Below are positions 1 through 64,000 of a stretch of DNA of 64,000 nucleotides, piece after piece. The notes beneath the pieces are model-generated. The model was not told where the DNA came from and searched no databases. It worked only from the letters and a program-made list of their open reading frames with translations. Positions within the stretch are counted from its first letter, which is position 1; the number at the start of each line of letters is the position of its first letter. The DNA comes from an uncultured Veillonellaceae bacterium. GTDB lineage: Bacteria > Bacillota > Negativicutes > JARBTT01. Both the position numbers and the translations under genes were made by a program. Location of the stretch: NCBI GenBank assembly GCA_963805085.1, contig CAWDTA010000004.1, positions 160,001 to 224,000 on the forward strand. The letters run 5' to 3'.

Positions 1-1528
<1,528 letters not shown>

Positions 1529-1530
1529 TA

Positions 1531-1675
1531 TCGTACTCTTCGAACACGTCTATAAACGCACATTTGCTTCGTTGCTCCTCGGTAAAATCACTCGACGTAA
1601 TTTTCATTACGACTCGCGCTTTTCCCTGCGGTGCGCCTTGCAACTGTACATTTCTAGTCTGTTCTAGTTTTGTAC
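1531..1675. repeat. Palindromic REP/MITE-like element in the 16S-23S spacer
   Basis: Nested imperfect palindrome with core CTCGACGTA-N6-TACGACTCG and TGCGCCTTGCAACTG; same layout as the interior of the 16833-17074 element. Confidence 0.5.
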
Positions 1676-1930
1676 TAAAATCAAATAGCCATTAAGTTAT
1701 ACTTAAATGCTTAATTTAATCTTTTTGAATCCTAAAATGCTCGTTAATTTACTCTCACTTCTGAGAGGTACTTTAAAACTTAAAATACATTTTATTTTCT
1801 TCTGTGTAGTTTTCAAAGAACATGTTGCAACTTTGCTGTTGCTAGTGGGATACATATAATATCATATATACCTGTTTGTTACAACCGGTAGTTTATGGCA
1901 GTTTTCTGTATTCCCTTTAAGTTGTTTTAA

Positions 1931-2006
1931 TGGTGGAGACAAGCGGGATCGAACCGCTGACCCCCTGCTTGCAAGGCAGGTGCTCTCCCAGCTGAGCTAT
2001 GCCCCC
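1931..2006 (-). tRNA. tRNA-Ala (UGC)
   Basis: Reverse complement GGGGGCATAGCTCAGCTGGGAGAGCACCTGCCTTGCAAGCAGG...GGTTCGATCCCGCTTGTCTCCACCA; 76 nt, anticodon TGC, encoded CCA. Confidence 0.98.
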
Positions 2007-2167
2007 ATATAACAGTTAGCAATCCTTCGATTGCTAATATTGAAAAACTATATTAAGTTATTCAATCGAGACAATACTTTCGTATTCCCTCAAAACTAAA
2101 CAATGTAAATGAATTAATTAGATGTGTCGACCTCGGATTACGAAAGTACATTTAAACTTTCATATCT

Positions 2168-3841
<1,674 letters not shown>

Positions 3842-4052
3842 AATTTATTAGAAAGCCTAAAAGGCTCTTTAAATTCTTTGTTTCTTTATAATAAAGAAAT
3901 TGACTCGCGATTCAAGAACCGCGACGCAGCATCTCTGCTGCTAGTACTGACAGTTCACGAAGAACTGTGCAGTGCACATCTGGCATTAATTTTTTCTACA
4001 TTGTTTAGTTTTCAGAGAACACTTGCTAACGTCTTGCGTTGTCAGCTCATTT

Positions 4053-4185
4053 ATATTAACAGAACTAAAAGTAATTGTCAATATGTTTTTTGATTCTTTC
4101 TAAGAAATCGTGTCGTACATTGCAGTAATAAGTAACTGTCACTGGCGACTTGCTTATAGTATCATAAATAAAATATTAATGTCAA
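4053..4185 (-). promoter_or_regulatory. Tandem rRNA promoters P1/P2
   Basis: TTGACA-18-TACTAT (4185-4156, with TG extension) and TTGACA-17-TAATAT (4081-4053), upstream of 16S. Confidence 0.75.
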
Positions 4186-4210
4186 CACCTTTTGAAAAAA
4201 AAGTGACAGC

Positions 4211-5107
4211 TTATTGCTTTTTTATATTCTCTTTTTCACTTGCTAATGAAATGAACGCTCGCATAGCGACTGTTACGTATTTTTTCTTGAGATAAATGAG
4301 TTGTCTCTGCATATTAAATTTGCATTCAGCAATATCTAAAATGACTAACTCCTGATTTGCCACTTCTTTTTCAACTGTCATCAAAGGTAACAACGTAATC
4401 CCTAAATTACTTTTAACAAAGCTCTTTATTGTTTCAATATTACCAACTTCTAATAAAATATGCGGTTGTACCTCATTTTTATTAAATATTTCTTCTAACG
4501 CACAACGATAACTACAGCCTTGCTCTGTAAGAATCAAAGATTCCGTTGCAAGATCTTGCACAGTTAAGCTATTTTTATTTTTAAGCCGATTGCTGGCTGC
4601 TGCGACAATGACCATGGGTTCATTTAAAGATAAACTTGATGTGAATTCTTCTTCTTTAACTGCCTGATCCAAAATAAAAACGACATCAACCATATTATTT
4701 TTGAGCATTGTTCTGAGTTCGGAACAAAAGCCTAATTTAATAACAATATCTACTTCTGGATATTGCACATGATACGTTTTAAGTAACGCTGGTAATCTCA
4801 TTGTACAAATAGATTCTACTACCCCTATTCTTAGTGTTCCTTTTGGAGTATTGCTTTCATCTATAGAATCTTTCGCTTTATCAGTAAGTGCTATGATTTT
4901 ATTAACGTATTGCAAAAAGATACTACCATGCGCGGTAAGTTCCACGCGCCTGCCGATTCTTTCAAATAATTTTGTTCCCAACTCTTGCTCTAAAAGCTGA
5001 ATTTGTGTCGTAATGGTTGATTGCGCGTAACCTAAAGTTTCTGCTGTTTTTGAAAAGCTTTTATATTGCGCTATTTTCGCAAACGTTTTTAAATTTTTCA
5101 ATTCCAT
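4211..5107 (-). CDS. LysR-family transcriptional regulator
   Basis: N-terminal HTH (SFSKTAETLGYAQSTITTQIQLLEQELG) and LysR substrate domain; divergent from a permease gene. Confidence 0.95.
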   Translation of the reverse strand: MELKNLKTFAKIAQYKSFSKTAETLGYAQSTITTQIQLLEQELGTKLFERIGRRVELTAHGSIFLQYVNKIIALTDKAKDSIDESNTPKGTLRIGVVESICTMRLPALLKTYHVQYPEVDIVIKLGFCSELRTMLKNNMVDVVFILDQAVKEEEFTSSLSLNEPMVIVAAASNRLKNKNSLTVQDLATESLILTEQGCSYRCALEEIFNKNEVQPHILLEVGNIETIKSFVKSNLGITLLPLMTVEKEVANQELVILDIAECKFNMQRQLIYLKKKYVTVAMRAFISLASEKENIKKQ

Positions 5108-5259
5108 ACTTTCATCACCTCTTTTAATTCATCAATAAAATTGAACTATAGATTCGAATAATTCAATTTTATTGAATTCATTTTTTATGCTATTATAAAT
5201 TCACAATTGATTCAATGCATTTTATTAATTTGTTATATAAGGAATTGGGGGATTGCACT

Positions 5260-6513
5260 ATGGCAAAAACAAAATTAAAAATGGTATTAACTTGGAAAGA
5301 AGGCTGTACACTATCAATTTCAGCTGTCATTGGCTGTGGTATCTTAATATTACCAGCCTTAACCGCACAGCAAGCCGGTCCTGCTTCACTCTTGGTCTGG
5401 CTGGTCATATCTTTACTTTCTTTCCCGATTGTGTTTGTTTTAAGCAAATTAGCGGCAAAGATTCCAAAAGCCGGTGGGATTTCTTCTTATGCTGAAAATG
5501 CGTTTGGTGCAAGAAGCGGGATGATTACAAGTTGGATTCTAATGGGTTCTATTCCAATCGGGCTTCCCGCTGTAGCATTAAGTGGCGCTTATTATTTGGG
5601 TTATATCATTCCACTGAGTTTTACACAATTGATTCTAGTGGCAGCATTTATGCTTTATCTTTCCATTTTTTTAAATATCCAAGGAATTGATCTTTCTTCA
5701 AAAATCAGCTCTAGTATTGTTACGCTGATTATCATCATTCTTTTTATCGTAGTTTTATGTTCCCTTCCCCACGTGAGTCTAAGCAACTTTATTCCTTTCA
5801 TGCCTTATGGTAACGCATCAGTGATATCGCTTTTCCCTTTAATCTTTTTTGCTTTTGCTGGCTTTGAATTAATCTGTCCCTTAGCGGAAGAATTTAAAAA
5901 TCCAGCGCGCGATATTCCGATTAGTCTATTTTTATCGGCTTTATTTATTACACTTCTTTATCTATCTATTTCTTGGGTGACGATTGGCACCAATATATAT
6001 AACACACCAAATTCTATTACAGCGTTAAGCTCACTGATTGCTTTATCCTTTGGTAGAACGACTGGTTCGCTCATCGCTATTTTAACTATTCTAATTACCT
6101 TTTGCTCTGTTCACGCCAATATCGCTGGTTTTTCACGAATTATTTTTCACGAAGCGCGCGATGGTGAGTTTCCAAAGCTATTAGCAAGCATACACCCAAA
6201 ATATAAAACTCCCATCAATGCCATCTTCGCATTAGCAATTGCTTTTGCTGTCGTCTTATTTTGTTTCACCTTTTTTATTCCCGATTTAAATCAATTACTT
6301 AAATTTCCTGGCTCAGTATTTTTGTTTTCTTATGTGATTTCAATGGCCGCTGGAATAAAACTATTAGACAAATGGTCGATCGGCTGGTTTTGTGCTTGCG
6401 CTACATTTTGTATCTGTAGTCTATTATTTTTAAGTAGTGGGCTGATCTGTTTATTTCCTGTGACTTTAGGTTTGCTTGGCTTTTGTTATTTGAAAATAAA
6501 AGCTGCCCTTTAA
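5260..6513 (+). CDS. APC-family amino acid permease (YjeH-like exporter)
   Basis: IGCGILILP, FFAFAGFE, AEEFKNP and ARDGEFP motifs; multiple TM helices; ATG at 5260 after GGGGA. Confidence 0.88.
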   Translation: MAKTKLKMVLTWKEGCTLSISAVIGCGILILPALTAQQAGPASLLVWLVISLLSFPIVFVLSKLAAKIPKAGGISSYAENAFGARSGMITSWILMGSIPIGLPAVALSGAYYLGYIIPLSFTQLILVAAFMLYLSIFLNIQGIDLSSKISSSIVTLIIIILFIVVLCSLPHVSLSNFIPFMPYGNASVISLFPLIFFAFAGFELICPLAEEFKNPARDIPISLFLSALFITLLYLSISWVTIGTNIYNTPNSITALSSLIALSFGRTTGSLIAILTILITFCSVHANIAGFSRIIFHEARDGEFPKLLASIHPKYKTPINAIFALAIAFAVVLFCFTFFIPDLNQLLKFPGSVFLFSYVISMAAGIKLLDKWSIGWFCACATFCICSLLFLSSGLICLFPVTLGLLGFCYLKIKAAL

Positions 6514-6551
6514 CATAATAATAAAACAGCCAACATCATGAGCCTGAAAAG

Positions 6552-6821
6552 CTACTGAATGTCGGCTGTTTTATTGTTATGGGCAGAAATTAATTTTAAT
6601 TTTTCTGCCCTATTTAATTGTTTAATTGCATACTCACGTTGTTGTGCTTCTATTTTAGTAAAAAAGCTTTCAACGTAAACAAGTTTTACTGGCAAGCGAT
6701 TTCTCGTATACTTTGCTCCTTTTTTCGTATTATGCGCTAAGACTCGCTTTTCTACATCAATCGTCCAGCCAGTATACAATGTTTTGTCGGCACATTCTAC
6801 GATATAAGTAAACGCGTTCAC
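6552..6821 (-). CDS. GIY-YIG nuclease (UPF0213/YazA-like)
   Basis: YIVECADKTLYTGWT...HN..KGAKYTR motif. Confidence 0.92.
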   Translation of the reverse strand: MNAFTYIVECADKTLYTGWTIDVEKRVLAHNTKKGAKYTRNRLPVKLVYVESFFTKIEAQQREYAIKQLNRAEKLKLISAHNNKTADIQ

Positions 6822-7459
6822 TATTTATTTTCTGTAATCGTGATTTTATTGATAACAACATCTGCTACTGGTTTATCATTAGGCCCAGTCTTCACTTGAC
6901 CGATTTTTTTTACGACATCTAAACCATCAACGACTTTACCAAATACAGAATGTTTACCATCTAACCATGGAGTTTTTACCAAAGTGATAAAAAATTGCGA
7001 ACCACCTGTGTTAGGCCCAGAATTAGCCATAGATAAAACACCAGCACTATCATGACGTAAGTCAGGATTAAATTCATCTGGTATGGTGTAGCCCGGACCA
7101 CCTGTACCATTACCATTTGGATCGCCACCTTGGATCATAAAAGCATCAATAACCCGATGGAATATGAGCCCATTGTAAAATCCTTTTTCAACTAAAGTAA
7201 TAAAGTTTTTTGTTGTGATTGGCGCCTTGTCTTCAAACAATTCAATACTAAACTGCCCTTGATTCGTATCAAAAACAGCAATGCGATTCTTTTGCGTGCT
7301 TGCCTCTTTTGGCGCTTGCGCCATATCACTGTATTTCATCCCATTACTCAGTCCCGAACCATTTTGTTCTTCTTGCTTTTGACTGCTATTACCAAAACAG
7401 CCCACTGTCACAAGTAACATCATACTCACCATTAAAAATATAAGACCTTTTTTCTTCAT
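6821..7459 (-). CDS. Cyclophilin-type peptidyl-prolyl isomerase, lipoprotein
   Basis: FHRVIDAFMIQGGDP and SMANSGPNTGGSQFFIT; lipobox-like TVGC; ATG at 7459 after GGAGGAG. Confidence 0.93.
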   Translation of the reverse strand: MKKKGLIFLMVSMMLLVTVGCFGNSSQKQEEQNGSGLSNGMKYSDMAQAPKEASTQKNRIAVFDTNQGQFSIELFEDKAPITTKNFITLVEKGFYNGLIFHRVIDAFMIQGGDPNGNGTGGPGYTIPDEFNPDLRHDSAGVLSMANSGPNTGGSQFFITLVKTPWLDGKHSVFGKVVDGLDVVKKIGQVKTGPNDKPVADVVINKITITENK

Positions 7460-7472
7460 CGTATTACTCCTC

Positions 7473-8186
7473 CTATTTTGTAATTTTCCTTTGCTCGCCC
7501 GATTCGATCGGGCACCAGGTAGGGATTGCCTTACTTTCTGTAAAAAAATCAGCGTTTGGCGTCCATACAGGTCCGCGCCTATGCATTGCAATCAAATAAT
7601 TCACTTTTGTCTCTTTGCAAAATTCTTTTGCCCCAAGATCACAAAATTCTTCTAACCGACTATCAACCGGAAAAAAAGCAATGTCAGCGATTAACCCAGA
7701 CATTTTTTTAAGTTGCTTTTTAAATCGATTTCTGGCAAATTTTATATTTTCTTCAGTTTCGCCTTTCCAATGCCACCAATTAAAATCACCAGCATGGAAA
7801 ATGCGCCAGCCATCCACTTCTACCAGAAATGAAATACCTTCATCCGTAGAACTATAGGTCTTTACTTGCAACGTTTCACTTGCATAGTTATCATAGGTAT
7901 TCAAATACACGGTTTTTTCTCGTGGCAGCTTTTTGGCGCCTGATTCTCCTTCAATATCAAAGCTCAAAATATATTGGTTCACGTTATCAGCAAATTGACG
8001 AATTAACGGATTGAAATGATCAAAATGGCGATGTGAACTAAACATATAAACGGTATCGCTTTGTGCTATCAAATTCGGAATGATATTTTCTGGATCAAGA
8101 TAATAATCAAAAATCAACAATGTTTTTCCTATTTTTACAGAAAATCCACTATTCAGTAAATAGGAAACTACCACTTCATTTGTCAT
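7473..8186 (-). CDS. MBL-fold metal-dependent hydrolase
   Basis: SHRHFDH, FHAGD and AMH motifs. Confidence 0.88.
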   Translation of the reverse strand: MTNEVVVSYLLNSGFSVKIGKTLLIFDYYLDPENIIPNLIAQSDTVYMFSSHRHFDHFNPLIRQFADNVNQYILSFDIEGESGAKKLPREKTVYLNTYDNYASETLQVKTYSSTDEGISFLVEVDGWRIFHAGDFNWWHWKGETEENIKFARNRFKKQLKKMSGLIADIAFFPVDSRLEEFCDLGAKEFCKETKVNYLIAMHRRGPVWTPNADFFTESKAIPTWCPIESGEQRKITK

Positions 8187-8197
8187 CGTTTTCTCCC

Positions 8198-8692
8198 CTA
8201 TGCTTTACGCGTAAATTCATGAAATAAATTTCTAATCGGTGTTTGATAAATCACATATGCAAGGGTACTGCCGCCCAAGGTACTGACTAAGAATGGGATG
8301 ACAAAGAAAAATGCCCCTACATTCGAATCCAATAAAAATTTTGCCATTGGGTATGCAACAAGACCGCCTATGATTCCAGTACCAACCACTTCACCTAGAA
8401 TTGCACCATAGATACTATGCGTCCTTTTATATAACATTCCTGCCAAAGTCGCACCAATGATACTACCGGGAAAGGCCAAGATAGAACCAGTTCCCAAAAC
8501 ATTTCTCAGCAGCGATATTCCAAATGCCGCACCAGTTGCATAACGCGTTCCCAAGAGCACTGTTAACAAGACATTAATCGCATGCTGCACTGGAAAACAC
8601 TTTGCAAAGCCGACTGGAATATATACCAAGTGTGCTGAAAGCACACCAATTGCCATAAACATTGCGGTAATGGTCATTTTTTTTAAATTCAT
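8198..8692 (-). CDS. thiW: ECF thiazole transporter S component ThiW
   Basis: AKCFPVQHAINVL and LAFPGSIIGA motifs; directly downstream of thiM. Confidence 0.92.
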   Translation of the reverse strand: MNLKKMTITAMFMAIGVLSAHLVYIPVGFAKCFPVQHAINVLLTVLLGTRYATGAAFGISLLRNVLGTGSILAFPGSIIGATLAGMLYKRTHSIYGAILGEVVGTGIIGGLVAYPMAKFLLDSNVGAFFFVIPFLVSTLGGSTLAYVIYQTPIRNLFHEFTRKA

Positions 8693-8702
8693 GTTTCTCC
8701 TC

Positions 8703-9506
8703 CTACTCGGTAACTCTCGCATATCTTTTGATGATATCATCATTTAGATTGAAGATCGCATCCATCAATCTAACTTTAAAGGTACCAATTCCTTCATTTT
8801 CCAAAAGCGATTCTACGGCAACCTCCCCAGCGATTCCCATACTCAACACACCAGATACGGCACCGACAAAAGTATCACCAACCGCACAATAACTTGCTAC
8901 TAAAGCTGTCGTCATACAGCCAGTACCAGTAACGCGCGTTAAAAAAGTATGCCCATTATGTATATGACAATGTTTGTCTTTGCAAGCAATAATATCTACT
9001 TGCCCTGTAACTGCTACCACACCATCAATTTGTTTAGCCAAGGCCTTAGCTGCCGTTTCTCCGCCATCACTTAGAGCGATAGAATCAACCCCCTTCACCT
9101 CGGTATCCAAACCACACAATACTTTTAATTCTGACATATTGCAGCGTATGACATCCGGTTTCACCTCAGCAATGATCCGTTTGGCAACTTCAGTGCGGTA
9201 CATTGTCGCTCCGACTCCAACTGGATCAAAAACAACTGGAATTCTCAGTGATTTAGCCCTATTTCCCGCGATGATCATAGCTTCTACTGTTTGTGAACTT
9301 AAAGTGCCAATATTGAGTACTAATGCTCTCGCATGACTTACCATCTCTGCAACTTCATTTACATCTTGCGCCATGACTGGTGAAGCACCAATTGCTAAAG
9401 TTATATTTGCACAATCATTTACACTAACATAATTGGTTATTTGATGAATCAGTGGACTGTCTTGTCTTACCTTATGTAACCTATTTGTCATTTGTTTTAT
9501 CATCAT
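8703..9506 (-). CDS. thiM: Hydroxyethylthiazole kinase
   Basis: ITNYVSVNDCAN, GASPVMA, DPVGVGA and VTGTGC motifs. Confidence 0.95.
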   Translation of the reverse strand: MMIKQMTNRLHKVRQDSPLIHQITNYVSVNDCANITLAIGASPVMAQDVNEVAEMVSHARALVLNIGTLSSQTVEAMIIAGNRAKSLRIPVVFDPVGVGATMYRTEVAKRIIAEVKPDVIRCNMSELKVLCGLDTEVKGVDSIALSDGGETAAKALAKQIDGVVAVTGQVDIIACKDKHCHIHNGHTFLTRVTGTGCMTTALVASYCAVGDTFVGAVSGVLSMGIAGEVAVESLLENEGIGTFKVRLMDAIFNLNDDIIKRYARVTE

Positions 9507-9632
9507 ATCTAAACTCCTATTTATAAAAAAATAACACTTAACTTTAATATTATAATACAAAATTTATAATATAGCCGCATAAAAAATAAAAATACACCTA
9601 TTTTTCGTTAGGTGCATCAAAAATATTTGAAA

Positions 9633-10925
9633 TCACGCTACAAATATTTGAGTGAACAACAATATAGTCAACGCAATAATAAGAATCGTAAAAATCCACG
9701 CAACAGCATGATATAGGCGATTATTCTTATAGCTTCCCATAATTTTTTTATCATTAGACAAGAGCAATATAAAAATTAAAATAGGGGAAATCAGCATTCC
9801 ATTTAATACTTGTGAAAGTAGCATAACACTATATAGAGAAATATTTGGCATTAAAACCAAACCGGCACCTATAACAATCAATACTGTATAAACAATAAAA
9901 AATACCGGTGCCTCTCGATACGTTTTATTAATTCCATACACCAATCCCATGACTTCACAAATTGCATACGCCGTACTCAATGGTAAAATCACCGCCGCTA
10001 ATAGCGCTGCGCCCAATAGACCACCATTGAATAATACACTCGCATATGCCCCTGCAAATGGTTCTAAAACAATTGCTGCTTCTTCAACATTTTCTATCAT
10101 ATAAGGATGACCATATAACGCTGTGGCGGTTGTAATTAAAATAAAAAAAGCAATTAATCCCGTAAAAAAAGTTCCTACAATAATATCTATACAAGTATAC
10201 CAATAATCTTTAACAGTGATTCCTTTATCAACAATAGCCGCCTGCATATAAAATTGTCCCCATGGCGTAATTGTTGTACCAATAATTCCTAGCGCTGTAA
10301 ACAAATAAGCACTATCTTGATGAAAAGTCGGTACAAAAGTTGCGGTGAGTACTGCGGGCCATGATGGCTCAACTAGAACACCAGCAATGATGTAACTAAA
10401 AAAAGTAGCGCATAGCAAAAAGAACACCTTTTCGACGTAATTATAATTTGCCTTCACAACCAAAAACCAAATAAAGAAAGCAACAAATGGTACCGCGATA
10501 TATTTGCTAATAGAAAAAAAGGTACAACTCAATACAATGCCTGAAAATTCTGAAGCTGTCGTTCCTATATTTGCTATGAGGAAAAGAACCATTACTAAGA
10601 CAGCAGAGCGTTTTCCATACCGCTCGTGGATGAGTACAAATAGGCCTTTCCCCGTAACAATCCCAATACGTGCTGATATTTCTTGCATGACACCTAAGCA
10701 AATCGTGCTAATCAACAAGACAAACAATAAGGCATAGCCATACTTTGCTCCCGCCGTAATATAAGTAGCAATCCCACCAGCATCATTATCTGCGAATGCT
10801 GTGATAATCCCTGGTCCCATGACAGCAAAAAATACAGCTACTTTTTCACGAAACGTTTTGGGCGGGATCTGTATATTTCTTAGCCAGTTCCTTGCAAAAC
10901 TACCAATAAATTTTCGTTCCTTCAC
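9633..10925 (-). CDS. NRAMP-related divalent metal transporter (NRMT-like, probably Mg2+)
   Basis: GPGIITAFADNDAGG in place of the MntH DPGN motif, and GTTITPW. Confidence 0.85.
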   Translation of the reverse strand: MKERKFIGSFARNWLRNIQIPPKTFREKVAVFFAVMGPGIITAFADNDAGGIATYITAGAKYGYALLFVLLISTICLGVMQEISARIGIVTGKGLFVLIHERYGKRSAVLVMVLFLIANIGTTASEFSGIVLSCTFFSISKYIAVPFVAFFIWFLVVKANYNYVEKVFFLLCATFFSYIIAGVLVEPSWPAVLTATFVPTFHQDSAYLFTALGIIGTTITPWGQFYMQAAIVDKGITVKDYWYTCIDIIVGTFFTGLIAFFILITTATALYGHPYMIENVEEAAIVLEPFAGAYASVLFNGGLLGAALLAAVILPLSTAYAICEVMGLVYGINKTYREAPVFFIVYTVLIVIGAGLVLMPNISLYSVMLLSQVLNGMLISPILIFILLLSNDKKIMGSYKNNRLYHAVAWIFTILIIALTILLFTQIFVA

Positions 10926-11056
10926 CCCACCACCCCCATACTATTTGTCATGATAACAAAAGGGACATTACAATTTAATTTTGTAACATCCCCTTTACGC
11001 CAAGATTACGCGCTCATTTCATATCTCATTCTATGTGGTGGTCTAGCAGATTGCGC

Positions 11057-11314
11057 TTATTTTCTTCTTCTCTTCTTACTGGATAAAATTATTTTACTCG
11101 TTTTATTTTCCTTTACCGTACTCATTTCTTGGTCGTCACCTTTTTTATAGGCGGTATAATATTTAAAACCAATCAAAATCGCACAAAAAACTAACATAAC
11201 ATCAAGAACTGTTTGCATTGTACCGCCAGTTGGCCACTGCCTCGTACTTAAATGCCAAATAAAGAGAGCGGCAAATACGACATCATTAAATTTCCCCATA
11301 TTAATTTTATTCAT
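11057..11314 (-). CDS. Small membrane protein, unknown function
   Basis: GAGG RBS, two hydrophobic segments and a basic tail; follows ade. Confidence 0.6.
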   Translation of the reverse strand: MNKINMGKFNDVVFAALFIWHLSTRQWPTGGTMQTVLDVMLVFCAILIGFKYYTAYKKGDDQEMSTVKENKTSKIILSSKKRRRK

Positions 11315-11324
11315 ATGAAAAACC

Positions 11325-13052
11325 TCACTTCTCAGTTGATTCGATTGCTACTGGCACTAATTTGAAGGCATTACCATCTACCAAACCTAAATCGGTCAAT
11401 TTTAATTCAGGAATAACTGGCAAACTCAAAAAGGCTAGCGTTAAAAATGGATCATAGCAATCACGAATACCTAAGGAATATGCTAATTCCTTTAATTTTC
11501 CAACTTGCTTTGCAACTGTATGCACATCTTGATCCGACATTAAGCCTCCAATTGGCAAAGCTAATGAATCCAAGACTTTACCATCAAGCGTAACAGCAAT
11601 ACCACCCTGAATTTTTTCCAATTCCTTGGCTGCAACTAAAATATCTTCATCATTCGTACCAATCACGATTAAATTATGGGAATCATGGGCAACGGTGGAA
11701 GCAATCGCCCCACGGTTTAGACCAAAACCATGAACTAAGCCCACGCCTATATTTCCCAGACAATTATGGCGTTCAAATACCACTAATTTTAAAATATCCT
11801 TTTTCACATTTATAGCAAAAAAGCCATCTTCCCGATCAACTTCCATTTCTAAGGCTTTGGTTACGATTTGATGTGGCACCAAGCCAATGACCCGAGCTCG
11901 CTTCGTTGGAGCGGAAATACGTAATTTCGTTTGGTCAATTTCTGCTAAATGCATCGTTTCTTTGATTTTTTTACTGGCGATATCTTTGCCCTCAAACAAT
12001 GGTGCATTGTCTCTGGCTACGACAACTCCATTTTTCAAAACGAGCATTGGCTGCCAGCTTTTTAAATCATCAAACACCAAAATATCGGCCTTATAGTTTG
12101 GTGCAATCGCCCCAATTTCATCAAGGTTAAAATAGCTTGCCGCATTGATCGTTGACATCTGTAAAACAGTCGGTAAGTCTACCCCTGCTTCGACCGCCAA
12201 GCGAACCATGTTATTGATATGACCTTCGGCAATCAAATCAGCGGGATGACGATCATCAGCAGCAAACAAACAAAATTGCGAAGTGTATTTATTAATCGCC
12301 GGTAATAAATTCAATAAATTTTTTGCCGCTGAACCTTCGCGAATCATCACATGCATACCAGCACGTAATCGGTCTAAGGCCTCTTCTGGTGTCACACATT
12401 CATGATCGGACTTAATGCCAGCCGCGGCATAGGCCATTAAATCATTGCCGCTTACCCCTGGTGCATGTCCATCGATTTTTTTATTTTCCGCTAAAATTAA
12501 CTTCTCAATGACCTTGCTATCGCGATAAATAACACCTGGATAATTCATCATTTCCCCCAAGCCCAATACCCGAGGATGATTGATAAACTTTTCTAAATCA
12601 GCCGCAAAGAGCTCAGCACCGGAATTTTCTAAATTGCTGGCCGGTACACAAGATGGCAGCATAACATAAACCGATAACGGCAAATCTTCCGTTGCATCTA
12701 ATATATAGTCAATCCCATCCAGACCTGCAACATTGGCAATTTCATGGGGGTCAGCAACAATCGTCGTCGTTCCTGTCGGTAAAACCGCTCGAGCAAACTC
12801 AATGGGACTGAGCATCGAACTTTCAATATGTACATGTCCATCAATAAAACCAGGCGTAAGGTATTTACCTGTTAAATCAATTTCATTTTCCCCTGTATAT
12901 TCGCCAATACCAGCAATATAACCATCCACGATCGCTATGTCACCTTTGATAAATTCGCCAGTAAACACATTAAAAGCCTGTGCATTTTTCAGCACCAAAT
13001 CGGCTTGAACAGCCCCTTTGGCCACTCCAATTAGCTTGTTTATATTTTTCAT
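11325..13052 (-). CDS. ade: Adenine deaminase
   Basis: DGHVHIESS, ADPHEIANV, EMMNYPG, DGHAPG and AHDSHN motifs. Confidence 0.96.
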   Translation of the reverse strand: MKNINKLIGVAKGAVQADLVLKNAQAFNVFTGEFIKGDIAIVDGYIAGIGEYTGENEIDLTGKYLTPGFIDGHVHIESSMLSPIEFARAVLPTGTTTIVADPHEIANVAGLDGIDYILDATEDLPLSVYVMLPSCVPASNLENSGAELFAADLEKFINHPRVLGLGEMMNYPGVIYRDSKVIEKLILAENKKIDGHAPGVSGNDLMAYAAAGIKSDHECVTPEEALDRLRAGMHVMIREGSAAKNLLNLLPAINKYTSQFCLFAADDRHPADLIAEGHINNMVRLAVEAGVDLPTVLQMSTINAASYFNLDEIGAIAPNYKADILVFDDLKSWQPMLVLKNGVVVARDNAPLFEGKDIASKKIKETMHLAEIDQTKLRISAPTKRARVIGLVPHQIVTKALEMEVDREDGFFAINVKKDILKLVVFERHNCLGNIGVGLVHGFGLNRGAIASTVAHDSHNLIVIGTNDEDILVAAKELEKIQGGIAVTLDGKVLDSLALPIGGLMSDQDVHTVAKQVGKLKELAYSLGIRDCYDPFLTLAFLSLPVIPELKLTDLGLVDGNAFKLVPVAIESTEK

Positions 13053-13153
13053 TACGATCCACCTATCAAATATACTTAATCATCAACTCATTATAATATA
13101 TTATCAAATAACCCAGCAAAAGCAAAGTAGTATTATAGACAAAAAACTACTGA

Positions 13154-14065
13154 TTACTCAGTAGTTTTTTCATCTAAATTTCTTTGCTTTACACTTTCTG
13201 CAATTTCTGCAATTCTTGTTCCCGGCAAAGTAAAGCCACGTCCCATGACCTCATTTGCATCTTGCACAATCATAAATGCCATTGGATCAATCGCATTGGC
13301 GATAAGTTTTATCTTACCAAATTGAGTGAGGTTGGCTACAACAAAGATAATATCCTTACGCTCACGCGTAAATGCGCCCTCGCCCTTTAAAAAGGTAACA
13401 CCCCGCCCAATTTCACTGATGATTCCATCGGCAATTGCTGCTGCTTGATTAGAAATAATAATAACCGTTTTCTTATTATTAAAACCAGCCGCTACTTTAT
13501 CAGTAAGATCCGAACTAACATACATCGAAATCAAAGTAAACATGGCTAGCTTCACACCAAATAACATTGCTGCCAACGCCATAATCAAACAATTGAAAGC
13601 AAAAATAACACTCCCCATATTTAGTGAATAATATTTCTTTACAATTGCCGCCACAATATCGAGACCACCGGAACTACCATTGGCCCGAAAGATGATCCCA
13701 TAACCAATCCCATTAAAGACGCCGCCATAAATTGCCGCAAGCATAGGATCGTCAACGACATTATAATTAGATAAAAATCTCATGGCATCAATACAAATAG
13801 AAAACAATACCGTGCCAAAAACAACATCCACCGCGTAGATTTTTCCCAATGTTTTATAAGCAGCAATCAAAAGCGGAATATTCATGATAAGCATTTGCAC
13901 CCCAATTGGTAAGGCGAATAAATAGTAGAATATAATGGCAATCCCACTTACGCCACCACTTAATAATTGATGAGGCACTAAAAATAGATTAATTGAAGCA
14001 CTACTAATTAGACAGCCGATTAAAATTAAGCTATAGCGAAATATTTTACTCTTCATCGTAAACAC
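13154..14065 (-). CDS. YitT-family membrane protein
   Basis: SGGVSG, SSGGLD, GRGVT and EVMGRGF motifs. Confidence 0.9.
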   Translation of the reverse strand: MFTMKSKIFRYSLILIGCLISSASINLFLVPHQLLSGGVSGIAIIFYYLFALPIGVQMLIMNIPLLIAAYKTLGKIYAVDVVFGTVLFSICIDAMRFLSNYNVVDDPMLAAIYGGVFNGIGYGIIFRANGSSGGLDIVAAIVKKYYSLNMGSVIFAFNCLIMALAAMLFGVKLAMFTLISMYVSSDLTDKVAAGFNNKKTVIIISNQAAAIADGIISEIGRGVTFLKGEGAFTRERKDIIFVVANLTQFGKIKLIANAIDPMAFMIVQDANEVMGRGFTLPGTRIAEIAESVKQRNLDEKTTE

Positions 14066-14078
14066 CTCAAAATTCTGC

Positions 14079-14552
14079 TCATTCCTCAGCTAGAGTTGTT
14101 ATTCTAAATTCTTCTAAATCGCCTTGGCTGACATCCAGTAATAATTGTTGTTTTTCGTCTTGCGGGTTTTTGTAAATGTAATAAATATGTCCATTGATTT
14201 TTTCCTTGTTGGCTAGACCATACTCTTTTAAGATCTTATGAGAAGTCGCCCCGATTCTTACACCTTTGTCCGTTACATACTCTTTATCACTAACACGAAA
14301 ATCTACGATTTTATTGGTGAAACGATCAATCCCAATTCTCATATCATTACCTTTGTAAAAATAATACGTCACAATATTATCTTTGACGATATAATCGAAA
14401 TTTACCCGTGGCTGCCCAATCTTTGCTACCATGGTTTCGTAATCGTCACCTAATTTTATCCCTTTATACGTAAAATCTTCTGGACTTGCCGCAAAAACCG
14501 TTGCCGCAAAAGCAAATACAAATATCGTACATAAAATGATCTTTTTTAGCAC
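14079..14552 (-). CDS. Secreted hypothetical protein
   Basis: N-terminal signal peptide (KKIILCTIFVFAFAATVFA); RBS present; likely in an operon with topB. Confidence 0.75.
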   Translation of the reverse strand: MLKKIILCTIFVFAFAATVFAASPEDFTYKGIKLGDDYETMVAKIGQPRVNFDYIVKDNIVTYYFYKGNDMRIGIDRFTNKIVDFRVSDKEYVTDKGVRIGATSHKILKEYGLANKEKINGHIYYIYKNPQDEKQQLLLDVSQGDLEEFRITTLAEE

Positions 14553-14565
14553 GCAATTGCCTCCC

Positions 14566-16755
14566 TTATTTTAAATTCAATTTTGCTAAAGCCTCCGCCA
14601 AAGCCGTATTTACAGGTTCATTACTAGTTTTTTGCTGCTCTCTCATATACTGTGCTACTTCACTTTTAGAAACTTTCGTATTATTTTCCTTACTCTTACG
14701 TTTCTGAAACGTAGTCAATTTTTCCCGATAGCCGCAAGCGCAGAAAAATAGCTTTCCTTCACCTTCGCCACGCATTTCTAATTTTTTATGGCAGTTTGGA
14801 CAACGTGCATTCGTTACCGTTGATAAACCTTTGCGATACCCACAGCTTCGATCTTGGCATACGAGCATTTTGCCTTTTTTACCGTTCACTTCTAATAAAA
14901 ACTTACCACATTCCGGACATTTCGTTCTCGTTACATTATCGTGACGGAATCGTTCCTGACTATTTTTGATATTATGCACAACTGTTTGGGCATAATTCTT
15001 AATATCATTGATAAACGTATTTTTTCCAAGCTTACCACTAGCGATACTACTCAAATTTTGTTCCCATTTTGCGGTGAGCGCTGGTTCTTTTAAATCATGC
15101 GGTACCAATTCTAATAGTTGTCTTCCCTTAGCGGTTACAAAGATATCTTTACCTTTTTTCTCGATTAAGAAACTCGCAAATAATTTTTCAATAATATCCG
15201 CCCTAGTTGCAACAGTACCAAGTCCTCCAGTTTCACCAATCGTTTGTTTTAAAGCTTTACTATCATCACTCATATATTTCACCGGATTTTCCATCGCTCC
15301 CAATAACGTTCCTTCATTAAAAGGTGCTGGTGGTTTGGTCATTCCTTGCGAAACATTGAGTTTCATTACTTTTAACTTATCACCTTTTTTAAGGTCTGGC
15401 AAGGTTTGTTCTGCAAGACTATCATTTGCATTTTCTTCTTCAAATACGCCCTGATAAACTTCTTTCCAGCCCATGTTCTTGATATTTTTTCCCTTGGCAA
15501 TAAAGACTTCACCATTCAGATCCACTTTTACTGTGGTTTGTTCATATTCAAACGGTGGATAGAGCACGGCAACAAAACGTTTTACGACCAAATCATAAAT
15601 TTTACGTTCACGATCGGTAAGCGCACTCAAATTTACAAACTGTTCCGTTGGTATAATCGCATGATGATCCGATACTTTACTATCATCAACGAAATGTTTA
15701 CTCGCTTGGATTTGTTTGCTCGCTTGAAATGCTAATTTAGAATACGGTCCGACACTACATGCGCTGAGACGATCTTTTAGTGTTGGCACAATATCCGCTG
15801 AAATATATTTTGAATCCGTTCTTGGATACGTAAGTATCTTATGCGTTTCATAAAGTTTTTGCATCAGCCCCAGTGTTTCTTTGGCTGAAAAAGCAAAAAT
15901 CTTATTTGCATCGCGTTGCAATTCAGTTAAATTATAAAGCTGTGGTGCATAGGATTTTTTTGCCGCCTTCTCTAAGCTTACGACTTCACCAACAGCACCA
16001 GTAATTTTCTTGGCTACGCTATCGATATATTCTTTATCAAAAGAACGCATGTCCCCACTTTTTTTATCCTGCCAAGTTACGGTAAGCTGGTTAAGCTTCG
16101 CCGTCAATCCATAATATGCTTTTGGCACAAAGTTTCTAATCTCATCCTCACGTTTCGCGATAATCGCCAGCGTTGGCGTTTGCACACGACCACAAGATAA
16201 TTGTGCATTAAATTTACAAGTAAGCGCCCGCGTTGCATTGATGCCAACATACCAGTCCGCTTCCGCACGTGCTACTGCCGCTTGATAGAGATTGTCATAG
16301 TCTTTGCCCGCTCTTAATTTTGCAAAGCCTTCTATGATTGCTTTATCAGTAACCGAAGAAATCCATAATCTTTTGATTGGTTTATGAATCATTGCTTTTT
16401 CAATGATCCACCGTGCTACCAATTCTCCTTCGCGTCCAGCATCGGTTGCAATAATGACTTCACTTACATCCTTGCGACGCAGTTGATCCCTTACAACGTT
16501 AAACTGACGACTGGTTTGCTTGATGACCACAAGCTCTAACGCTTTTGGCATAATCGGCAATTCTTCGATCCGCCAAGATTTATTACTTGCCCCATATGCT
16601 TCTGGATCCGCTAATGTCACCAAATGACCAAGCGCCCAAGTGACGATATATTTACTACCTTCAATATAACCATTACCATTTTGTTTCGCTCCGAGCACCC
16701 GTGCTAAATCACGACCAACGGAAGGTTTTTCTGCTAAAACAACTATTTTACTCAT
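14566..16755 (-). CDS. topB: DNA topoisomerase III
   Basis: AEKPSV, ATDAGREGE, GRVQTPTL and TYPRTD motifs; C-terminal zinc ribbons. Confidence 0.95.
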   Translation of the reverse strand: MSKIVVLAEKPSVGRDLARVLGAKQNGNGYIEGSKYIVTWALGHLVTLADPEAYGASNKSWRIEELPIMPKALELVVIKQTSRQFNVVRDQLRRKDVSEVIIATDAGREGELVARWIIEKAMIHKPIKRLWISSVTDKAIIEGFAKLRAGKDYDNLYQAAVARAEADWYVGINATRALTCKFNAQLSCGRVQTPTLAIIAKREDEIRNFVPKAYYGLTAKLNQLTVTWQDKKSGDMRSFDKEYIDSVAKKITGAVGEVVSLEKAAKKSYAPQLYNLTELQRDANKIFAFSAKETLGLMQKLYETHKILTYPRTDSKYISADIVPTLKDRLSACSVGPYSKLAFQASKQIQASKHFVDDSKVSDHHAIIPTEQFVNLSALTDRERKIYDLVVKRFVAVLYPPFEYEQTTVKVDLNGEVFIAKGKNIKNMGWKEVYQGVFEEENANDSLAEQTLPDLKKGDKLKVMKLNVSQGMTKPPAPFNEGTLLGAMENPVKYMSDDSKALKQTIGETGGLGTVATRADIIEKLFASFLIEKKGKDIFVTAKGRQLLELVPHDLKEPALTAKWEQNLSSIASGKLGKNTFINDIKNYAQTVVHNIKNSQERFRHDNVTRTKCPECGKFLLEVNGKKGKMLVCQDRSCGYRKGLSTVTNARCPNCHKKLEMRGEGEGKLFFCACGYREKLTTFQKRKSKENNTKVSKSEVAQYMREQQKTSNEPVNTALAEALAKLNLK

Positions 16756-16832
16756 AATTATTATTTTACCTCACAAATATTTGATATTCATTTATAAATT
16801 TAAAAACAAAGACTTATGCAACGCACAAGTCT

Positions 16833-17074
16833 CAGCTTGTAGACATACTATGGACAGACAGGCCGCCGGCAGGCGATAAGCACCCATCTACGCCCTCCGA
16901 CAAGGTGCTGCTCGTCGACGTACAAAAGTACGACTCCTTCTCAACTCCTTGCTGCGCCTGGCATCTGAGCACTTCTCGCCAACCGGCAATCTATCTTCGT
17001 ACTAGTTTATAATTGGTACCAATTTAAATGTTTCTATTTATTAATGTAAATATTTCTACTTTGTCGACAATTTG
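16833..17074. mobile_element. Non-autonomous MITE with IS1182-like ends
   Basis: Terminal inverted repeats CAGCTTGTAGACA and TGTCGACAATTTG, each flanked by a similar 21-bp hairpin (16811-16831, 17076-17096); structured interior with no ORF. Confidence 0.6.
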
Positions 17075-17105
17075 AGACTCATGCTATGCATAAGCCTATT
17101 CTTTG

Positions 17106-17429
17106 TTATACTACATTTTTTAATAACCAAAATACAACCATACCAGTTACGATACTTTTCCCCAAAGACTTCGTTTTTAGCGAGACTGCCAAAACAATCA
17201 AAGACGCTATTAAATTAATATTCCCTAAACTCAAATTGAGTTTATTACCATCAATAAAAATTTCCGAAAATACCAACGCCCCAAACACTGATGTTGGCAC
17301 ATACGTTAACCACCGCTCTACAATCGGTGATAAGGTTGTTTTAGCAAGCAAAAAAGGCGGAACTACCCGCGGAATATATGAAACAACAAACATTCCTAAA
17401 ATACAATACATAACTTCCATACTAGTCAT
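17106..17429 (-). CDS. azlD: AzlD-family branched-chain amino acid exporter, small subunit
   Basis: GMFVVSYIPRVVP and WLTYVPTSVFGAL motifs; overlaps the azlC stop. Confidence 0.85.
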   Translation of the reverse strand: MTSMEVMYCILGMFVVSYIPRVVPPFLLAKTTLSPIVERWLTYVPTSVFGALVFSEIFIDGNKLNLSLGNINLIASLIVLAVSLKTKSLGKSIVTGMVVFWLLKNVV

Positions 17430-18108
17430 CTTTCGTGCCCCCTTCAATCATACAGCCAAGCGTAGCTGCAATGATGGTTGCTACAACAATATGTAATTTA
17501 TGCGTTAAAAATCCCGATAAAAACAGTGCCAGGACCCCTGATACTACTCCAATGATGATCTTTAGATTGTTCTCAAAATGATATGTCCAAAGCCCGATAA
17601 ACATAGCCGTCAATGTATACCCTACCACCGCAATATCAACAGGCAACACGTTACCCACGATATTTCCAAGCATCGTACTCAAAACCCAACAGCCATGCGC
17701 TAAAATATTTAGTGCCAAGGCACGATTGGCATCCCACTCGCCAGCACTAAATTCACTTAAATTCACGGCAAAGGTTTCATCAACAATTCCCTGCGTAAAA
17801 AAGCTAAAATATTTTTTTGACTGCCCCATTAAATATGCCGTTAATGTCGAACTATATAAAGTATGCCGTAAATTTACTATGAATGTCGTCAGCACAATCG
17901 AAGAAATAGATGCACCTCCACCAATCATGGAAAGCGCAATGAACTGCCCACTGCCCGCGAAAACAAGCACCGACATCATTGCCGTTTCCCACACACTTAC
18001 CCCGACCTTTTGTGCAAGTACCCCACAAGCAAAACCTAGTGGAAGATAACCAACACAGATCGGAAAAACTGCTTTTAAAACTTCTTTACTATATAAATTG
18101 CGTAAAAT
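17422..18108 (-). CDS. azlC: AzlC-family exporter, large subunit (probable ATT start)
   Basis: FPICVGYLPLGFACGVLA, FAGSGQF, VNLRH and DETFAV motifs; frame stays open upstream of the ORF-track GTG. Confidence 0.88.
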   Translation of the reverse strand: MLRNLYSKEVLKAVFPICVGYLPLGFACGVLAQKVGVSVWETAMMSVLVFAGSGQFIALSMIGGGASISSIVLTTFIVNLRHTLYSSTLTAYLMGQSKKYFSFFTQGIVDETFAVNLSEFSAGEWDANRALALNILAHGCWVLSTMLGNIVGNVLPVDIAVVGYTLTAMFIGLWTYHFENNLKIIIGVVSGVLALFLSGFLTHKLHIVVATIIAATLGCMIEGGTKDD

Positions 18109-18251
18109 ATTAACACCTTCTATTATTAAGCTAAATAAAGATTTTTCCTAACTTATTCGATGCACTATGTATACTGTCTGTTTATTATATCCGTTAGGTA
18201 CAAATTTTTCAATATCTTCCTTAAATTAATTGGAAATTTAGGACAAATCAC

Positions 18252-18275
18252 GACAAGGTGGCGGTTATTTTTGTC
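18252..18275 (+). repeat. REP-like motif, left of RAYT
   Basis: GACAAGGTGGCGGTTATTTTTGTC; matches the reverse complement of 19081-19104 at 22 of 24 positions. Confidence 0.85.
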
Positions 18276-19028
18276 TTATTTTGTTATTTTATTTATCTTA
18301 TCCTTATTAATTCCCGTGATCTCTGCCAACTTTCTTAGTGGCAAATTTGTTTTCTCTTTAAATTTTTTCAGTTTCTCTTCTAAGCTTTCTTCACTTTTTG
18401 CAAGCTCATTCCATAACTTTATTGCTTGGCTTTCTTCCATTTGATTTGCTTTTTCATCTATTTCAATAAATTTATCTTCTTCTTTCATCTTTGTGAATTT
18501 GATAAACTCTTCTCTTTCTTCCTTTTTCTCTTCTGAAAATATTCCGAGAACTAGTTCTTTATCTATTGCTTTTGCTAAAACAGTATCTTCTTCTATATAG
18601 GCCTTATAACTACTCCATTTATATTTTTCTACTCTTTTCACTATGCCTGCTTTGACTGGGTTTTTATGAATATACCTTGTTGCCATTAATAGATAGCTAT
18701 CATCTTCTATTTTTTCGCTTCTATATCTATCTTGAAATAGGTGGCCTGTCTTCTTATATTTCTTATTAAAATAAAAGACATAGCTAACATTGATTCGTTT
18801 CATTATATTAGCTATGTATTCTTCTCTTTCTTGCAATAGTAAATGGGCATGATTATCCATTATGCAAAATGCTATAAGACCATATCTGTTATTTTCTTTT
18901 TTCGTTTTTAGTATTTCTATAAAGTACATTTTATCTTGGCCATCCATGAATATATCTTTTCGAGCGTTACCTCTTATCATTATATGGTTATATCCTGTAT
19001 TACTTTTATCTCTTTGTTGTATTGGCAT
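18276..19028 (-). mobile_element. REP-associated tyrosine transposase (RAYT; HUH/Y1, IS200-like)
   Basis: HIMIRGN, FCIMDNHAHLL (HUH), GHLFQDRYRS and YIHKNPVKAG motifs; C-terminal HTH-like segment; intact ORF. Confidence 0.92.
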
Positions 19029-19080
19029 GATAATCCGCTCCTTTTTCTCTCAGATTATCATGCCAAATTAATTTAGTCAA

Positions 19081-19104
19081 GACAAAAAGAACCGTCACCT
19101 TGTC
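19081..19104 (-). repeat. REP-like motif, right of RAYT
   Basis: GACAAAAAGAACCGTCACCTTGTC; inverted partner of 18252-18275. Confidence 0.85.
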
Positions 19105-19129
19105 TTAAAAAAAACAGATTTTAGAGCTG

Positions 19130-19315
19130 GATAGGATTCGTGTACCCATTTTTAAGTGGAAATGAAGAAGATTTTTGCTTTTTAGGCAGGTACTTTATCC
19201 TCCCTCTTAGCACCCCGCATTTTGACGATGCACCGAGAGTTTCTACCCAGTCTTTTGGTCAGTTACCGGGATAGGACTTTCATTCACAAGTATAATCCAG
19301 CTTCGCTGGACAAGC
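19130..19315 (-). mobile_element. Degenerate 5' fragment of a group II intron
   Basis: Reverse complement GCTTGTCCAGCGAAGCTGG...GAATGAAAGTCCTATCCCGGTAAC resembles a group II 5' end and domain I start; no RT ORF or domain V/VI visible. Confidence 0.6.
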
Positions 19316-19331
19316 GGTATTCAAAAGGGCA

Positions 19332-22186
19332 TTAACGAATAGTTACCGTTTCATCTAACGAATACATTTTTTTGCAGAATGTGGAAATTTTATTACAAGT
19401 TTTAGGATCAAGCAACAACATCATGTGACTAGAAGAATCTACATCTATTATATTAAAATTTGGAAGTTGTTGTTCCCATTCCCCCCAATATTTTGTATGA
19501 TCAAGTAAAATTTTGTCTTCTGCATTTGCTACAAATTCACCAAAGAAGACTCCGTTCTTATTACGAAAATAATAACAAGTTACTGTTTGAGGGTAGGTTA
19601 ACGGTAAGATGCTAAAGTGATTGAGTTTATATGCCTGCTGAACTTTTACATTATTTTGAATCCGTTCGCGTAATAGAGCTTCCGTTTTGGCTAATCCACG
19701 TGCTTTGGCAAGTATAACCACTTGCTGCAAAAAAAATTCATCATCTGCATTCAAATCCACTTCCTCTTGACGGATTATTATTTGTGCCGATTTTTCCGGT
19801 TCTTGCCGGATCATAGGCATGAGCTCCATGTTAACTGCTTGTAAAATCAAATCTTTAGGAAATAAATTTACTTTCCTCATGCCAATACTATCTGGTGAAT
19901 CCAGCATAACAATCGTATTGACATTTTGTCCTACCCCTTGCAATTGGCGTGTAATTTCATATGCTAGAGCTCCACCCAGAGAAAAACCACCTAAATCATA
20001 TGGTCCCTCTAATTGTACTGATTGAATTATATGAACGTAATAAGAAGCCATTGCCTGAATTCCTTCTAAAGGAGAACCACCGGTCATCCACCCTCGTGCT
20101 TGTATACCATAGAAAGGGCGCTGACTTTTCTGGGCAATGCTTTGATATCCTTCAACTCCACCGCCCCCTCCATGAAGCCAAAATACAGGCCGTCCTTGAG
20201 AAACCTGATTAAGGTGTATCAGCTCTGGGAACTGAGACCAATTGTTTCTATTTAAATCTGGTTCTAAACTAATTCTCTTCTCTGTGTAAGATTTATTGTT
20301 ATTTTCCTTATCGGCTATATATTTTTCTTCCTTGGCAGAATACATTGCTTTAGGAACAGGATAAAGTTGTTTTTGAAAACAATATGTTGGTAACGATATA
20401 CGATAAACATTATATGAATGAAAGAATGTTTTCCAAGAAATATTTGAGCCTTGTACCCATAATTTTGCTAATTTATGCCATGAATGATTGTTCAAATAGC
20501 TTTGAACCTGAGCCGCCTCACAGTTTTCATTCATCGTATTAGCATCCACATTAGCAGTTGAAATAATATCGGCAGATATTTCACTGTTTAAAAATTGTCG
20601 AAATTGTTTAACTAATGTTTTAAGATTATCGGTTATAAATACTACTCGTTCAGAAAACGCTACTCTACCAATGCAAAGTGTAAACATTATATTGGACAAA
20701 GTATAATTAGTCTCCCATTGTGCATCAAGATTTTGATACCTTTCAATGAATTCGATATAGTTTTCGATAGTTCGCTGAAGCTGATAGTTTGTTTTGGACG
20801 ATAATGGAATAAAATAAGAATCTAATTTTTGTTCCTCGGTATTCTCTACAATATGTTCTTCCAAAATAAGATGCCCATTGTTACCGCCGTTATCAATGGA
20901 TGATATCATTGCCCGACGCGGCATTGAAAACTGTTTATTATTAACCGTTAGAACAGGTGGTATCCATTCTGTTGTTGATGTTTGAAAATAGAACGGGGAA
21001 TCTTTTATATTTATATTTGATCCTATTTTGGGCAAATTAATTAACGGAATAAACATTTTCGTTTTAAACTGCAGCAATACTTTTGTTAATTGTAGTAATG
21101 TAGATACGGCTTCACCATGTCCAATAATAGATTGTACTGACCCAATCGGACAAAATTGCTTTTCATTAGTGAACTGATTAAACGCTAATATTAAACCTTC
21201 AAATTCAGCAACATCACTTATAGATGATCCATTGGATGCTGCTTCCATATAATTTATGGTTGCTGGATGTATCCCTGCTTTTTTAAAATTAGTTTGAATA
21301 AGTTTAGCTTGCTGTTTTGGATCGGGGACCATAAACTTTGGCGGATTTTCTTCATGACAAATATGACAGGATTTAATAACTGCATAAATATGATCCTTGT
21401 CTAGTAAAGCCTGTTGTAGTGGTTTCAGCAAAATGGATACAACTCCTTCAGCTAACACCCGGTCATCGTCTGATCAGTGCATAGGTTCGGATCAAGAATA
21501 TTTGCTCCAATAACTAATGCCGTTTGGCATTCTTTTCGCATTAAGCTTTGACCTGCCAAGTGAATCGCCGTTAAGGAAGAACAAGCACCCTCACTTACAA
21601 TTAAAGCTGGACCTTGAAAATTAAAAAAATCGGCTATTCTATCATTTAATATATGGGAATGGTTTGTAGTTTGATATTTACTAGGTGTTATCCCAGTAAA
21701 TATTCCTACTGAATTGCCTAATTCTTCAAAAGTATAACCTGCATCTTCAATACAAGACCACACTGTTTCTAACGCAAGACACTCTCGATGATCCATAATA
21801 GATATTTCATCAGAAGTTAAATCAAAAAAAGATGCATCAAATGTATCATGCGCTTAAAAAAAAGTGCCAAATTTATAACACTTTTTATGAAGATATAAAG
21901 AATCATTAGTTGGAAAATCATGGTGTTCATCACAGTACCATTGGTGCTCCAGAATTTTCTTGATAAATTTTGTTCCTTGTTTAAGTTTCAGCCAAAACTC
22001 ATAGTGATTATCTGCCTGTGGATACCGTCCATTCAAACCAATAATAGCGATATCATACTGTTGAATCTTTTTTGTTTCCTCAAATTCTAACTTCTCAGTC
22101 CTCGTTTGAGTAACTGCTTCATATAAAGATTGTTGTTGTTCTTCTGTTAATAGTGCTACTAGATCCTTTAAATTTTGTCTAGACAT
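19332..22186 (-). pseudogene. Decayed trans-AT-type PKS gene (ketosynthase plus thioesterase)
   Basis: KS motifs DIAIIGLNGRYP, ACSSL, EGVVSILLKPL and IGHGEA, plus TE GFSLG, split by an in-frame TAA (21854-21856) and a frameshift near 21460. Confidence 0.85.
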
Positions 22187-22312
22187 GATTAACAATTACC
22201 TCCATACTTTGTTAAAAAATTCATTCAGCTTATCATAAATAATTCTGTTCATCTTAGCATGGTAAACCCAATGAAATCGCAAAAATGATTGCTCTTCATA
22301 ATTATAAAGATA

Positions 22313-22362
22313 TCATGATATGATGCTGCATCAACCAATTAGGATACAGCATCATATCATGA
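22313..22362. terminator. Long hairpin, probable terminator
   Basis: TCATGATATGATGCTG...CAGCATCATATCATGA inverted repeat. Confidence 0.55.
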
Positions 22363-22495
22363 CTAACATTATTATATAAGCCATTTTTGTTGACCCGCTT
22401 GCGGCTCTTACGCAAATGATAAATTGTAGTTTTCCGGGGTGATAATCCCGCGATTTTTAATGATGCTTAGCAAATAGTCTGTGAACAATGGTTTC

Positions 22496-23716
22496 CTATT
22501 CATTTGAACTACCTCTGAAAGCTACTAAATACATTATAATAGATAAAATAATGAGGATAGCTGAAACGTTGTATATGTAAATAAATCCAAACACTTGTGC
22601 CACACTGCCCCAAAGAACAGAGCCAACCATTATTCCTAAGTCCATTGCACATAGATATGTTGCATTAGCCATTCCTCGTCTTTCCGCAGGTGCAAAAGAT
22701 ATAACTAATGCATTTAGGGTTGGCTGAACTACACCGAAACCAATGCCATAAATTACAGCAACGATAAGAAATATTGGCAACGAAGGAGCTACAGACAACA
22801 GCTTCAGGGCAATTGCTAATAAAAGCATGCCAGAAACCACTATTTTGGAGCTTCCATGTCGGTCAGCAAATCGACCAAATGTTAACCTGACAAATATTGT
22901 AGCCAGTGAACTAACTATAAAAAATATTCCAATATTTGCTATACCTTTCTCATTCGCATATGCAGGTAAGAAGACTCCTACGGTGGAGTAAGTCATCATA
23001 ACGATAAAAAATAAAAAAGATGGCCACATTGCTGTTTTTTCAAAAACCAATATCTTGTTTTTTTGCCCTGCTTTATGTTCAATTTTTTTAATAAGTGGAG
23101 GCTCTGTACTTATTTGATTAAGGTAGCGATTTTGCCATAAACTAGTAAGTAATGCTAATACAATGAAGAAAGCTGAAAGAAGAAAAAGTAATATATAATT
23201 ATAATGCTCCAATACGTATAATCCTAAGCCAGGACCGAGAGCTATAGCAACTGAGTTTGATATTCCAAAAAAGCCCATTCCTTCAGTTCTGCGGCTGGCT
23301 GGAATCAGATCAGAGGCTATGGTACTGACTGACGTGGTGGTTGCACTCCAACTTATTCCGTGTATCGCTCTCAGTATTAACAGCAGAATAACTGAATATG
23401 CCACCGCATTGTAAGAGAGCGTTGCCAGCAGCAGCACAGTCAGACTCGTAAGCATAATTGACTTTCTTCCTTTTTGATCTAGCAGACCTCCAATCTTTGG
23501 ACGAGCTATGAAACCGGTTAAATAATAAATACCGGATACTAGCCCCGCCATTATTTTGTTTTCCCCAATGTTTAAAACATGTAAAGGTAAAGTTGACAGT
23601 AACATAAAATTTCCCAGATAGGCAAGGAAATTCACCAGTATGGTAAAAACAAAAGCTGTCGACCATAAGTTCTCCTGAACACCTGCCTCCTGATTTGCTA
23701 TAAGCATTCCTTTCAA
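22496..23716 (-). CDS. MFS transporter
   Basis: GGLLDQKGRK and GRFADRHG motif-A repeats; about 12 TM helices. Confidence 0.92.
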   Translation of the reverse strand: MKGMLIANQEAGVQENLWSTAFVFTILVNFLAYLGNFMLLSTLPLHVLNIGENKIMAGLVSGIYYLTGFIARPKIGGLLDQKGRKSIMLTSLTVLLLATLSYNAVAYSVILLLILRAIHGISWSATTTSVSTIASDLIPASRRTEGMGFFGISNSVAIALGPGLGLYVLEHYNYILLFLLSAFFIVLALLTSLWQNRYLNQISTEPPLIKKIEHKAGQKNKILVFEKTAMWPSFLFFIVMMTYSTVGVFLPAYANEKGIANIGIFFIVSSLATIFVRLTFGRFADRHGSSKIVVSGMLLLAIALKLLSVAPSLPIFLIVAVIYGIGFGVVQPTLNALVISFAPAERRGMANATYLCAMDLGIMVGSVLWGSVAQVFGFIYIYNVSAILIILSIIMYLVAFRGSSNE

Positions 23717-23938
23717 AACGATCATCCTCCCTATAAGCACTATACCTTCAGGAATATTGCAGACTTAATTCTTAGTATTCCTACTGGTTTAATAGTGATT
23801 AATTTACAGTTTTATACTATTCTTACTTAAATAATTTGTCAAGCTTAATAATAGTGGTTACTTCCACTTGGCATGTTGTGATTTCAGTGCAACTTTCTTT
23901 AAGGAAGAGACCTGTGGGTTAAGGATTCTAACTTATTA

Positions 23939-24430
23939 CTAAAAGAGAAAATCGTCTGAGGTCAATTTTATGTCTTTACCCTTTTCTCTAGCAATACGAA
24001 GTAATTGTTCTGTTTTTGTTTCCGGAGAAATATGTAAAACTGATCGGCGTAACATGGTCCGGGCACTATTAGGGCAGGCAGTGGCGCATAGACCACAACC
24101 GATGCACATTTGCTCATTAAACTCCGGCGCTTCTTTTCCGTTGCCCACGCTGCTCATACTAATGGCATTCATAGGGCATTTTTTAGTGCATTCACCACAT
24201 CCTTTGCAACGATTCAGATCAATAGACGGAATGAAATTGCTGGGGTGTGTACCTAATACTCCAGATTGCCTGGATGCACCAAAAACTTCACAACAGCAGC
24301 TACAACAGTGACACATGAACACTGGTTGATTAAGTACATTGTCAACTTGGTGAACTAAACCAAATTTTTCAGTTTGATCCAACAACTGTAACATTTCGTC
24401 CACAGTAGCCGGCTTACCTCCCCCCCCCGT
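23939..24430 (-). pseudogene. 5'-truncated 4Fe-4S dicluster protein
   Basis: GLVH...CHCCSCCC and two CxxCxxCxxxCP motifs; the ORF-track N-terminus is antisense IS sequence. Confidence 0.8.
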
Positions 24431-24465
24431 CGCGCGCACCATTGCCCAAATTCGCCTAGACTCTG

Positions 24466-25220
24466 TGGACAATTGCGTAAAAACAAGGTAGTTGTGAACA
24501 AGAAAAAAGTACAACGCATTGTACAAAAACTTGGCATTCAAGTAACTTCATTTACACGTAAGAGCAGAAAGTATAATTCTTACAAGGGAAGAATCGGAAA
24601 AATTGCACCAAATAGACTTCACCGACGTTTTAATACAAATGTTGTTCATCAAAAAATCACAACAGATACATCTGAGTTTAAGTATTATGAAATTGATGAT
24701 AAAGGAAGAGTGATAATTAAAAAGCTTTATCTTGATCCATTCATGGATCTTTGCAATTGAGAAATCATAAGTTATGGTATTTCGCAGAGTTCTTCGGCTG
24801 AAAACATCATGAAAGCATTAAATGATGCTATAGATATGACTTCAGACTGTAAATACAGAAGAACGTTTCATTCTGATCAAGGATGGGCTTACCAGATGAA
24901 AGCTTATTCACATACATTAAAAGCTAATAGAATATATCAAAGTATGTCGCGCAAAGGAAACTGTTATGATAATTCTGTAATGGAAAACTTCTTTGGAATT
25001 ATGAAACAGGAAATGTATTACGGAGTTGTTTATCATAGCTATAATGAATTGAAATCTGCGATTGAAAAATACATAAAATATTATAATGAACAAAGAATCA
25101 AGCAAAATCTAGGATGGATGAGTCCTGTTGAATATAGACTCAATCTCCTAGCTGCATAAAGAAATAGCGTAACAGCTAAAACTGCTACGCTATAAAGTCT
25201 AACTTATAGGGGTCACCTCA
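24466..25220 (+). mobile_element. IS3-family (IS150-like) 3' remnant
   Basis: OrfB motifs NKKKVQRI, TDTSEF, HSDQGWAY and SMSRKGNCYDNSVMENFF; in-frame TGA at 24758-24760; right end AAAGTCTAACTTATAGGGGTCACCTCA. Confidence 0.9.
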
Positions 25221-25233
25221 GCTCTCTAATCTG

Positions 25234-25543
25234 TGAAATGGACCCTTCGTCAAGGACAATTTGAAAAAGAGCCTATGCAATATTAAGAAGATGATTTCTG
25301 TATTGAACAGGAGTCATCTTTTTTAAATTCCATTGGTATCTATAATTATTGTAGTAAATCATGTATTGCTTTATTTCATTTTTTAACTGTTCTAACGTAT
25401 CACATTTTTTTATATAAGCTTCATCTTTGAAATTACCAAAGAAAGATTCCTGTGGTGCATTATCCCAGCAATTTCCTCTCCTTGACATAGACTGACCCAA
25501 TCCAACTTTTTTAACCAATTTCTGAAATATAGGGCTGGTATAA
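25234..25543 (-). mobile_element. IS3-family 3' remnant
   Basis: QSMSRRGNCWDNAPQESFFG and YYNNYR motifs; terminal TGAAATGGACCC...GGACAA. Confidence 0.88.
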
Positions 25544-25860
25544 TCGACTAAAGCCTATCAGTTAATGTTAATAGATAAAGGCATTATCCCAAGTATGTCA
25601 CGAAAGGGGAACTATTGGGATAATGCCTTAGCCGAAAATTTCTTTAGTCATTTTAAATATGAGTGTTTACATATTCGTAAACGAGCAATAAATTCATATG
25701 AAGATGCTAAAGAAATTGTAGAAGAATATTTATATTATTATAATAATGAACGTTTTCAAGCTCGGTTAAAGGGGATGTCTCCCGTTAGTAATAGAAATCA
25801 ACATAAAAAAAAATGTTATTTTCTATATAGGGATAGTGTCCGGATTTTTGAAGCACTGCA
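25544..25860 (+). mobile_element. IS3-family 3' remnant
   Basis: SMSRKGNYWDNALAENFF and YYNNERFQARLKGMSP; probable end TGTCCGGATTTTTGAAGCACTGCA. Confidence 0.85.
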
Positions 25861-25876
25861 CAATGTCCCCTTGTCC

Positions 25877-26194
25877 CTATATCGTTTTATTTTCTGCGAA
25901 ATTATTCCAGTCGAACTTTGGATAATCCATCTTTTGGGCTTTGATTTCCTCCTCTAATGATTCCTTATATATTTTCGCATAGGTAATTTCTCTAAACTCT
26001 TCTAATGAAATTTCGTCAGCTATTTCATTGACCTGACCAACTAGCGAAAAATTATATATATTAACTGCATCTTGCCACTTGATCATCACATATTCTTTGC
26101 AATCTAAATCTGTAAGCAATTTAACTGTAAAATCAGTGTTCTCTACTTCCTTGGCAATAATCGTGTCTTTTGGTGTTCTATAGATTCTATACAT
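25877..26194 (-). CDS. Hypothetical protein (105 aa)
   Basis: GAGG RBS, plausible composition, no recognised family; bracketed by REP-like motifs. Confidence 0.65.
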   Translation of the reverse strand: MYRIYRTPKDTIIAKEVENTDFTVKLLTDLDCKEYVMIKWQDAVNIYNFSLVGQVNEIADEISLEEFREITYAKIYKESLEEEIKAQKMDYPKFDWNNFAENKTI

Positions 26195-26433
26195 TTACAG
26201 AACCTCTGTTTTCCCAAAAAACATATCTTGTCCCTTGTAAATAGAATGAACCTCTCCCCTTGGTTGTGGCGAGGAGGCTTCCTCGCCACACGCTGGTGCG
26301 ATACCTTGCCCATAGCTTTTTACTACCTTGTACTGTTACCAATTTATTTCCCCCTTCATCATTCTGCACGTGGTTTCTTCTATCCGCTGATGCAGATAGA
26401 AAAAACCAACATACAGTTTGTTTCAGGAGAAAT

Positions 26434-26699
26434 TAAAAAAGCGCATGCGTGGGTTTTCCAACCTACACATGCGCTATACTTCATCTTGATTGCATGCAGA
26501 CGCTAAGCCTCTGCCAAAACTTCAATCGTATTATACCAAGCGAACGGACTATCTCCCTTGTAATCAAGGGAAAAGCACGGTATAATAAATTGTCGTCGTA
26601 GACAGCTAGCTGTTACGTGTAGGTGCTCTTTCACCTGCTCGTGCCTGAGAGTGCTTCAACACTCTCGGGACACGGCGACTTTTTTAATTTCCACCTTAT
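26434..26699 (-). ncRNA. Putative structured leader or ncRNA ending in an intrinsic terminator
   Basis: TTGCAA-16-TATAAT promoter (26733-26706), stacked hairpins, terminator GCGCATGTGTAGGTT..AACCCACGCATGCGC followed by U6. Confidence 0.5.
26592..26685 (+). ncRNA. Putative ~95-nt cis-antisense cloverleaf RNA
   Basis: TTGTAA-17-TATAAT (26558-26586); 5' GTCGTCGT pairs with 3' ACGGCGAC, followed by U6; three internal hairpins. Confidence 0.6.
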
Positions 26700-26861
26700 T
26701 CCTTAATTATATTACATTTCTTAGCGATTGCAAGTAAAAGTAAAGTGAAATATGACTTTTTATCGCAAAAATCATGTTTTTTTATTGTATTCTTTAAATT
26801 ATCTCCAACGATGAGGGGACGGAATGCAGTTGTCTTGCTATTGTATAAAATATAAGCAATA

Positions 26862-27070
26862 CAGATAAATTGACATAAGAAAATCTTCCAATCAAGGCAT
26901 CACAGACGAATCTTACTATAATGTAGCTTTGAAGGCTTTCTGTTTGACCGAAGGGAGTTTAGCCTTCATTGCGGTCTTGGAATTAGCACTCACCTATGAT
27001 TCGTCTTTTGCGGACTTGCAGTTTTTCGTTGCAACTTATCTGTTTTTTTCAGCATAAAACTTTTATCTCT
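26862..27070. repeat. Dispersed ~200-bp palindromic repeat, copy 1
   Basis: Colinear similarity to 36980-37188 (AGACGAATCTTA, TAGCTTTGAAGGCTTT, TGTTTGACCG.A.GGAGTTTA, GTCTTTTGC). Confidence 0.85.
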
Positions 27071-27088
27071 TTCGATAATCTAAACTCT

Positions 27089-28315
27089 TCACTCAGCAAA
27101 ATTCCCATTTTTAAAAACAGCAACTTCTTTCCCCTCATAGGTCACACCAATGATATCAAGATCTTCTGTCCCAATCATAAAATCTTCATGAATCAGTGAA
27201 TCATTTACACCAGCTTTTCCCAACTCGGCTGGTGACATCGTATCGCCGTTTTTGATACAAACTGGATACGCTTTACCGAATGCCAAATGGCAAGATGCAT
27301 TTTCATCAAATAAGGTATTATAAAACAAGATATTTAAATTAGAAATTGGCGAATCATATGGTACAAGGGCAACCTCACCTAAATAACTTGCACTATCATC
27401 AGCTTCCAGAAGCTTTTGTAAAATCGCCTGCCCTTTTTTCGCCGAATATTCAACGACTTTACCATCTTTAAACTTAAGCTTAAAGTTCTCAATCAGATTT
27501 CCATGATAGTTCAATGGTTTTGAACTCACGACGGTACCGTTAACGCCATTACGTTTTGGCATACTAAAAACTTCTTCAGTCGGCATATTGGCAATGAATT
27601 CTCTACCTTCTGGTGTATACTCTGCGCCACTAAGCCAAATATGACCTTCCGGTAATTCCACCGTCAAATCTGTACCAATGCTATTTTTATATTTTAAATA
27701 TTTAAAATTATAATCATTCATTCTATCTTTACTTTTCTTCAATGCTGCTTGATGCTTTACCCAGGCTTCCACTGGATCACCTTCGCCCACGCGAACTGTT
27801 TGTAAGATAGCCTGCCAAAGTTTATCCACCGCTACTTCTACACTATCGTTCGGGAATATCTTTTGTGCCCAAGCCTTAGTCGGAATAGACACTACGCACC
27901 AAGTATTTTTATTGCTCATCATCCGTTCACGATATTCTTTTAACGCATTCCCACTCACTTTTTGGGCACGAGCAATCCGATCGGGATTTACATCCTTTAA
28001 AATTTCTGGATCAGATGCTGCAATCGAAACAAACGCTGCATCTTGTCTTGCATAACCTAGATAAAATTCTTTACGCCACTCTGGAAACTCATCAAAAACT
28101 TCTTCTGCTGCTTTGTTAAAACGAATTTTATTTAATATTTCATCATTCCAATTCACAACGACATCTTTTGCTCCCGCATCATAAGCAGCCTCCGCCACCC
28201 GACGCGCAAAATCAGCGCATTCAATTGGTGAATTGATTACAAGAATTTGATTTTTTTGAATATTAACCCCTGTTTTCACTATTAATTTTGCGTATTTTTC
28301 CAATTTTTCGTTCAC
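27089..28315 (-). CDS. pepS: M29 aminopeptidase (PepS/AmpS)
   Basis: ANMPTEEVF, YLGEVALV, FDENASCHLAFG and HEDFMIG motifs. Confidence 0.93.
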   Translation of the reverse strand: MNEKLEKYAKLIVKTGVNIQKNQILVINSPIECADFARRVAEAAYDAGAKDVVVNWNDEILNKIRFNKAAEEVFDEFPEWRKEFYLGYARQDAAFVSIAASDPEILKDVNPDRIARAQKVSGNALKEYRERMMSNKNTWCVVSIPTKAWAQKIFPNDSVEVAVDKLWQAILQTVRVGEGDPVEAWVKHQAALKKSKDRMNDYNFKYLKYKNSIGTDLTVELPEGHIWLSGAEYTPEGREFIANMPTEEVFSMPKRNGVNGTVVSSKPLNYHGNLIENFKLKFKDGKVVEYSAKKGQAILQKLLEADDSASYLGEVALVPYDSPISNLNILFYNTLFDENASCHLAFGKAYPVCIKNGDTMSPAELGKAGVNDSLIHEDFMIGTEDLDIIGVTYEGKEVAVFKNGNFAE

Positions 28316-28644
28316 TACGAATTCCTCCTAGCATCAAACTTCTATATAATATAACACAAATACCAATAAATGATACTTCACCTGCATTTATTCTATACTT
28401 AGATATAAAGTTTTGCAACCACATGGAGAAATAAGCAGTTCGAACCTTTTTCAATTCTATACAAACAATTTCCTTACAAAAAATATCCGCGCAAGAGTGC
28501 AACACGGTTTATTCGTTGCCTCATGAGCGGATATCTTACTCTACCTCCCATGTATTTTTAATATTATTTGTAACTTTACTACAATTATATTAAAATGATA
28601 AGAATATACTGTAATGAATCATCAAGATAAAGGACTGATACTAT

Positions 28645-29808
28645 ATGATTGATATCTATAAATTAGCACAAAAACATCATGATTGGGCAGTAAGTTTACG
28701 TCGTTATTTCCATACCCACCCGGAAATCAGCGACAAGGAATACAATACCCAAAAACACATTATTCAAGAGCTAAAAAAAATTGGTTTACAACCAGAGGTC
28801 AAAGCCACCACTGGAGTTATCGCCGAATTAAAAGGCGCGCTTCCTGGCAAGACCATTGCGATTCGCGCTGATATTGACGCTTTGCCAATCATCGATGAAT
28901 GCAATACCGAGTACCAATCACAAAATCATGGTGCTTGCCACGCTTGCGGTCATGATGGTCATATGGCAATACTGCTCGGTACGATAAAAATGCTCGTTGA
29001 AATGAAAGCAAAACTCGCCGGTACCTATCGTTTTATCTTTCAACCCAACGAAGAAGAGTTCCCTAGCGGTGCTGCGGCAATGATCGCAGCTGGCGCCTTG
29101 AAAAATGTCGATGCGATTATCGGCGCACATATTTGGCAACCAGTTCCATTTGGCACTATCGGCATTTCCTACGGTAATTTGATGGCAGCGCCAGATAAAT
29201 TTAAACTCACGATCAAAGGAAAAGGCGGTCATGGTTCCATGCCCCATCAAACCGTTGATCCAATTTTAATCGCCGCCCAAACCGTTATCGCCCTTAATAC
29301 CATCGTCAGCCGCAACATTGATCCCCTTGGGCTAGCGGTCGTATCTGTCGGCGCTATTCATGCTGGCAATGTATTTAACATCATTCCAGAAACAGCAATG
29401 GTCGAAGGCACTGTTCGCACCTTCGACCAAAAAATCCGTGAACATGTATTTGCGCGCATTGATGAAATCAGCAAAGGCATGTGCCTCGCAAACAATGCGA
29501 CCTACCATTTGGAAACTTTAATGGGGCATCCTGCGATTGTAAACCACGAAAGTTATGCAAAGGTCATTGAAGCAACCGTTGCCGAGTGTGGCAGCGATAT
29601 AAAAGCAGAGATAATTCCACCAGTGATGTGCGGTGAAGATTTTTCCTATTACCTCCAAGAAGTGCCTGGCGCATTTTTCTTTATCGGCACAGGTACAGAC
29701 ACCATCACCTATCCACATCACCATCCAAAATTTGATATCAACGAAACCTGCATCCTCCACGGCATGGAACTCATGACCAGAAGTGCAATTGCCTTAGCAA
29801 CCAAATAG
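28645..29808 (+). CDS. M20 amidohydrolase
   Basis: RADIDAL, HACGHDGH, FQPNEE, GEDFS and HHHPKF motifs. Confidence 0.94.
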   Translation: MIDIYKLAQKHHDWAVSLRRYFHTHPEISDKEYNTQKHIIQELKKIGLQPEVKATTGVIAELKGALPGKTIAIRADIDALPIIDECNTEYQSQNHGACHACGHDGHMAILLGTIKMLVEMKAKLAGTYRFIFQPNEEEFPSGAAAMIAAGALKNVDAIIGAHIWQPVPFGTIGISYGNLMAAPDKFKLTIKGKGGHGSMPHQTVDPILIAAQTVIALNTIVSRNIDPLGLAVVSVGAIHAGNVFNIIPETAMVEGTVRTFDQKIREHVFARIDEISKGMCLANNATYHLETLMGHPAIVNHESYAKVIEATVAECGSDIKAEIIPPVMCGEDFSYYLQEVPGAFFFIGTGTDTITYPHHHPKFDINETCILHGMELMTRSAIALATK

Positions 29809-29809
29809 T

Positions 29810-30265
29810 CTATCTCACTACTTCATCTAACGCCCATAAAACAATACCTAAATTTACAGCTTCATTTCTCATATCGCGATATATGTTGTCAACGTCTCGG
29901 TCGACTTTACGCCAATAAACATCATATTTACGAGCGATGGATTTATAGCTTTTACCGCTTAATTTCATGCGTAAAACATCTTCCGTACTCAAACGACCAC
30001 TTACATCAGCAATTTTTTCCGCTGTGATAAGATCACGTAATGTTAAATTATTTTCGCGTAAAAATTTCATATGATACTCTTCAACATGAACACGATCCAT
30101 AACAATACGATCACGACGATGTTCATATCTACTATCATGTCTTTTGTCGTATCTATCGTGTTGTTCATGATTATTATGTTCCGCAAAACCTGTTACTGGG
30201 ACAGCCGCTACGCTAAAACAAGTCATCATACCCCATACGACTATTTTCTTTGTAATTTTTTTCAT
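29810..30265 (-). CDS. Secreted hypothetical protein with His/Arg/Asp-rich N-terminus
   Basis: Signal peptide starting MKKITKK at 30265, then HNNHEQHDRYDKRHDSRYEHRRD. Confidence 0.7.
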   Translation of the reverse strand: MKKITKKIVVWGMMTCFSVAAVPVTGFAEHNNHEQHDRYDKRHDSRYEHRRDRIVMDRVHVEEYHMKFLRENNLTLRDLITAEKIADVSGRLSTEDVLRMKLSGKSYKSIARKYDVYWRKVDRDVDNIYRDMRNEAVNLGIVLWALDEVVR

Positions 30266-30420
30266 TCTAAAACCTGCTTTCGTTCTTATTACGTACTTAT
30301 TATGTAGCGCTAGCACGCTTTTATTATAACTGTCTGGTCAGTCAATAACTATCGGTAAATGTTACCACAGAGAACAATAGCAGTAAGATCAAAGTTACTT
30401 ACTCTGATCTTACTGCTATT

Positions 30421-32148
30421 TTAGGTTCCTTTATGCATGGTCCAACCACCCAGTCCATCTAGCACTAACTTGCAATTATGATAATCAGCGATACTTTTAC
30501 GATGCCCAACACTTACGATGACAGTGTTGGGCATTTTTTTGATCACTAAGCTATACATTAAAGTTTGATTGTCATCATCAAGTGCCGAAGTTGCTTCATC
30601 TAAAAATAACCACTCTGGTTGTTGGAGTAATATGCGAACAAAGGCAATCCGTTGTTGTTCTCCTAGTGAAAGAAATTTGCCCCAGTCCCCGACTTCTTCT
30701 AAACGCGCGGCAAGATAACTAATACGACAAAGTGTTAACGTTTCGACCAATTCTTTATCACTTACTGTATAGTTTAGATAAGGATAGATAAGTGCTTTAC
30801 GCAAAGTATCAATCGGCATATAGGGCTTTTGCGGCACAAATAAGCTTTGCTCACTTTGCGGAGCTATAATATTTCCCTTCGCATAAATCCATAATCCTGC
30901 TAGGGTACGGATCAAGGTACTTTTTCCACAACCAGACGGTCCTGTAATCAACAAACGACTCCCCGCTTGCAAAGTAAAATTTAAATTTTTGATCAATACT
31001 TGCCCATCTGGTTTTTCTACTACAACTTGCTGCAGTGCTAAGCTACGGTTAGCATTACTCCGGTCGGGACCTTGTAATACGTTTTTTTCACCTTGTTTCT
31101 CTGCAAACTCCATACAAACAATAAAATTATTGAGTCGATTGACAACAGCACGCCACTGAGCAACACGTGTAAAACTATCAATAATAAACGACATTCCTGA
31201 TTGCACATGATTGAAGGCATCAATAATCTGAAACATATGACCAAGGGTAATCCTCCCACTAAAATACCGTGGTGAAGCAACAAAAATTGCAAAAATCACT
31301 GCCGCATGCGCATAACCAGTCGTTAACCATACCAACTTTTTACGAATCTGAATAATTTCTTTGAAGTTATAGACAAGATATTGAAAATGCTTTAGACAAT
31401 TAAAACGCTCTGCACTTTCTCCACCGTATAAAGCAATACTTTCCGCATATTCACGTACCCGAACCAGACTATAACGAAAATCCGCTTCATATTTTTGTTG
31501 GTCGTAATCTAGTTTGATTAATGGTGTCCCAATCTTCACCGTAAAATAAGTCCCAATCATCGCATAAAAAAGTGCCGCCCAAACGAGATAGCCATAAACC
31601 GGAAACTGTATCGTTCCGATGGAAACCGTAATAATCTCTGAAATATTCCACAAAATGACGATAAAAGAGCACACCGTTAAAACGTCCTGCATACATTCTA
31701 AGGACAAGCGCAAAGTTAACGCCACAAATAAATCTACATCCTCACTAATTCGTTGATCTGGATTATCCGCATCATGCCCACCATAAAGCTGTAAGCGATA
31801 ATAAATTTTATGTTTTAGCCAGTACGATAGGTATTTATCGGTGAGCCACTGCCGCCAATTGATATGAAGTAGTAGCCGAAAATAAGTTTGACTACCTTTC
31901 ACTGCAACCAAAATCACAGCAAGGAGCGCATAAAAACCAATTGCTTCAATAAAGCCAGCTTGATTATGGGATTGAATGATATTATAAAAAGTTGCCTGCC
32001 ATAAATTAATTTGTACGGTAATGTATACCAATAGCAAATTAAAACAAACAACCAACAATAACAAGCTCCATGCCGTCCATTTTTGCTTGGAAAACAAATA
32101 GTCCCTACCTAATCGCCAAGCACTTCTTAAGACTACACCCCGTCGCAA
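30421..32148 (-). CDS. ABC transporter, fused permease/ATPase (YddA/BacA-like)
   Basis: DNPDQRISED, EADFRYSL, GPSGCGKS, LSLGEQQR and LDEATSALD motifs. Confidence 0.93.
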   Translation of the reverse strand: MRRGVVLRSAWRLGRDYLFSKQKWTAWSLLLLVVCFNLLLVYITVQINLWQATFYNIIQSHNQAGFIEAIGFYALLAVILVAVKGSQTYFRLLLHINWRQWLTDKYLSYWLKHKIYYRLQLYGGHDADNPDQRISEDVDLFVALTLRLSLECMQDVLTVCSFIVILWNISEIITVSIGTIQFPVYGYLVWAALFYAMIGTYFTVKIGTPLIKLDYDQQKYEADFRYSLVRVREYAESIALYGGESAERFNCLKHFQYLVYNFKEIIQIRKKLVWLTTGYAHAAVIFAIFVASPRYFSGRITLGHMFQIIDAFNHVQSGMSFIIDSFTRVAQWRAVVNRLNNFIVCMEFAEKQGEKNVLQGPDRSNANRSLALQQVVVEKPDGQVLIKNLNFTLQAGSRLLITGPSGCGKSTLIRTLAGLWIYAKGNIIAPQSEQSLFVPQKPYMPIDTLRKALIYPYLNYTVSDKELVETLTLCRISYLAARLEEVGDWGKFLSLGEQQRIAFVRILLQQPEWLFLDEATSALDDDNQTLMYSLVIKKMPNTVIVSVGHRKSIADYHNCKLVLDGLGGWTMHKGT

Positions 32149-32260
32149 AACCTATCACCTCTATACGTTATATTTCCATTTATTGATCGACATGACAAAA
32201 ATTATTTTCAACGATAAAAAGAGGATTTAACTGCTTTTATCCCTAATTTTAAAATTAGAT

Positions 32261-32362
32261 AGCAGAGTAAATATTTGTGCGTTAAGTGTCAGATGAACGG
32301 GGAGTTGTCACTGAACGAAAAACTACGTTGGTAGTTTGCGGTACAAGTATTGCATCCCGCTG
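32261..32362 (+). promoter_or_regulatory. THF riboswitch
   Basis: GCAGAGTA...TGCGTTAAGTG...GAACGGGGAGTTG...ACGAAAA...TTTGCGGTA...GCATCCCGCTG matches the THF aptamer pattern; lies upstream of folT. Confidence 0.92.
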
Positions 32363-32424
32363 TTACATAAGAGAGAACTCCTCTATATGTAGCAACGCAA
32401 AATTATACTATGGAGGTGTCCTTA

Positions 32425-32943
32425 ATGAATTATGTTAATGTAAAAAACATTGTTTTTACAGCAATCTTTATTTCTTTAACCGTCATTTTTACGCATGTTT
32501 TTGCCATTCAAACTCCTTTTATCCGCATTAGTTTGGGATTTTTACCAGTAGCCTTGTTCGCAATGCTACTTGGTCCAATAAAAGGTGCTTGTATGGCAGC
32601 GCTCTCCGATCTTCTCGGGTGCTTGGTTTTTTCTCCCGGCTTATACTTTCCGGGATTTACCGTAAGTTCTTTTCTCACTGGTTTGATTTATGGTTATTTT
32701 TTCTATCACAAAAAAATAACCTTACAAAAAATCATCTTTGTTAACATCATTATATTTATATTAATCGATTTATTTTTAAATACCTTATGGCTATGTACCT
32801 TATATCAAAAAGCCGCACAAGCTTTCTTCATCAGTAGGCTCATCAAAGGCTTAATCCTTTTGCCAATTCAAATTACTATACTTTATACTGTTTATAAAGC
32901 AATATACCATCACAAAATTTCCGGTCTGATCCATATGAAATAA
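32425..32943 (+). CDS. folT: ECF folate transporter S component
   Basis: RISLGFLP, YFPGFT and LNTLWL motifs; THF riboswitch upstream. Confidence 0.92.
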   Translation: MNYVNVKNIVFTAIFISLTVIFTHVFAIQTPFIRISLGFLPVALFAMLLGPIKGACMAALSDLLGCLVFSPGLYFPGFTVSSFLTGLIYGYFFYHKKITLQKIIFVNIIIFILIDLFLNTLWLCTLYQKAAQAFFISRLIKGLILLPIQITILYTVYKAIYHHKISGLIHMK

Positions 32944-33011
32944 TATCTTTCCAACTCCCCCTAGATATCTTTTAAATTCTTAATCAAAATAAATACAAAG
33001 GAGAAAAGAGT

Positions 33012-33884
33012 ATGGCAAATTTCAGAGAAACTTTTTATCACAAATCATCTTTAAAAAATTTTTCTAAAGATGATATCGTCAAGGGTACTGTCATCAAAAT
33101 AAATCCCGCTTTAATCACTATTTTAGATACTATAGGTAAGCTTGAAAACATTGCCTATACCCAACAAAAAATACTCAATATTGTAAAAGATTTAATTCGT
33201 CATGGGAACATTCACACCTTACATATTGATATTAACTTTGCAGATTACCAACATTTCGGCATTCATCCACCCAGCATTAATTCTCATATTTTCACACCTG
33301 AATTTTTAGAAAAGCTTTATGAACTAGCGACTCCCCATAGTGTATTACTTAATGTACATTTGCTTACCAATCATATTGAAGAACATCTTTTAGCGATGAA
33401 GCACATAAGACTAGGTGCTGTTTGCTTTCAATTAGAAGTTATTAATACTCACAATAAATTAGCGAAAATAATTGACTTAATCTCTTCTATTGGTGCTTGT
33501 GTCAGCCCTGTCATTGAAACCATAGGCAGTGAAAATTTCAATCCACCAACGAAAGAAGATATCTTACAATTTCTTTCTCCTTTTTTTAACAAAATAGGAA
33601 TGCTAACTTTCCAATTACTAGCAACAGGCGCACGATCTAGCCACATTACGGACCAACACTTCGATAAAAATTCTATAGAATACATCAATTTTATTGGTAA
33701 GCAATTCCCTGGAACAATCCAAATTCAAGGTGGTATTACCACCAAAACAATTGGTACAGCAATAAATTTAGGTAGTGAATTTTTCGTATGTGGCACAGAA
33801 ATTTTTAATAATAAGGAAGGTTATTCCCCACACGAAGTCGTTGGTCAATTATTGGCAGCATCTCACCAAGCCTTAATAAAATAA
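33012..33884 (+). CDS. Divergent ribulose-phosphate 3-epimerase-like TIM-barrel protein
   Basis: KINPAL, LHIDI, LNVHLL, IQIQGGI and VCGTEIF map onto the RPE motifs; strong AAGGAG RBS. Confidence 0.75.
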   Translation: MANFRETFYHKSSLKNFSKDDIVKGTVIKINPALITILDTIGKLENIAYTQQKILNIVKDLIRHGNIHTLHIDINFADYQHFGIHPPSINSHIFTPEFLEKLYELATPHSVLLNVHLLTNHIEEHLLAMKHIRLGAVCFQLEVINTHNKLAKIIDLISSIGACVSPVIETIGSENFNPPTKEDILQFLSPFFNKIGMLTFQLLATGARSSHITDQHFDKNSIEYINFIGKQFPGTIQIQGGITTKTIGTAINLGSEFFVCGTEIFNNKEGYSPHEVVGQLLAASHQALIK

Positions 33885-33900
33885 AATATGCTACAATTAT

Positions 33901-33938
33901 AAAAACAGCTGTTAGCAAAATGCTAACAGCTGTTTTTT
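33901..33938. terminator. Bidirectional terminator
   Basis: AAAAACAGCTGTTAGCA-AAA-TGCTAACAGCTGTTTTT between convergent genes. Confidence 0.85.
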
Positions 33939-33975
33939 GGGGTTTATATCTATGTGATTTTATGGAAAAGCAATA

Positions 33976-35379
33976 TTATTTTAGTAAGTCGCTACCAGCG
34001 ATACCTGGATGTGTCATTTCTTCTGGGGAAAGAATATGATCCATTGCTTCTTTAGTTAATAAGCCTTTTTCAAGAATGATTTCACGAATTGGTCTGCCTG
34101 TAGCATATGCTTCTTTAGCAAGCATGGAGGAATTTTCATAACCGATATGTGGTAAAAGTGCAGTTACAATACCAACACTACGATCTAACCAATATGCGCA
34201 TTGTTCTTTATTGGCTTGTAAATTAACCATTAAGTTATCAACGAAATTATTCACTACATTTGTTAAATAACGCATGGAGTTAAATAAGTTAAAAGCAATA
34301 ACAGGTTCCATTACGTTTAATTCAAATTGTCCATTTTCTACACCTAAGCTAATTGTTACATCGTTACCAATAACTTGGTAGCAAGTTTGGTTAAGAACTT
34401 CAGCCATAACAGGATTTACTTTACCCGGCATAATAGAAGAACCAGGTTGACGTGCTGGCAATTTTAATTCGTTAAGCCCACAACGAGGACCGGAAGCCAT
34501 TAAGCGGAAATCATTTGCCATTTTGATTAATACCAAAGCAGTTACTTTTAAGCCAGAGGATACATCCGCAAAAGCATCTGTATTATTCGTAGCATCAATT
34601 AAGTTAGTTGCTGTTTCGAAGTGTTCACCAGTGATTTTGGATAATTGTTTTGCAACTTCTTTAATATATTCAGGTTCTGCATTTAAGCCAGTACCAACAG
34701 CAGTTGCTCCCATATTAATTGTATGAACGCCATCTACAGCAAATTCAATACGTTTAATACCACGACGAATGGATGAAGCATAAGAAGCCATTTCTTGCCC
34801 TAAAGTAATAGGCACTGCATCTTGTAAATGTGTACGACCCATTTTTAAAATATCTTTATATTCTAAAGCTTTTTTATCTAATTCATCTACTAAACGATTC
34901 AACGCTGCGATTAATGGTTTGCTTTTATGAATGACACATACTTTAATTCCTGTAGGGAAAGAGTCATTTGTAGATTGCGCCATGTTAGCATGGTTGTTTG
35001 GAGAAATGATATCATAACTACCTTTTGCTTCGCCGATAAGTTCAAGCGCTCTATTAACTAGAACTTCATTTGTATTCATATTAACGGAAGTACCTGCACC
35101 ACCTTGAATTGGGTCAACTGGAAATTGATCATGTAATTTACCAGCGATCACTTCATCAGCGGCTTTAACAAGTGCTTTACCGATTTTTTCTTCTAAACGA
35201 CCAGTTTTCATATTTGCAAGTGCTGCAGCTTTTTTAACAGTTGCCATCGCAATGATGAAATCTTTATCTAATTTTTCACCTGTAATACTAAAGTTTTCCA
35301 TTGCTCTTATTGTTTGTACTCCATAATATGCTGCGTCTGGTACTTCTAATTCACCTAAAAAATCATGTTCTAATCTCAT
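33976..35379 (-). CDS. aspA: Aspartate ammonia-lyase
   Basis: QGGAGTSVNMN, GRTHLQDA and GSSIMPGKVNP motifs. Confidence 0.95.
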   Translation of the reverse strand: MRLEHDFLGELEVPDAAYYGVQTIRAMENFSITGEKLDKDFIIAMATVKKAAALANMKTGRLEEKIGKALVKAADEVIAGKLHDQFPVDPIQGGAGTSVNMNTNEVLVNRALELIGEAKGSYDIISPNNHANMAQSTNDSFPTGIKVCVIHKSKPLIAALNRLVDELDKKALEYKDILKMGRTHLQDAVPITLGQEMASYASSIRRGIKRIEFAVDGVHTINMGATAVGTGLNAEPEYIKEVAKQLSKITGEHFETATNLIDATNNTDAFADVSSGLKVTALVLIKMANDFRLMASGPRCGLNELKLPARQPGSSIMPGKVNPVMAEVLNQTCYQVIGNDVTISLGVENGQFELNVMEPVIAFNLFNSMRYLTNVVNNFVDNLMVNLQANKEQCAYWLDRSVGIVTALLPHIGYENSSMLAKEAYATGRPIREIILEKGLLTKEAMDHILSPEEMTHPGIAGSDLLK

Positions 35380-35480
35380 TATTATTTCCCCCTAAAATAT
35401 TTCTTATTGTATTCGTTTTTGAATATTATGAATTTTATTGGCTATTTATATTGTTTATGTTTTCATTACCTTATGAACGT

Positions 35481-35509
35481 ATTGTATCATGTATACAAAA
35501 TACATTCAA
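35481..35509 (-). promoter_or_regulatory. aspA promoter with a palindromic operator in the spacer
   Basis: TTGAAT-17-TACAAT enclosing TTGTATACAT. Confidence 0.65.
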
Positions 35510-35678
35510 GTGGGATTTTAAAAATTTTTCATGAAATCATTATCTTTTTCTACTACATTTCCTAATAAAAGGCTTCACTATAGATAAAACAACTATCAAT
35601 TAAGACCAAATAAAGGTATAATGTTTAGCATAATTTAAAAATGAACATTATATTTTTATTAAAACATTGGAGGCTCAT

Positions 35679-36683
35679 ATGTGGTCAAAACATCAAACAT
35701 CTATCTTAGTAAGTTTTAGCTTTACGATACTATTTTCTATGTTCTGGTTTGTACAACCATTAGCAATCGTCATTTTTTGTTCTTTATTATTGACGATATT
35801 ACTAAATTCAATTGTCGATAAACTTGTAACAAAAAAAGTCCCCCGCATCATTGCAGCAATCGTTACACTATTTACTTTCCTTGCCTTGGTCATTTGGCTA
35901 CTGGTTGCGATCTCAAAAACTTTCATTCCGACATTTTCAAACTTTATTGCTGATATTCCTAGTATTGCAGAGAGTTTAAAAAACATTCCTTTACTCAATC
36001 TTCCGACGACTTTAACAACACAATTGGAAGATGCTTTCAAAGGATTTGCTAGTCTTAGTGTTACCACGCTTCGTTCTTCACTCGAAATTTTGATTAATAT
36101 TTTTAGTAAAGCAATGGACATGATCATGGTAATTTTCATTACTTTCTATCTTCTAAAAGACGGTAAAGAAATCAAAGAGTACTTAGCTAATTTATTTCCC
36201 CCAAAAGATAAGGCTAGAATACATAAACTATTTGATACTATTATTGGAGCTTTGATTAACTATGTCCGTGGTCAACTAGCAATTTGTGTCATCACTGGAT
36301 TTTTGGTTTTTACCTATTTTACAGTTTGCGATCTCCCCTATGCCTCAGTTTTTGCAGTCTTATCAGCAATTGGTGAATTGATCCCTGTTGTTGGACCAAC
36401 CATCGCTTCCCTTTCGGGTTCTTTATTCGCAGTAACCCAATTAACCTCACTCGGGCTGCAAACACTCTGCTTTTACATCATTTTAACGCAAGTCAATCAT
36501 AATATAGTTTATCCATATTTGATCGGCAAATCATTAAACCTCCATCCAATTGCCATCATGCTTGGCATATTATTTGGTGGACAAATCTTAGGAGCTCTTG
36601 GGATGTTTCTCGCTGTACCTTGTATGGTAATTATTAAAATAGTATTAGAAGATCTCTTTCATAATCACTCTACAACTATATAA
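35679..36683 (+). CDS. AI-2E (PerM) family transporter
   Basis: FYLLKDG, YVRGQL, LNLHP and GMFLAVP motifs. Confidence 0.92.
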   Translation: MWSKHQTSILVSFSFTILFSMFWFVQPLAIVIFCSLLLTILLNSIVDKLVTKKVPRIIAAIVTLFTFLALVIWLLVAISKTFIPTFSNFIADIPSIAESLKNIPLLNLPTTLTTQLEDAFKGFASLSVTTLRSSLEILINIFSKAMDMIMVIFITFYLLKDGKEIKEYLANLFPPKDKARIHKLFDTIIGALINYVRGQLAICVITGFLVFTYFTVCDLPYASVFAVLSAIGELIPVVGPTIASLSGSLFAVTQLTSLGLQTLCFYIILTQVNHNIVYPYLIGKSLNLHPIAIMLGILFGGQILGALGMFLAVPCMVIIKIVLEDLFHNHSTTI

Positions 36684-36724
36684 AACGAAGCTAAACTATA
36701 CTAAACTATAAAACAAACTGAAAT

Positions 36725-36837
36725 AAAAGAAGAAGGCTATGGAATCATGAGATCACTCATAATTTCATAGCCTTCTTTGGCTTTGTTTATATAGATATTA
36801 TTTATTTCTAACGTAATATAGCTAACCTGTTCTTTGT
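36725..36837 (-). ncRNA. Putative orphan sRNA (~110 nt)
   Basis: TTGTAA-17-TATACT with TG extension (36871-36843) and terminator GAAGGCTATG...CATAGCCTTC-TTCTTTT; no ORF. Confidence 0.5.
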
Positions 36838-36979
36838 ATACAAGTATACCATCGTCATTTTTAAATTACAAGATGCTTTTTATACTTTTTTTATAATTTT
36901 TCATGCTGTTTAACCTTAAATATATAAGTTAATGCAATAAATACTTATATATCACCAGTTTGGATAAGATTAAACCAAA

Positions 36980-37188
36980 GTAGATGAGTTGCAAAAGAAA
37001 TTTTTTCAAAAAAGGCAACATAGACGAATCTTAACTACAACCTAGCTTTGAAGGCTTTTTGTTTGACCGTAAGGAGTTTAACCTTATTGCGATCTTTGAG
37101 TCAGTACGCACTTGAGATTTGTCTTTTGCCGGCTTGTTATTTTTTCAGTGTAAATCATCTGCTATTTAAGCATAAAGCTATTTTTCCT
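36980..37188. repeat. Dispersed ~200-bp palindromic repeat, copy 2
   Basis: Homologous to 26862-27070, same orientation. Confidence 0.85.
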
Positions 37189-37201
37189 AACTACCACCAA
37201 T

Positions 37202-37585
37202 TTAATCAATTTGTCTTTCGTATTCAGCTTTTCTTACTTCTTTCAACTTATTCTCTTGATCCACCATGACTACAGTTGGCGTGTAATGCGCAGCTTCTTC
37301 TTCCTCCATCATCGCATACGCCATGATAATAACAACATCTCCTGGCTGTGCAAGACGGGCCGCTGCACCATTTAAACAAATGACTCCTGAGTTTGGCGCA
37401 CCTTTAATCACATAAGTTTCGAGTCGTTCACCGTTATTGTTATTTACGACTTGCACACGTTCATTCGGTAAAATATTCGCCGCCTTTAGTAGCGTTTCAT
37501 CAATGGTGATACTGCCCATGTATCGCAAATTTGCTTCCGTTACTGTCGCGCAATGAATTTTTGCTTTTAATAAATTTAATAACAT
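37202..37585 (-). CDS. panD: Aspartate 1-decarboxylase
   Basis: [16 protein letters not shown] and NGAAAR motifs. Confidence 0.97.
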
Positions 37586-37588
37586 TGC

Positions 37589-38443
37589 CTAACCTCCGAT
37601 TATTGCATTATCGATTAATCTCGTCGTACTAAAACGCACCGCGAGAGCCATGATTGCTTGATCTTTTACCGTTTCGATTTCTTCTAAATCTGGAAAGCTA
37701 TAAATTTCCACATAGTCAATATCAGCTAATGGCTCTGCTTGAATCTGTTTCGTAAGCAAGCTCTTTAAAACTGCCACGTTCTTTTCACCGTTTGTATAGG
37801 CTTCTTTCGCAGCTTTTAAACTAGCGGATAAAACTAAAGCCGCTTCTTTTTCAGCAGTCGATAAATACTTGTTACGAGAACTCAAGGCAAGTCCATTGTC
37901 ATCGCGGACAATTGGTACCATTTCGACTGCCACATTGATATTCAAATCGCGGACAAAACGCTTGATTACAACAACCTGTTGCGCATCTTTTTGCCCAAAG
38001 AAAGCGTGATCTGCTTCAGTGATATTAAATAATTTTGTAACTACAGTCGCTACCCCACGAAAATGTCCGGGCCTGCGTGCACCACAAAGTTTACTGGTAA
38101 TGTCACCATCCACGGTAACATAGGCAGTATAATTTTCAGGATACAATTCAACCGCTTCGGGATGAAACACAGCATCCACCCCAACTGATTCCAATTTTGC
38201 GCAGTCACTTTCAAATTCACGCGGATAGGCAGCAAAATCTTCATTCGGTCCAAACTGTGTTGGATTTACAAAGACACTGGCTATAACGATATCACATTTT
38301 TCTTTTGCCGCTTTCATCAATGTTATATGCCCCTTGTGTAATGCTCCCATCGTTGGTACAAGTCCAATTGTTTTACCTGTTTTTTTTAGCGATCTGACAA
38401 AGTTTTTCATTTCGGCAACGGTTTTGATTACTTTCATTTGCAT
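37589..38443 (-). CDS. panC: Pantoate-beta-alanine ligase
   Basis: PTMGALHKGH, RPGHFRGV, GQKDAQQ and LSSRN motifs. Confidence 0.97.
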   Translation of the reverse strand: MQMKVIKTVAEMKNFVRSLKKTGKTIGLVPTMGALHKGHITLMKAAKEKCDIVIASVFVNPTQFGPNEDFAAYPREFESDCAKLESVGVDAVFHPEAVELYPENYTAYVTVDGDITSKLCGARRPGHFRGVATVVTKLFNITEADHAFFGQKDAQQVVVIKRFVRDLNINVAVEMVPIVRDDNGLALSSRNKYLSTAEKEAALVLSASLKAAKEAYTNGEKNVAVLKSLLTKQIQAEPLADIDYVEIYSFPDLEEIETVKDQAIMALAVRFSTTRLIDNAIIGG

Positions 38444-38549
38444 GATCTACACCTCAACACATGATTTATTTTAATTATGCACTATAGAGTGTGTTAAAAA
38501 AACACACAACCTTAAAATTCAAGAGATTGTTACAAGATGCCCAAATTCT

Positions 38550-39386
38550 CTAATATAATTTATCTAATACCTCCTCGGCAATCGAGAAGGTATGCTCCTT
38601 TGCAGGAAAAGTTCTTGCCATTACTTCCTGCTTATATTCCATGATTGCTTCGAGCATCAGTGCTTGTAAATTTGCAAATTTCTTAACAAATTTCGGCGTA
38701 AACTCCGAGTACATACCAAACATATCATTCACAACCAAAACTTGACCATCACAACCGTTACCAGCACCAATCCCAATTGTTGGTACTGCAATCATTTGCG
38801 TTATTTTTGCTGCCAATTTTTCTGGTACACATTCTAACACCACTGCAAAAACACCTGCTTCCACTAATAATTTTGCGTCATCAATCAGTTTTTTCGCGGT
38901 TTCTTCATCTTTACCTTGTACTTTAAAACCACCCAATTGATGAATGGATTGCGGTGTAAGACCTAAGTGCCCGACTACTGGAATTCCCGCTCGCACAATC
39001 GCTTTTACAGCCTCAACTATTTCAACCCCACCTTCAACTTTGACTGCTTGTGCCCCGGTTTCTTTTAGCAAACGTCCGGCATTTTGCAGTGCTTCTGTTA
39101 CTGAGACTTGGTAAGACATAAATGGCATATCAACAACAACCATCGTATTTTGGGTACCTCGGCAGACCGCCTTGGCATGATGAATCATATCCTCCATGGT
39201 AACTGGCAAGGTAGAATCATACCCTAAAACAACATTGCCTAAAGAATCGCCCACCAAAATCATATCAATCTGTGCGCTATCGAGCATTTTTGCCATCGCA
39301 TAATCATAAGCGGTAAGCATGGTAATGGGTATTCCTTTCACTTTTCTGTCCTTAATTACGGATACTGTCACACGTGTATTACTCAT
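38550..39386 (-). CDS. panB: 3-methyl-2-oxobutanoate hydroxymethyltransferase
   Basis: MLTAYD, LVGDSLG, VKVEGG and GHLGLTPQ motifs. Confidence 0.97.
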   Translation of the reverse strand: MSNTRVTVSVIKDRKVKGIPITMLTAYDYAMAKMLDSAQIDMILVGDSLGNVVLGYDSTLPVTMEDMIHHAKAVCRGTQNTMVVVDMPFMSYQVSVTEALQNAGRLLKETGAQAVKVEGGVEIVEAVKAIVRAGIPVVGHLGLTPQSIHQLGGFKVQGKDEETAKKLIDDAKLLVEAGVFAVVLECVPEKLAAKITQMIAVPTIGIGAGNGCDGQVLVVNDMFGMYSEFTPKFVKKFANLQALMLEAIMEYKQEVMARTFPAKEHTFSIAEEVLDKLY

Positions 39387-39418
39387 TGTTTTTCCTCCAA
39401 TCGCCCAATAAAAATATA

Positions 39419-39590
39419 AAAAGCCTTTCGGCAGACTTCACCGAAAGGCATAACAATACTACTTTTACCTTCCGTCTTAGTCTTTAAGATCTAAGCGGAT
39501 AAATGAATTTTATTCAATTCCATTTCATCCAATGCTGTTAAGTTTCCATCGTGTAACTCTCTTCCAAGATGTTACCGAATTACTTAACAA
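39419..39590 (-). promoter_or_regulatory. pan RNA motif leader with terminator
   Basis: Bulged hairpins GGTAACATCTT..AGAGTTAC and CCGCTTAGATCT..AGACTAAGACGG, then terminator GCCTTTCGG..CCGAAAGGC-U5; promoter TTGTAT-17-TAATAT (39623-39595). Confidence 0.75.
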
Positions 39591-39735
39591 CAGGATATTA
39601 CCACACTCTTTTCTAAAATACAAGAGTAAAATTAGCTGGCTATTTACTTATAGTATTCAGAAATCGTTCATATAACAGCAGTTCACCTACCACGATAGCT
39701 AACAAAATTTTTTATTCATACCAGTGAAGGCTGCT

Positions 39736-40923
39736 TTAAGTTCGCTTCTGCTTGTAGATATAACGATAAAATACAAGCAAACTAATACCAAATAGCAATA
39801 ACCCTGTAAAGATAAACACATACTGGATTCCCATCAACGCTGCTATCGCACCACCTAATAGCGGGCCAATCATCGCACCGATCTGATATGCTGTCGTCGC
39901 AAAACCAAATACCCGCCCGCGGAAACTAGCCTCGGTACAATTGACGATAGTTGCACTAATCGAAGGATTTACCCCAACAATAAAGCTTCCCACCAAAAAC
40001 TGTAATGCACCAAACCCAATAACCGTCTCCGGAAAGAATTGCAAGAAATTAAAAATACCTGCCCCGCCAAAGGCAAATACCATCGCTTTAAAGTAACCAC
40101 TTCGTTGTCCATATCGACCCCAAAACGGTGTAGAAATAGCCCCAGCGATACCACCTAAACTAAAGATAATCCCCGCAGTAAGTACAACCCCTTCCATATC
40201 CCCTTGCAACTGGGCAATATATAGGGTCATAACTGGTTGTAAAATCATCATTGCCAATTGGATCAGTAAGGTTAATCCCATCATCTCTACTAACAACGAG
40301 TTTTTTGCAGCATGTTTTATATCTTCCATCATACTGCTGCCAGCATGACGATCTTCCACTCGTGCTGGTTCTTTTACAAAGAAAACAACGACAACTGTAA
40401 CCAATAATAGACATATGCCTGCCACAAAAAATGAAGCACGCATGCCAAAAACATGTGCCAAAGAGCCCCCGAGCAACGGACCTAACACCCCACCGATAAT
40501 CTGCCCAGTCTGGATAATCCCAAGAGAAAAGCCCAATTGTTCTTTAGGTGCGCTCGAAGATACTATTGCTAAAGAAGCAGGTAAAAACCCATTGGCAAAC
40601 CCTTGTAAGATCCTTACTCCGAGCAATTCGACTGGGCTTGTTACAATACCACCTAAAAAATACACAATTGCCAAACCTAAGCCGGCACGGATGGCCATCA
40701 AACGTTTACCATTTTTATCAGCAAATTTCCCCCAAATAGGCGCCATAATCGCTCCAACAAAAAAGCTAATCGAAAAAACCGCCCCTGACCACATTGCAAC
40801 ATCTTGTTCAGTAACACCAAGTTCTAATAAATATACGGGTAAAAATGGAATGATCATAGTATAACTTGCCGAGGTCAGTACTACACTAACACACAATACC
40901 CATAAGTTGATACGCCAATTCAC
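39736..40923 (-). CDS. MFS transporter (MdtG-like)
   Basis: PFLPVYL, APIWGKFADKNGKR and LGPLLGG motifs. Confidence 0.9.
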   Translation of the reverse strand: MNWRINLWVLCVSVVLTSASYTMIIPFLPVYLLELGVTEQDVAMWSGAVFSISFFVGAIMAPIWGKFADKNGKRLMAIRAGLGLAIVYFLGGIVTSPVELLGVRILQGFANGFLPASLAIVSSSAPKEQLGFSLGIIQTGQIIGGVLGPLLGGSLAHVFGMRASFFVAGICLLLVTVVVVFFVKEPARVEDRHAGSSMMEDIKHAAKNSLLVEMMGLTLLIQLAMMILQPVMTLYIAQLQGDMEGVVLTAGIIFSLGGIAGAISTPFWGRYGQRSGYFKAMVFAFGGAGIFNFLQFFPETVIGFGALQFLVGSFIVGVNPSISATIVNCTEASFRGRVFGFATTAYQIGAMIGPLLGGAIAALMGIQYVFIFTGLLLFGISLLVFYRYIYKQKRT

Positions 40924-40964
40924 AAAAAATACGCCTCCTGAAATAGTTCAACTATTACTTCTTC

Positions 40965-41879
40965 TTATAAACGATTATATTTATTTTGACGTTTAAATTT
41001 TGCTTTTAAATCAGCTAATCCACCAACTTGTGTAATCAGCATACCAAACATCATCAATAAGCAACCTAAAACTTCTTTTAAACCCATATATTCATTTAAA
41101 AATAAATATCCCGCTAACGCCCCAAACACCGATTCCATACTCATAATAATCGCCGCATGCGAAGGTTCGGCATATTTCTGTCCAACGATTTGTAACGTAA
41201 AGGCAACCCCTACAGATAGAAAACCACCGTATAAAATTGGCACTGCTGCACTAACAATGCTAGCCCAATCAATCGTTTCAATGGCAATCGCAACACTACT
41301 ACTCAGCAATGCACAAACAAAAAATTGATAAAATGCTAATTTTATCGAATCTACACTATTCGCATAATGATCAATAAATAAAATATGGATGGTCCAAATA
41401 AAAGCACAGATTAAAACGATGAAATCACCGTACTCCATTTGGAAGCCATTTTTTACACAAAGAAAATATAAACCACTAATAGATAAAGCTGCTCCGACCC
41501 ACGTATTTCCTGAAATATGCTGTTTTAAGAATACAGCAGCAAATGGCACTAAAATGATATATAAACAGGTAATAAACGCGGCTTTCCCTGCGGTCGTATA
41601 AATTATCCCAACCTGTTGGAACGAAACCGCCAAGAACATAATAACGCCCGCGATTGAGCCCACTTTTAGCACACTCACCGACTTTTGTTCCGCTTGATAA
41701 GGCTTTTTATCATTTCTAAAATAATACAGTACTGGCACCAGCGACAAGCAGCCCAGCATAAACCTTATTCCTGTATAAGCAAACGGTCCGATATATTCCA
41801 TGCCAGCCCGTTGTGCTACAAAGGCGGCACCCCAAATCATTGCTACAAATAGCAAGATTACATTTCCTCTCAAGCGCAA
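40965..41879 (-). CDS. DMT/EamA-family transporter
   Basis: IWGAAFVAQ, TTAGKAAFIT and AFTLQIVGQK motifs. Confidence 0.92.
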   Translation of the reverse strand: MRLRGNVILLFVAMIWGAAFVAQRAGMEYIGPFAYTGIRFMLGCLSLVPVLYYFRNDKKPYQAEQKSVSVLKVGSIAGVIMFLAVSFQQVGIIYTTAGKAAFITCLYIILVPFAAVFLKQHISGNTWVGAALSISGLYFLCVKNGFQMEYGDFIVLICAFIWTIHILFIDHYANSVDSIKLAFYQFFVCALLSSSVAIAIETIDWASIVSAAVPILYGGFLSVGVAFTLQIVGQKYAEPSHAAIIMSMESVFGALAGYLFLNEYMGLKEVLGCLLMMFGMLITQVGGLADLKAKFKRQNKYNRL

Positions 41880-42174
41880 AATAAACCTTCTTTCTCACTA
41901 TATACCTACGAACATGATGTATATAAAAATTCATATCTTTTTTATAATACCATTTTTATCCGAACAAATACAATGAAAACAACCAATTATTCTTTAAAAA
42001 TACGGTTCTTTTTTATTGATAATAAGACTACTTTATAAACATACTATATACATTCACGTACCCCACTTACAATCTTATTATTTTTTTATTTACGATCACA
42101 TAGTAGAACACACAGAAAATACGTTAAATTACATTCTTATCAATAAAACATAAAAACATATTGGAGGATTCTGT

Positions 42175-43299
42175 ATGATTAATAAAAAACGTTTACTAGA
42201 TGAATTTCTAAACTTATTGAAAATCACTTGCTCCACGCGTAACGAGCGTGAGGTAGCAGATTTACTTAAATCTAAATTAACTGATCTGGGTTTAACGGTA
42301 ACCGAAGATGATACTGGCAGAAAAATCGATGGTAATACTGGCAATATCATAGGTTATTTAAAAGGTACTAAAGAAAATGCACCAAATTTATTTTTTAGTG
42401 CTCATATGGATTGTGTGGAACCTTGTGGAAACGTAAAACCGCAGATCAAAGACGGTGTCATCACTTCAGATGGAACTACGATTCTCGGCTCTGATGATAA
42501 AGCTGGAATCGCACCAATTTTAGAAGCACTGCACATTTTAAGAGAAGAAAATATCGAACATGGAGATATTCAAATCATTTTTACTGTTGCAGAAGAGGAC
42601 GGATTACTCGGTTCAAAAAATATTGACCCCAAAATCATTCAGGCTGATTTTGGTTATTGCTTAGATTCTAGTGGGCGTCCTGGTAAAATCATTATACAAG
42701 CGCCTGGTCAAGATGATATTCACGTGAAAGTTCATGGAAAATCAGCCCATGCAGGAATAGCACCAGAGGAGGGCATCAATGCCATTGTTGTTGCAGCCAA
42801 AGCAATTGCCAATATGAAGCAAGGTCGCTTAGACCACGAAACAACTGCAAATGTTGGTATTATTCAGGGCGGGAACGCAACAAATATCGTTCCTCCCTTG
42901 GCAAAAATAACTTGCGAGGCACGTAGCTGTGATGAAAAAAAATTAACAGCACAAACAAATTACATGGTAAATCTTTTTGAAACGATTGCTGAAGAAAATG
43001 GTGCTACGGTAGAAATCAAAGTAGAACACTGCTATCGACCTTATAGATTAAAACAAGATACGCTCGTTATTAAAACAGCGATTGCAGCGATGGAAAATGT
43101 AGGTTTAAAACCAAACTTAACGCCAACCGGAGGTGGTAGCGATGGAAATTTCTATAATGCTTATCATATTCCTTGCGCTGTACTTGGTGTCGGTATGACC
43201 AAAGTACATACAAAGGAAGAATCCATCTTTGAAGAAGACCTCTATCAGACAGCACAAATCATCCTTGAACTTATAAACTGCAGTATGACTGCAAAATAG
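42175..43299 (+). CDS. M20B peptidase T-like protein
   Basis: SAHMD, LGSDDKAG, TVAEEDG, GGGSD and VHTKEE motifs. Confidence 0.92.
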   Translation: MINKKRLLDEFLNLLKITCSTRNEREVADLLKSKLTDLGLTVTEDDTGRKIDGNTGNIIGYLKGTKENAPNLFFSAHMDCVEPCGNVKPQIKDGVITSDGTTILGSDDKAGIAPILEALHILREENIEHGDIQIIFTVAEEDGLLGSKNIDPKIIQADFGYCLDSSGRPGKIIIQAPGQDDIHVKVHGKSAHAGIAPEEGINAIVVAAKAIANMKQGRLDHETTANVGIIQGGNATNIVPPLAKITCEARSCDEKKLTAQTNYMVNLFETIAEENGATVEIKVEHCYRPYRLKQDTLVIKTAIAAMENVGLKPNLTPTGGGSDGNFYNAYHIPCAVLGVGMTKVHTKEESIFEEDLYQTAQIILELINCSMTAK

Positions 43300-43373
43300 A
43301 GTTACTCTACAAAGAATTTGCTTTGTAAAATAAAAATAGAGTTGCTACGAACGATCTGTAGCAACTCTATTTT

Positions 43374-44066
43374 TTATCCCATCAACCGATACCCTACCCC
43401 TGATTCCGTAATGATATATTGTGGTTGGGTTGGATTTTTTTCTAATTTTCTTCTGATCTGACCAATATATACGCGAATATAATGCGTATCTTCATTGTAT
43501 TGATTGCCCCATACCGCTTTTAATAACTGTTTATGCGTTAACACCCTGCCTGCATTTTGCGCCATTACTTTGACAATATCATATTCTGTAGGTGTTAATT
43601 TAATTTCTTTATCTTCAACTGTAACTTTTCTTTTTACAATATCGACTGTCAATTTGCCACATTGAATAACGGCATCTTCTTCTTTTGCCACAGTCCTTCT
43701 CAAGCATACGCGCATTCTCGCTAATAACTCACCTGTACTGAATGGTTTTGTCACATAATCATCTGCCCCCAGATCCAGTGCATTAATCTTTTCTTGTTCT
43801 TGATCTCGAGCGGTTAATACAATAATTGGCGCGCTCGACCATTCGCGAATTTCTTTTACCACTAACTTACCATCCATATCTGGCAAACCTAAATCAACAA
43901 TCAATAAATCAGGTTTAAACATCGTTGCCCTGACAATTCCTTCGCTGCCTGATCCAACCTCTTCAACTTCGTAACCATGAGCATTCAATGCAACCCGAAG
44001 CAATCTACGGATTTGGGCTTCATCATCAACAACTAAGACTCTCATTCCATTCACCATATTTTCCAC
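43374..44066 (-). CDS. kdpE: Response regulator KdpE
   Basis: OmpR-type REC plus wHTH (DLGLPD, TESGVGYRL); last gene of the kdp operon. Confidence 0.94.
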   Translation of the reverse strand: MENMVNGMRVLVVDDEAQIRRLLRVALNAHGYEVEEVGSGSEGIVRATMFKPDLLIVDLGLPDMDGKLVVKEIREWSSAPIIVLTARDQEQEKINALDLGADDYVTKPFSTGELLARMRVCLRRTVAKEEDAVIQCGKLTVDIVKRKVTVEDKEIKLTPTEYDIVKVMAQNAGRVLTHKQLLKAVWGNQYNEDTHYIRVYIGQIRRKLEKNPTQPQYIITESGVGYRLMG

Positions 44067-44078
44067 CTACTAAAACTT

Positions 44079-46787
44079 TTATTCATATCGTTTTATTGGC
44101 AATGTAAAACAAATTACTGCTCCACCAGCACTCCGATTCATCGCATAGATTTTCCCTTTATGTGCCTCAATAATTCCTCTGCATATTGATAAGCCAAGTC
44201 CTGTTCCGGTAACTTTTTTGGGTTGCTCTACACGATAGAATTTATTGAAAATTTTTTCTAAATCTTCGGTAGGTATTCCGCTACCATGATCCATAATCGA
44301 TATTTCTATTTCATTATTCAGTTTTTTTGCACGAATCGTAATTTCCGCCTGATGTTCCGAGTACTTTATTGCATTATCAATCAGATTAACAAAAACTTGC
44401 TCAATTAAAACGCAGTCGGCCTTAATCAAAGGTAAATCTTGTTCAATATGTATCGTAAGCTGATTATTCTTAATAAGATCGCCCATCCGCCTCAATGTCG
44501 CACCAATGATATCTTCAATATCACACCAATCCGACTTAATCTCCATCATACCACTTTCCAGGCGAGCTGTATCTAACAAATTGCCAATCAATCGTTCCAT
44601 GCGAAGTGAGCTATCTTTTATATTATTGAGCAGTTCGGTCCTATCTTGTTTATTATATAAATGCTCTGCTTCTAATAAGGTAGAGACAGAACCCATAATC
44701 GCCGATAAAGGCGTTTTTAATTCATGAGAAATAGAGTTAAATAATGCCGTCCGTAATTTATCCGCTTCAATTAGCATATCCGTATGTCGTGCTTGTTCTG
44801 CCAAACTCACTCTTTCCATTGCCACGGCTGCAAGTCTGACCCAAGCATCAATCAAACGTCTCTCCGTCGGTGTTAATTTTTGCTGTGCTAAGTATACACC
44901 AAATACCCCAAACACCTGTTTCTGGCTATAAATTGGTACATATAAATAATTCCCGCCCGGTAAAGTATCCGTAGATCGGCCTGCAGGCTGTTTATTTTTA
45001 TAAACCCATGCAACCACTGCTGCCTCAGCATCACTGAGTGTCGTTACCACCGTTTTGTCATTTGATTTATTTAATTCTGGGTCAAAGTTAGTTTCATTTT
45101 CTATTTTTCCCTCTTCATTGGTAAGCAAAACAATAATCTTTCGTTCAATTGTTTCACCGGCTTGTCTAGCTAAACTTCGCGCTATTGCTTCTGTATCGAC
45201 GACAGCGGCAATATCACGACTAAACTCATAAACTGCTCTAGTACTTTTTTCTTGTTGCCTAGCTTGTTTGGTTTCCTTTTTTAAATCATTTGTCCGCCCG
45301 CCTATTAAAGCTGACAGCAGTAAAAAAATAACAAAACTCCATGCATACCGTATGTCCCCAATAGAAAAAGTCATGATTGGTTCGATGAAATAAAAATCTA
45401 ATGCCAAAATACCAGTGATTGCACTAAGATAAGATGGCCACTTGCCCCACCAAATTGCACTAAGTAATACAGGGAGAATATATAAAAATGCAATATTAAT
45501 CACTTCTAATTGTGTTTTGAACAACCAACCAACTATAGTAATCGTTGCAACCATAAGTAAACTTAGCCCAAAATGACTTGGACTATCCGTAGATTGGCTA
45601 CTTTTGGTTTTTACTACAGGTTCAGATTCCTTTTCCTTTGTCCCGCGAATCACATATACATTGATATTCCCACTGCGCCTGATGACATTATCCACTACAG
45701 ACCCACGGAAAAAATCCGAAAATTTACTATGATTTGGTTTACCGACAACAATCGCAGTAATATTTTGTTTACTCGCAATGTCTATCATTTCATCCACTAG
45801 ATTTTGTCCAACAATCGTTAATGTTTTCGCACCCAGCTCTTCTGCCAAACGCATGTTTTTTGCAATGCGATCGCGCTCTTTTTCTCCAATAGGAAAATGC
45901 ATTTTTTCCGCTTCAATATGTACAGCCAAAAGTTCCGAACGCAAGCCGGTTGCCAACCTGCTCGCCGCTCGAATTAACTGCGCTGAAAAAGGACTGCCAC
46001 TTACACATACCATAACTCTTCCAGAGGCGGGCCATGGACCTTCTATATAATGTTCACGCATATATTCTTCTAAATCTTTATCGACACGTTGTGCCGTAAA
46101 CCTAAGAGAAAGTTCCCTAAGCGCACTAATATTGCCCTGTCTAAAAAATTTTTTTGCCGCTCTTTCTGCTTGCGCTGGTATATAAATCTTACCATCGCGC
46201 AAGCGCTGCATTAAATTTTCCGGGGCAATATCAATTAATTGTACCGTATCAGCTTCTTCAATTACATAATCAGGCACTGTCTCTCTTACAATAACACCTG
46301 TAATTTGCGCAACAATATCATTTAGACTTTCAATATGTTGTACATTTAACGTCGTATATACATGTATCCCTGCTTCTAACAGTTCTTCTACATCTTGATA
46401 TCGCCTCACATGGCGAGAACCTGGCACATTCGTATGGGCGAGTTCATCCACTAAAACAATTTCTGGCTTTAACTTTAAGATTGCATCAGTGTCCATTTCT
46501 GCAAGCTCTTTATCACGATAATGAAGGATTGCAGGGGCTACTCTTGATAACCCCTCAACCATTTTTTCCGTTTCGCCCCGTCCATGTGTTTCAACCCAGC
46601 CAATAACAATATTTTTTTCTTCACCGATTTGCTCATGGGCCGTTTTAAGCATCGTAAAAGTTTTACCAACACCAGCAATTGCCCCTAAAAATACCGTTAG
46701 TTTACCACGGTTTTCTTTTTGAATTTTTTTTAACAATGCTTCTGGACTTGGGCGATTCGTCATTTGTTTCTCAGTGAACATAGACAT
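44079..46787 (-). CDS. kdpD: Sensor kinase KdpD
   Basis: GVGKT, VDELAHTN, USP domain, TM helices, GAF and SHELKTPL. Confidence 0.96.
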   Translation of the reverse strand: MSMFTEKQMTNRPSPEALLKKIQKENRGKLTVFLGAIAGVGKTFTMLKTAHEQIGEEKNIVIGWVETHGRGETEKMVEGLSRVAPAILHYRDKELAEMDTDAILKLKPEIVLVDELAHTNVPGSRHVRRYQDVEELLEAGIHVYTTLNVQHIESLNDIVAQITGVIVRETVPDYVIEEADTVQLIDIAPENLMQRLRDGKIYIPAQAERAAKKFFRQGNISALRELSLRFTAQRVDKDLEEYMREHYIEGPWPASGRVMVCVSGSPFSAQLIRAASRLATGLRSELLAVHIEAEKMHFPIGEKERDRIAKNMRLAEELGAKTLTIVGQNLVDEMIDIASKQNITAIVVGKPNHSKFSDFFRGSVVDNVIRRSGNINVYVIRGTKEKESEPVVKTKSSQSTDSPSHFGLSLLMVATITIVGWLFKTQLEVINIAFLYILPVLLSAIWWGKWPSYLSAITGILALDFYFIEPIMTFSIGDIRYAWSFVIFLLLSALIGGRTNDLKKETKQARQQEKSTRAVYEFSRDIAAVVDTEAIARSLARQAGETIERKIIVLLTNEEGKIENETNFDPELNKSNDKTVVTTLSDAEAAVVAWVYKNKQPAGRSTDTLPGGNYLYVPIYSQKQVFGVFGVYLAQQKLTPTERRLIDAWVRLAAVAMERVSLAEQARHTDMLIEADKLRTALFNSISHELKTPLSAIMGSVSTLLEAEHLYNKQDRTELLNNIKDSSLRMERLIGNLLDTARLESGMMEIKSDWCDIEDIIGATLRRMGDLIKNNQLTIHIEQDLPLIKADCVLIEQVFVNLIDNAIKYSEHQAEITIRAKKLNNEIEISIMDHGSGIPTEDLEKIFNKFYRVEQPKKVTGTGLGLSICRGIIEAHKGKIYAMNRSAGGAVICFTLPIKRYE

Positions 46788-46798
46788 ACCCCTAACTT

Positions 46799-47377
46799 TT
46801 ATTTTGTTACTTCATCTAAAGCTAAGTTTAAGCTTACTACATTGACTCTTTTTTCACCTAAAAATCCGATTTGTGGATTTTCGGTATTCTTTTCAATTAA
46901 TGCGAGTGTTTGCTCTTCGGTAAGATTTCTTGCTTTTGCTACTCTTTGTACTTGTATTTGCGCAGCAGCAGCAGTTATATGAGGATCAAGACCACTACCA
47001 GAAGCCGTAACCAAATCACTAGGAACAATTGCATTTTCAGCTAAACCATTTTCAAGCCGTATTTGTTCGGCTCGCTCAGCAATGCTGGACAATAGCTTTT
47101 TACTCGTTGGACCTAAATTTGATCCAGCGGAGCCTGCCGCATCATAGCCATCATCACCAGCAACCGATGGCCGACCATGAAAATAACCATCACTAGAAAA
47201 ATTTTGTCCAATTAATTTTGACCCCACTAAATTTCCTTGCTTATAAATAAGCGAACCATTTGCTTGTTCAGGAAATATAACTTGCGCAACCCCTGTCATC
47301 CCCAAAGGATAGATCACGCCTAATACCACTGTCATTAGTATTAACATTCTAATCGCACTATTAACTTCTTTCAACAT
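46799..47377 (-). CDS. kdpC: K+-ATPase subunit C
   Basis: ANGSLI, YFHGRPS and TASGSGLDPHI motifs. Confidence 0.96.
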   Translation of the reverse strand: MLKEVNSAIRMLILMTVVLGVIYPLGMTGVAQVIFPEQANGSLIYKQGNLVGSKLIGQNFSSDGYFHGRPSVAGDDGYDAAGSAGSNLGPTSKKLLSSIAERAEQIRLENGLAENAIVPSDLVTASGSGLDPHITAAAAQIQVQRVAKARNLTEEQTLALIEKNTENPQIGFLGEKRVNVVSLNLALDEVTK

Positions 47378-47398
47378 TTATCTTCAACCTCCTTTTCA

Positions 47399-49432
47399 TC
47401 AGCCAACAATATTTAACGCTACTAAAATCATATCAATGATTTTAATGCCAATAAACGGTACAACTAATCCACCCAAGCCATAAATAAATAGATTTTGTCT
47501 TAGAATCGTTGCCGCACCAACAGGTTTATATTTAACACCTTTTAATGCCAAAGGGATTAAACCAATAATAATCAAAGCATTAAAAATCACTGCACTTAAA
47601 ATCGCACTGTCTGGTGTAGCCAGTTGCATAATATTAAATACGCCAAGTGCTGGATAAGTACTTACAAACATCGCTGGGATAATCGCAAAATATTTTGCTA
47701 CATCATTTGCAATACTAAATGTCGTCAGCGAACCACGTGTCATTAAAAGTTGTTTTCCTATTTCCACAATCTCAATTAATTTCGTTGGATTCGAGTCTAA
47801 GTCAACCATATTCCCAGCTTCTTTAGCGGCTTGTGTCCCGCTATTCATCGCTACCCCAACATCAGCTTGTGCTAATGCTGGTGCATCATTGGTACCATCG
47901 CCTGTCATCGCTACTAACATACCACGTTCTTGATAGTCACGAATCATTTTTAGTTTCGCTTCTGGCGTTGCTTCCGCAAGAAAATCATCCACCCCTGCTT
48001 CAGCCGCAATAGCAGCCGCTGTAAGTGGGTTATCACCAGTAATCATCACTGTTTTTATGCCCATTTGTCTTAATTCACGAAAACGTTCTTTAATCCCGCC
48101 TTTGACAATATCTTTTAAATGAATCGTACCAAGTACTTTTTCTCCCTTAGCTACCACAAGCGGTGTTCCACCACTTTTAGCAATGCGTTCACTGGCTTGC
48201 CGTACATCGGCTGGTAAAGTTCCACCTTTTTCTTTCGTATATCTTTCAATGGCATCCACTGAACCTTTACGGATTTGTAAATTTTCCATATTTACACCGC
48301 TCATGCGCGTTTGTGCAGTAAAAGGTACAAATTCAGCATGTAGTGCATTCAAATCACGTTCTCTTAATCCATACCGTTCTTTCGCTAATACAACAACACT
48401 CCGCCCTTCCGGGGTTTCATCCGCAAGTGAAGATAATTGGGCTATATCTGCCATTTCTTCTTCACTCACACCAACTGCCGGAATAAATTCGGTAGCCATT
48501 CTATTCCCTAATGTAATCGTACCAGTCTTATCTAATAAGAGTACATTGACATCACCAGCAGCTTCCACTGCTCTACCAGACATCGCTAGTACATTACGTT
48601 TAAGTAGTCGATCCATACCGGCGATACCAATCGAACTTAGCAAGCCACCAATCGTTGTGGGAATTAAACAAACAAGCAGTGCCATTAACATAGTAACCGA
48701 AATGGTCGTTCCCGAATAAATCGCAAACGGCTCAATCGTCACAACTGCCACTAAAAATATAATCGATAAGCTAACCAGTAAAATGGTCAATGCAATTTCA
48801 TTTGGGGTTTTTTGTCGTTTTGCCCCTTCGACTAAACTAATCATACGATCCAAAAAAGTTTCACCAGGGTTTGCCGTAACCTTGACTTTAATCCAGTCTG
48901 ATAATACTCTTGTACCACCAGTTACAGAGGATTTGTCTCCACCTGATTCACGAATGACCGGTGCTGATTCTCCCGTCACTGCACTTTCATCAACCGTTGC
49001 CATTCCTTCAATAATTTCACCATCACTCGGAATTAAGCTTCCGGCTTCAACCAATAATACATCACCTTTTCTTAGCGTATCACCATCTACCAGTTGCCAA
49101 GCTTCATTCACTAGTTTTTTTGCTTGTGTATGACTGCGTGTTGTTCTAAGGGATTGTGCCTGCGCTTTGCCACGCCCTTCAGCGATTGCTTCGGCAAAAT
49201 TAGCAAACAAAACCGTAAACCATAACCATAAACTGATTTGGCTCACAAGAAAAATCGACTGTGTACTACTGATTACTTCATGAATCGCTATATACGTCGT
49301 CAATATTGCTCCGATATAAACAATAAACATGACAGGACTTTTTATTTGAACGGCGGGATGGAGTTTTTTAAACGAATCGCCAATTGCCGCGGTTATTATT
49401 TTTGTATCAAGACTATTTTTTTGCGCATTCAT
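47399..49432 (-). CDS. kdpB: K+-ATPase subunit B
   Basis: TGES, IPTTIGG, DKTGT and GDGTND motifs. Confidence 0.97.
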
Positions 49433-49447
49433 ATGCTGTACGCTCCT

Positions 49448-51154
49448 TTAAAATGTAATTCCTTGTAACATTAATACGTGTTCTACGATCGGCCCTAACG
49501 ATAATGCTGGTAAAAATGTCAATGCACCAACAATTAATATGATGCCAATGAGCAATACCACAAACGTTATACTCGTTGTTTCAAATGTACCTAAACTGAT
49601 CGGTGCTGTTTTCTTTTCGGCCATACTGCCAGCCACTGCCAACATCGGAATAATAACACCAAATCGTCCGAGTAACATCGAAGCTCCCAGCATCAAATCA
49701 TAAAATACTGTATTTGCAGTTAACCCTGCAAAAGCACTGCCATTATTCGCAGCTGCCGAAGTAAAGGCATATAAAATTTCACTAAGACCATGTGGACCGT
49801 CATTATTTAATCCAGCTAAACCAGCGTCAACTACTGAAGCGATTGCACTAAATAATAAAATCGTTACTGAGGGAATAAGTAAGGCAATCATTACCCATTT
49901 CATTTCTCTTGCTTCAATTTTTTTCCCCAGATATTCTGGCGTTCTGCCCACCATCAAGCCAACAATAAATACTGTTACCATGACGTATACCATCATGCCA
50001 TAAAAACCAGCGCCAACACCTCCAAAAACAATTTCACCGAGCATCATTTGTAGTAGTGGTACTAAGCCACCAAGTGGCGTTAAACTATCATGCATATTAT
50101 TTACTGCACCACAAGAAGCTGCCGTAGTAACCGTCGTAAATAAGGAAGAACCACCTAAGCCAAAGCGAACCTCTTTTCCTTCCATCGAAGTCGGTTCACT
50201 TATATTCATTTGAGCAATCATTGGATTGCCATTTAGCTCACTATAATAATTGGTACCAAGCATCATCACAAATAAAATAATCATTGCCCCTGCGATCGCA
50301 AAACCTTGCTTTTTATTTTCTGTCATGATACCAAACATAAAGACTAAACCTAATGGAATCACAAAGATTGCTAGCATTTGTACAAAATTAGTGAAAGGGG
50401 TAGGATTTTCAAATGGATGAGCAGAATTCGCATTAAAGAATCCACCACCATTGGTCCCTAACATTTTTATTGCTTCTTGAGAAGCTACTGGCCCCATCGC
50501 AATTGTTTGCTCTGCGCCTTCAACTGTTTGTACCGTCTGATACGCATCTAAATTTTGAATAACGCCTTGCTGTACAAATACAACAGTAAGTAAAATAGAA
50601 ATTGGCAATAGTATCCGCACCGTACAACGCACTAAATCACGCCAAAAGTTTCCGATAAGATTTGTTGTTTTCCGCGTTAAACCTCTGATAAAAGCAACCG
50701 CCACAGCACAACCTGTTGCTGCCGATAAAAAATTTTGGACAGTAAGTCCGACCATTTGGGTAAAATAACTTAAACTTGACTCACCGCTGTACGCTTGCCA
50801 ATTGGTATTGGTCATAAAACTTATGGCAGTATTTAATGCCAAATGCCACGTTTCTACAGCTGCAAAATTCTGCGGATTGAATGGTAAGAGCTGTTGCGTA
50901 AGCTGAACAATAAACACTAGCACTGTTCCCAACACATTAAACAAAATAAGAGCTACCGCATACTGCCGCCAATTCATCTCTTTGTTTTCATTAACACCAG
51001 CAAAACGATAAATTAACTTTTCTATTGGTAAAAATAATTTCCCTAGTTTTGGGTTTTCTCCATAAAATACTTTCGCCATGTAGTTCCCTAATGGGAAAGC
51101 CATCGCGATAAGCACTGCTATAAAAGTGACAAACAAAAAAATATCTGTAAACAT
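49448..51154 (-). CDS. kdpA: K+-ATPase subunit A
   Basis: TNTNWQAYSGE, LGTNGGG, ASCGAVN and ANNGSAFAG motifs. Confidence 0.97.
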   Translation of the reverse strand: MFTDIFLFVTFIAVLIAMAFPLGNYMAKVFYGENPKLGKLFLPIEKLIYRFAGVNENKEMNWRQYAVALILFNVLGTVLVFIVQLTQQLLPFNPQNFAAVETWHLALNTAISFMTNTNWQAYSGESSLSYFTQMVGLTVQNFLSAATGCAVAVAFIRGLTRKTTNLIGNFWRDLVRCTVRILLPISILLTVVFVQQGVIQNLDAYQTVQTVEGAEQTIAMGPVASQEAIKMLGTNGGGFFNANSAHPFENPTPFTNFVQMLAIFVIPLGLVFMFGIMTENKKQGFAIAGAMIILFVMMLGTNYYSELNGNPMIAQMNISEPTSMEGKEVRFGLGGSSLFTTVTTAASCGAVNNMHDSLTPLGGLVPLLQMMLGEIVFGGVGAGFYGMMVYVMVTVFIVGLMVGRTPEYLGKKIEAREMKWVMIALLIPSVTILLFSAIASVVDAGLAGLNNDGPHGLSEILYAFTSAAANNGSAFAGLTANTVFYDLMLGASMLLGRFGVIIPMLAVAGSMAEKKTAPISLGTFETTSITFVVLLIGIILIVGALTFLPALSLGPIVEHVLMLQGITF

Positions 51155-51155
51155 G

Positions 51156-51242
51156 CTAAAATTCCTCCGGTTTCATTAAAACATAAACTAAATAAACGAA
51201 TATTCCTCCAGCCAAAATAGCGGCTAACCATAAATCATTCAC
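51156..51242 (-). CDS. kdpF: K+-ATPase subunit F (28 aa; not in ORF track)
   Basis: GAGGAGG RBS, GTG start; MNDLWLAAILAGGIFVYLVYVLMKPEEF carries the KdpF-type YL...L..PE.F ending. Confidence 0.9.
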   Translation of the reverse strand: MNDLWLAAILAGGIFVYLVYVLMKPEEF

Positions 51243-51321
51243 ACCAATTATCCTCCTCTCCACTTCGTGTCTACATTATAGATCCATTTACAGTAAAGAT
51301 GGCGTCAGTAATCAATCTATC

Positions 51322-51345
51322 GATGTAAAGAAATTGTAAAGATTT
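51322..51345 (-). promoter_or_regulatory. Putative KdpE binding site
   Basis: Direct repeat TCTTTACA-ATT-TCTTTACA upstream of kdpF. Confidence 0.55.
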
Positions 51346-51371
51346 CTCACTCTATAGCTATTTTATTATTA

Positions 51372-51430
51372 TTGACAAAACTTATTTAAAATAGTAAAAT
51401 AATTAGCATCGTTAATTAACTAGTTAACTA
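51372..51430 (+). promoter_or_regulatory. marR promoter and operator palindromes
   Basis: TTGACA-17-TAAAAT followed by GTTAATTAAC and TTAACTAGTTAA palindromes. Confidence 0.65.
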
Positions 51431-51467
51431 ATTATATAGTTTATTGTAAGGAGGAATTACAATTTTA

Positions 51468-51911
51468 ATGGATTCTGATCGTTTAGTTCATGTGTTACAT
51501 CAATCGGTCCGTAGTATTGGCAGCGGCTTAAATTTTATATTAGAACCGCACGGTATCTATAGCTCCGAATGGTCTATCATCACGACTTTATATCACAAAA
51601 AAAATATTTCACAAAAAGAATTAGCCCACTACCTAAGTATCGAACCTGCTGCTATTTCAAAAACAGTAGTTAAATTGGAGAAAAAGGGCTACATAGACCG
51701 TAAAGAAGGCCTAGATAAACGCGAAAAAATAGTTTTTCTCACTCTATTGGCTTTAGAGAAATATCCTACTTGGCAAAACCTTGTTGCCAAGCATCGCCAA
51801 GCACTACTGGCCAATACTACCCCTATAGAACAACAAACTTTGTATGATCTATTAACGAAAATTTATAAAAATGCCGAAAATTTCACACAGGTATTCAAAG
51901 GAGATGCATAA
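51468..51911 (+). CDS. MarR-family regulator
   Basis: SQKELA..LSIEPAAISKTVVKLEKKGYI..DKRE wHTH motif. Confidence 0.93.
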   Translation: MDSDRLVHVLHQSVRSIGSGLNFILEPHGIYSSEWSIITTLYHKKNISQKELAHYLSIEPAAISKTVVKLEKKGYIDRKEGLDKREKIVFLTLLALEKYPTWQNLVAKHRQALLANTTPIEQQTLYDLLTKIYKNAENFTQVFKGDA

Positions 51912-53171
51912 ATGCAACCACTGATCAAAGAGGCACTTTGGACTAAAAATTACAATATCACTATACTCGCTATGCTATTAATTTTTGTCCCATATTCTTT
52001 ATATTTACCAATTTTACCGCTTTATATCGTTGAAGATTTACAAGGATCTATGCAAATAGCAGGTTTATCTAACGCCATCTTCTTGCTGGCTTCTGTATTA
52101 TTCCGTACCCAGACAGCCCGTCTTGAAAATGTGTTTGGTACAAAAATGACGATTAAAGCCAGCTGCTTTATGTTCTTAATTGCCAACGGCTTACTGATGT
52201 TTACCACAAATCTTTATGCTATTTTAGGTATTCGCTTTTTTGGTGGTATCTGCTTTGCCACCATCAATACATCCATTATGGCCCTCGGGTGTCAATTCGC
52301 TCCAGACTCGCGGAAAGGTGAAGGGATCTCTTATTTAACCACCGTTATTACCGCTGGATCTGCCATTGGTCCTTTTATCGGTCTTTATATTGCTCATGAG
52401 TTGAATTATAATGCAGTTTTTATTTTTTGCACTGTACTTACTTTTCTAGGCTTTATTTTATTACCATTTATTGATATGAACAGTGAAAAAAACGCTGAAA
52501 AATCATCACTTTACTCTTTTACCTTGCAAGATATTCTTGAAATGCCAGTCATACCAATTTGCATTGTTACCTTACTAACATCGATTGCTTATTCTGGCGT
52601 TCTTTCTTTTGTGGCTGTTTATGCAACTCAATTACACATTATCAATGCTAGTAGCTATTACTTTGTTGTAATGGCAATGTTCTCACTATTAATTCGCTTG
52701 GTTAGTGGTAAAATATTAGATCGCTTTGGTGCAAATATTGTACTTTATCCTTGCTTCCTGTTCCTTGCCATAGGACTATTAATTCTTTCCTATACGAGTG
52801 GTTTCTTTAGCATGATGGTATCTGCCGCTTTTATCGGTATTGGTTATGGCGTAATCGTGCCAACGATACAAACACTGGCAATCAAAGCTTCTTCACCAAA
52901 ACGTGTTAGCATTGTCACTGCAACCTATTTTACTTGCTTAGATTTGGGCCTTGCAATCGGCGCTTATCTCCTTGGTGCCATGGCGCCACTTTTGGGCTAT
53001 AGTATGATATATCTTATTTTAGTACCATTCACGCTTTGTATTCTTGTGTTATACTATTTTATCTACGGTCGCAATGCCAATGCTGTACATAAAACAAATT
53101 TATATCCAACAGCACAACCTCTAAAGCTCACCGACCTTAGTAATGAAACTCAAAAATCAGGCAACCTATAA
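51912..53171 (+). CDS. MFS transporter
   Basis: LWTKNY, RKGEGISY and GKILDRFG motifs; about 12 TM helices. Confidence 0.92.
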   Translation: MQPLIKEALWTKNYNITILAMLLIFVPYSLYLPILPLYIVEDLQGSMQIAGLSNAIFLLASVLFRTQTARLENVFGTKMTIKASCFMFLIANGLLMFTTNLYAILGIRFFGGICFATINTSIMALGCQFAPDSRKGEGISYLTTVITAGSAIGPFIGLYIAHELNYNAVFIFCTVLTFLGFILLPFIDMNSEKNAEKSSLYSFTLQDILEMPVIPICIVTLLTSIAYSGVLSFVAVYATQLHIINASSYYFVVMAMFSLLIRLVSGKILDRFGANIVLYPCFLFLAIGLLILSYTSGFFSMMVSAAFIGIGYGVIVPTIQTLAIKASSPKRVSIVTATYFTCLDLGLAIGAYLLGAMAPLLGYSMIYLILVPFTLCILVLYYFIYGRNANAVHKTNLYPTAQPLKLTDLSNETQKSGNL

Positions 53172-53244
53172 CGAATTCAAAAGGGAGCAACTGCACATGA
53201 GCATGCAGTTGCTCCCTTTTTGTATAAAAAAACTTATTGGCTCC

Positions 53245-54729
53245 TTACAACAAAGGAGCGATCAGTCGATATACACCTTCTTGCATTCTCGCTAGCCGCC
53301 CTCGCTTATTATAATCTTCTGCAGTAAATCGACTTGCTATCCTTAAGTCATTACGAAAAATATCTGCGCAACGTTTGCTGATGCCGTTACCGTACATAAA
53401 GGAATTTACTTCGAAGTTTAAGGCAAAGCTTCGCATATCCATATTTGCTGAACCAATCGATACAATTTCTTCATCAATTAATAGCATTTTTGCATGAAGA
53501 AAGCCCGGGTAAAAAAAAACTTCAATTCCATAAGAGAGCAGCTCACCTAGATAAGAAATTGTCACTTTATGGGCAATGATATTATCCGTTTTAGAGGGTG
53601 CCATGATGGCGATCTTTATTCCTGACATCGCCGCAATTTTTAATGCTTCTAAGAAACAATCATCTGGCACAAAATATGGTGTCTGAATATAAATATAGTT
53701 TTTTGCCGTATAAATTAACTTAACAAAATTCCATTTAATTTCTTCTTCCATCGTATCTGGGCCACTGGAGACGATCTGCATTTTTGTACTGCCCTGTTTC
53801 GTAAACTTTGGAAAGAAGCATTCGATATCATCAAATTGATTACGATAACGATAATGCGTTGCAAAATGCCAGTCATCAATAAATCTCATCTGCAATAAAT
53901 ACACGCTGCTTCCCATAATTCGAAGATGCGTGTCACGCCACGGAGCATTCTCTTGTAATAGGCCCATATATTCATCACCAATATTCATCCCCCCCAAATA
54001 ACCTATCTTACCATCAATCACAACAATTTTACGATGATTACGAAAATTAATTCTCAGATAATTGCCAACATTAATCGGAAAGAACCTTTCTACCTGAGCA
54101 CCACTATCAAGTAATGGTTGAAAGGTATTTACTGGTGTTAACATACAGCCGGCATGATCATAAAGGACTCTGACTTTTACCCCTGCCTTCGCCTTTCGAG
54201 CCAATACCTGAATAATCATCCTGCCAATCCTATCATTGCGAATGATAAAGTAAAGCATATGGATGCTAGTTTTAGCGTTTTCAATATCCTGAATCAATTG
54301 GCGATACTTATCCTTTGCCGTAATAAAAATATCAACATCATTGTCTGTTGTATAATGATTATTTCCTATATTAAGATTCAGGTTAACAAATTGTTGATAA
54401 TCTCTTTCAATCTGCACTTCCTCTTTAAATTTATTTGCCTCATCACGTAACTCGATTTTCCGCATGATTTTTTTCACATATTGATTATCATTATGTCGTT
54501 TATCATCCAATGTTTTCTTTTTTCGCATCAATACATTGCTACCAAAAAGTAAATATAACATAAAGCCTACAACTGGTAAAAAGGTCAGCGTCAAAATCCA
54601 GCTCAAAGCCAACGTCGGATTTTTTCGCTCAATACACAAGGTAAAAACAACAAATACAAAATTTGCCCCTATAATAAAGACCAACCATATGTTCATACTA
54701 AAAAGATCCATACAGTACGCTCCAATCAT
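53245..54729 (-). CDS. cls: Cardiolipin synthase
   Basis: Two HKD motifs (NHRKIVVIDG, HAKMLLID) and N-terminal TM helices. Confidence 0.94.
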   Translation of the reverse strand: MIGAYCMDLFSMNIWLVFIIGANFVFVVFTLCIERKNPTLALSWILTLTFLPVVGFMLYLLFGSNVLMRKKKTLDDKRHNDNQYVKKIMRKIELRDEANKFKEEVQIERDYQQFVNLNLNIGNNHYTTDNDVDIFITAKDKYRQLIQDIENAKTSIHMLYFIIRNDRIGRMIIQVLARKAKAGVKVRVLYDHAGCMLTPVNTFQPLLDSGAQVERFFPINVGNYLRINFRNHRKIVVIDGKIGYLGGMNIGDEYMGLLQENAPWRDTHLRIMGSSVYLLQMRFIDDWHFATHYRYRNQFDDIECFFPKFTKQGSTKMQIVSSGPDTMEEEIKWNFVKLIYTAKNYIYIQTPYFVPDDCFLEALKIAAMSGIKIAIMAPSKTDNIIAHKVTISYLGELLSYGIEVFFYPGFLHAKMLLIDEEIVSIGSANMDMRSFALNFEVNSFMYGNGISKRCADIFRNDLRIASRFTAEDYNKRGRLARMQEGVYRLIAPLL

Positions 54730-54833
54730 CTAGCGTTGTGATTACACTCTTACTATACAACGTATCCGATTTTGCTTAAAATATGCAAAAAGATAGCACT
54801 ACTTCAATCAAGCTGAAATGAGTGCTATCCTTT

Positions 54834-55430
54834 TTAGTTTTCAATGCCAAGGCGTGCTTCTATCCCTTTGGTGTAATAATGTTTTACCTCTTGCATCTCA
54901 GTTACCAAATCAGCACAATCTATAATTTCTCGTGGTGCACCGCGCCCCGTTAATACAACCTCAACAGTTGCTAACTTACTCGCCAAAATATCTTGCACAT
55001 CAGGTAGTGAAATGAGTCCAAAGAATAGCGCCACATTGATTTCATCCAAAATAACGATATCGTACTGCCCACTTGTTACAGCTTCCTTCGCTCTAACAAT
55101 GCCTGTTTTCATCAAAGCTAAATAATCAGCTGGCGGCTTACCGGGTGGAAACACCACAATATCATCGCCCCATTTTGCTAGTTCAGCTTTACTGAGCATC
55201 CCTTCCTTGACGATAAAAAATGGCTTACCAGTCGTTTCTAAGGTTAGATTATCAGATAAATTTACTAAGATCATATGTTCGCTATATATCTTACTTTTCA
55301 TAAATTGCAAAAATAGAATTCTCTTTCCTGCCCCTAAGGCACGAATTGCGAGTCCGATTGCTGCCGTTGTTTTCCCCTTACCATTGCCTGTATAAACTTG
55401 AATATAGCCTTGCAAACGATTCACCTCCAC
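54834..55430 (-). CDS. cobO: Cob(I)yrinate adenosyltransferase (CobO/BtuR family)
   Basis: YTGNGKGKTTAA, LQFMK, ILDEIN and LTGR motifs. Confidence 0.88.
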   Translation of the reverse strand: MEVNRLQGYIQVYTGNGKGKTTAAIGLAIRALGAGKRILFLQFMKSKIYSEHMILVNLSDNLTLETTGKPFFIVKEGMLSKAELAKWGDDIVVFPPGKPPADYLALMKTGIVRAKEAVTSGQYDIVILDEINVALFFGLISLPDVQDILASKLATVEVVLTGRGAPREIIDCADLVTEMQEVKHYYTKGIEARLGIEN

Positions 55431-55437
55431 TCATAAA

Positions 55438-56718
55438 TTAAAGAACTTGCATGACAAAGAATATAAAAAATCCTAGTAATGCGCCAACGATAGAACCATT
55501 CATTCGAATCCATGTCAGATCTTGATCTACTTTAGAATAAATGAGCTCATTGAGTTCTTCATCACTCAGTTCCTTCATCACTTCATTTACAATAACTCCA
55601 ATTAAAGCTTGCGCTTGCAGTACAATTCGGCCGACAAGATCATATAAATAGGCTTCAATTTCTTGATTTACGTCATCATCATTCTTTAAGATTGCTAAGC
55701 CCCGATCAATCTCATCTGTGACAAATTTTGCAATTGGTGATTGAAATGCGAGGTTACTTCCCATTTCTGTACTCGGGCAACGCTTACAAAGTTCCACCAT
55801 CCGTTCAATAAAGCTTGCCAATTCAGCCTGCAATGAAAGATTTTCTATAATACCAGTTTGCCAGACGTGTATCATGTTCTGCCAACTACTATCTACTAGT
55901 AATTCATCCATCGAATCTTTGATCTTCACAAATAACCATTGACGCAGTGGATTATCTTCATTCTCTAGGTCTTCAACAAATTTTAATAATTGTTCATCCA
56001 CTACCTCTGCCGCTTCTTCATAGTTGATGATATCTGTCTTTTGCGCAGCGAAAGCAACGAGTGCAAATAAAAGATTCTTACTTTGCTCTTCGACATAGCG
56101 TTCAATATAGTCAGAAATTTTTTGTTTGGTTTCTTCTCCTTTAAGTAAAATTTTCAGTTCGGCAAGAAGATAATTGAACAACTGTTCCTCTTTCTGATGA
56201 TCGATCGCCCATTGCCATAGATTCCTTGATAAATCTTCTAACGGAATTTTTTGCAAACTACCTTTTACCTCTTGTTCCAATTTAAGCGCAATTTCTTCAG
56301 CATCAATTTTCATCAACGATTGCTCGATAAATTCGATCATAAGACCAGAGAACAATTCTTTGCCTTGATTTTGTTCTACCCAAAGGAGTATCATATCCAC
56401 TAAACTTACTTTCTTTAATCTGATCATGAGTTTTTTCTTAGAAAAAAATTCATTTTGTACCATCGCCACACAAGCCTGAATCAGCATTTCACGCTTACGG
56501 GGAATAAGCTCTGTATGATAAGAAAAACCTAACGGTTTTTTAAATAAGGCGGTGACTGCAAACCAATCGGCAATTCCCCCAACCAAAGCAGCTTCCGTAC
56601 AAAAGAATGCGCCTTCGATAAACACACTATGCTGATACTGTATTTTTAAAAATAGCACTACGATAAATAATATGAAAATAGTGCCAAGTAGGCGATCTGC
56701 TTTATTGAATTGATTCAT
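55438..56718 (-). CDS. DUF445 membrane protein
   Basis: EAALVGGIADWFAVTALF and DLTWIRMNGS motifs. Confidence 0.88.
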   Translation of the reverse strand: MNQFNKADRLLGTIFILFIVVLFLKIQYQHSVFIEGAFFCTEAALVGGIADWFAVTALFKKPLGFSYHTELIPRKREMLIQACVAMVQNEFFSKKKLMIRLKKVSLVDMILLWVEQNQGKELFSGLMIEFIEQSLMKIDAEEIALKLEQEVKGSLQKIPLEDLSRNLWQWAIDHQKEEQLFNYLLAELKILLKGEETKQKISDYIERYVEEQSKNLLFALVAFAAQKTDIINYEEAAEVVDEQLLKFVEDLENEDNPLRQWLFVKIKDSMDELLVDSSWQNMIHVWQTGIIENLSLQAELASFIERMVELCKRCPSTEMGSNLAFQSPIAKFVTDEIDRGLAILKNDDDVNQEIEAYLYDLVGRIVLQAQALIGVIVNEVMKELSDEELNELIYSKVDQDLTWIRMNGSIVGALLGFFIFFVMQVL

Positions 56719-56719
56719 C

Positions 56720-57970
56720 TTAGCACCATACCCTTTCTGCTAGGTAAGTAATCACATATAGTAACATGCCTACTAAACCACCGATCAAAGAGCCATTAAT
56801 CCGGATCATTTGCAAATCATCGCCGACTCTATTTTCAATAAAGTTAACCAACGCCTCATTGGAAAATTCGTTTAATCGTTCTTGCATAATTTTCACAATC
56901 ATATCATGTTGCTCGGTAATAAATATCTCTAGATATGCTTTAATTTTTGTATCCACTATCGCCTGTACTCGGGTGCTTTTCTTTAATTCTACTACTTTTT
57001 CATCAATAAATTTATCAATATGACTTGGAGTAGCCAACGATTTATCGATAGCTACTGGCTGCAAAATTGTGTGAATATACGAGCTTACCTTCTCACCGAT
57101 ATTTAATTTTTCAGTAATTATTTTTTCTTGATAATATTTAATCAGCTCTTGAAAACTAAGATTAGCATCTAATGTTACAACCATCCCTTTTAAAGATCGT
57201 TTTAACTGTACCCGCAGTTTATGATCGCTTGCATGCAACGACTCTAGATATTTGATGATTTCTTTTTGTGCCATTGCCGCCAAACGATCCGAGGATATCG
57301 CAAAAACCATACTAGCTATTTGCCTGCGTTTGCTACTACCTTCATATTCTTCTTTAGCTTTTTCAATTAAGAAAGCTAGATTTTTCTTCATCTCTTCTTC
57401 ACGAATGATCAAAATTAACTCATCTAAAATAAAATTTACAATAGTTTCATCATAATGATGCTCAATTGACCAGATCAAACTCGTTTGCAGCACAGGAATT
57501 AAATTGATATCTTTTGCTCCATCTTTTACAACCCTTTCTACCAATACACCGATTGCTTGGCCATCCACATTATGTAATAGAGCTGTGCTAAGCTGCTGCG
57601 CTAATACCTTTACCTTTGTTTGCCCATTGTTTTCTTCCAAGTATTTGATAACCATTTCGCTCGTATCGTATTGCTGAACAACATTCATAATGTTCATCGG
57701 ATTTAATAAATCCTTACTCACAAAAACGATCATTTCATTAAAAATCCGTTGACGATTACGCGGAATAATTTCTGTTCGATAAACGATTCCTAATGGTCTA
57801 CGAAACAAAGCAGTAATCGCAAACCAATCCGCCAGACCGCCAATCATAGCTGCCAAAAAACCACTATAAATCAATCCTCCCCAAAAACTCGCATGATAGG
57901 GGTAGGTAAATAGACATCCAACCATACTAATTGTGAGTGCGACTGTTGCTTTATACTTTTTTGTAAGCAT
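56720..57970 (-). CDS. DUF445 membrane protein
   Basis: AAMIGGLADWFAITALFR and DLQMIRINGS motifs; ATG at 57970. Confidence 0.88.
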   Translation of the reverse strand: MLTKKYKATVALTISMVGCLFTYPYHASFWGGLIYSGFLAAMIGGLADWFAITALFRRPLGIVYRTEIIPRNRQRIFNEMIVFVSKDLLNPMNIMNVVQQYDTSEMVIKYLEENNGQTKVKVLAQQLSTALLHNVDGQAIGVLVERVVKDGAKDINLIPVLQTSLIWSIEHHYDETIVNFILDELILIIREEEMKKNLAFLIEKAKEEYEGSSKRRQIASMVFAISSDRLAAMAQKEIIKYLESLHASDHKLRVQLKRSLKGMVVTLDANLSFQELIKYYQEKIITEKLNIGEKVSSYIHTILQPVAIDKSLATPSHIDKFIDEKVVELKKSTRVQAIVDTKIKAYLEIFITEQHDMIVKIMQERLNEFSNEALVNFIENRVGDDLQMIRINGSLIGGLVGMLLYVITYLAERVWC

Positions 57971-58058
57971 ATTATCACTTCCTGTAAAATAAAATATCCA
58001 TAATAGATTACTTCTATTATGGATATAGTTACTCCTACATAAAATCAACAAATTTTAT

Positions 58059-59300
58059 CTAAGCATTGAAATTTTTTTCATAAGATTCATTAAACTGTTC
58101 TTTTGTTAACTCTTTTTCCCAACACGCCACTACAATAGTAGCGACACAATTTCCTAATACATTACACAAGGTACGAATCATATCTAATATTCTATCAATA
58201 CCAAGAATAATGGCAATGCCATCGGCTGGTAAGCCAAATGCAGTAGCGGTTGCCGCAATAACAATAAAGGAAGCCCCGGGTACCCCAGCAATTCCTTTTG
58301 TCGATAACATCAAGCTTAGCATAATCAGCAATTGTTGTCCCAATGGAATATCGACACCATATATCTGGGCAATAAAGATCAGTGCTAAGGCACTGTACAA
58401 GGTAGAACCATCTAAATTAAAAGAATATCCCGTTGGGATAACAAAAGTTACAATATGCTTTGGTACGCCTACTTCTTCTAACCGTTGCATTACCAAAGGC
58501 AAAGCAGCTTCACTACTCGCTGTAGAAAAGGCTAGTATCAATGGTTCTCTAAGGGCTTTTATTAAATGGAATAAATTAATTTTAGTAATGATCGATGCAC
58601 AGATAATTAACACCAATAAAAACGCCGAAACAGCAACAACCAATGAAATAAATAATTTTCCTAACGGGATTAACATCGCTAAACCGAAATTACCGATCGT
58701 GTAAGAAATCATTGCGAAAATACCAATTGGTGCAAGTCTCATCACATAGTGCGTCACTTTAAACATAGCTTCGGCAATACTACGGCAAACATTGACAATA
58801 ATTTCTCCATCTTTACCAATATGTGCTACGCCAACGCCAAAAAAGCAAGTAAAGAAAATGATTTGTAGCATATCGGCTCGAACACAAGCATCCACAACAT
58901 TGGTAGGGATAATGTGAAGAATATATTCTACCATATCAATTGGTTTATTCGCTGCCATTTGTGTACTGCCATCTGCTGGTAACGGAATGTTCACCCCAAT
59001 ACCTGGTTCGATGAGATTCACAGTAAGCAGACCAATGGCAAGCGCCACTGTAGTTGCTATTTCAAACCAAATGATCGCTTTACCGCCCAAACGGCCTAAT
59101 TTTTTAAAATCACCGGTCCCAGCAATTCCCATAACTAAAGTAGTAAAGATCAATGGTACCACAATCATTTTTATCATGCGGATAAATGCGTCACCTAAAG
59201 GCTTTAGCTTCGCACCTATTTCTGGGAAAAAATATCCGAATAAGGCTCCCAAAACTAAGCCTAAAAAAATCTGTGCACTAAGGCCAAACTTTTTTTTCAT
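58059..59300 (-). CDS. gltP: Glutamate/aspartate:cation symporter (DAACS), paralog 2
   Basis: FSTASSEAALP, GYSFNLDG and DRILDMIRT motifs. Confidence 0.88.
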   Translation of the reverse strand: MKKKFGLSAQIFLGLVLGALFGYFFPEIGAKLKPLGDAFIRMIKMIVVPLIFTTLVMGIAGTGDFKKLGRLGGKAIIWFEIATTVALAIGLLTVNLIEPGIGVNIPLPADGSTQMAANKPIDMVEYILHIIPTNVVDACVRADMLQIIFFTCFFGVGVAHIGKDGEIIVNVCRSIAEAMFKVTHYVMRLAPIGIFAMISYTIGNFGLAMLIPLGKLFISLVVAVSAFLLVLIICASIITKINLFHLIKALREPLILAFSTASSEAALPLVMQRLEEVGVPKHIVTFVIPTGYSFNLDGSTLYSALALIFIAQIYGVDIPLGQQLLIMLSLMLSTKGIAGVPGASFIVIAATATAFGLPADGIAIILGIDRILDMIRTLCNVLGNCVATIVVACWEKELTKEQFNESYEKNFNA

Positions 59301-59522
59301 ATTGTATCCTCCCAACATTACTTTAAAATATATTAATAGTTTCTTGTATTTTTATAGAAAAATACAATGGTATGTCTAATTTCATACGATTCATCATAAA
59401 TTATATATATATATTAAATACTTTTTCAGTGTTTTCTTTTATCATTATAGAAAAAAAGACCCTATTGATAACACTTTGGCTAAGCATCATCAATAGGGTT
59501 TCATCTTCACTAAAAATTCTAC

Positions 59523-60770
59523 TTAAGCGTTAAAATTCTTTTCATATGCATCGTTGAAAGCTTCGACCGTTAAATCTTTTTCCCAACGAGCTACCACTAC
59601 AGTAGCAATACAGTTACCAAAAACGTTACAACAAGTACGAACCATGTCTAAGATACGGTCAACGCCAAGAACAATTGCTACGCCATCGGCTGGTAAGCCA
59701 AACGCAGTAGCAGTAGCAGCTACAACAATAAAGCCTGCCCCTGGTACACCGGCAATTCCTTTGGTCGATAACATCAACGTTACCATCATTAATAACTGTT
59801 GGCCTAATGATAAATCTATTCCATAAATTTGCGCAATAAAAATTACCGTTAAAGAACTATATAAAGTCGAGCCATCTAAATTAAAAGAATATCCCGTCGG
59901 CATAACAAAAGTTACAATATTTTTAGGTACCCCCAGTTGTTCTAACCGTTGCATTGCGATTGGCAATGCAGCCTCACTACTAGCCGTAGAAAAGGCAAGT
60001 AATAAAGCTTCTTTTACGCCTTTTACAACATGAATAAAATTAATTCCGGTAATCATTGATGCACTGGCAAGCAGTATCGCTAAAAAGACTATGGTTGCCC
60101 CAATCAATGATAAAATCAATTTTCCTAGTGGAATCAACATACCAACGCCAAAACTACCTACCGTATAAGCAATCATAGCAAAAATACCAATTGGCGCTAA
60201 GCGCATTACATAATGTGTTACTTTAAACATTGCTTCAGCGATGCTACGGCAGAAATTTACGATAATCTCTGAATCCTTGCCGATATGTGCTACACCAACA
60301 CCAAAGAAACACGTAAAGAAGATAATTTGTAACATATCATTACGAGAACAAGCATCCACAATATTAGTTGGAATAATATGTAAAACATATTCTACCATGT
60401 CAATTGATTTTTTAGCAGTAGCAGCCGCTTGCGCACTTGCATCCGCTGGCACTGGGATGTTTACACCAACGCCTGGTTCTATAAGATTCACAGCAATAAG
60501 ACCTACTGCAAGAGCTACTGTAGTTGCGACCTCAAACCAAATAATTGCCTTACCACCTAGGCGACCTAATTTTTTAAAATCACCAGTGCCGGCAATCCCC
60601 ATTACCAATGTACTAAAAATTAATGGTACAACGATCATTTTAATCATACGGACGAAACCATCGCCAACTGGTTTTAACTTAGCACCTATTTCCGGAAAAA
60701 AATAACCAAATAATGCCCCAATAATCAACCCTAAAAGAATCTGTGTGCTAAGACCAATTTTTTTATTCAT
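59523..60770 (-). CDS. gltP: Glutamate/aspartate:cation symporter (DAACS), paralog 1
   Basis: Same motifs as paralog 2; consensus promoter TTGACA-17-TATAAT at 60912-60884. Confidence 0.88.
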   Translation of the reverse strand: MNKKIGLSTQILLGLIIGALFGYFFPEIGAKLKPVGDGFVRMIKMIVVPLIFSTLVMGIAGTGDFKKLGRLGGKAIIWFEVATTVALAVGLIAVNLIEPGVGVNIPVPADASAQAAATAKKSIDMVEYVLHIIPTNIVDACSRNDMLQIIFFTCFFGVGVAHIGKDSEIIVNFCRSIAEAMFKVTHYVMRLAPIGIFAMIAYTVGSFGVGMLIPLGKLILSLIGATIVFLAILLASASMITGINFIHVVKGVKEALLLAFSTASSEAALPIAMQRLEQLGVPKNIVTFVMPTGYSFNLDGSTLYSSLTVIFIAQIYGIDLSLGQQLLMMVTLMLSTKGIAGVPGAGFIVVAATATAFGLPADGVAIVLGVDRILDMVRTCCNVFGNCIATVVVARWEKDLTVEAFNDAYEKNFNA

Positions 60771-61153
60771 TTTGCATCCCCCTAGTAGTATTTTTGTATT
60801 TTTTATACTTTATTTTTGGCTATTCTATTTGAGCAATTTAATTATAAATTACATCAATATAGAATTGGTCACTCAAGTTAATTATTATATAGATGACCAT
60901 ATATTTTGTCAATAAAATTACGTATGTATACAATATGTAATATACAATAATTATTATATCTCATATATTAATTATTGTATACATATAATCGCAATTTTTT
61001 AAATATTTAAAAATCATTTTATTGTACTTACGTATCACTAAATAGTATTGCAAAATTTCATCTAAACTAAAAAGACTTCCACAAAATAATTGCAGAAGTC
61101 TCCGACTGAGATTCAATAAGTTTATTTACAGCATCTCATTAATTTAGTTTATA

Positions 61154-61657
61154 TTATTCATGATGGTGATGTCCACCACAACAACCGCCACCATGCGTAT
61201 GACCTTGACTATGTCCACCACCACAGACATGACGAACTCCATTTTCTAGTTTGATTTTTTTCAAACTTTTGCATTTCGGACATTCAATTTCATAACCATG
61301 TTTACCACCTTCCTCGCAAGGTGGCACCTCCCATACATGTTGACATTCTTGACATTCAAATGTTCTGTTAGCCATTTTATAATTTCCCCCTTCTATTAAT
61401 ATGGTACGGCCTTCCACCAGAGCAACTGCAAACTTTTCTCTAGCAGACTGTAAAATTCGTTGAAACGTCGGTCGAGATAATCTCATCACCTCTGCCGCAC
61501 CAGCTTGATCTAGGCCTTGATAATCTTTTAAGCGTATTGCTTCAAATTCTTCGAAATGGATAACTACAGCAGCCTTGTCAGCACCAATATCACTGGAAAA
61601 TTTTCGGCATTCGGGTAAATCGTCAATCAATCCACAGCATCGTAATCTTGCCAACAT
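61154..61657 (-). CDS. DUF134 DNA-binding protein with zinc ribbon and His/Cys-rich tail
   Basis: EEFEAIRLKDYQGLDQ..AA..M.LSRPTFQRIL.SAR motif; CxxC...CPKC; tail HSQGHTHGGGCCGGHHHHE. Confidence 0.88.
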   Translation of the reverse strand: MLARLRCCGLIDDLPECRKFSSDIGADKAAVVIHFEEFEAIRLKDYQGLDQAGAAEVMRLSRPTFQRILQSAREKFAVALVEGRTILIEGGNYKMANRTFECQECQHVWEVPPCEEGGKHGYEIECPKCKSLKKIKLENGVRHVCGGGHSQGHTHGGGCCGGHHHHE

Positions 61658-61673
61658 TACCATTCCCTTCATT

Positions 61674-61687
61674 TGAGCATATGCTCA
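61674..61687. promoter_or_regulatory. Perfect 14-bp palindrome, putative DUF134 operator
   Basis: TGAGCATATGCTCA between the promoter region and the RBS. Confidence 0.65.
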
Positions 61688-61798
61688 TTATTAGTATATA
61701 CCGACTCTTTTACTTTTACAAGTAAATCTTATATAAATCTAAAAAAATGGGGGTTACTGCCGTTTTCATGGCGATAACTCCCATTCTTTTAGATTATT

Positions 61799-63022
61799 TT
61801 ATTTTTCTTTATGGATAATTTTCGCTACCTTCGGTGCTCGAATCACTGCCGTTCTAGGAATATCTGTACCTAGTAATGGCATGATATATTCTCTAAATTC
61901 TGAGGTTACATCATTGCCCTCTGCATTGATAAATTTATCTGGCATCGTTTGTGTAAGTCCGGCAACCTCCTGAATTGGTAATATAGTGTACTGAACGGCG
62001 TAATTACCAATACGTTCAATACAAACAGAACCTGATTTTCCCTGCCGAGCAGCAAATTGTACTGCTTTTTCGCCAACCTCACGTGCTTCATCTTGGTCAA
62101 CGTCAGATACATTTCCTAAGAAACAACGTTGGATATACCCAAACGTATCGGCACGTACTCTTTTAATATTTAATTTAGCCTTGATGGTCTCAGCAAGAAG
62201 ATTACCAAGCGCGCCATTGCCGGAAATATTAACATTGCCATGGGCATCTAATTCTAAACTTTTCATATGTTTCGTTACAATTGCGACGCCTTCTGCATCA
62301 ACAATGCCTTCTGAAACCGCAATCACACAACGACCTAATCGATCATAAACCCGTTTAACATCTGCTAAAAAAGTTTCCATATCAAAATGTCGTTCTGGTA
62401 AATAGATCAAATGCGGGCCATCACCAGGGAATTTTCTCGCCGCACTTGCCGATGCTGTTAAGAAGCCTGCATGTCTCCCCATGATAACCCCAACATAAAT
62501 ACCGCCGAGCGCTTTCATATCTAAATTGATACCAGAAAACGCCTGCATCACGAACCGAGCTGCTGAACCGTAACCTGGTGTATGGTCATTGCCCAGCAAA
62601 TCATTATCAATTGTTTTTGGTACGTGAATCGCGCGAAGAGCATATCCCTCTACTTCAGCGTATTCATTAACAATTCTTACCGTATCAGATGAATCATTGC
62701 CGCCAATATAGAAAAAATAACGAATTTCGTGCGCTTTTAGCACTTTAAAAATTTCACGACAATACGCTTTATCAGGTCTTACACGAGTTGATAATAACGC
62801 TGATGATGGAGTCATTGCTACATCATTTAAGTTACGAGTTGTTTCTTGTGTTAAGTCAACTAAATCTTCGTTGACGATACCTTCAACACCTCGAATTGCA
62901 CCATAAACCCGCGTAATTTCAGGGTGTCTTTTCGCTTCCTCAACAATACCAACCAAGCTTTGATTAATCACTGCAGTTGGGCCACCACCTTGAGCAACTA
63001 CCGCCTTACCTATTAAAGTCAT
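61799..63022 (-). CDS. 6-phosphofructokinase, probably PPi-dependent
   Basis: GGGPTAVIN, GGNDS (Asp typical of PPi-type), PKTIDND and MGRHAG motifs. Confidence 0.9.
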   Translation of the reverse strand: MTLIGKAVVAQGGGPTAVINQSLVGIVEEAKRHPEITRVYGAIRGVEGIVNEDLVDLTQETTRNLNDVAMTPSSALLSTRVRPDKAYCREIFKVLKAHEIRYFFYIGGNDSSDTVRIVNEYAEVEGYALRAIHVPKTIDNDLLGNDHTPGYGSAARFVMQAFSGINLDMKALGGIYVGVIMGRHAGFLTASASAARKFPGDGPHLIYLPERHFDMETFLADVKRVYDRLGRCVIAVSEGIVDAEGVAIVTKHMKSLELDAHGNVNISGNGALGNLLAETIKAKLNIKRVRADTFGYIQRCFLGNVSDVDQDEAREVGEKAVQFAARQGKSGSVCIERIGNYAVQYTILPIQEVAGLTQTMPDKFINAEGNDVTSEFREYIMPLLGTDIPRTAVIRAPKVAKIIHKEK

Positions 63023-63202
63023 TTTTGCCTCCTAAATATTTTATCATACTCATAAAAACTTTTGTGTTCTTATTATACTAATTTAACGCTGCAGTTTCTA
63101 GCCTTTTCTGGAGATTTTAACTAAATTATTTTTACAATTGTCTTTATATTTTGTAATTTCATCAAAGAGCCAACCCTTTCAAATTGAACGGTTGGCTCTT
63201 TA

Positions 63203-64000
63203 TTATCTACGTTTTCTATTTTTATCTTTTGTATTATTATTTTGTTCTTTACCTGTTGGCTTTGGTTTACGACGACTGCGATTATTCGATCCACCGTGTT
63301 TTGTCCCTTTGCGATTTGCATATTTACTCAAAGAAACTCTTTTTTCTTTTTTCGGCTCTAGGTCTTTTTCTTGCTCTGTTTTCACTCTAGCAACTTGTTC
63401 TTTGTTTGCTTTTACCGTTGCCTTTTGTCTATTAATACGATTCTTAATCCCTTGTTCAATGATACGGAGGAAATCATGTTGCCGTGCATTGACAAAGGTA
63501 ATCGCTTTCCCTTTTTCCCCAGCGCGACCGGTTCTACCGATACGGTGGATATAGCTTTCTACATCATGGGGAATGTCATAGTTAAACACATGGGTTACGC
63601 CTTCTACATCAAGACCACGTGCTGCAATATCAGTAGCAACTAAAATTTGCAATTTAGCCGTACTAAAACGACGCATGACTTGCGTCCGTTTCGCCTGCGT
63701 TAAATCACCATGCAATTCATCTACTAAGTAGCCACGTCTTGCAAGTTCTGTCGTTACTTCAGTTACGCGTTGCTTGGTATGACAAAATACCATAGCAAGA
63801 TATGGTTGGTATTCGTTAATCATCGCACAGAGCTGATCTAATTTCGTATCTTCGTTTGTATCAATGATCACTTGCTCAATTTCATCTAATGTAATATTTT
63901 CTGCTTGAATATGAATATCTTGTGGAGATTTCATATAATGATAGGAAAGTCCACGAATACGTTCGGGAATCGTTGCTGAGAAGAACATCGTTTGACGGTC
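63203..64000 (-). CDS. DEAD-box RNA helicase (3' part; runs off window end)
   Basis: FSAT, TDIAARGLD and HRIGRTGRAG motifs; basic C-terminal tail. Confidence 0.95.
   Translation of the reverse strand, partial: DRQTMFFSATIPERIRGLSYHYMKSPQDIHIQAENITLDEIEQVIIDTNEDTKLDQLCAMINEYQPYLAMVFCHTKQRVTEVTTELARRGYLVDELHGDLTQAKRTQVMRRFSTAKLQILVATDIAARGLDVEGVTHVFNYDIPHDVESYIHRIGRTGRAGEKGKAITFVNARQHDFLRIIEQGIKNRINRQKATVKANKEQVARVKTEQEKDLEPKKEKRVSLSKYANRKGTKHGGSNNRSRRKPKPTGKEQNNNTKDKNRKRR

Follow-up and report, generated by a model that had tools for sequence, protein, structure and literature searches.

A TIR-flanked Y1 transposase element at the edge of an island of mobile DNA between azlC and pepS

In the window (the whole stretch of 64,000 nucleotides that was analyzed; coordinates in Table 1), the gene between two inverted motifs belongs to a small mobile element present in several copies. 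Its kind is known but little studied; it is no cassette system and borders an island of debris from mobile DNA. The best explanation, which we consider probable, is that positions 18252-19104 are an autonomous IS-like TIRtron (TIRtron-A), i.e. a TIRYT transposase gene between 24-bp terminal inverted repeats (TIRs), and that the motifs at the far end of the island lie outside its system. The preliminary description of this DNA had read the same features as a possible RAYT/REP system whose motifs may delimit cargo cassettes captured or shuffled by the transposase, like an integron built on a Y1 nuclease.

Table 1. Coordinates of the features in the window and, where a contig (C1, C2, C4 or C5) is named, elsewhere in the genome
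Feature	Position	Strand	Details
azlC anchor	17422-17994
TIRtron-A, complete 853-bp mobile unit	18252-19104	-	blastn copies and flanking TIRs
Left TIR (gene 3' end), GACAAGGTGGCGGTTATTTTTGTC	18252-18275	+	36.2 bits
TIRYT gene (TIRYT-A)	18276-19028	-	250 aa, HUH/Y1; Pfam PF01797 Y1_Tnp
Right TIR, GACAAGGTGACGGTTCTTTTTGTC	19081-19104	-	41.7 bits
Decayed duplicate of PKS (KS-TE) / MFS exporter / Fe-S locus	19107-24463	-	blastn, Pfam
Three IS3-family integrase-core fragments	24464-25861		24473-25159 (+), 25273-25518 (-), 25565-25861 (+)
Truncated repeat of a paralogous TIRtron (B-type, GGGACAAGGGGACA...)	25864-25877	-	exact 14-mer
Multi-copy module of about 900 bp	25877-26810		blastn; 105-aa ORF (25877-26194, -) and divergent non-coding part
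Predicted small RNA of about 95 nt, in the module	26592-26686	+	ends and strand inferred from sequence
181-bp MITE	26862-27042		13-nt terminal inverted repeats (CAGATAARTTGCA)
pepS anchor	27089-28315
TIRtron-A fragments	C2 545818-546308, C4 216-525, C5 17272-17748, C5 23126-23598		blastn
Further TIRtron-A fragments	C5 28128-28433, C5 35631-35739, C2 1953637-1953873		blastn
Hypervariable gene arrays	C1 downstream of rumA; C2 2.045-2.105 Mb; C2 1.382-1.477 Mb

The marks of the HUH/Y1 superfamily are all found in the intact ORF: a profile score above cut-off (PF01797, 55.7 bits for a cut-off of 23, E 6.7e-15), the HUH motif (H60-A61-H62, in NHAH) and the catalytic tyrosine (Y119, in YIHKNP), together with F98-Q99, the motifs being taken from the translation. 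The C-terminal tail is rich in lysine and glutamate and ends in a weak HTH (HTH_19, E 0.015, residues 218-248). A phmmer search returned no relative in the PDB at E up to 0.01, so structural analogy for this protein is drawn from its family alone.

The two repeats are inverted and identical at 22 of 24 positions. They are the only matches to the 24-mer in the window at up to three mismatches, and none of 100 shuffled sequences gave any match. The stop codon (18276-18278) adjoins the left repeat (0 bp) and the right repeat lies 52 bp upstream of the start codon; this layout, with the short fixed distances of a TIR element, recurs in most paralogues. The intact transposase gene between two inverted motifs, with its stop codon against the left one, is as first described. 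As single strands the repeats fold weakly (-1.7 to -3.7 kcal/mol, z -1.0 to -1.7; the left repeat itself -2.1 / -1.7 kcal/mol, z about -1), so that hairpin recognition of the IS608 kind is not evident.

The family is the TIR-flanked branch of the RAYT lineage (TIRYT/TIRtron; TnpAY1 subclass 2.1; RAYT Group 1), not the REP-associated RAYTs. The RAYT half of the initial reading, with its inverted motifs, stands and the REP half does not: the best NCBIfam model is REP_Tyr_transpos (NF047646), with a score (75.6 bits) under its cut-off of 80, and no GT[AG]G-footed hairpin (neither a GTAG nor a GTGG foot) is found at the TIRtron-A repeats. A flanking REP is a stable hairpin with a 5' GT[AG]G foot, present in high copy number. 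TIRtrons and TIRYTs were described by Di Nocera, De Gregorio and Rocco in 2013 (PMC3733652); Quentin et al. 2018 (PMC6006769) class TIRYTs as TnpAY1 subclass 2.1, which their Table 1 aligns with RAYT Group 1 as defined by Bertels et al. 2017 (PMC5581495). The same table gives Y---NP as the rule for class 2 and NH[VYF]H, FQ and Y[IV]HLNP as motifs of subclass 2.1. Set beside the latter (with FQ or W[EQ], and Y[IV]xLNP), the signature here is NHAH / FQ / YIHKNP with a weak HTH match, and the length is 250 aa for a subclass median of 238. The published core of TIRYT repeats is GGGGWSAS, to which the A-type core GGTGACGG fits at 6 of 8 positions and the B-type core GGGGACAG at all 8. Among 12 full-length homologues in other records of Bacillota/Atribacterota, 10 carry flanking repeats that match at 20/22 or better, and 8 of these have the core GGGACGGTYC.

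TIRtron-A resembles the published TIRtrons in having terminal inverted repeats, not REPs, on either side of a RAYT-like Y1 gene, a G-rich repeat core (in its full published form in the B-type), a protein of about 240-250 aa whose C-terminal tail is weakly HTH-like, and repeat families that are "moderately abundant" and occur singly, paired or clustered. Group 1 is reported in Clostridia, with the top duplicate rate among the true RAYT groups. There are also differences: the A-type core departs from the published one, this genome has 25 protein matches (12 near full length) for a published mean of 1.9 per genome (Table 1, PMC6006769), and neither current mobility nor motifs bounding exchangeable gene blocks, both argued below, are described in the passages of those papers that were consulted. 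With REPtrons (RAYT/TnpA-REP of E. coli and Pseudomonas) the element shares the superfamily, the class-2 Y---NP motif, inverted short-repeat copies bracketing the gene and repeats elsewhere in the genome, often right after genes; it differs by repeats with neither a GT[AG]G foot nor a strong palindrome, by sites in tens, not hundreds, and clustered, by a multi-copy gene and by the NF047646 score. IS200/IS605 elements are likewise small, with many copies and partial copies and presumably the same HUH/Y1 chemistry, but they are characterized by Y---Q, a core-only protein of about 150 aa and two same-strand subterminal hairpins (Table 1, PMC6006769), where TIRtron-A has YIHKNP, a protein about 100 aa longer, inverted-repeat ends and no tnpB.

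TIRtron-A is repeated in the genome. A second full copy (C2 537705-538557) is 93.1% identical over 853 bp to window positions 18253-19105, lies in unrelated flanks and has its ends within 1 nt of the repeat ends (blastn). We also found about seven fragments (Table 1) and about ten paralogues with repeats of their own. The TIRYT protein has 1 to 6 matches in each of the 13 other positive genomes among the 31 searched, for 25 in this genome. For the repeat pattern the counts are 28 in this genome and 1 to 4 in each of five others (401 searched), with 2 matches in total for the reversed pattern used as control. A weight matrix made from 34 genomic sites (up to five mismatches, the window's own two included) detects 39 sites of at least 20 bits in the genome for 0.0 expected, which bears out the proposed recurrence of the motif; many sites sit directly downstream of genes. 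A sister element, TIRtron-B (C2 548222-549075), is common to different genera: it is 88-89% identical to two copies in another genome (G004), and the homology stops exactly at the repeats, spanning from outer base to outer base.

On sequence comparison, the existence of near-identical copies, and of copies in another genus whose ends are exact, suggests that TIRtrons are currently mobile. For TIRtron-A by itself we saw neither a transposition intermediate nor a target duplication nor an empty site. By analogy with the TnpA of IS200/IS605 and with E. coli TnpA-REP, TIRYT would bind its own repeat as single-stranded DNA, cut at the outer foot of the repeat through a 5'-phosphotyrosine intermediate and then rejoin the ends.

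The island consists of mobile DNA that has accumulated between azlC and pepS, namely TIRtron-A, a PKS-MFS-FeS copy, IS3 fragments, a TIRtron-B stump, the multi-copy module and a MITE. The choice of azlC and pepS as anchors was sound: in a same-genus genome (G001) they are about 100 bp apart and the 8.85-kb stretch 18240-27088 is missing, which makes this stretch a pile of insertions. The empty site lacks the whole island, and because the G001 spacer is itself diverged the left junction is placed only to 0-12 nt of the left repeat. The island has the motif at this edge, as had been suggested; among the island breakpoints only the left-hand ones fall at a TIRtron-A repeat, and the others fall at the IS3 fragment (24463/24464), the module and the MITE.

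The supposed cassettes of this island are not cassettes: their content is a decayed copy, 95.1% identical over 5369 bp, of a locus that is intact elsewhere in the genome (C2 1503338-1508683, encoding 957, 414 and 380 aa). In the copy the PKS is broken into three ORFs (21854-22195, 21452-21796 and 19332-21458), the MFS gene (22496-23740) remains whole, and part of the Fe-S gene is missing. This duplicate starts 2-4 nt beyond the right repeat, and comparison of the junctions shows unrelated sequence at this place in the source locus. The segment may have reached the repeat by recombination between two TIRtron-A copies or, alternatively, by a transposition event carrying flanking DNA. Beyond it, rve, rve_2 and rve_3 matches (Pfam) fall on ORFs 24809-25159 and 25565-25957, the middle IS3 fragment was assigned by eye from its translation, and 25541-25861 corresponds to C2 1510092-1509771 at 91.6% (blastn).

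The three distal motifs had been taken for degenerate copies of the 24-bp motif. Scored with a weight matrix, as the preliminary description had itself proposed, their best placements (25861-25876, 26240-26263 and 26810-26834) reach -11.7, -10.5 and -17.8 bits respectively, far below the two window repeats, while 1329 genomic positions score 0 bits or more. The first is a truncated repeat of a paralogous TIRtron: GGGACAAGGGGACA is the start of the 27-nt repeat of this element (one match in the window; 1 of 100 shuffled sequences with any match), and 25864-25877 can be aligned to an intact copy of that repeat, C2 554270-554296, which adjoins a TIRYT-B gene. Since similarity to the IS3 copy stops at 25861, where the repeat is truncated, the motif was rightly described as cut by an IS3 end. 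Neither of the other two, said to bracket a structured RNA, is a true motif: 26240-26263 is an internal segment of the module, conserved in 11 of 12 other copies, and 26810-26834, unsupported as a motif copy, lies within about 50 unique bp between the module and the MITE.

Outside the window, repeat-like motifs of three TIRYT subfamilies (A-, B- and C-type) punctuate at least three hypervariable gene arrays of the genome. Each junction module, 110-150 bp long, consists of one such motif and a terminator hairpin; 34 of them, in a single orientation, occupy the array at C2 1.382-1.477 Mb. Motif variants include an L-type (GACTGAG...) and an R-type (TACAAGG...), the latter 23/24 identical to the TIRtron-A repeat. 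The cargo is often composed of defence-like genes and is exchanged at the outer base of the motif; one cargo block spans C1 338169-339704. One slot holds different cargo in different strains, the breakpoints lying 0-2 nt from the motifs. The DNA from R to L motifs is wholly different between this genome and a metagenomic relative (L101), again with breaks at the motifs. For this reason we rejected, as a full account, the reading of the L-X-R units (motif, rumA piece, motif) as MITE-like transposons with the "cargo" as old chromosome. A metagenome scan with the 17-mer GACTRAGTGACGGTTCT returned 33 loci, of which just four (L101, L102, L116 and L121) have a 24-nt site of at least 25 bits; the four loci blasted against this genome (L101, L102, L107 and L121) all gave matches. 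The remaining loci resemble chance matches, many in DNA of 55-69% G+C.

That such motifs delimit exchangeable cargo, as the preliminary description proposed for the island, thus has real support elsewhere in this genome and in its relatives and fails in the island itself; the steps of the mechanism are putative and counter-examples exist. Cargo swap at TIRYT-like motifs appears undescribed in the literature searched. We tentatively propose that TIRYT repeats could be both transposon ends and recombination sites of integrase-free cassette arrays, with Y1 enzymes acting in trans. The "integron built on a Y1 nuclease" would then, with the same reservation, be realized in these arrays rather than in the island. 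Like integrons, sedentary chromosomal ones included, the arrays (and only they) show dozens of modules that are short, conserved, imperfectly palindromic and all oriented alike, 1-3 genes apart, with hypervariable cargo among relatives and one 38-bp empty slot. Unlike integrons they lack an integrase of the integron type (the best TIGR02249 score is 46.4 bits for a cut-off of 265, and the two matches, C2 943 kb and C5 313 kb, lie a long way from any array), by eye their modules seem to lack RYYYAAC/GTTRRRY boxes, and the associated enzymes would be HUH/Y1 proteins, not tyrosine recombinases. An Rfam scan that covered 40 kb of the large array yielded just two pieces of group II intron below threshold, along with miRNA matches attributable to chance; none fell on the junction module.

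The rumA-linked arrays might instead reflect ordinary site-specific integration at the rumA 3' end by elements with serine or tyrosine recombinases, the 24-nt motifs being small insertions or parts of att sites with no TIRYT link. We regard this as rather unlikely. The rumA 3' end is an established insertion site of transposons and ICEs with serine recombinases (PMC11578063), the junction of the L motif with rumA' (GTCTG|CAGAC) is a 10-bp palindrome, and the duplicated rumA piece differs in length (444 nt in G004, 237 nt here), all of which would suit such integration. But no recombinase was recognized among the array ORFs of at least 75 aa (seven scanned with Pfam), the R-type motif is nearly identical to the TIRtron-A repeat, and a single position in the junction modules is taken by repeats of three different TIRYT subfamilies.

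Within the island, TIRYT-A might have captured or shuffled the PKS-MFS-FeS block as repeat-defined cargo, e.g. by one-ended transposition through the right repeat, IS3 having destroyed the far boundary. The start of the duplicate 2-4 nt beyond this repeat and the motif-bounded cargo elsewhere leave room for the enzyme moving cargo here too, and the left limit of the island, no more than 12 nt from the left repeat, agrees with it. Such capture is nevertheless improbable: a second A-type site is absent between 19105 and 27088, the distal end is an IS3 junction, and homologous recombination between dispersed TIRtron-A copies accounts equally well for a breakpoint at the repeat. Decay and 5% divergence of the block mark the event as old, with its end lost, which also counts against capture. 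Less credible still is that the gene is a RAYT domesticated by its host and no longer mobile, with REP-like sites that have a host role (at transcript ends or in genome structuring) of the kind suggested for RAYT Groups 2 and 3. The intact gene, its nearest NCBIfam model and the many sites just 3' of genes fit this proposal; against it, the gene is multi-copy with some copies truncated, the whole unit is missing from the same site in G001, the repeats fold weakly and lack a GT[AG]G-footed hairpin, the NCBIfam score is under cut-off, and Group 1 is the most IS-like of the true RAYT groups (Bertels et al. 2017, PMC5581495). An autonomous IS-like TIRtron remains our preferred explanation.

TIRYTs are the largest RAYT-like subclass, present in 14.9% of strains (Table 1, PMC6006769). 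In the literature searched, where the name TIRYT occurs in only 2 of about 8.4 million papers, we found no report on their activity, mobility or role. This genome offers clean comparative evidence that TIRtrons would move as discrete units, and its repeats of the A-, B- and C-type, with the L and R variants, are ready-made substrates for biochemistry. It also gives a testable hint that TIRYT repeats may be junctions for swapped gene blocks, many of them defence-like. Should this hold, integron-like gene arrays would have a second way of arising, unrelated in mechanism to the first; should it not, what is left is a hot spot for insertions of the ordinary sort and a well-documented representative of a family already known.

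The module of about 900 bp has 12 further full-length copies (79-96% identity), plus partial ones. Its 105-aa gene does stop at a motif, the truncated B-type repeat, and is no orphan: the family has 20 matches in this genome and is present in 11 of 121 genomes of the class, with no Pfam or NCBIfam family matched. The MITE, with 17 copies of at least 150 bp aligned and about 25 blast matches, was considered as bounded by the motif at 26810-26834; this was rejected, its own ends being different 13-nt repeats and the left flanks of the 16 other aligned copies being unrelated. The predicted structured RNA belongs to no described family (Rfam returned nothing for 25800-27200 at E up to 1). It is preceded by a promoter-like TTGTAA-17-TATAAT (26581-26586) and would adopt a four-way fold ending in a U-tract terminator. 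Its 22 distinct copies in three genomes (G001, G004 and this one) are nearly invariant save for two hairpin loops, and 3 of the 37 predicted pairs show compensatory changes.

The two 24-mers at 18252-18275 (+) and 19081-19104 (-) are identical at 22 of 24 positions and are the only matches in the window at up to 3 mismatches (0/100 shuffles contained one). As in the preliminary description, they enclose an intact HUH/Y1 gene with the stop codon directly against the left motif; the start codon is 52 bp away from the right motif, on its inner side. The 250-aa product matches Pfam Y1_Tnp (55.7 bits, cut-off 23); its translation carries NHAH (59-62), FQ (98-99) and YIHKNP (119-124), with a weak HTH_19 match (E 0.015) in the final 30 residues. 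The score for NCBIfam REP_Tyr_transpos is 75.6, under the cut-off of 80.

The TnpA-Y1 family has been divided into subclasses, class 2 being marked by Y---NP. Proteins of subclass 2.1 have a median length of 238 aa, an HTH-like tail at the C-terminus and the motifs NHVH/NH[YF]H, FQ and Y[IV]HLNP, and REPs are described as absent from this subclass (Quentin et al. 2018, PMC6006769). This subclass corresponds to the "TIRYT" proteins, whose genes are flanked by terminal inverted repeats with a common GGGGWSAS and form "TIRtrons" (Di Nocera et al. 2013, PMC3733652), and also to the Group 1 defined by Bertels et al. 2017 (PMC5581495), which is reported from Clostridia and has the top duplicate rate of the true RAYT groups. 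The element in the window matches this profile and not that of a REP-associated RAYT: no GT[AG]G foot is present in its repeats, whose single-strand folding is weak (-1.7 to -3.7 kcal/mol, z -1.0 to -1.7). Flanking repeats matching at 20 or more of 22 positions were found in 10 of 12 full-length homologues (31-42% identity; other Bacillota/Atribacterota records), 8 of these 10 sharing a GGGACGGTYC core; the gene-between-inverted-repeats architecture is general across distant homologues. TIRtron-A, the 853-bp element at 18252-19104, is a new and unusually active-looking representative of a known family.

The whole source genome (4.21 Mb, contigs C1-C5) holds a second complete TIRtron-A (C2 537705-538557, 93.1% identity across 853 bp) and seven partial ones. 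Similarity to the second copy covers 18253-19105 and the flanks are unrelated. With the TIRYT-A protein, tblastn gave 28 segments in this genome. Among the 31 genomes searched at E up to 1e-10, it had 25 matches, 12 of them near full length (two with an internal stop), and the 13 other positive genomes had 1-6 apiece. Most paralogous TIRYT subfamilies examined have their own repeat. A B element (C2 548222-549075) has two further copies, 88-89% identical, in a genome of a different genus (G004), the homology beginning and ending precisely at the outermost bases of the two repeats. Judged from sequence, TIRtron-A behaves as a mobile unit.

Features of the window and of the related loci (plain coordinates, window; C1 and C2, contigs of the source genome)
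Feature	Position	Strand	Remarks
TIRYT ORF	18276-19028	-	250 aa; between the two 24-mers
Island part 1			TIRtron-A
Island part 2	19107-24463		95.1% copy of C2 1503338-1508683
Island part 3			three IS3-family integrase fragments
Island part 4			B-repeat stump
Island part 5			900-bp module
Island part 6, MITE	26862-27042		181 bp; 13-nt terminal inverted repeats CAGATAARTTGCA
First distal site	25864-25877	-	initial 14 nt of B-type repeat; exact match; any match in 1/100 shuffles
Second distal site	26240-26263		internal to ~900-bp repeat, upstream of 105-aa ORF; conserved in 11/12 other copies
Third distal site	26810-26834		in ~50 unique bp between end of ~900-bp repeat and MITE; unsupported
Predicted small RNA	about 26592-26686		~95 nt, in module
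B subfamily repeat			GGGACAAGGGGACAGGTTTGCTGTCCC
C subfamily repeat			AGGGGACGTTCCTTTTTCGTCAAC
D subfamily repeat			TGTCAAGGGGACGGGGTTATTGACA
Intact rumA	C1 310549-311916		array downstream (C1 310549-348000; loci L001, L002)
63-bp near-perfect palindrome + T-run	C2 2059181-2059243 and 7 sister sites		AACAAATAGAGCATGTAC...GTACATGCTCTATTTGTT
16S rRNA	2174-3842		Rfam
23S rRNA, part	1-1528		Rfam
THF riboswitch	32261-32364		Rfam
pan motif	39468-39578		Rfam

The genome contains 22 A-type sites at up to 4 mismatches. A weight matrix built from 34 genomic sites gave 39 positions of at least 20 bits (0.0 expected under a first-order Markov model of the genome) and 64 of at least 12 bits (16.8 expected). 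Among 401 genomes of the class the motif pattern occurs 28 times in the source genome and 1-4 times in each of five others; a reversed control pattern had 2 matches in total. The three distal sites previously taken for degenerate copies (25861-25876, 26240-26263 and 26810-26834) score -11.7, -10.5 and -17.8 bits respectively, deep in the background, and the matrix scan that had been proposed does not uphold them. At the first one, similarity to another IS3 copy stops at 25861 and the remainder of a B-type repeat is gone; the intact repeat in a sister copy (C2 554270-554296) runs into a TIRYT-B gene.

In a genome of the same genus (G001, flanks 91% identical) pepS follows azlC by about 100 bp, with no counterpart of 18240-27088. 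The spacer is 600 bp with one small ORF in G004 and about 4 kb in another compared genome, G019. The inserted length is 8.85 kb. The C2 locus of the duplicated block encodes an intact KS-TE polyketide synthase (PKS) of 957 aa, an intact MFS transporter of 414 aa and an intact Fe-S protein of 380 aa; in the window copy the PKS is split in three and the Fe-S gene truncated. Copies of the MITE number about 17-25 (identity 76-85%; 17 aligned), and it is multi-copy in G001 too. On its left side the island begins 0-12 nt away from the left repeat, a diverged spacer barring finer placement, and the PKS block starts 2-4 nt outside the right repeat, where its source locus carries unrelated sequence. 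The far end of this block is the IS3 junction 24463/24464, and the island ends about 40 bp past the MITE. Two breakpoints therefore touch TIRtron-A and the remaining ones do not. We interpret the island as a hot spot of insertion in which several unrelated mobile elements have accumulated. The integron-like cassette reading is wrong here, since the distal motifs are at background level and the other breakpoints lie away from TIRtron-A. The PKS block could have come to abut the repeat via recombination between TIRtron-A copies or by read-through transposition.

The ~900-bp module (25877-26810) has 12 other full-length copies (e.g. C2 554283-555181 and C1 348559-349466). Four copies have a TIRYT gene no more than 131 bp away, and the repeat stump adjoins the window copy; in one case the TIRtron sits within a terminator hairpin of the module. 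The 105-aa ORF is a lineage-restricted multi-copy family, with 20 matches in the source genome and presence in 11 of 121 genomes (3 of 59 genera) of the class; it has no Pfam or NCBIfam family and diverges fast (copies 47-95% identical). The non-coding half carries a consensus-like promoter (TTGTAA-17-TATAAT), then a ~95-nt four-way fold and a U-tract. This RNA, without an Rfam family, is nearly invariant over 22 distinct copies from three genomes, two hairpin loops varying in nearly all, and 3 of 37 predicted pairs show compensatory changes. The structured-RNA locus noticed earlier is a genuine candidate, while the motifs said to bracket it are not real. Variation confined to the loops suggests that they may be specificity determinants.

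That motifs delimit exchangeable cargo, rejected for the island, finds support at three arrays elsewhere in the genome. In the C1 rumA array gene blocks lie between R-type (TACAAGG...; 23/24 with the TIRtron-A repeat) and L-type (GACTGAG...) motifs. Successive blocks are parted by 460-bp units made of L, the last 237 nt of rumA with its terminator, and R; one slot is empty (38 bp). The cargo includes a YhcG nuclease, an AAA_23/SMC-like three-gene set, an MBL protein and a 5823-aa collagen-like protein. The blocks are defence-like. In G004 (C7 3764986-3772300; L077) rumA is followed by R, a GmrSD gene, IS elements, a degenerate L and a rumA piece of 444 nt; in G019 it is followed by R without further array parts. 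An R-type motif follows rumA in three genera.

At C2 2.045-2.105 Mb 14 sites reach 12 bits (about 0.24 expected), 12 of them in the same orientation; five lie within 100 nt past a stop codon and several precede the 63-bp palindromic terminator, which recurs about 60 nt past L-type motifs and is often followed by a ~100-aa DUF6809-like ORF (E 2.2e-5, just under the Pfam cut-off). In G004 the syntenic locus varies just as much, again with R and L at block ends. The two flanks of one slot are also present in a metagenomic relative (L101), where 6.1 kb of other genes between R and L replace a nine-gene block of the source genome; the homology breaks off at both motifs, 0-2 nt from their outer ends.

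The third array involves a 110-150-bp junction module (a repeat-like motif of the A, B or C type, then some 45 nt and a terminator hairpin). Of its 47 genome copies, 34 lie within C2 1,382,401-1,477,202 (L126 and L127 cover 1,440,000-1,479,999), in one orientation, about 2.8 kb apart and mostly directly past single genes; by our table count 25 of the 34 are within 450 nt downstream of a + strand ORF. Over 20 kb of this array almost solely the modules are shared with G001 and G004, in which they are clustered at C7 2.557-2.620 Mb. In its layout the third array resembles a sedentary cassette array; no integron integrase was found in the source genome.

The wider integron-like idea stays alive, as junctions of hypervariable arrays are marked by repeat-like motifs of three TIRYT subfamilies. 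We found no description of such a role in the searched literature on TIRYT/TIRtron/TnpAY1, on HUH/Y1 with cassettes and on rumA hot spots. Against it counts that the 3' end of rumA is already known as a hot spot for elements that bring recombinases of their own (PMC11578063). There are also counter-examples: a block common to G004 and the locus L107 ends 5 nt from R and starts 70-90 nt inside L; a splB block common to the metagenome contig L121 ends 16 nt from L, its other end being motif-free; and gene-to-motif orientation differs among the three arrays.

The array junctions may also host group II introns. Sub-threshold pieces lie inside the large array at L126 5792-5898 (C2 1445791-1445897; 45.2 bits vs 49) and 9046-9118 (C2 1449045-1449117; 37.7 vs 40), and in L121 a maturase-like fragment (ORF judged by eye) follows an L motif. 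In the window, a ~70-nt segment at 17001-17076 has at least 5 repeats in the source genome at 80-90% identity and is found in G001 and G004 too.
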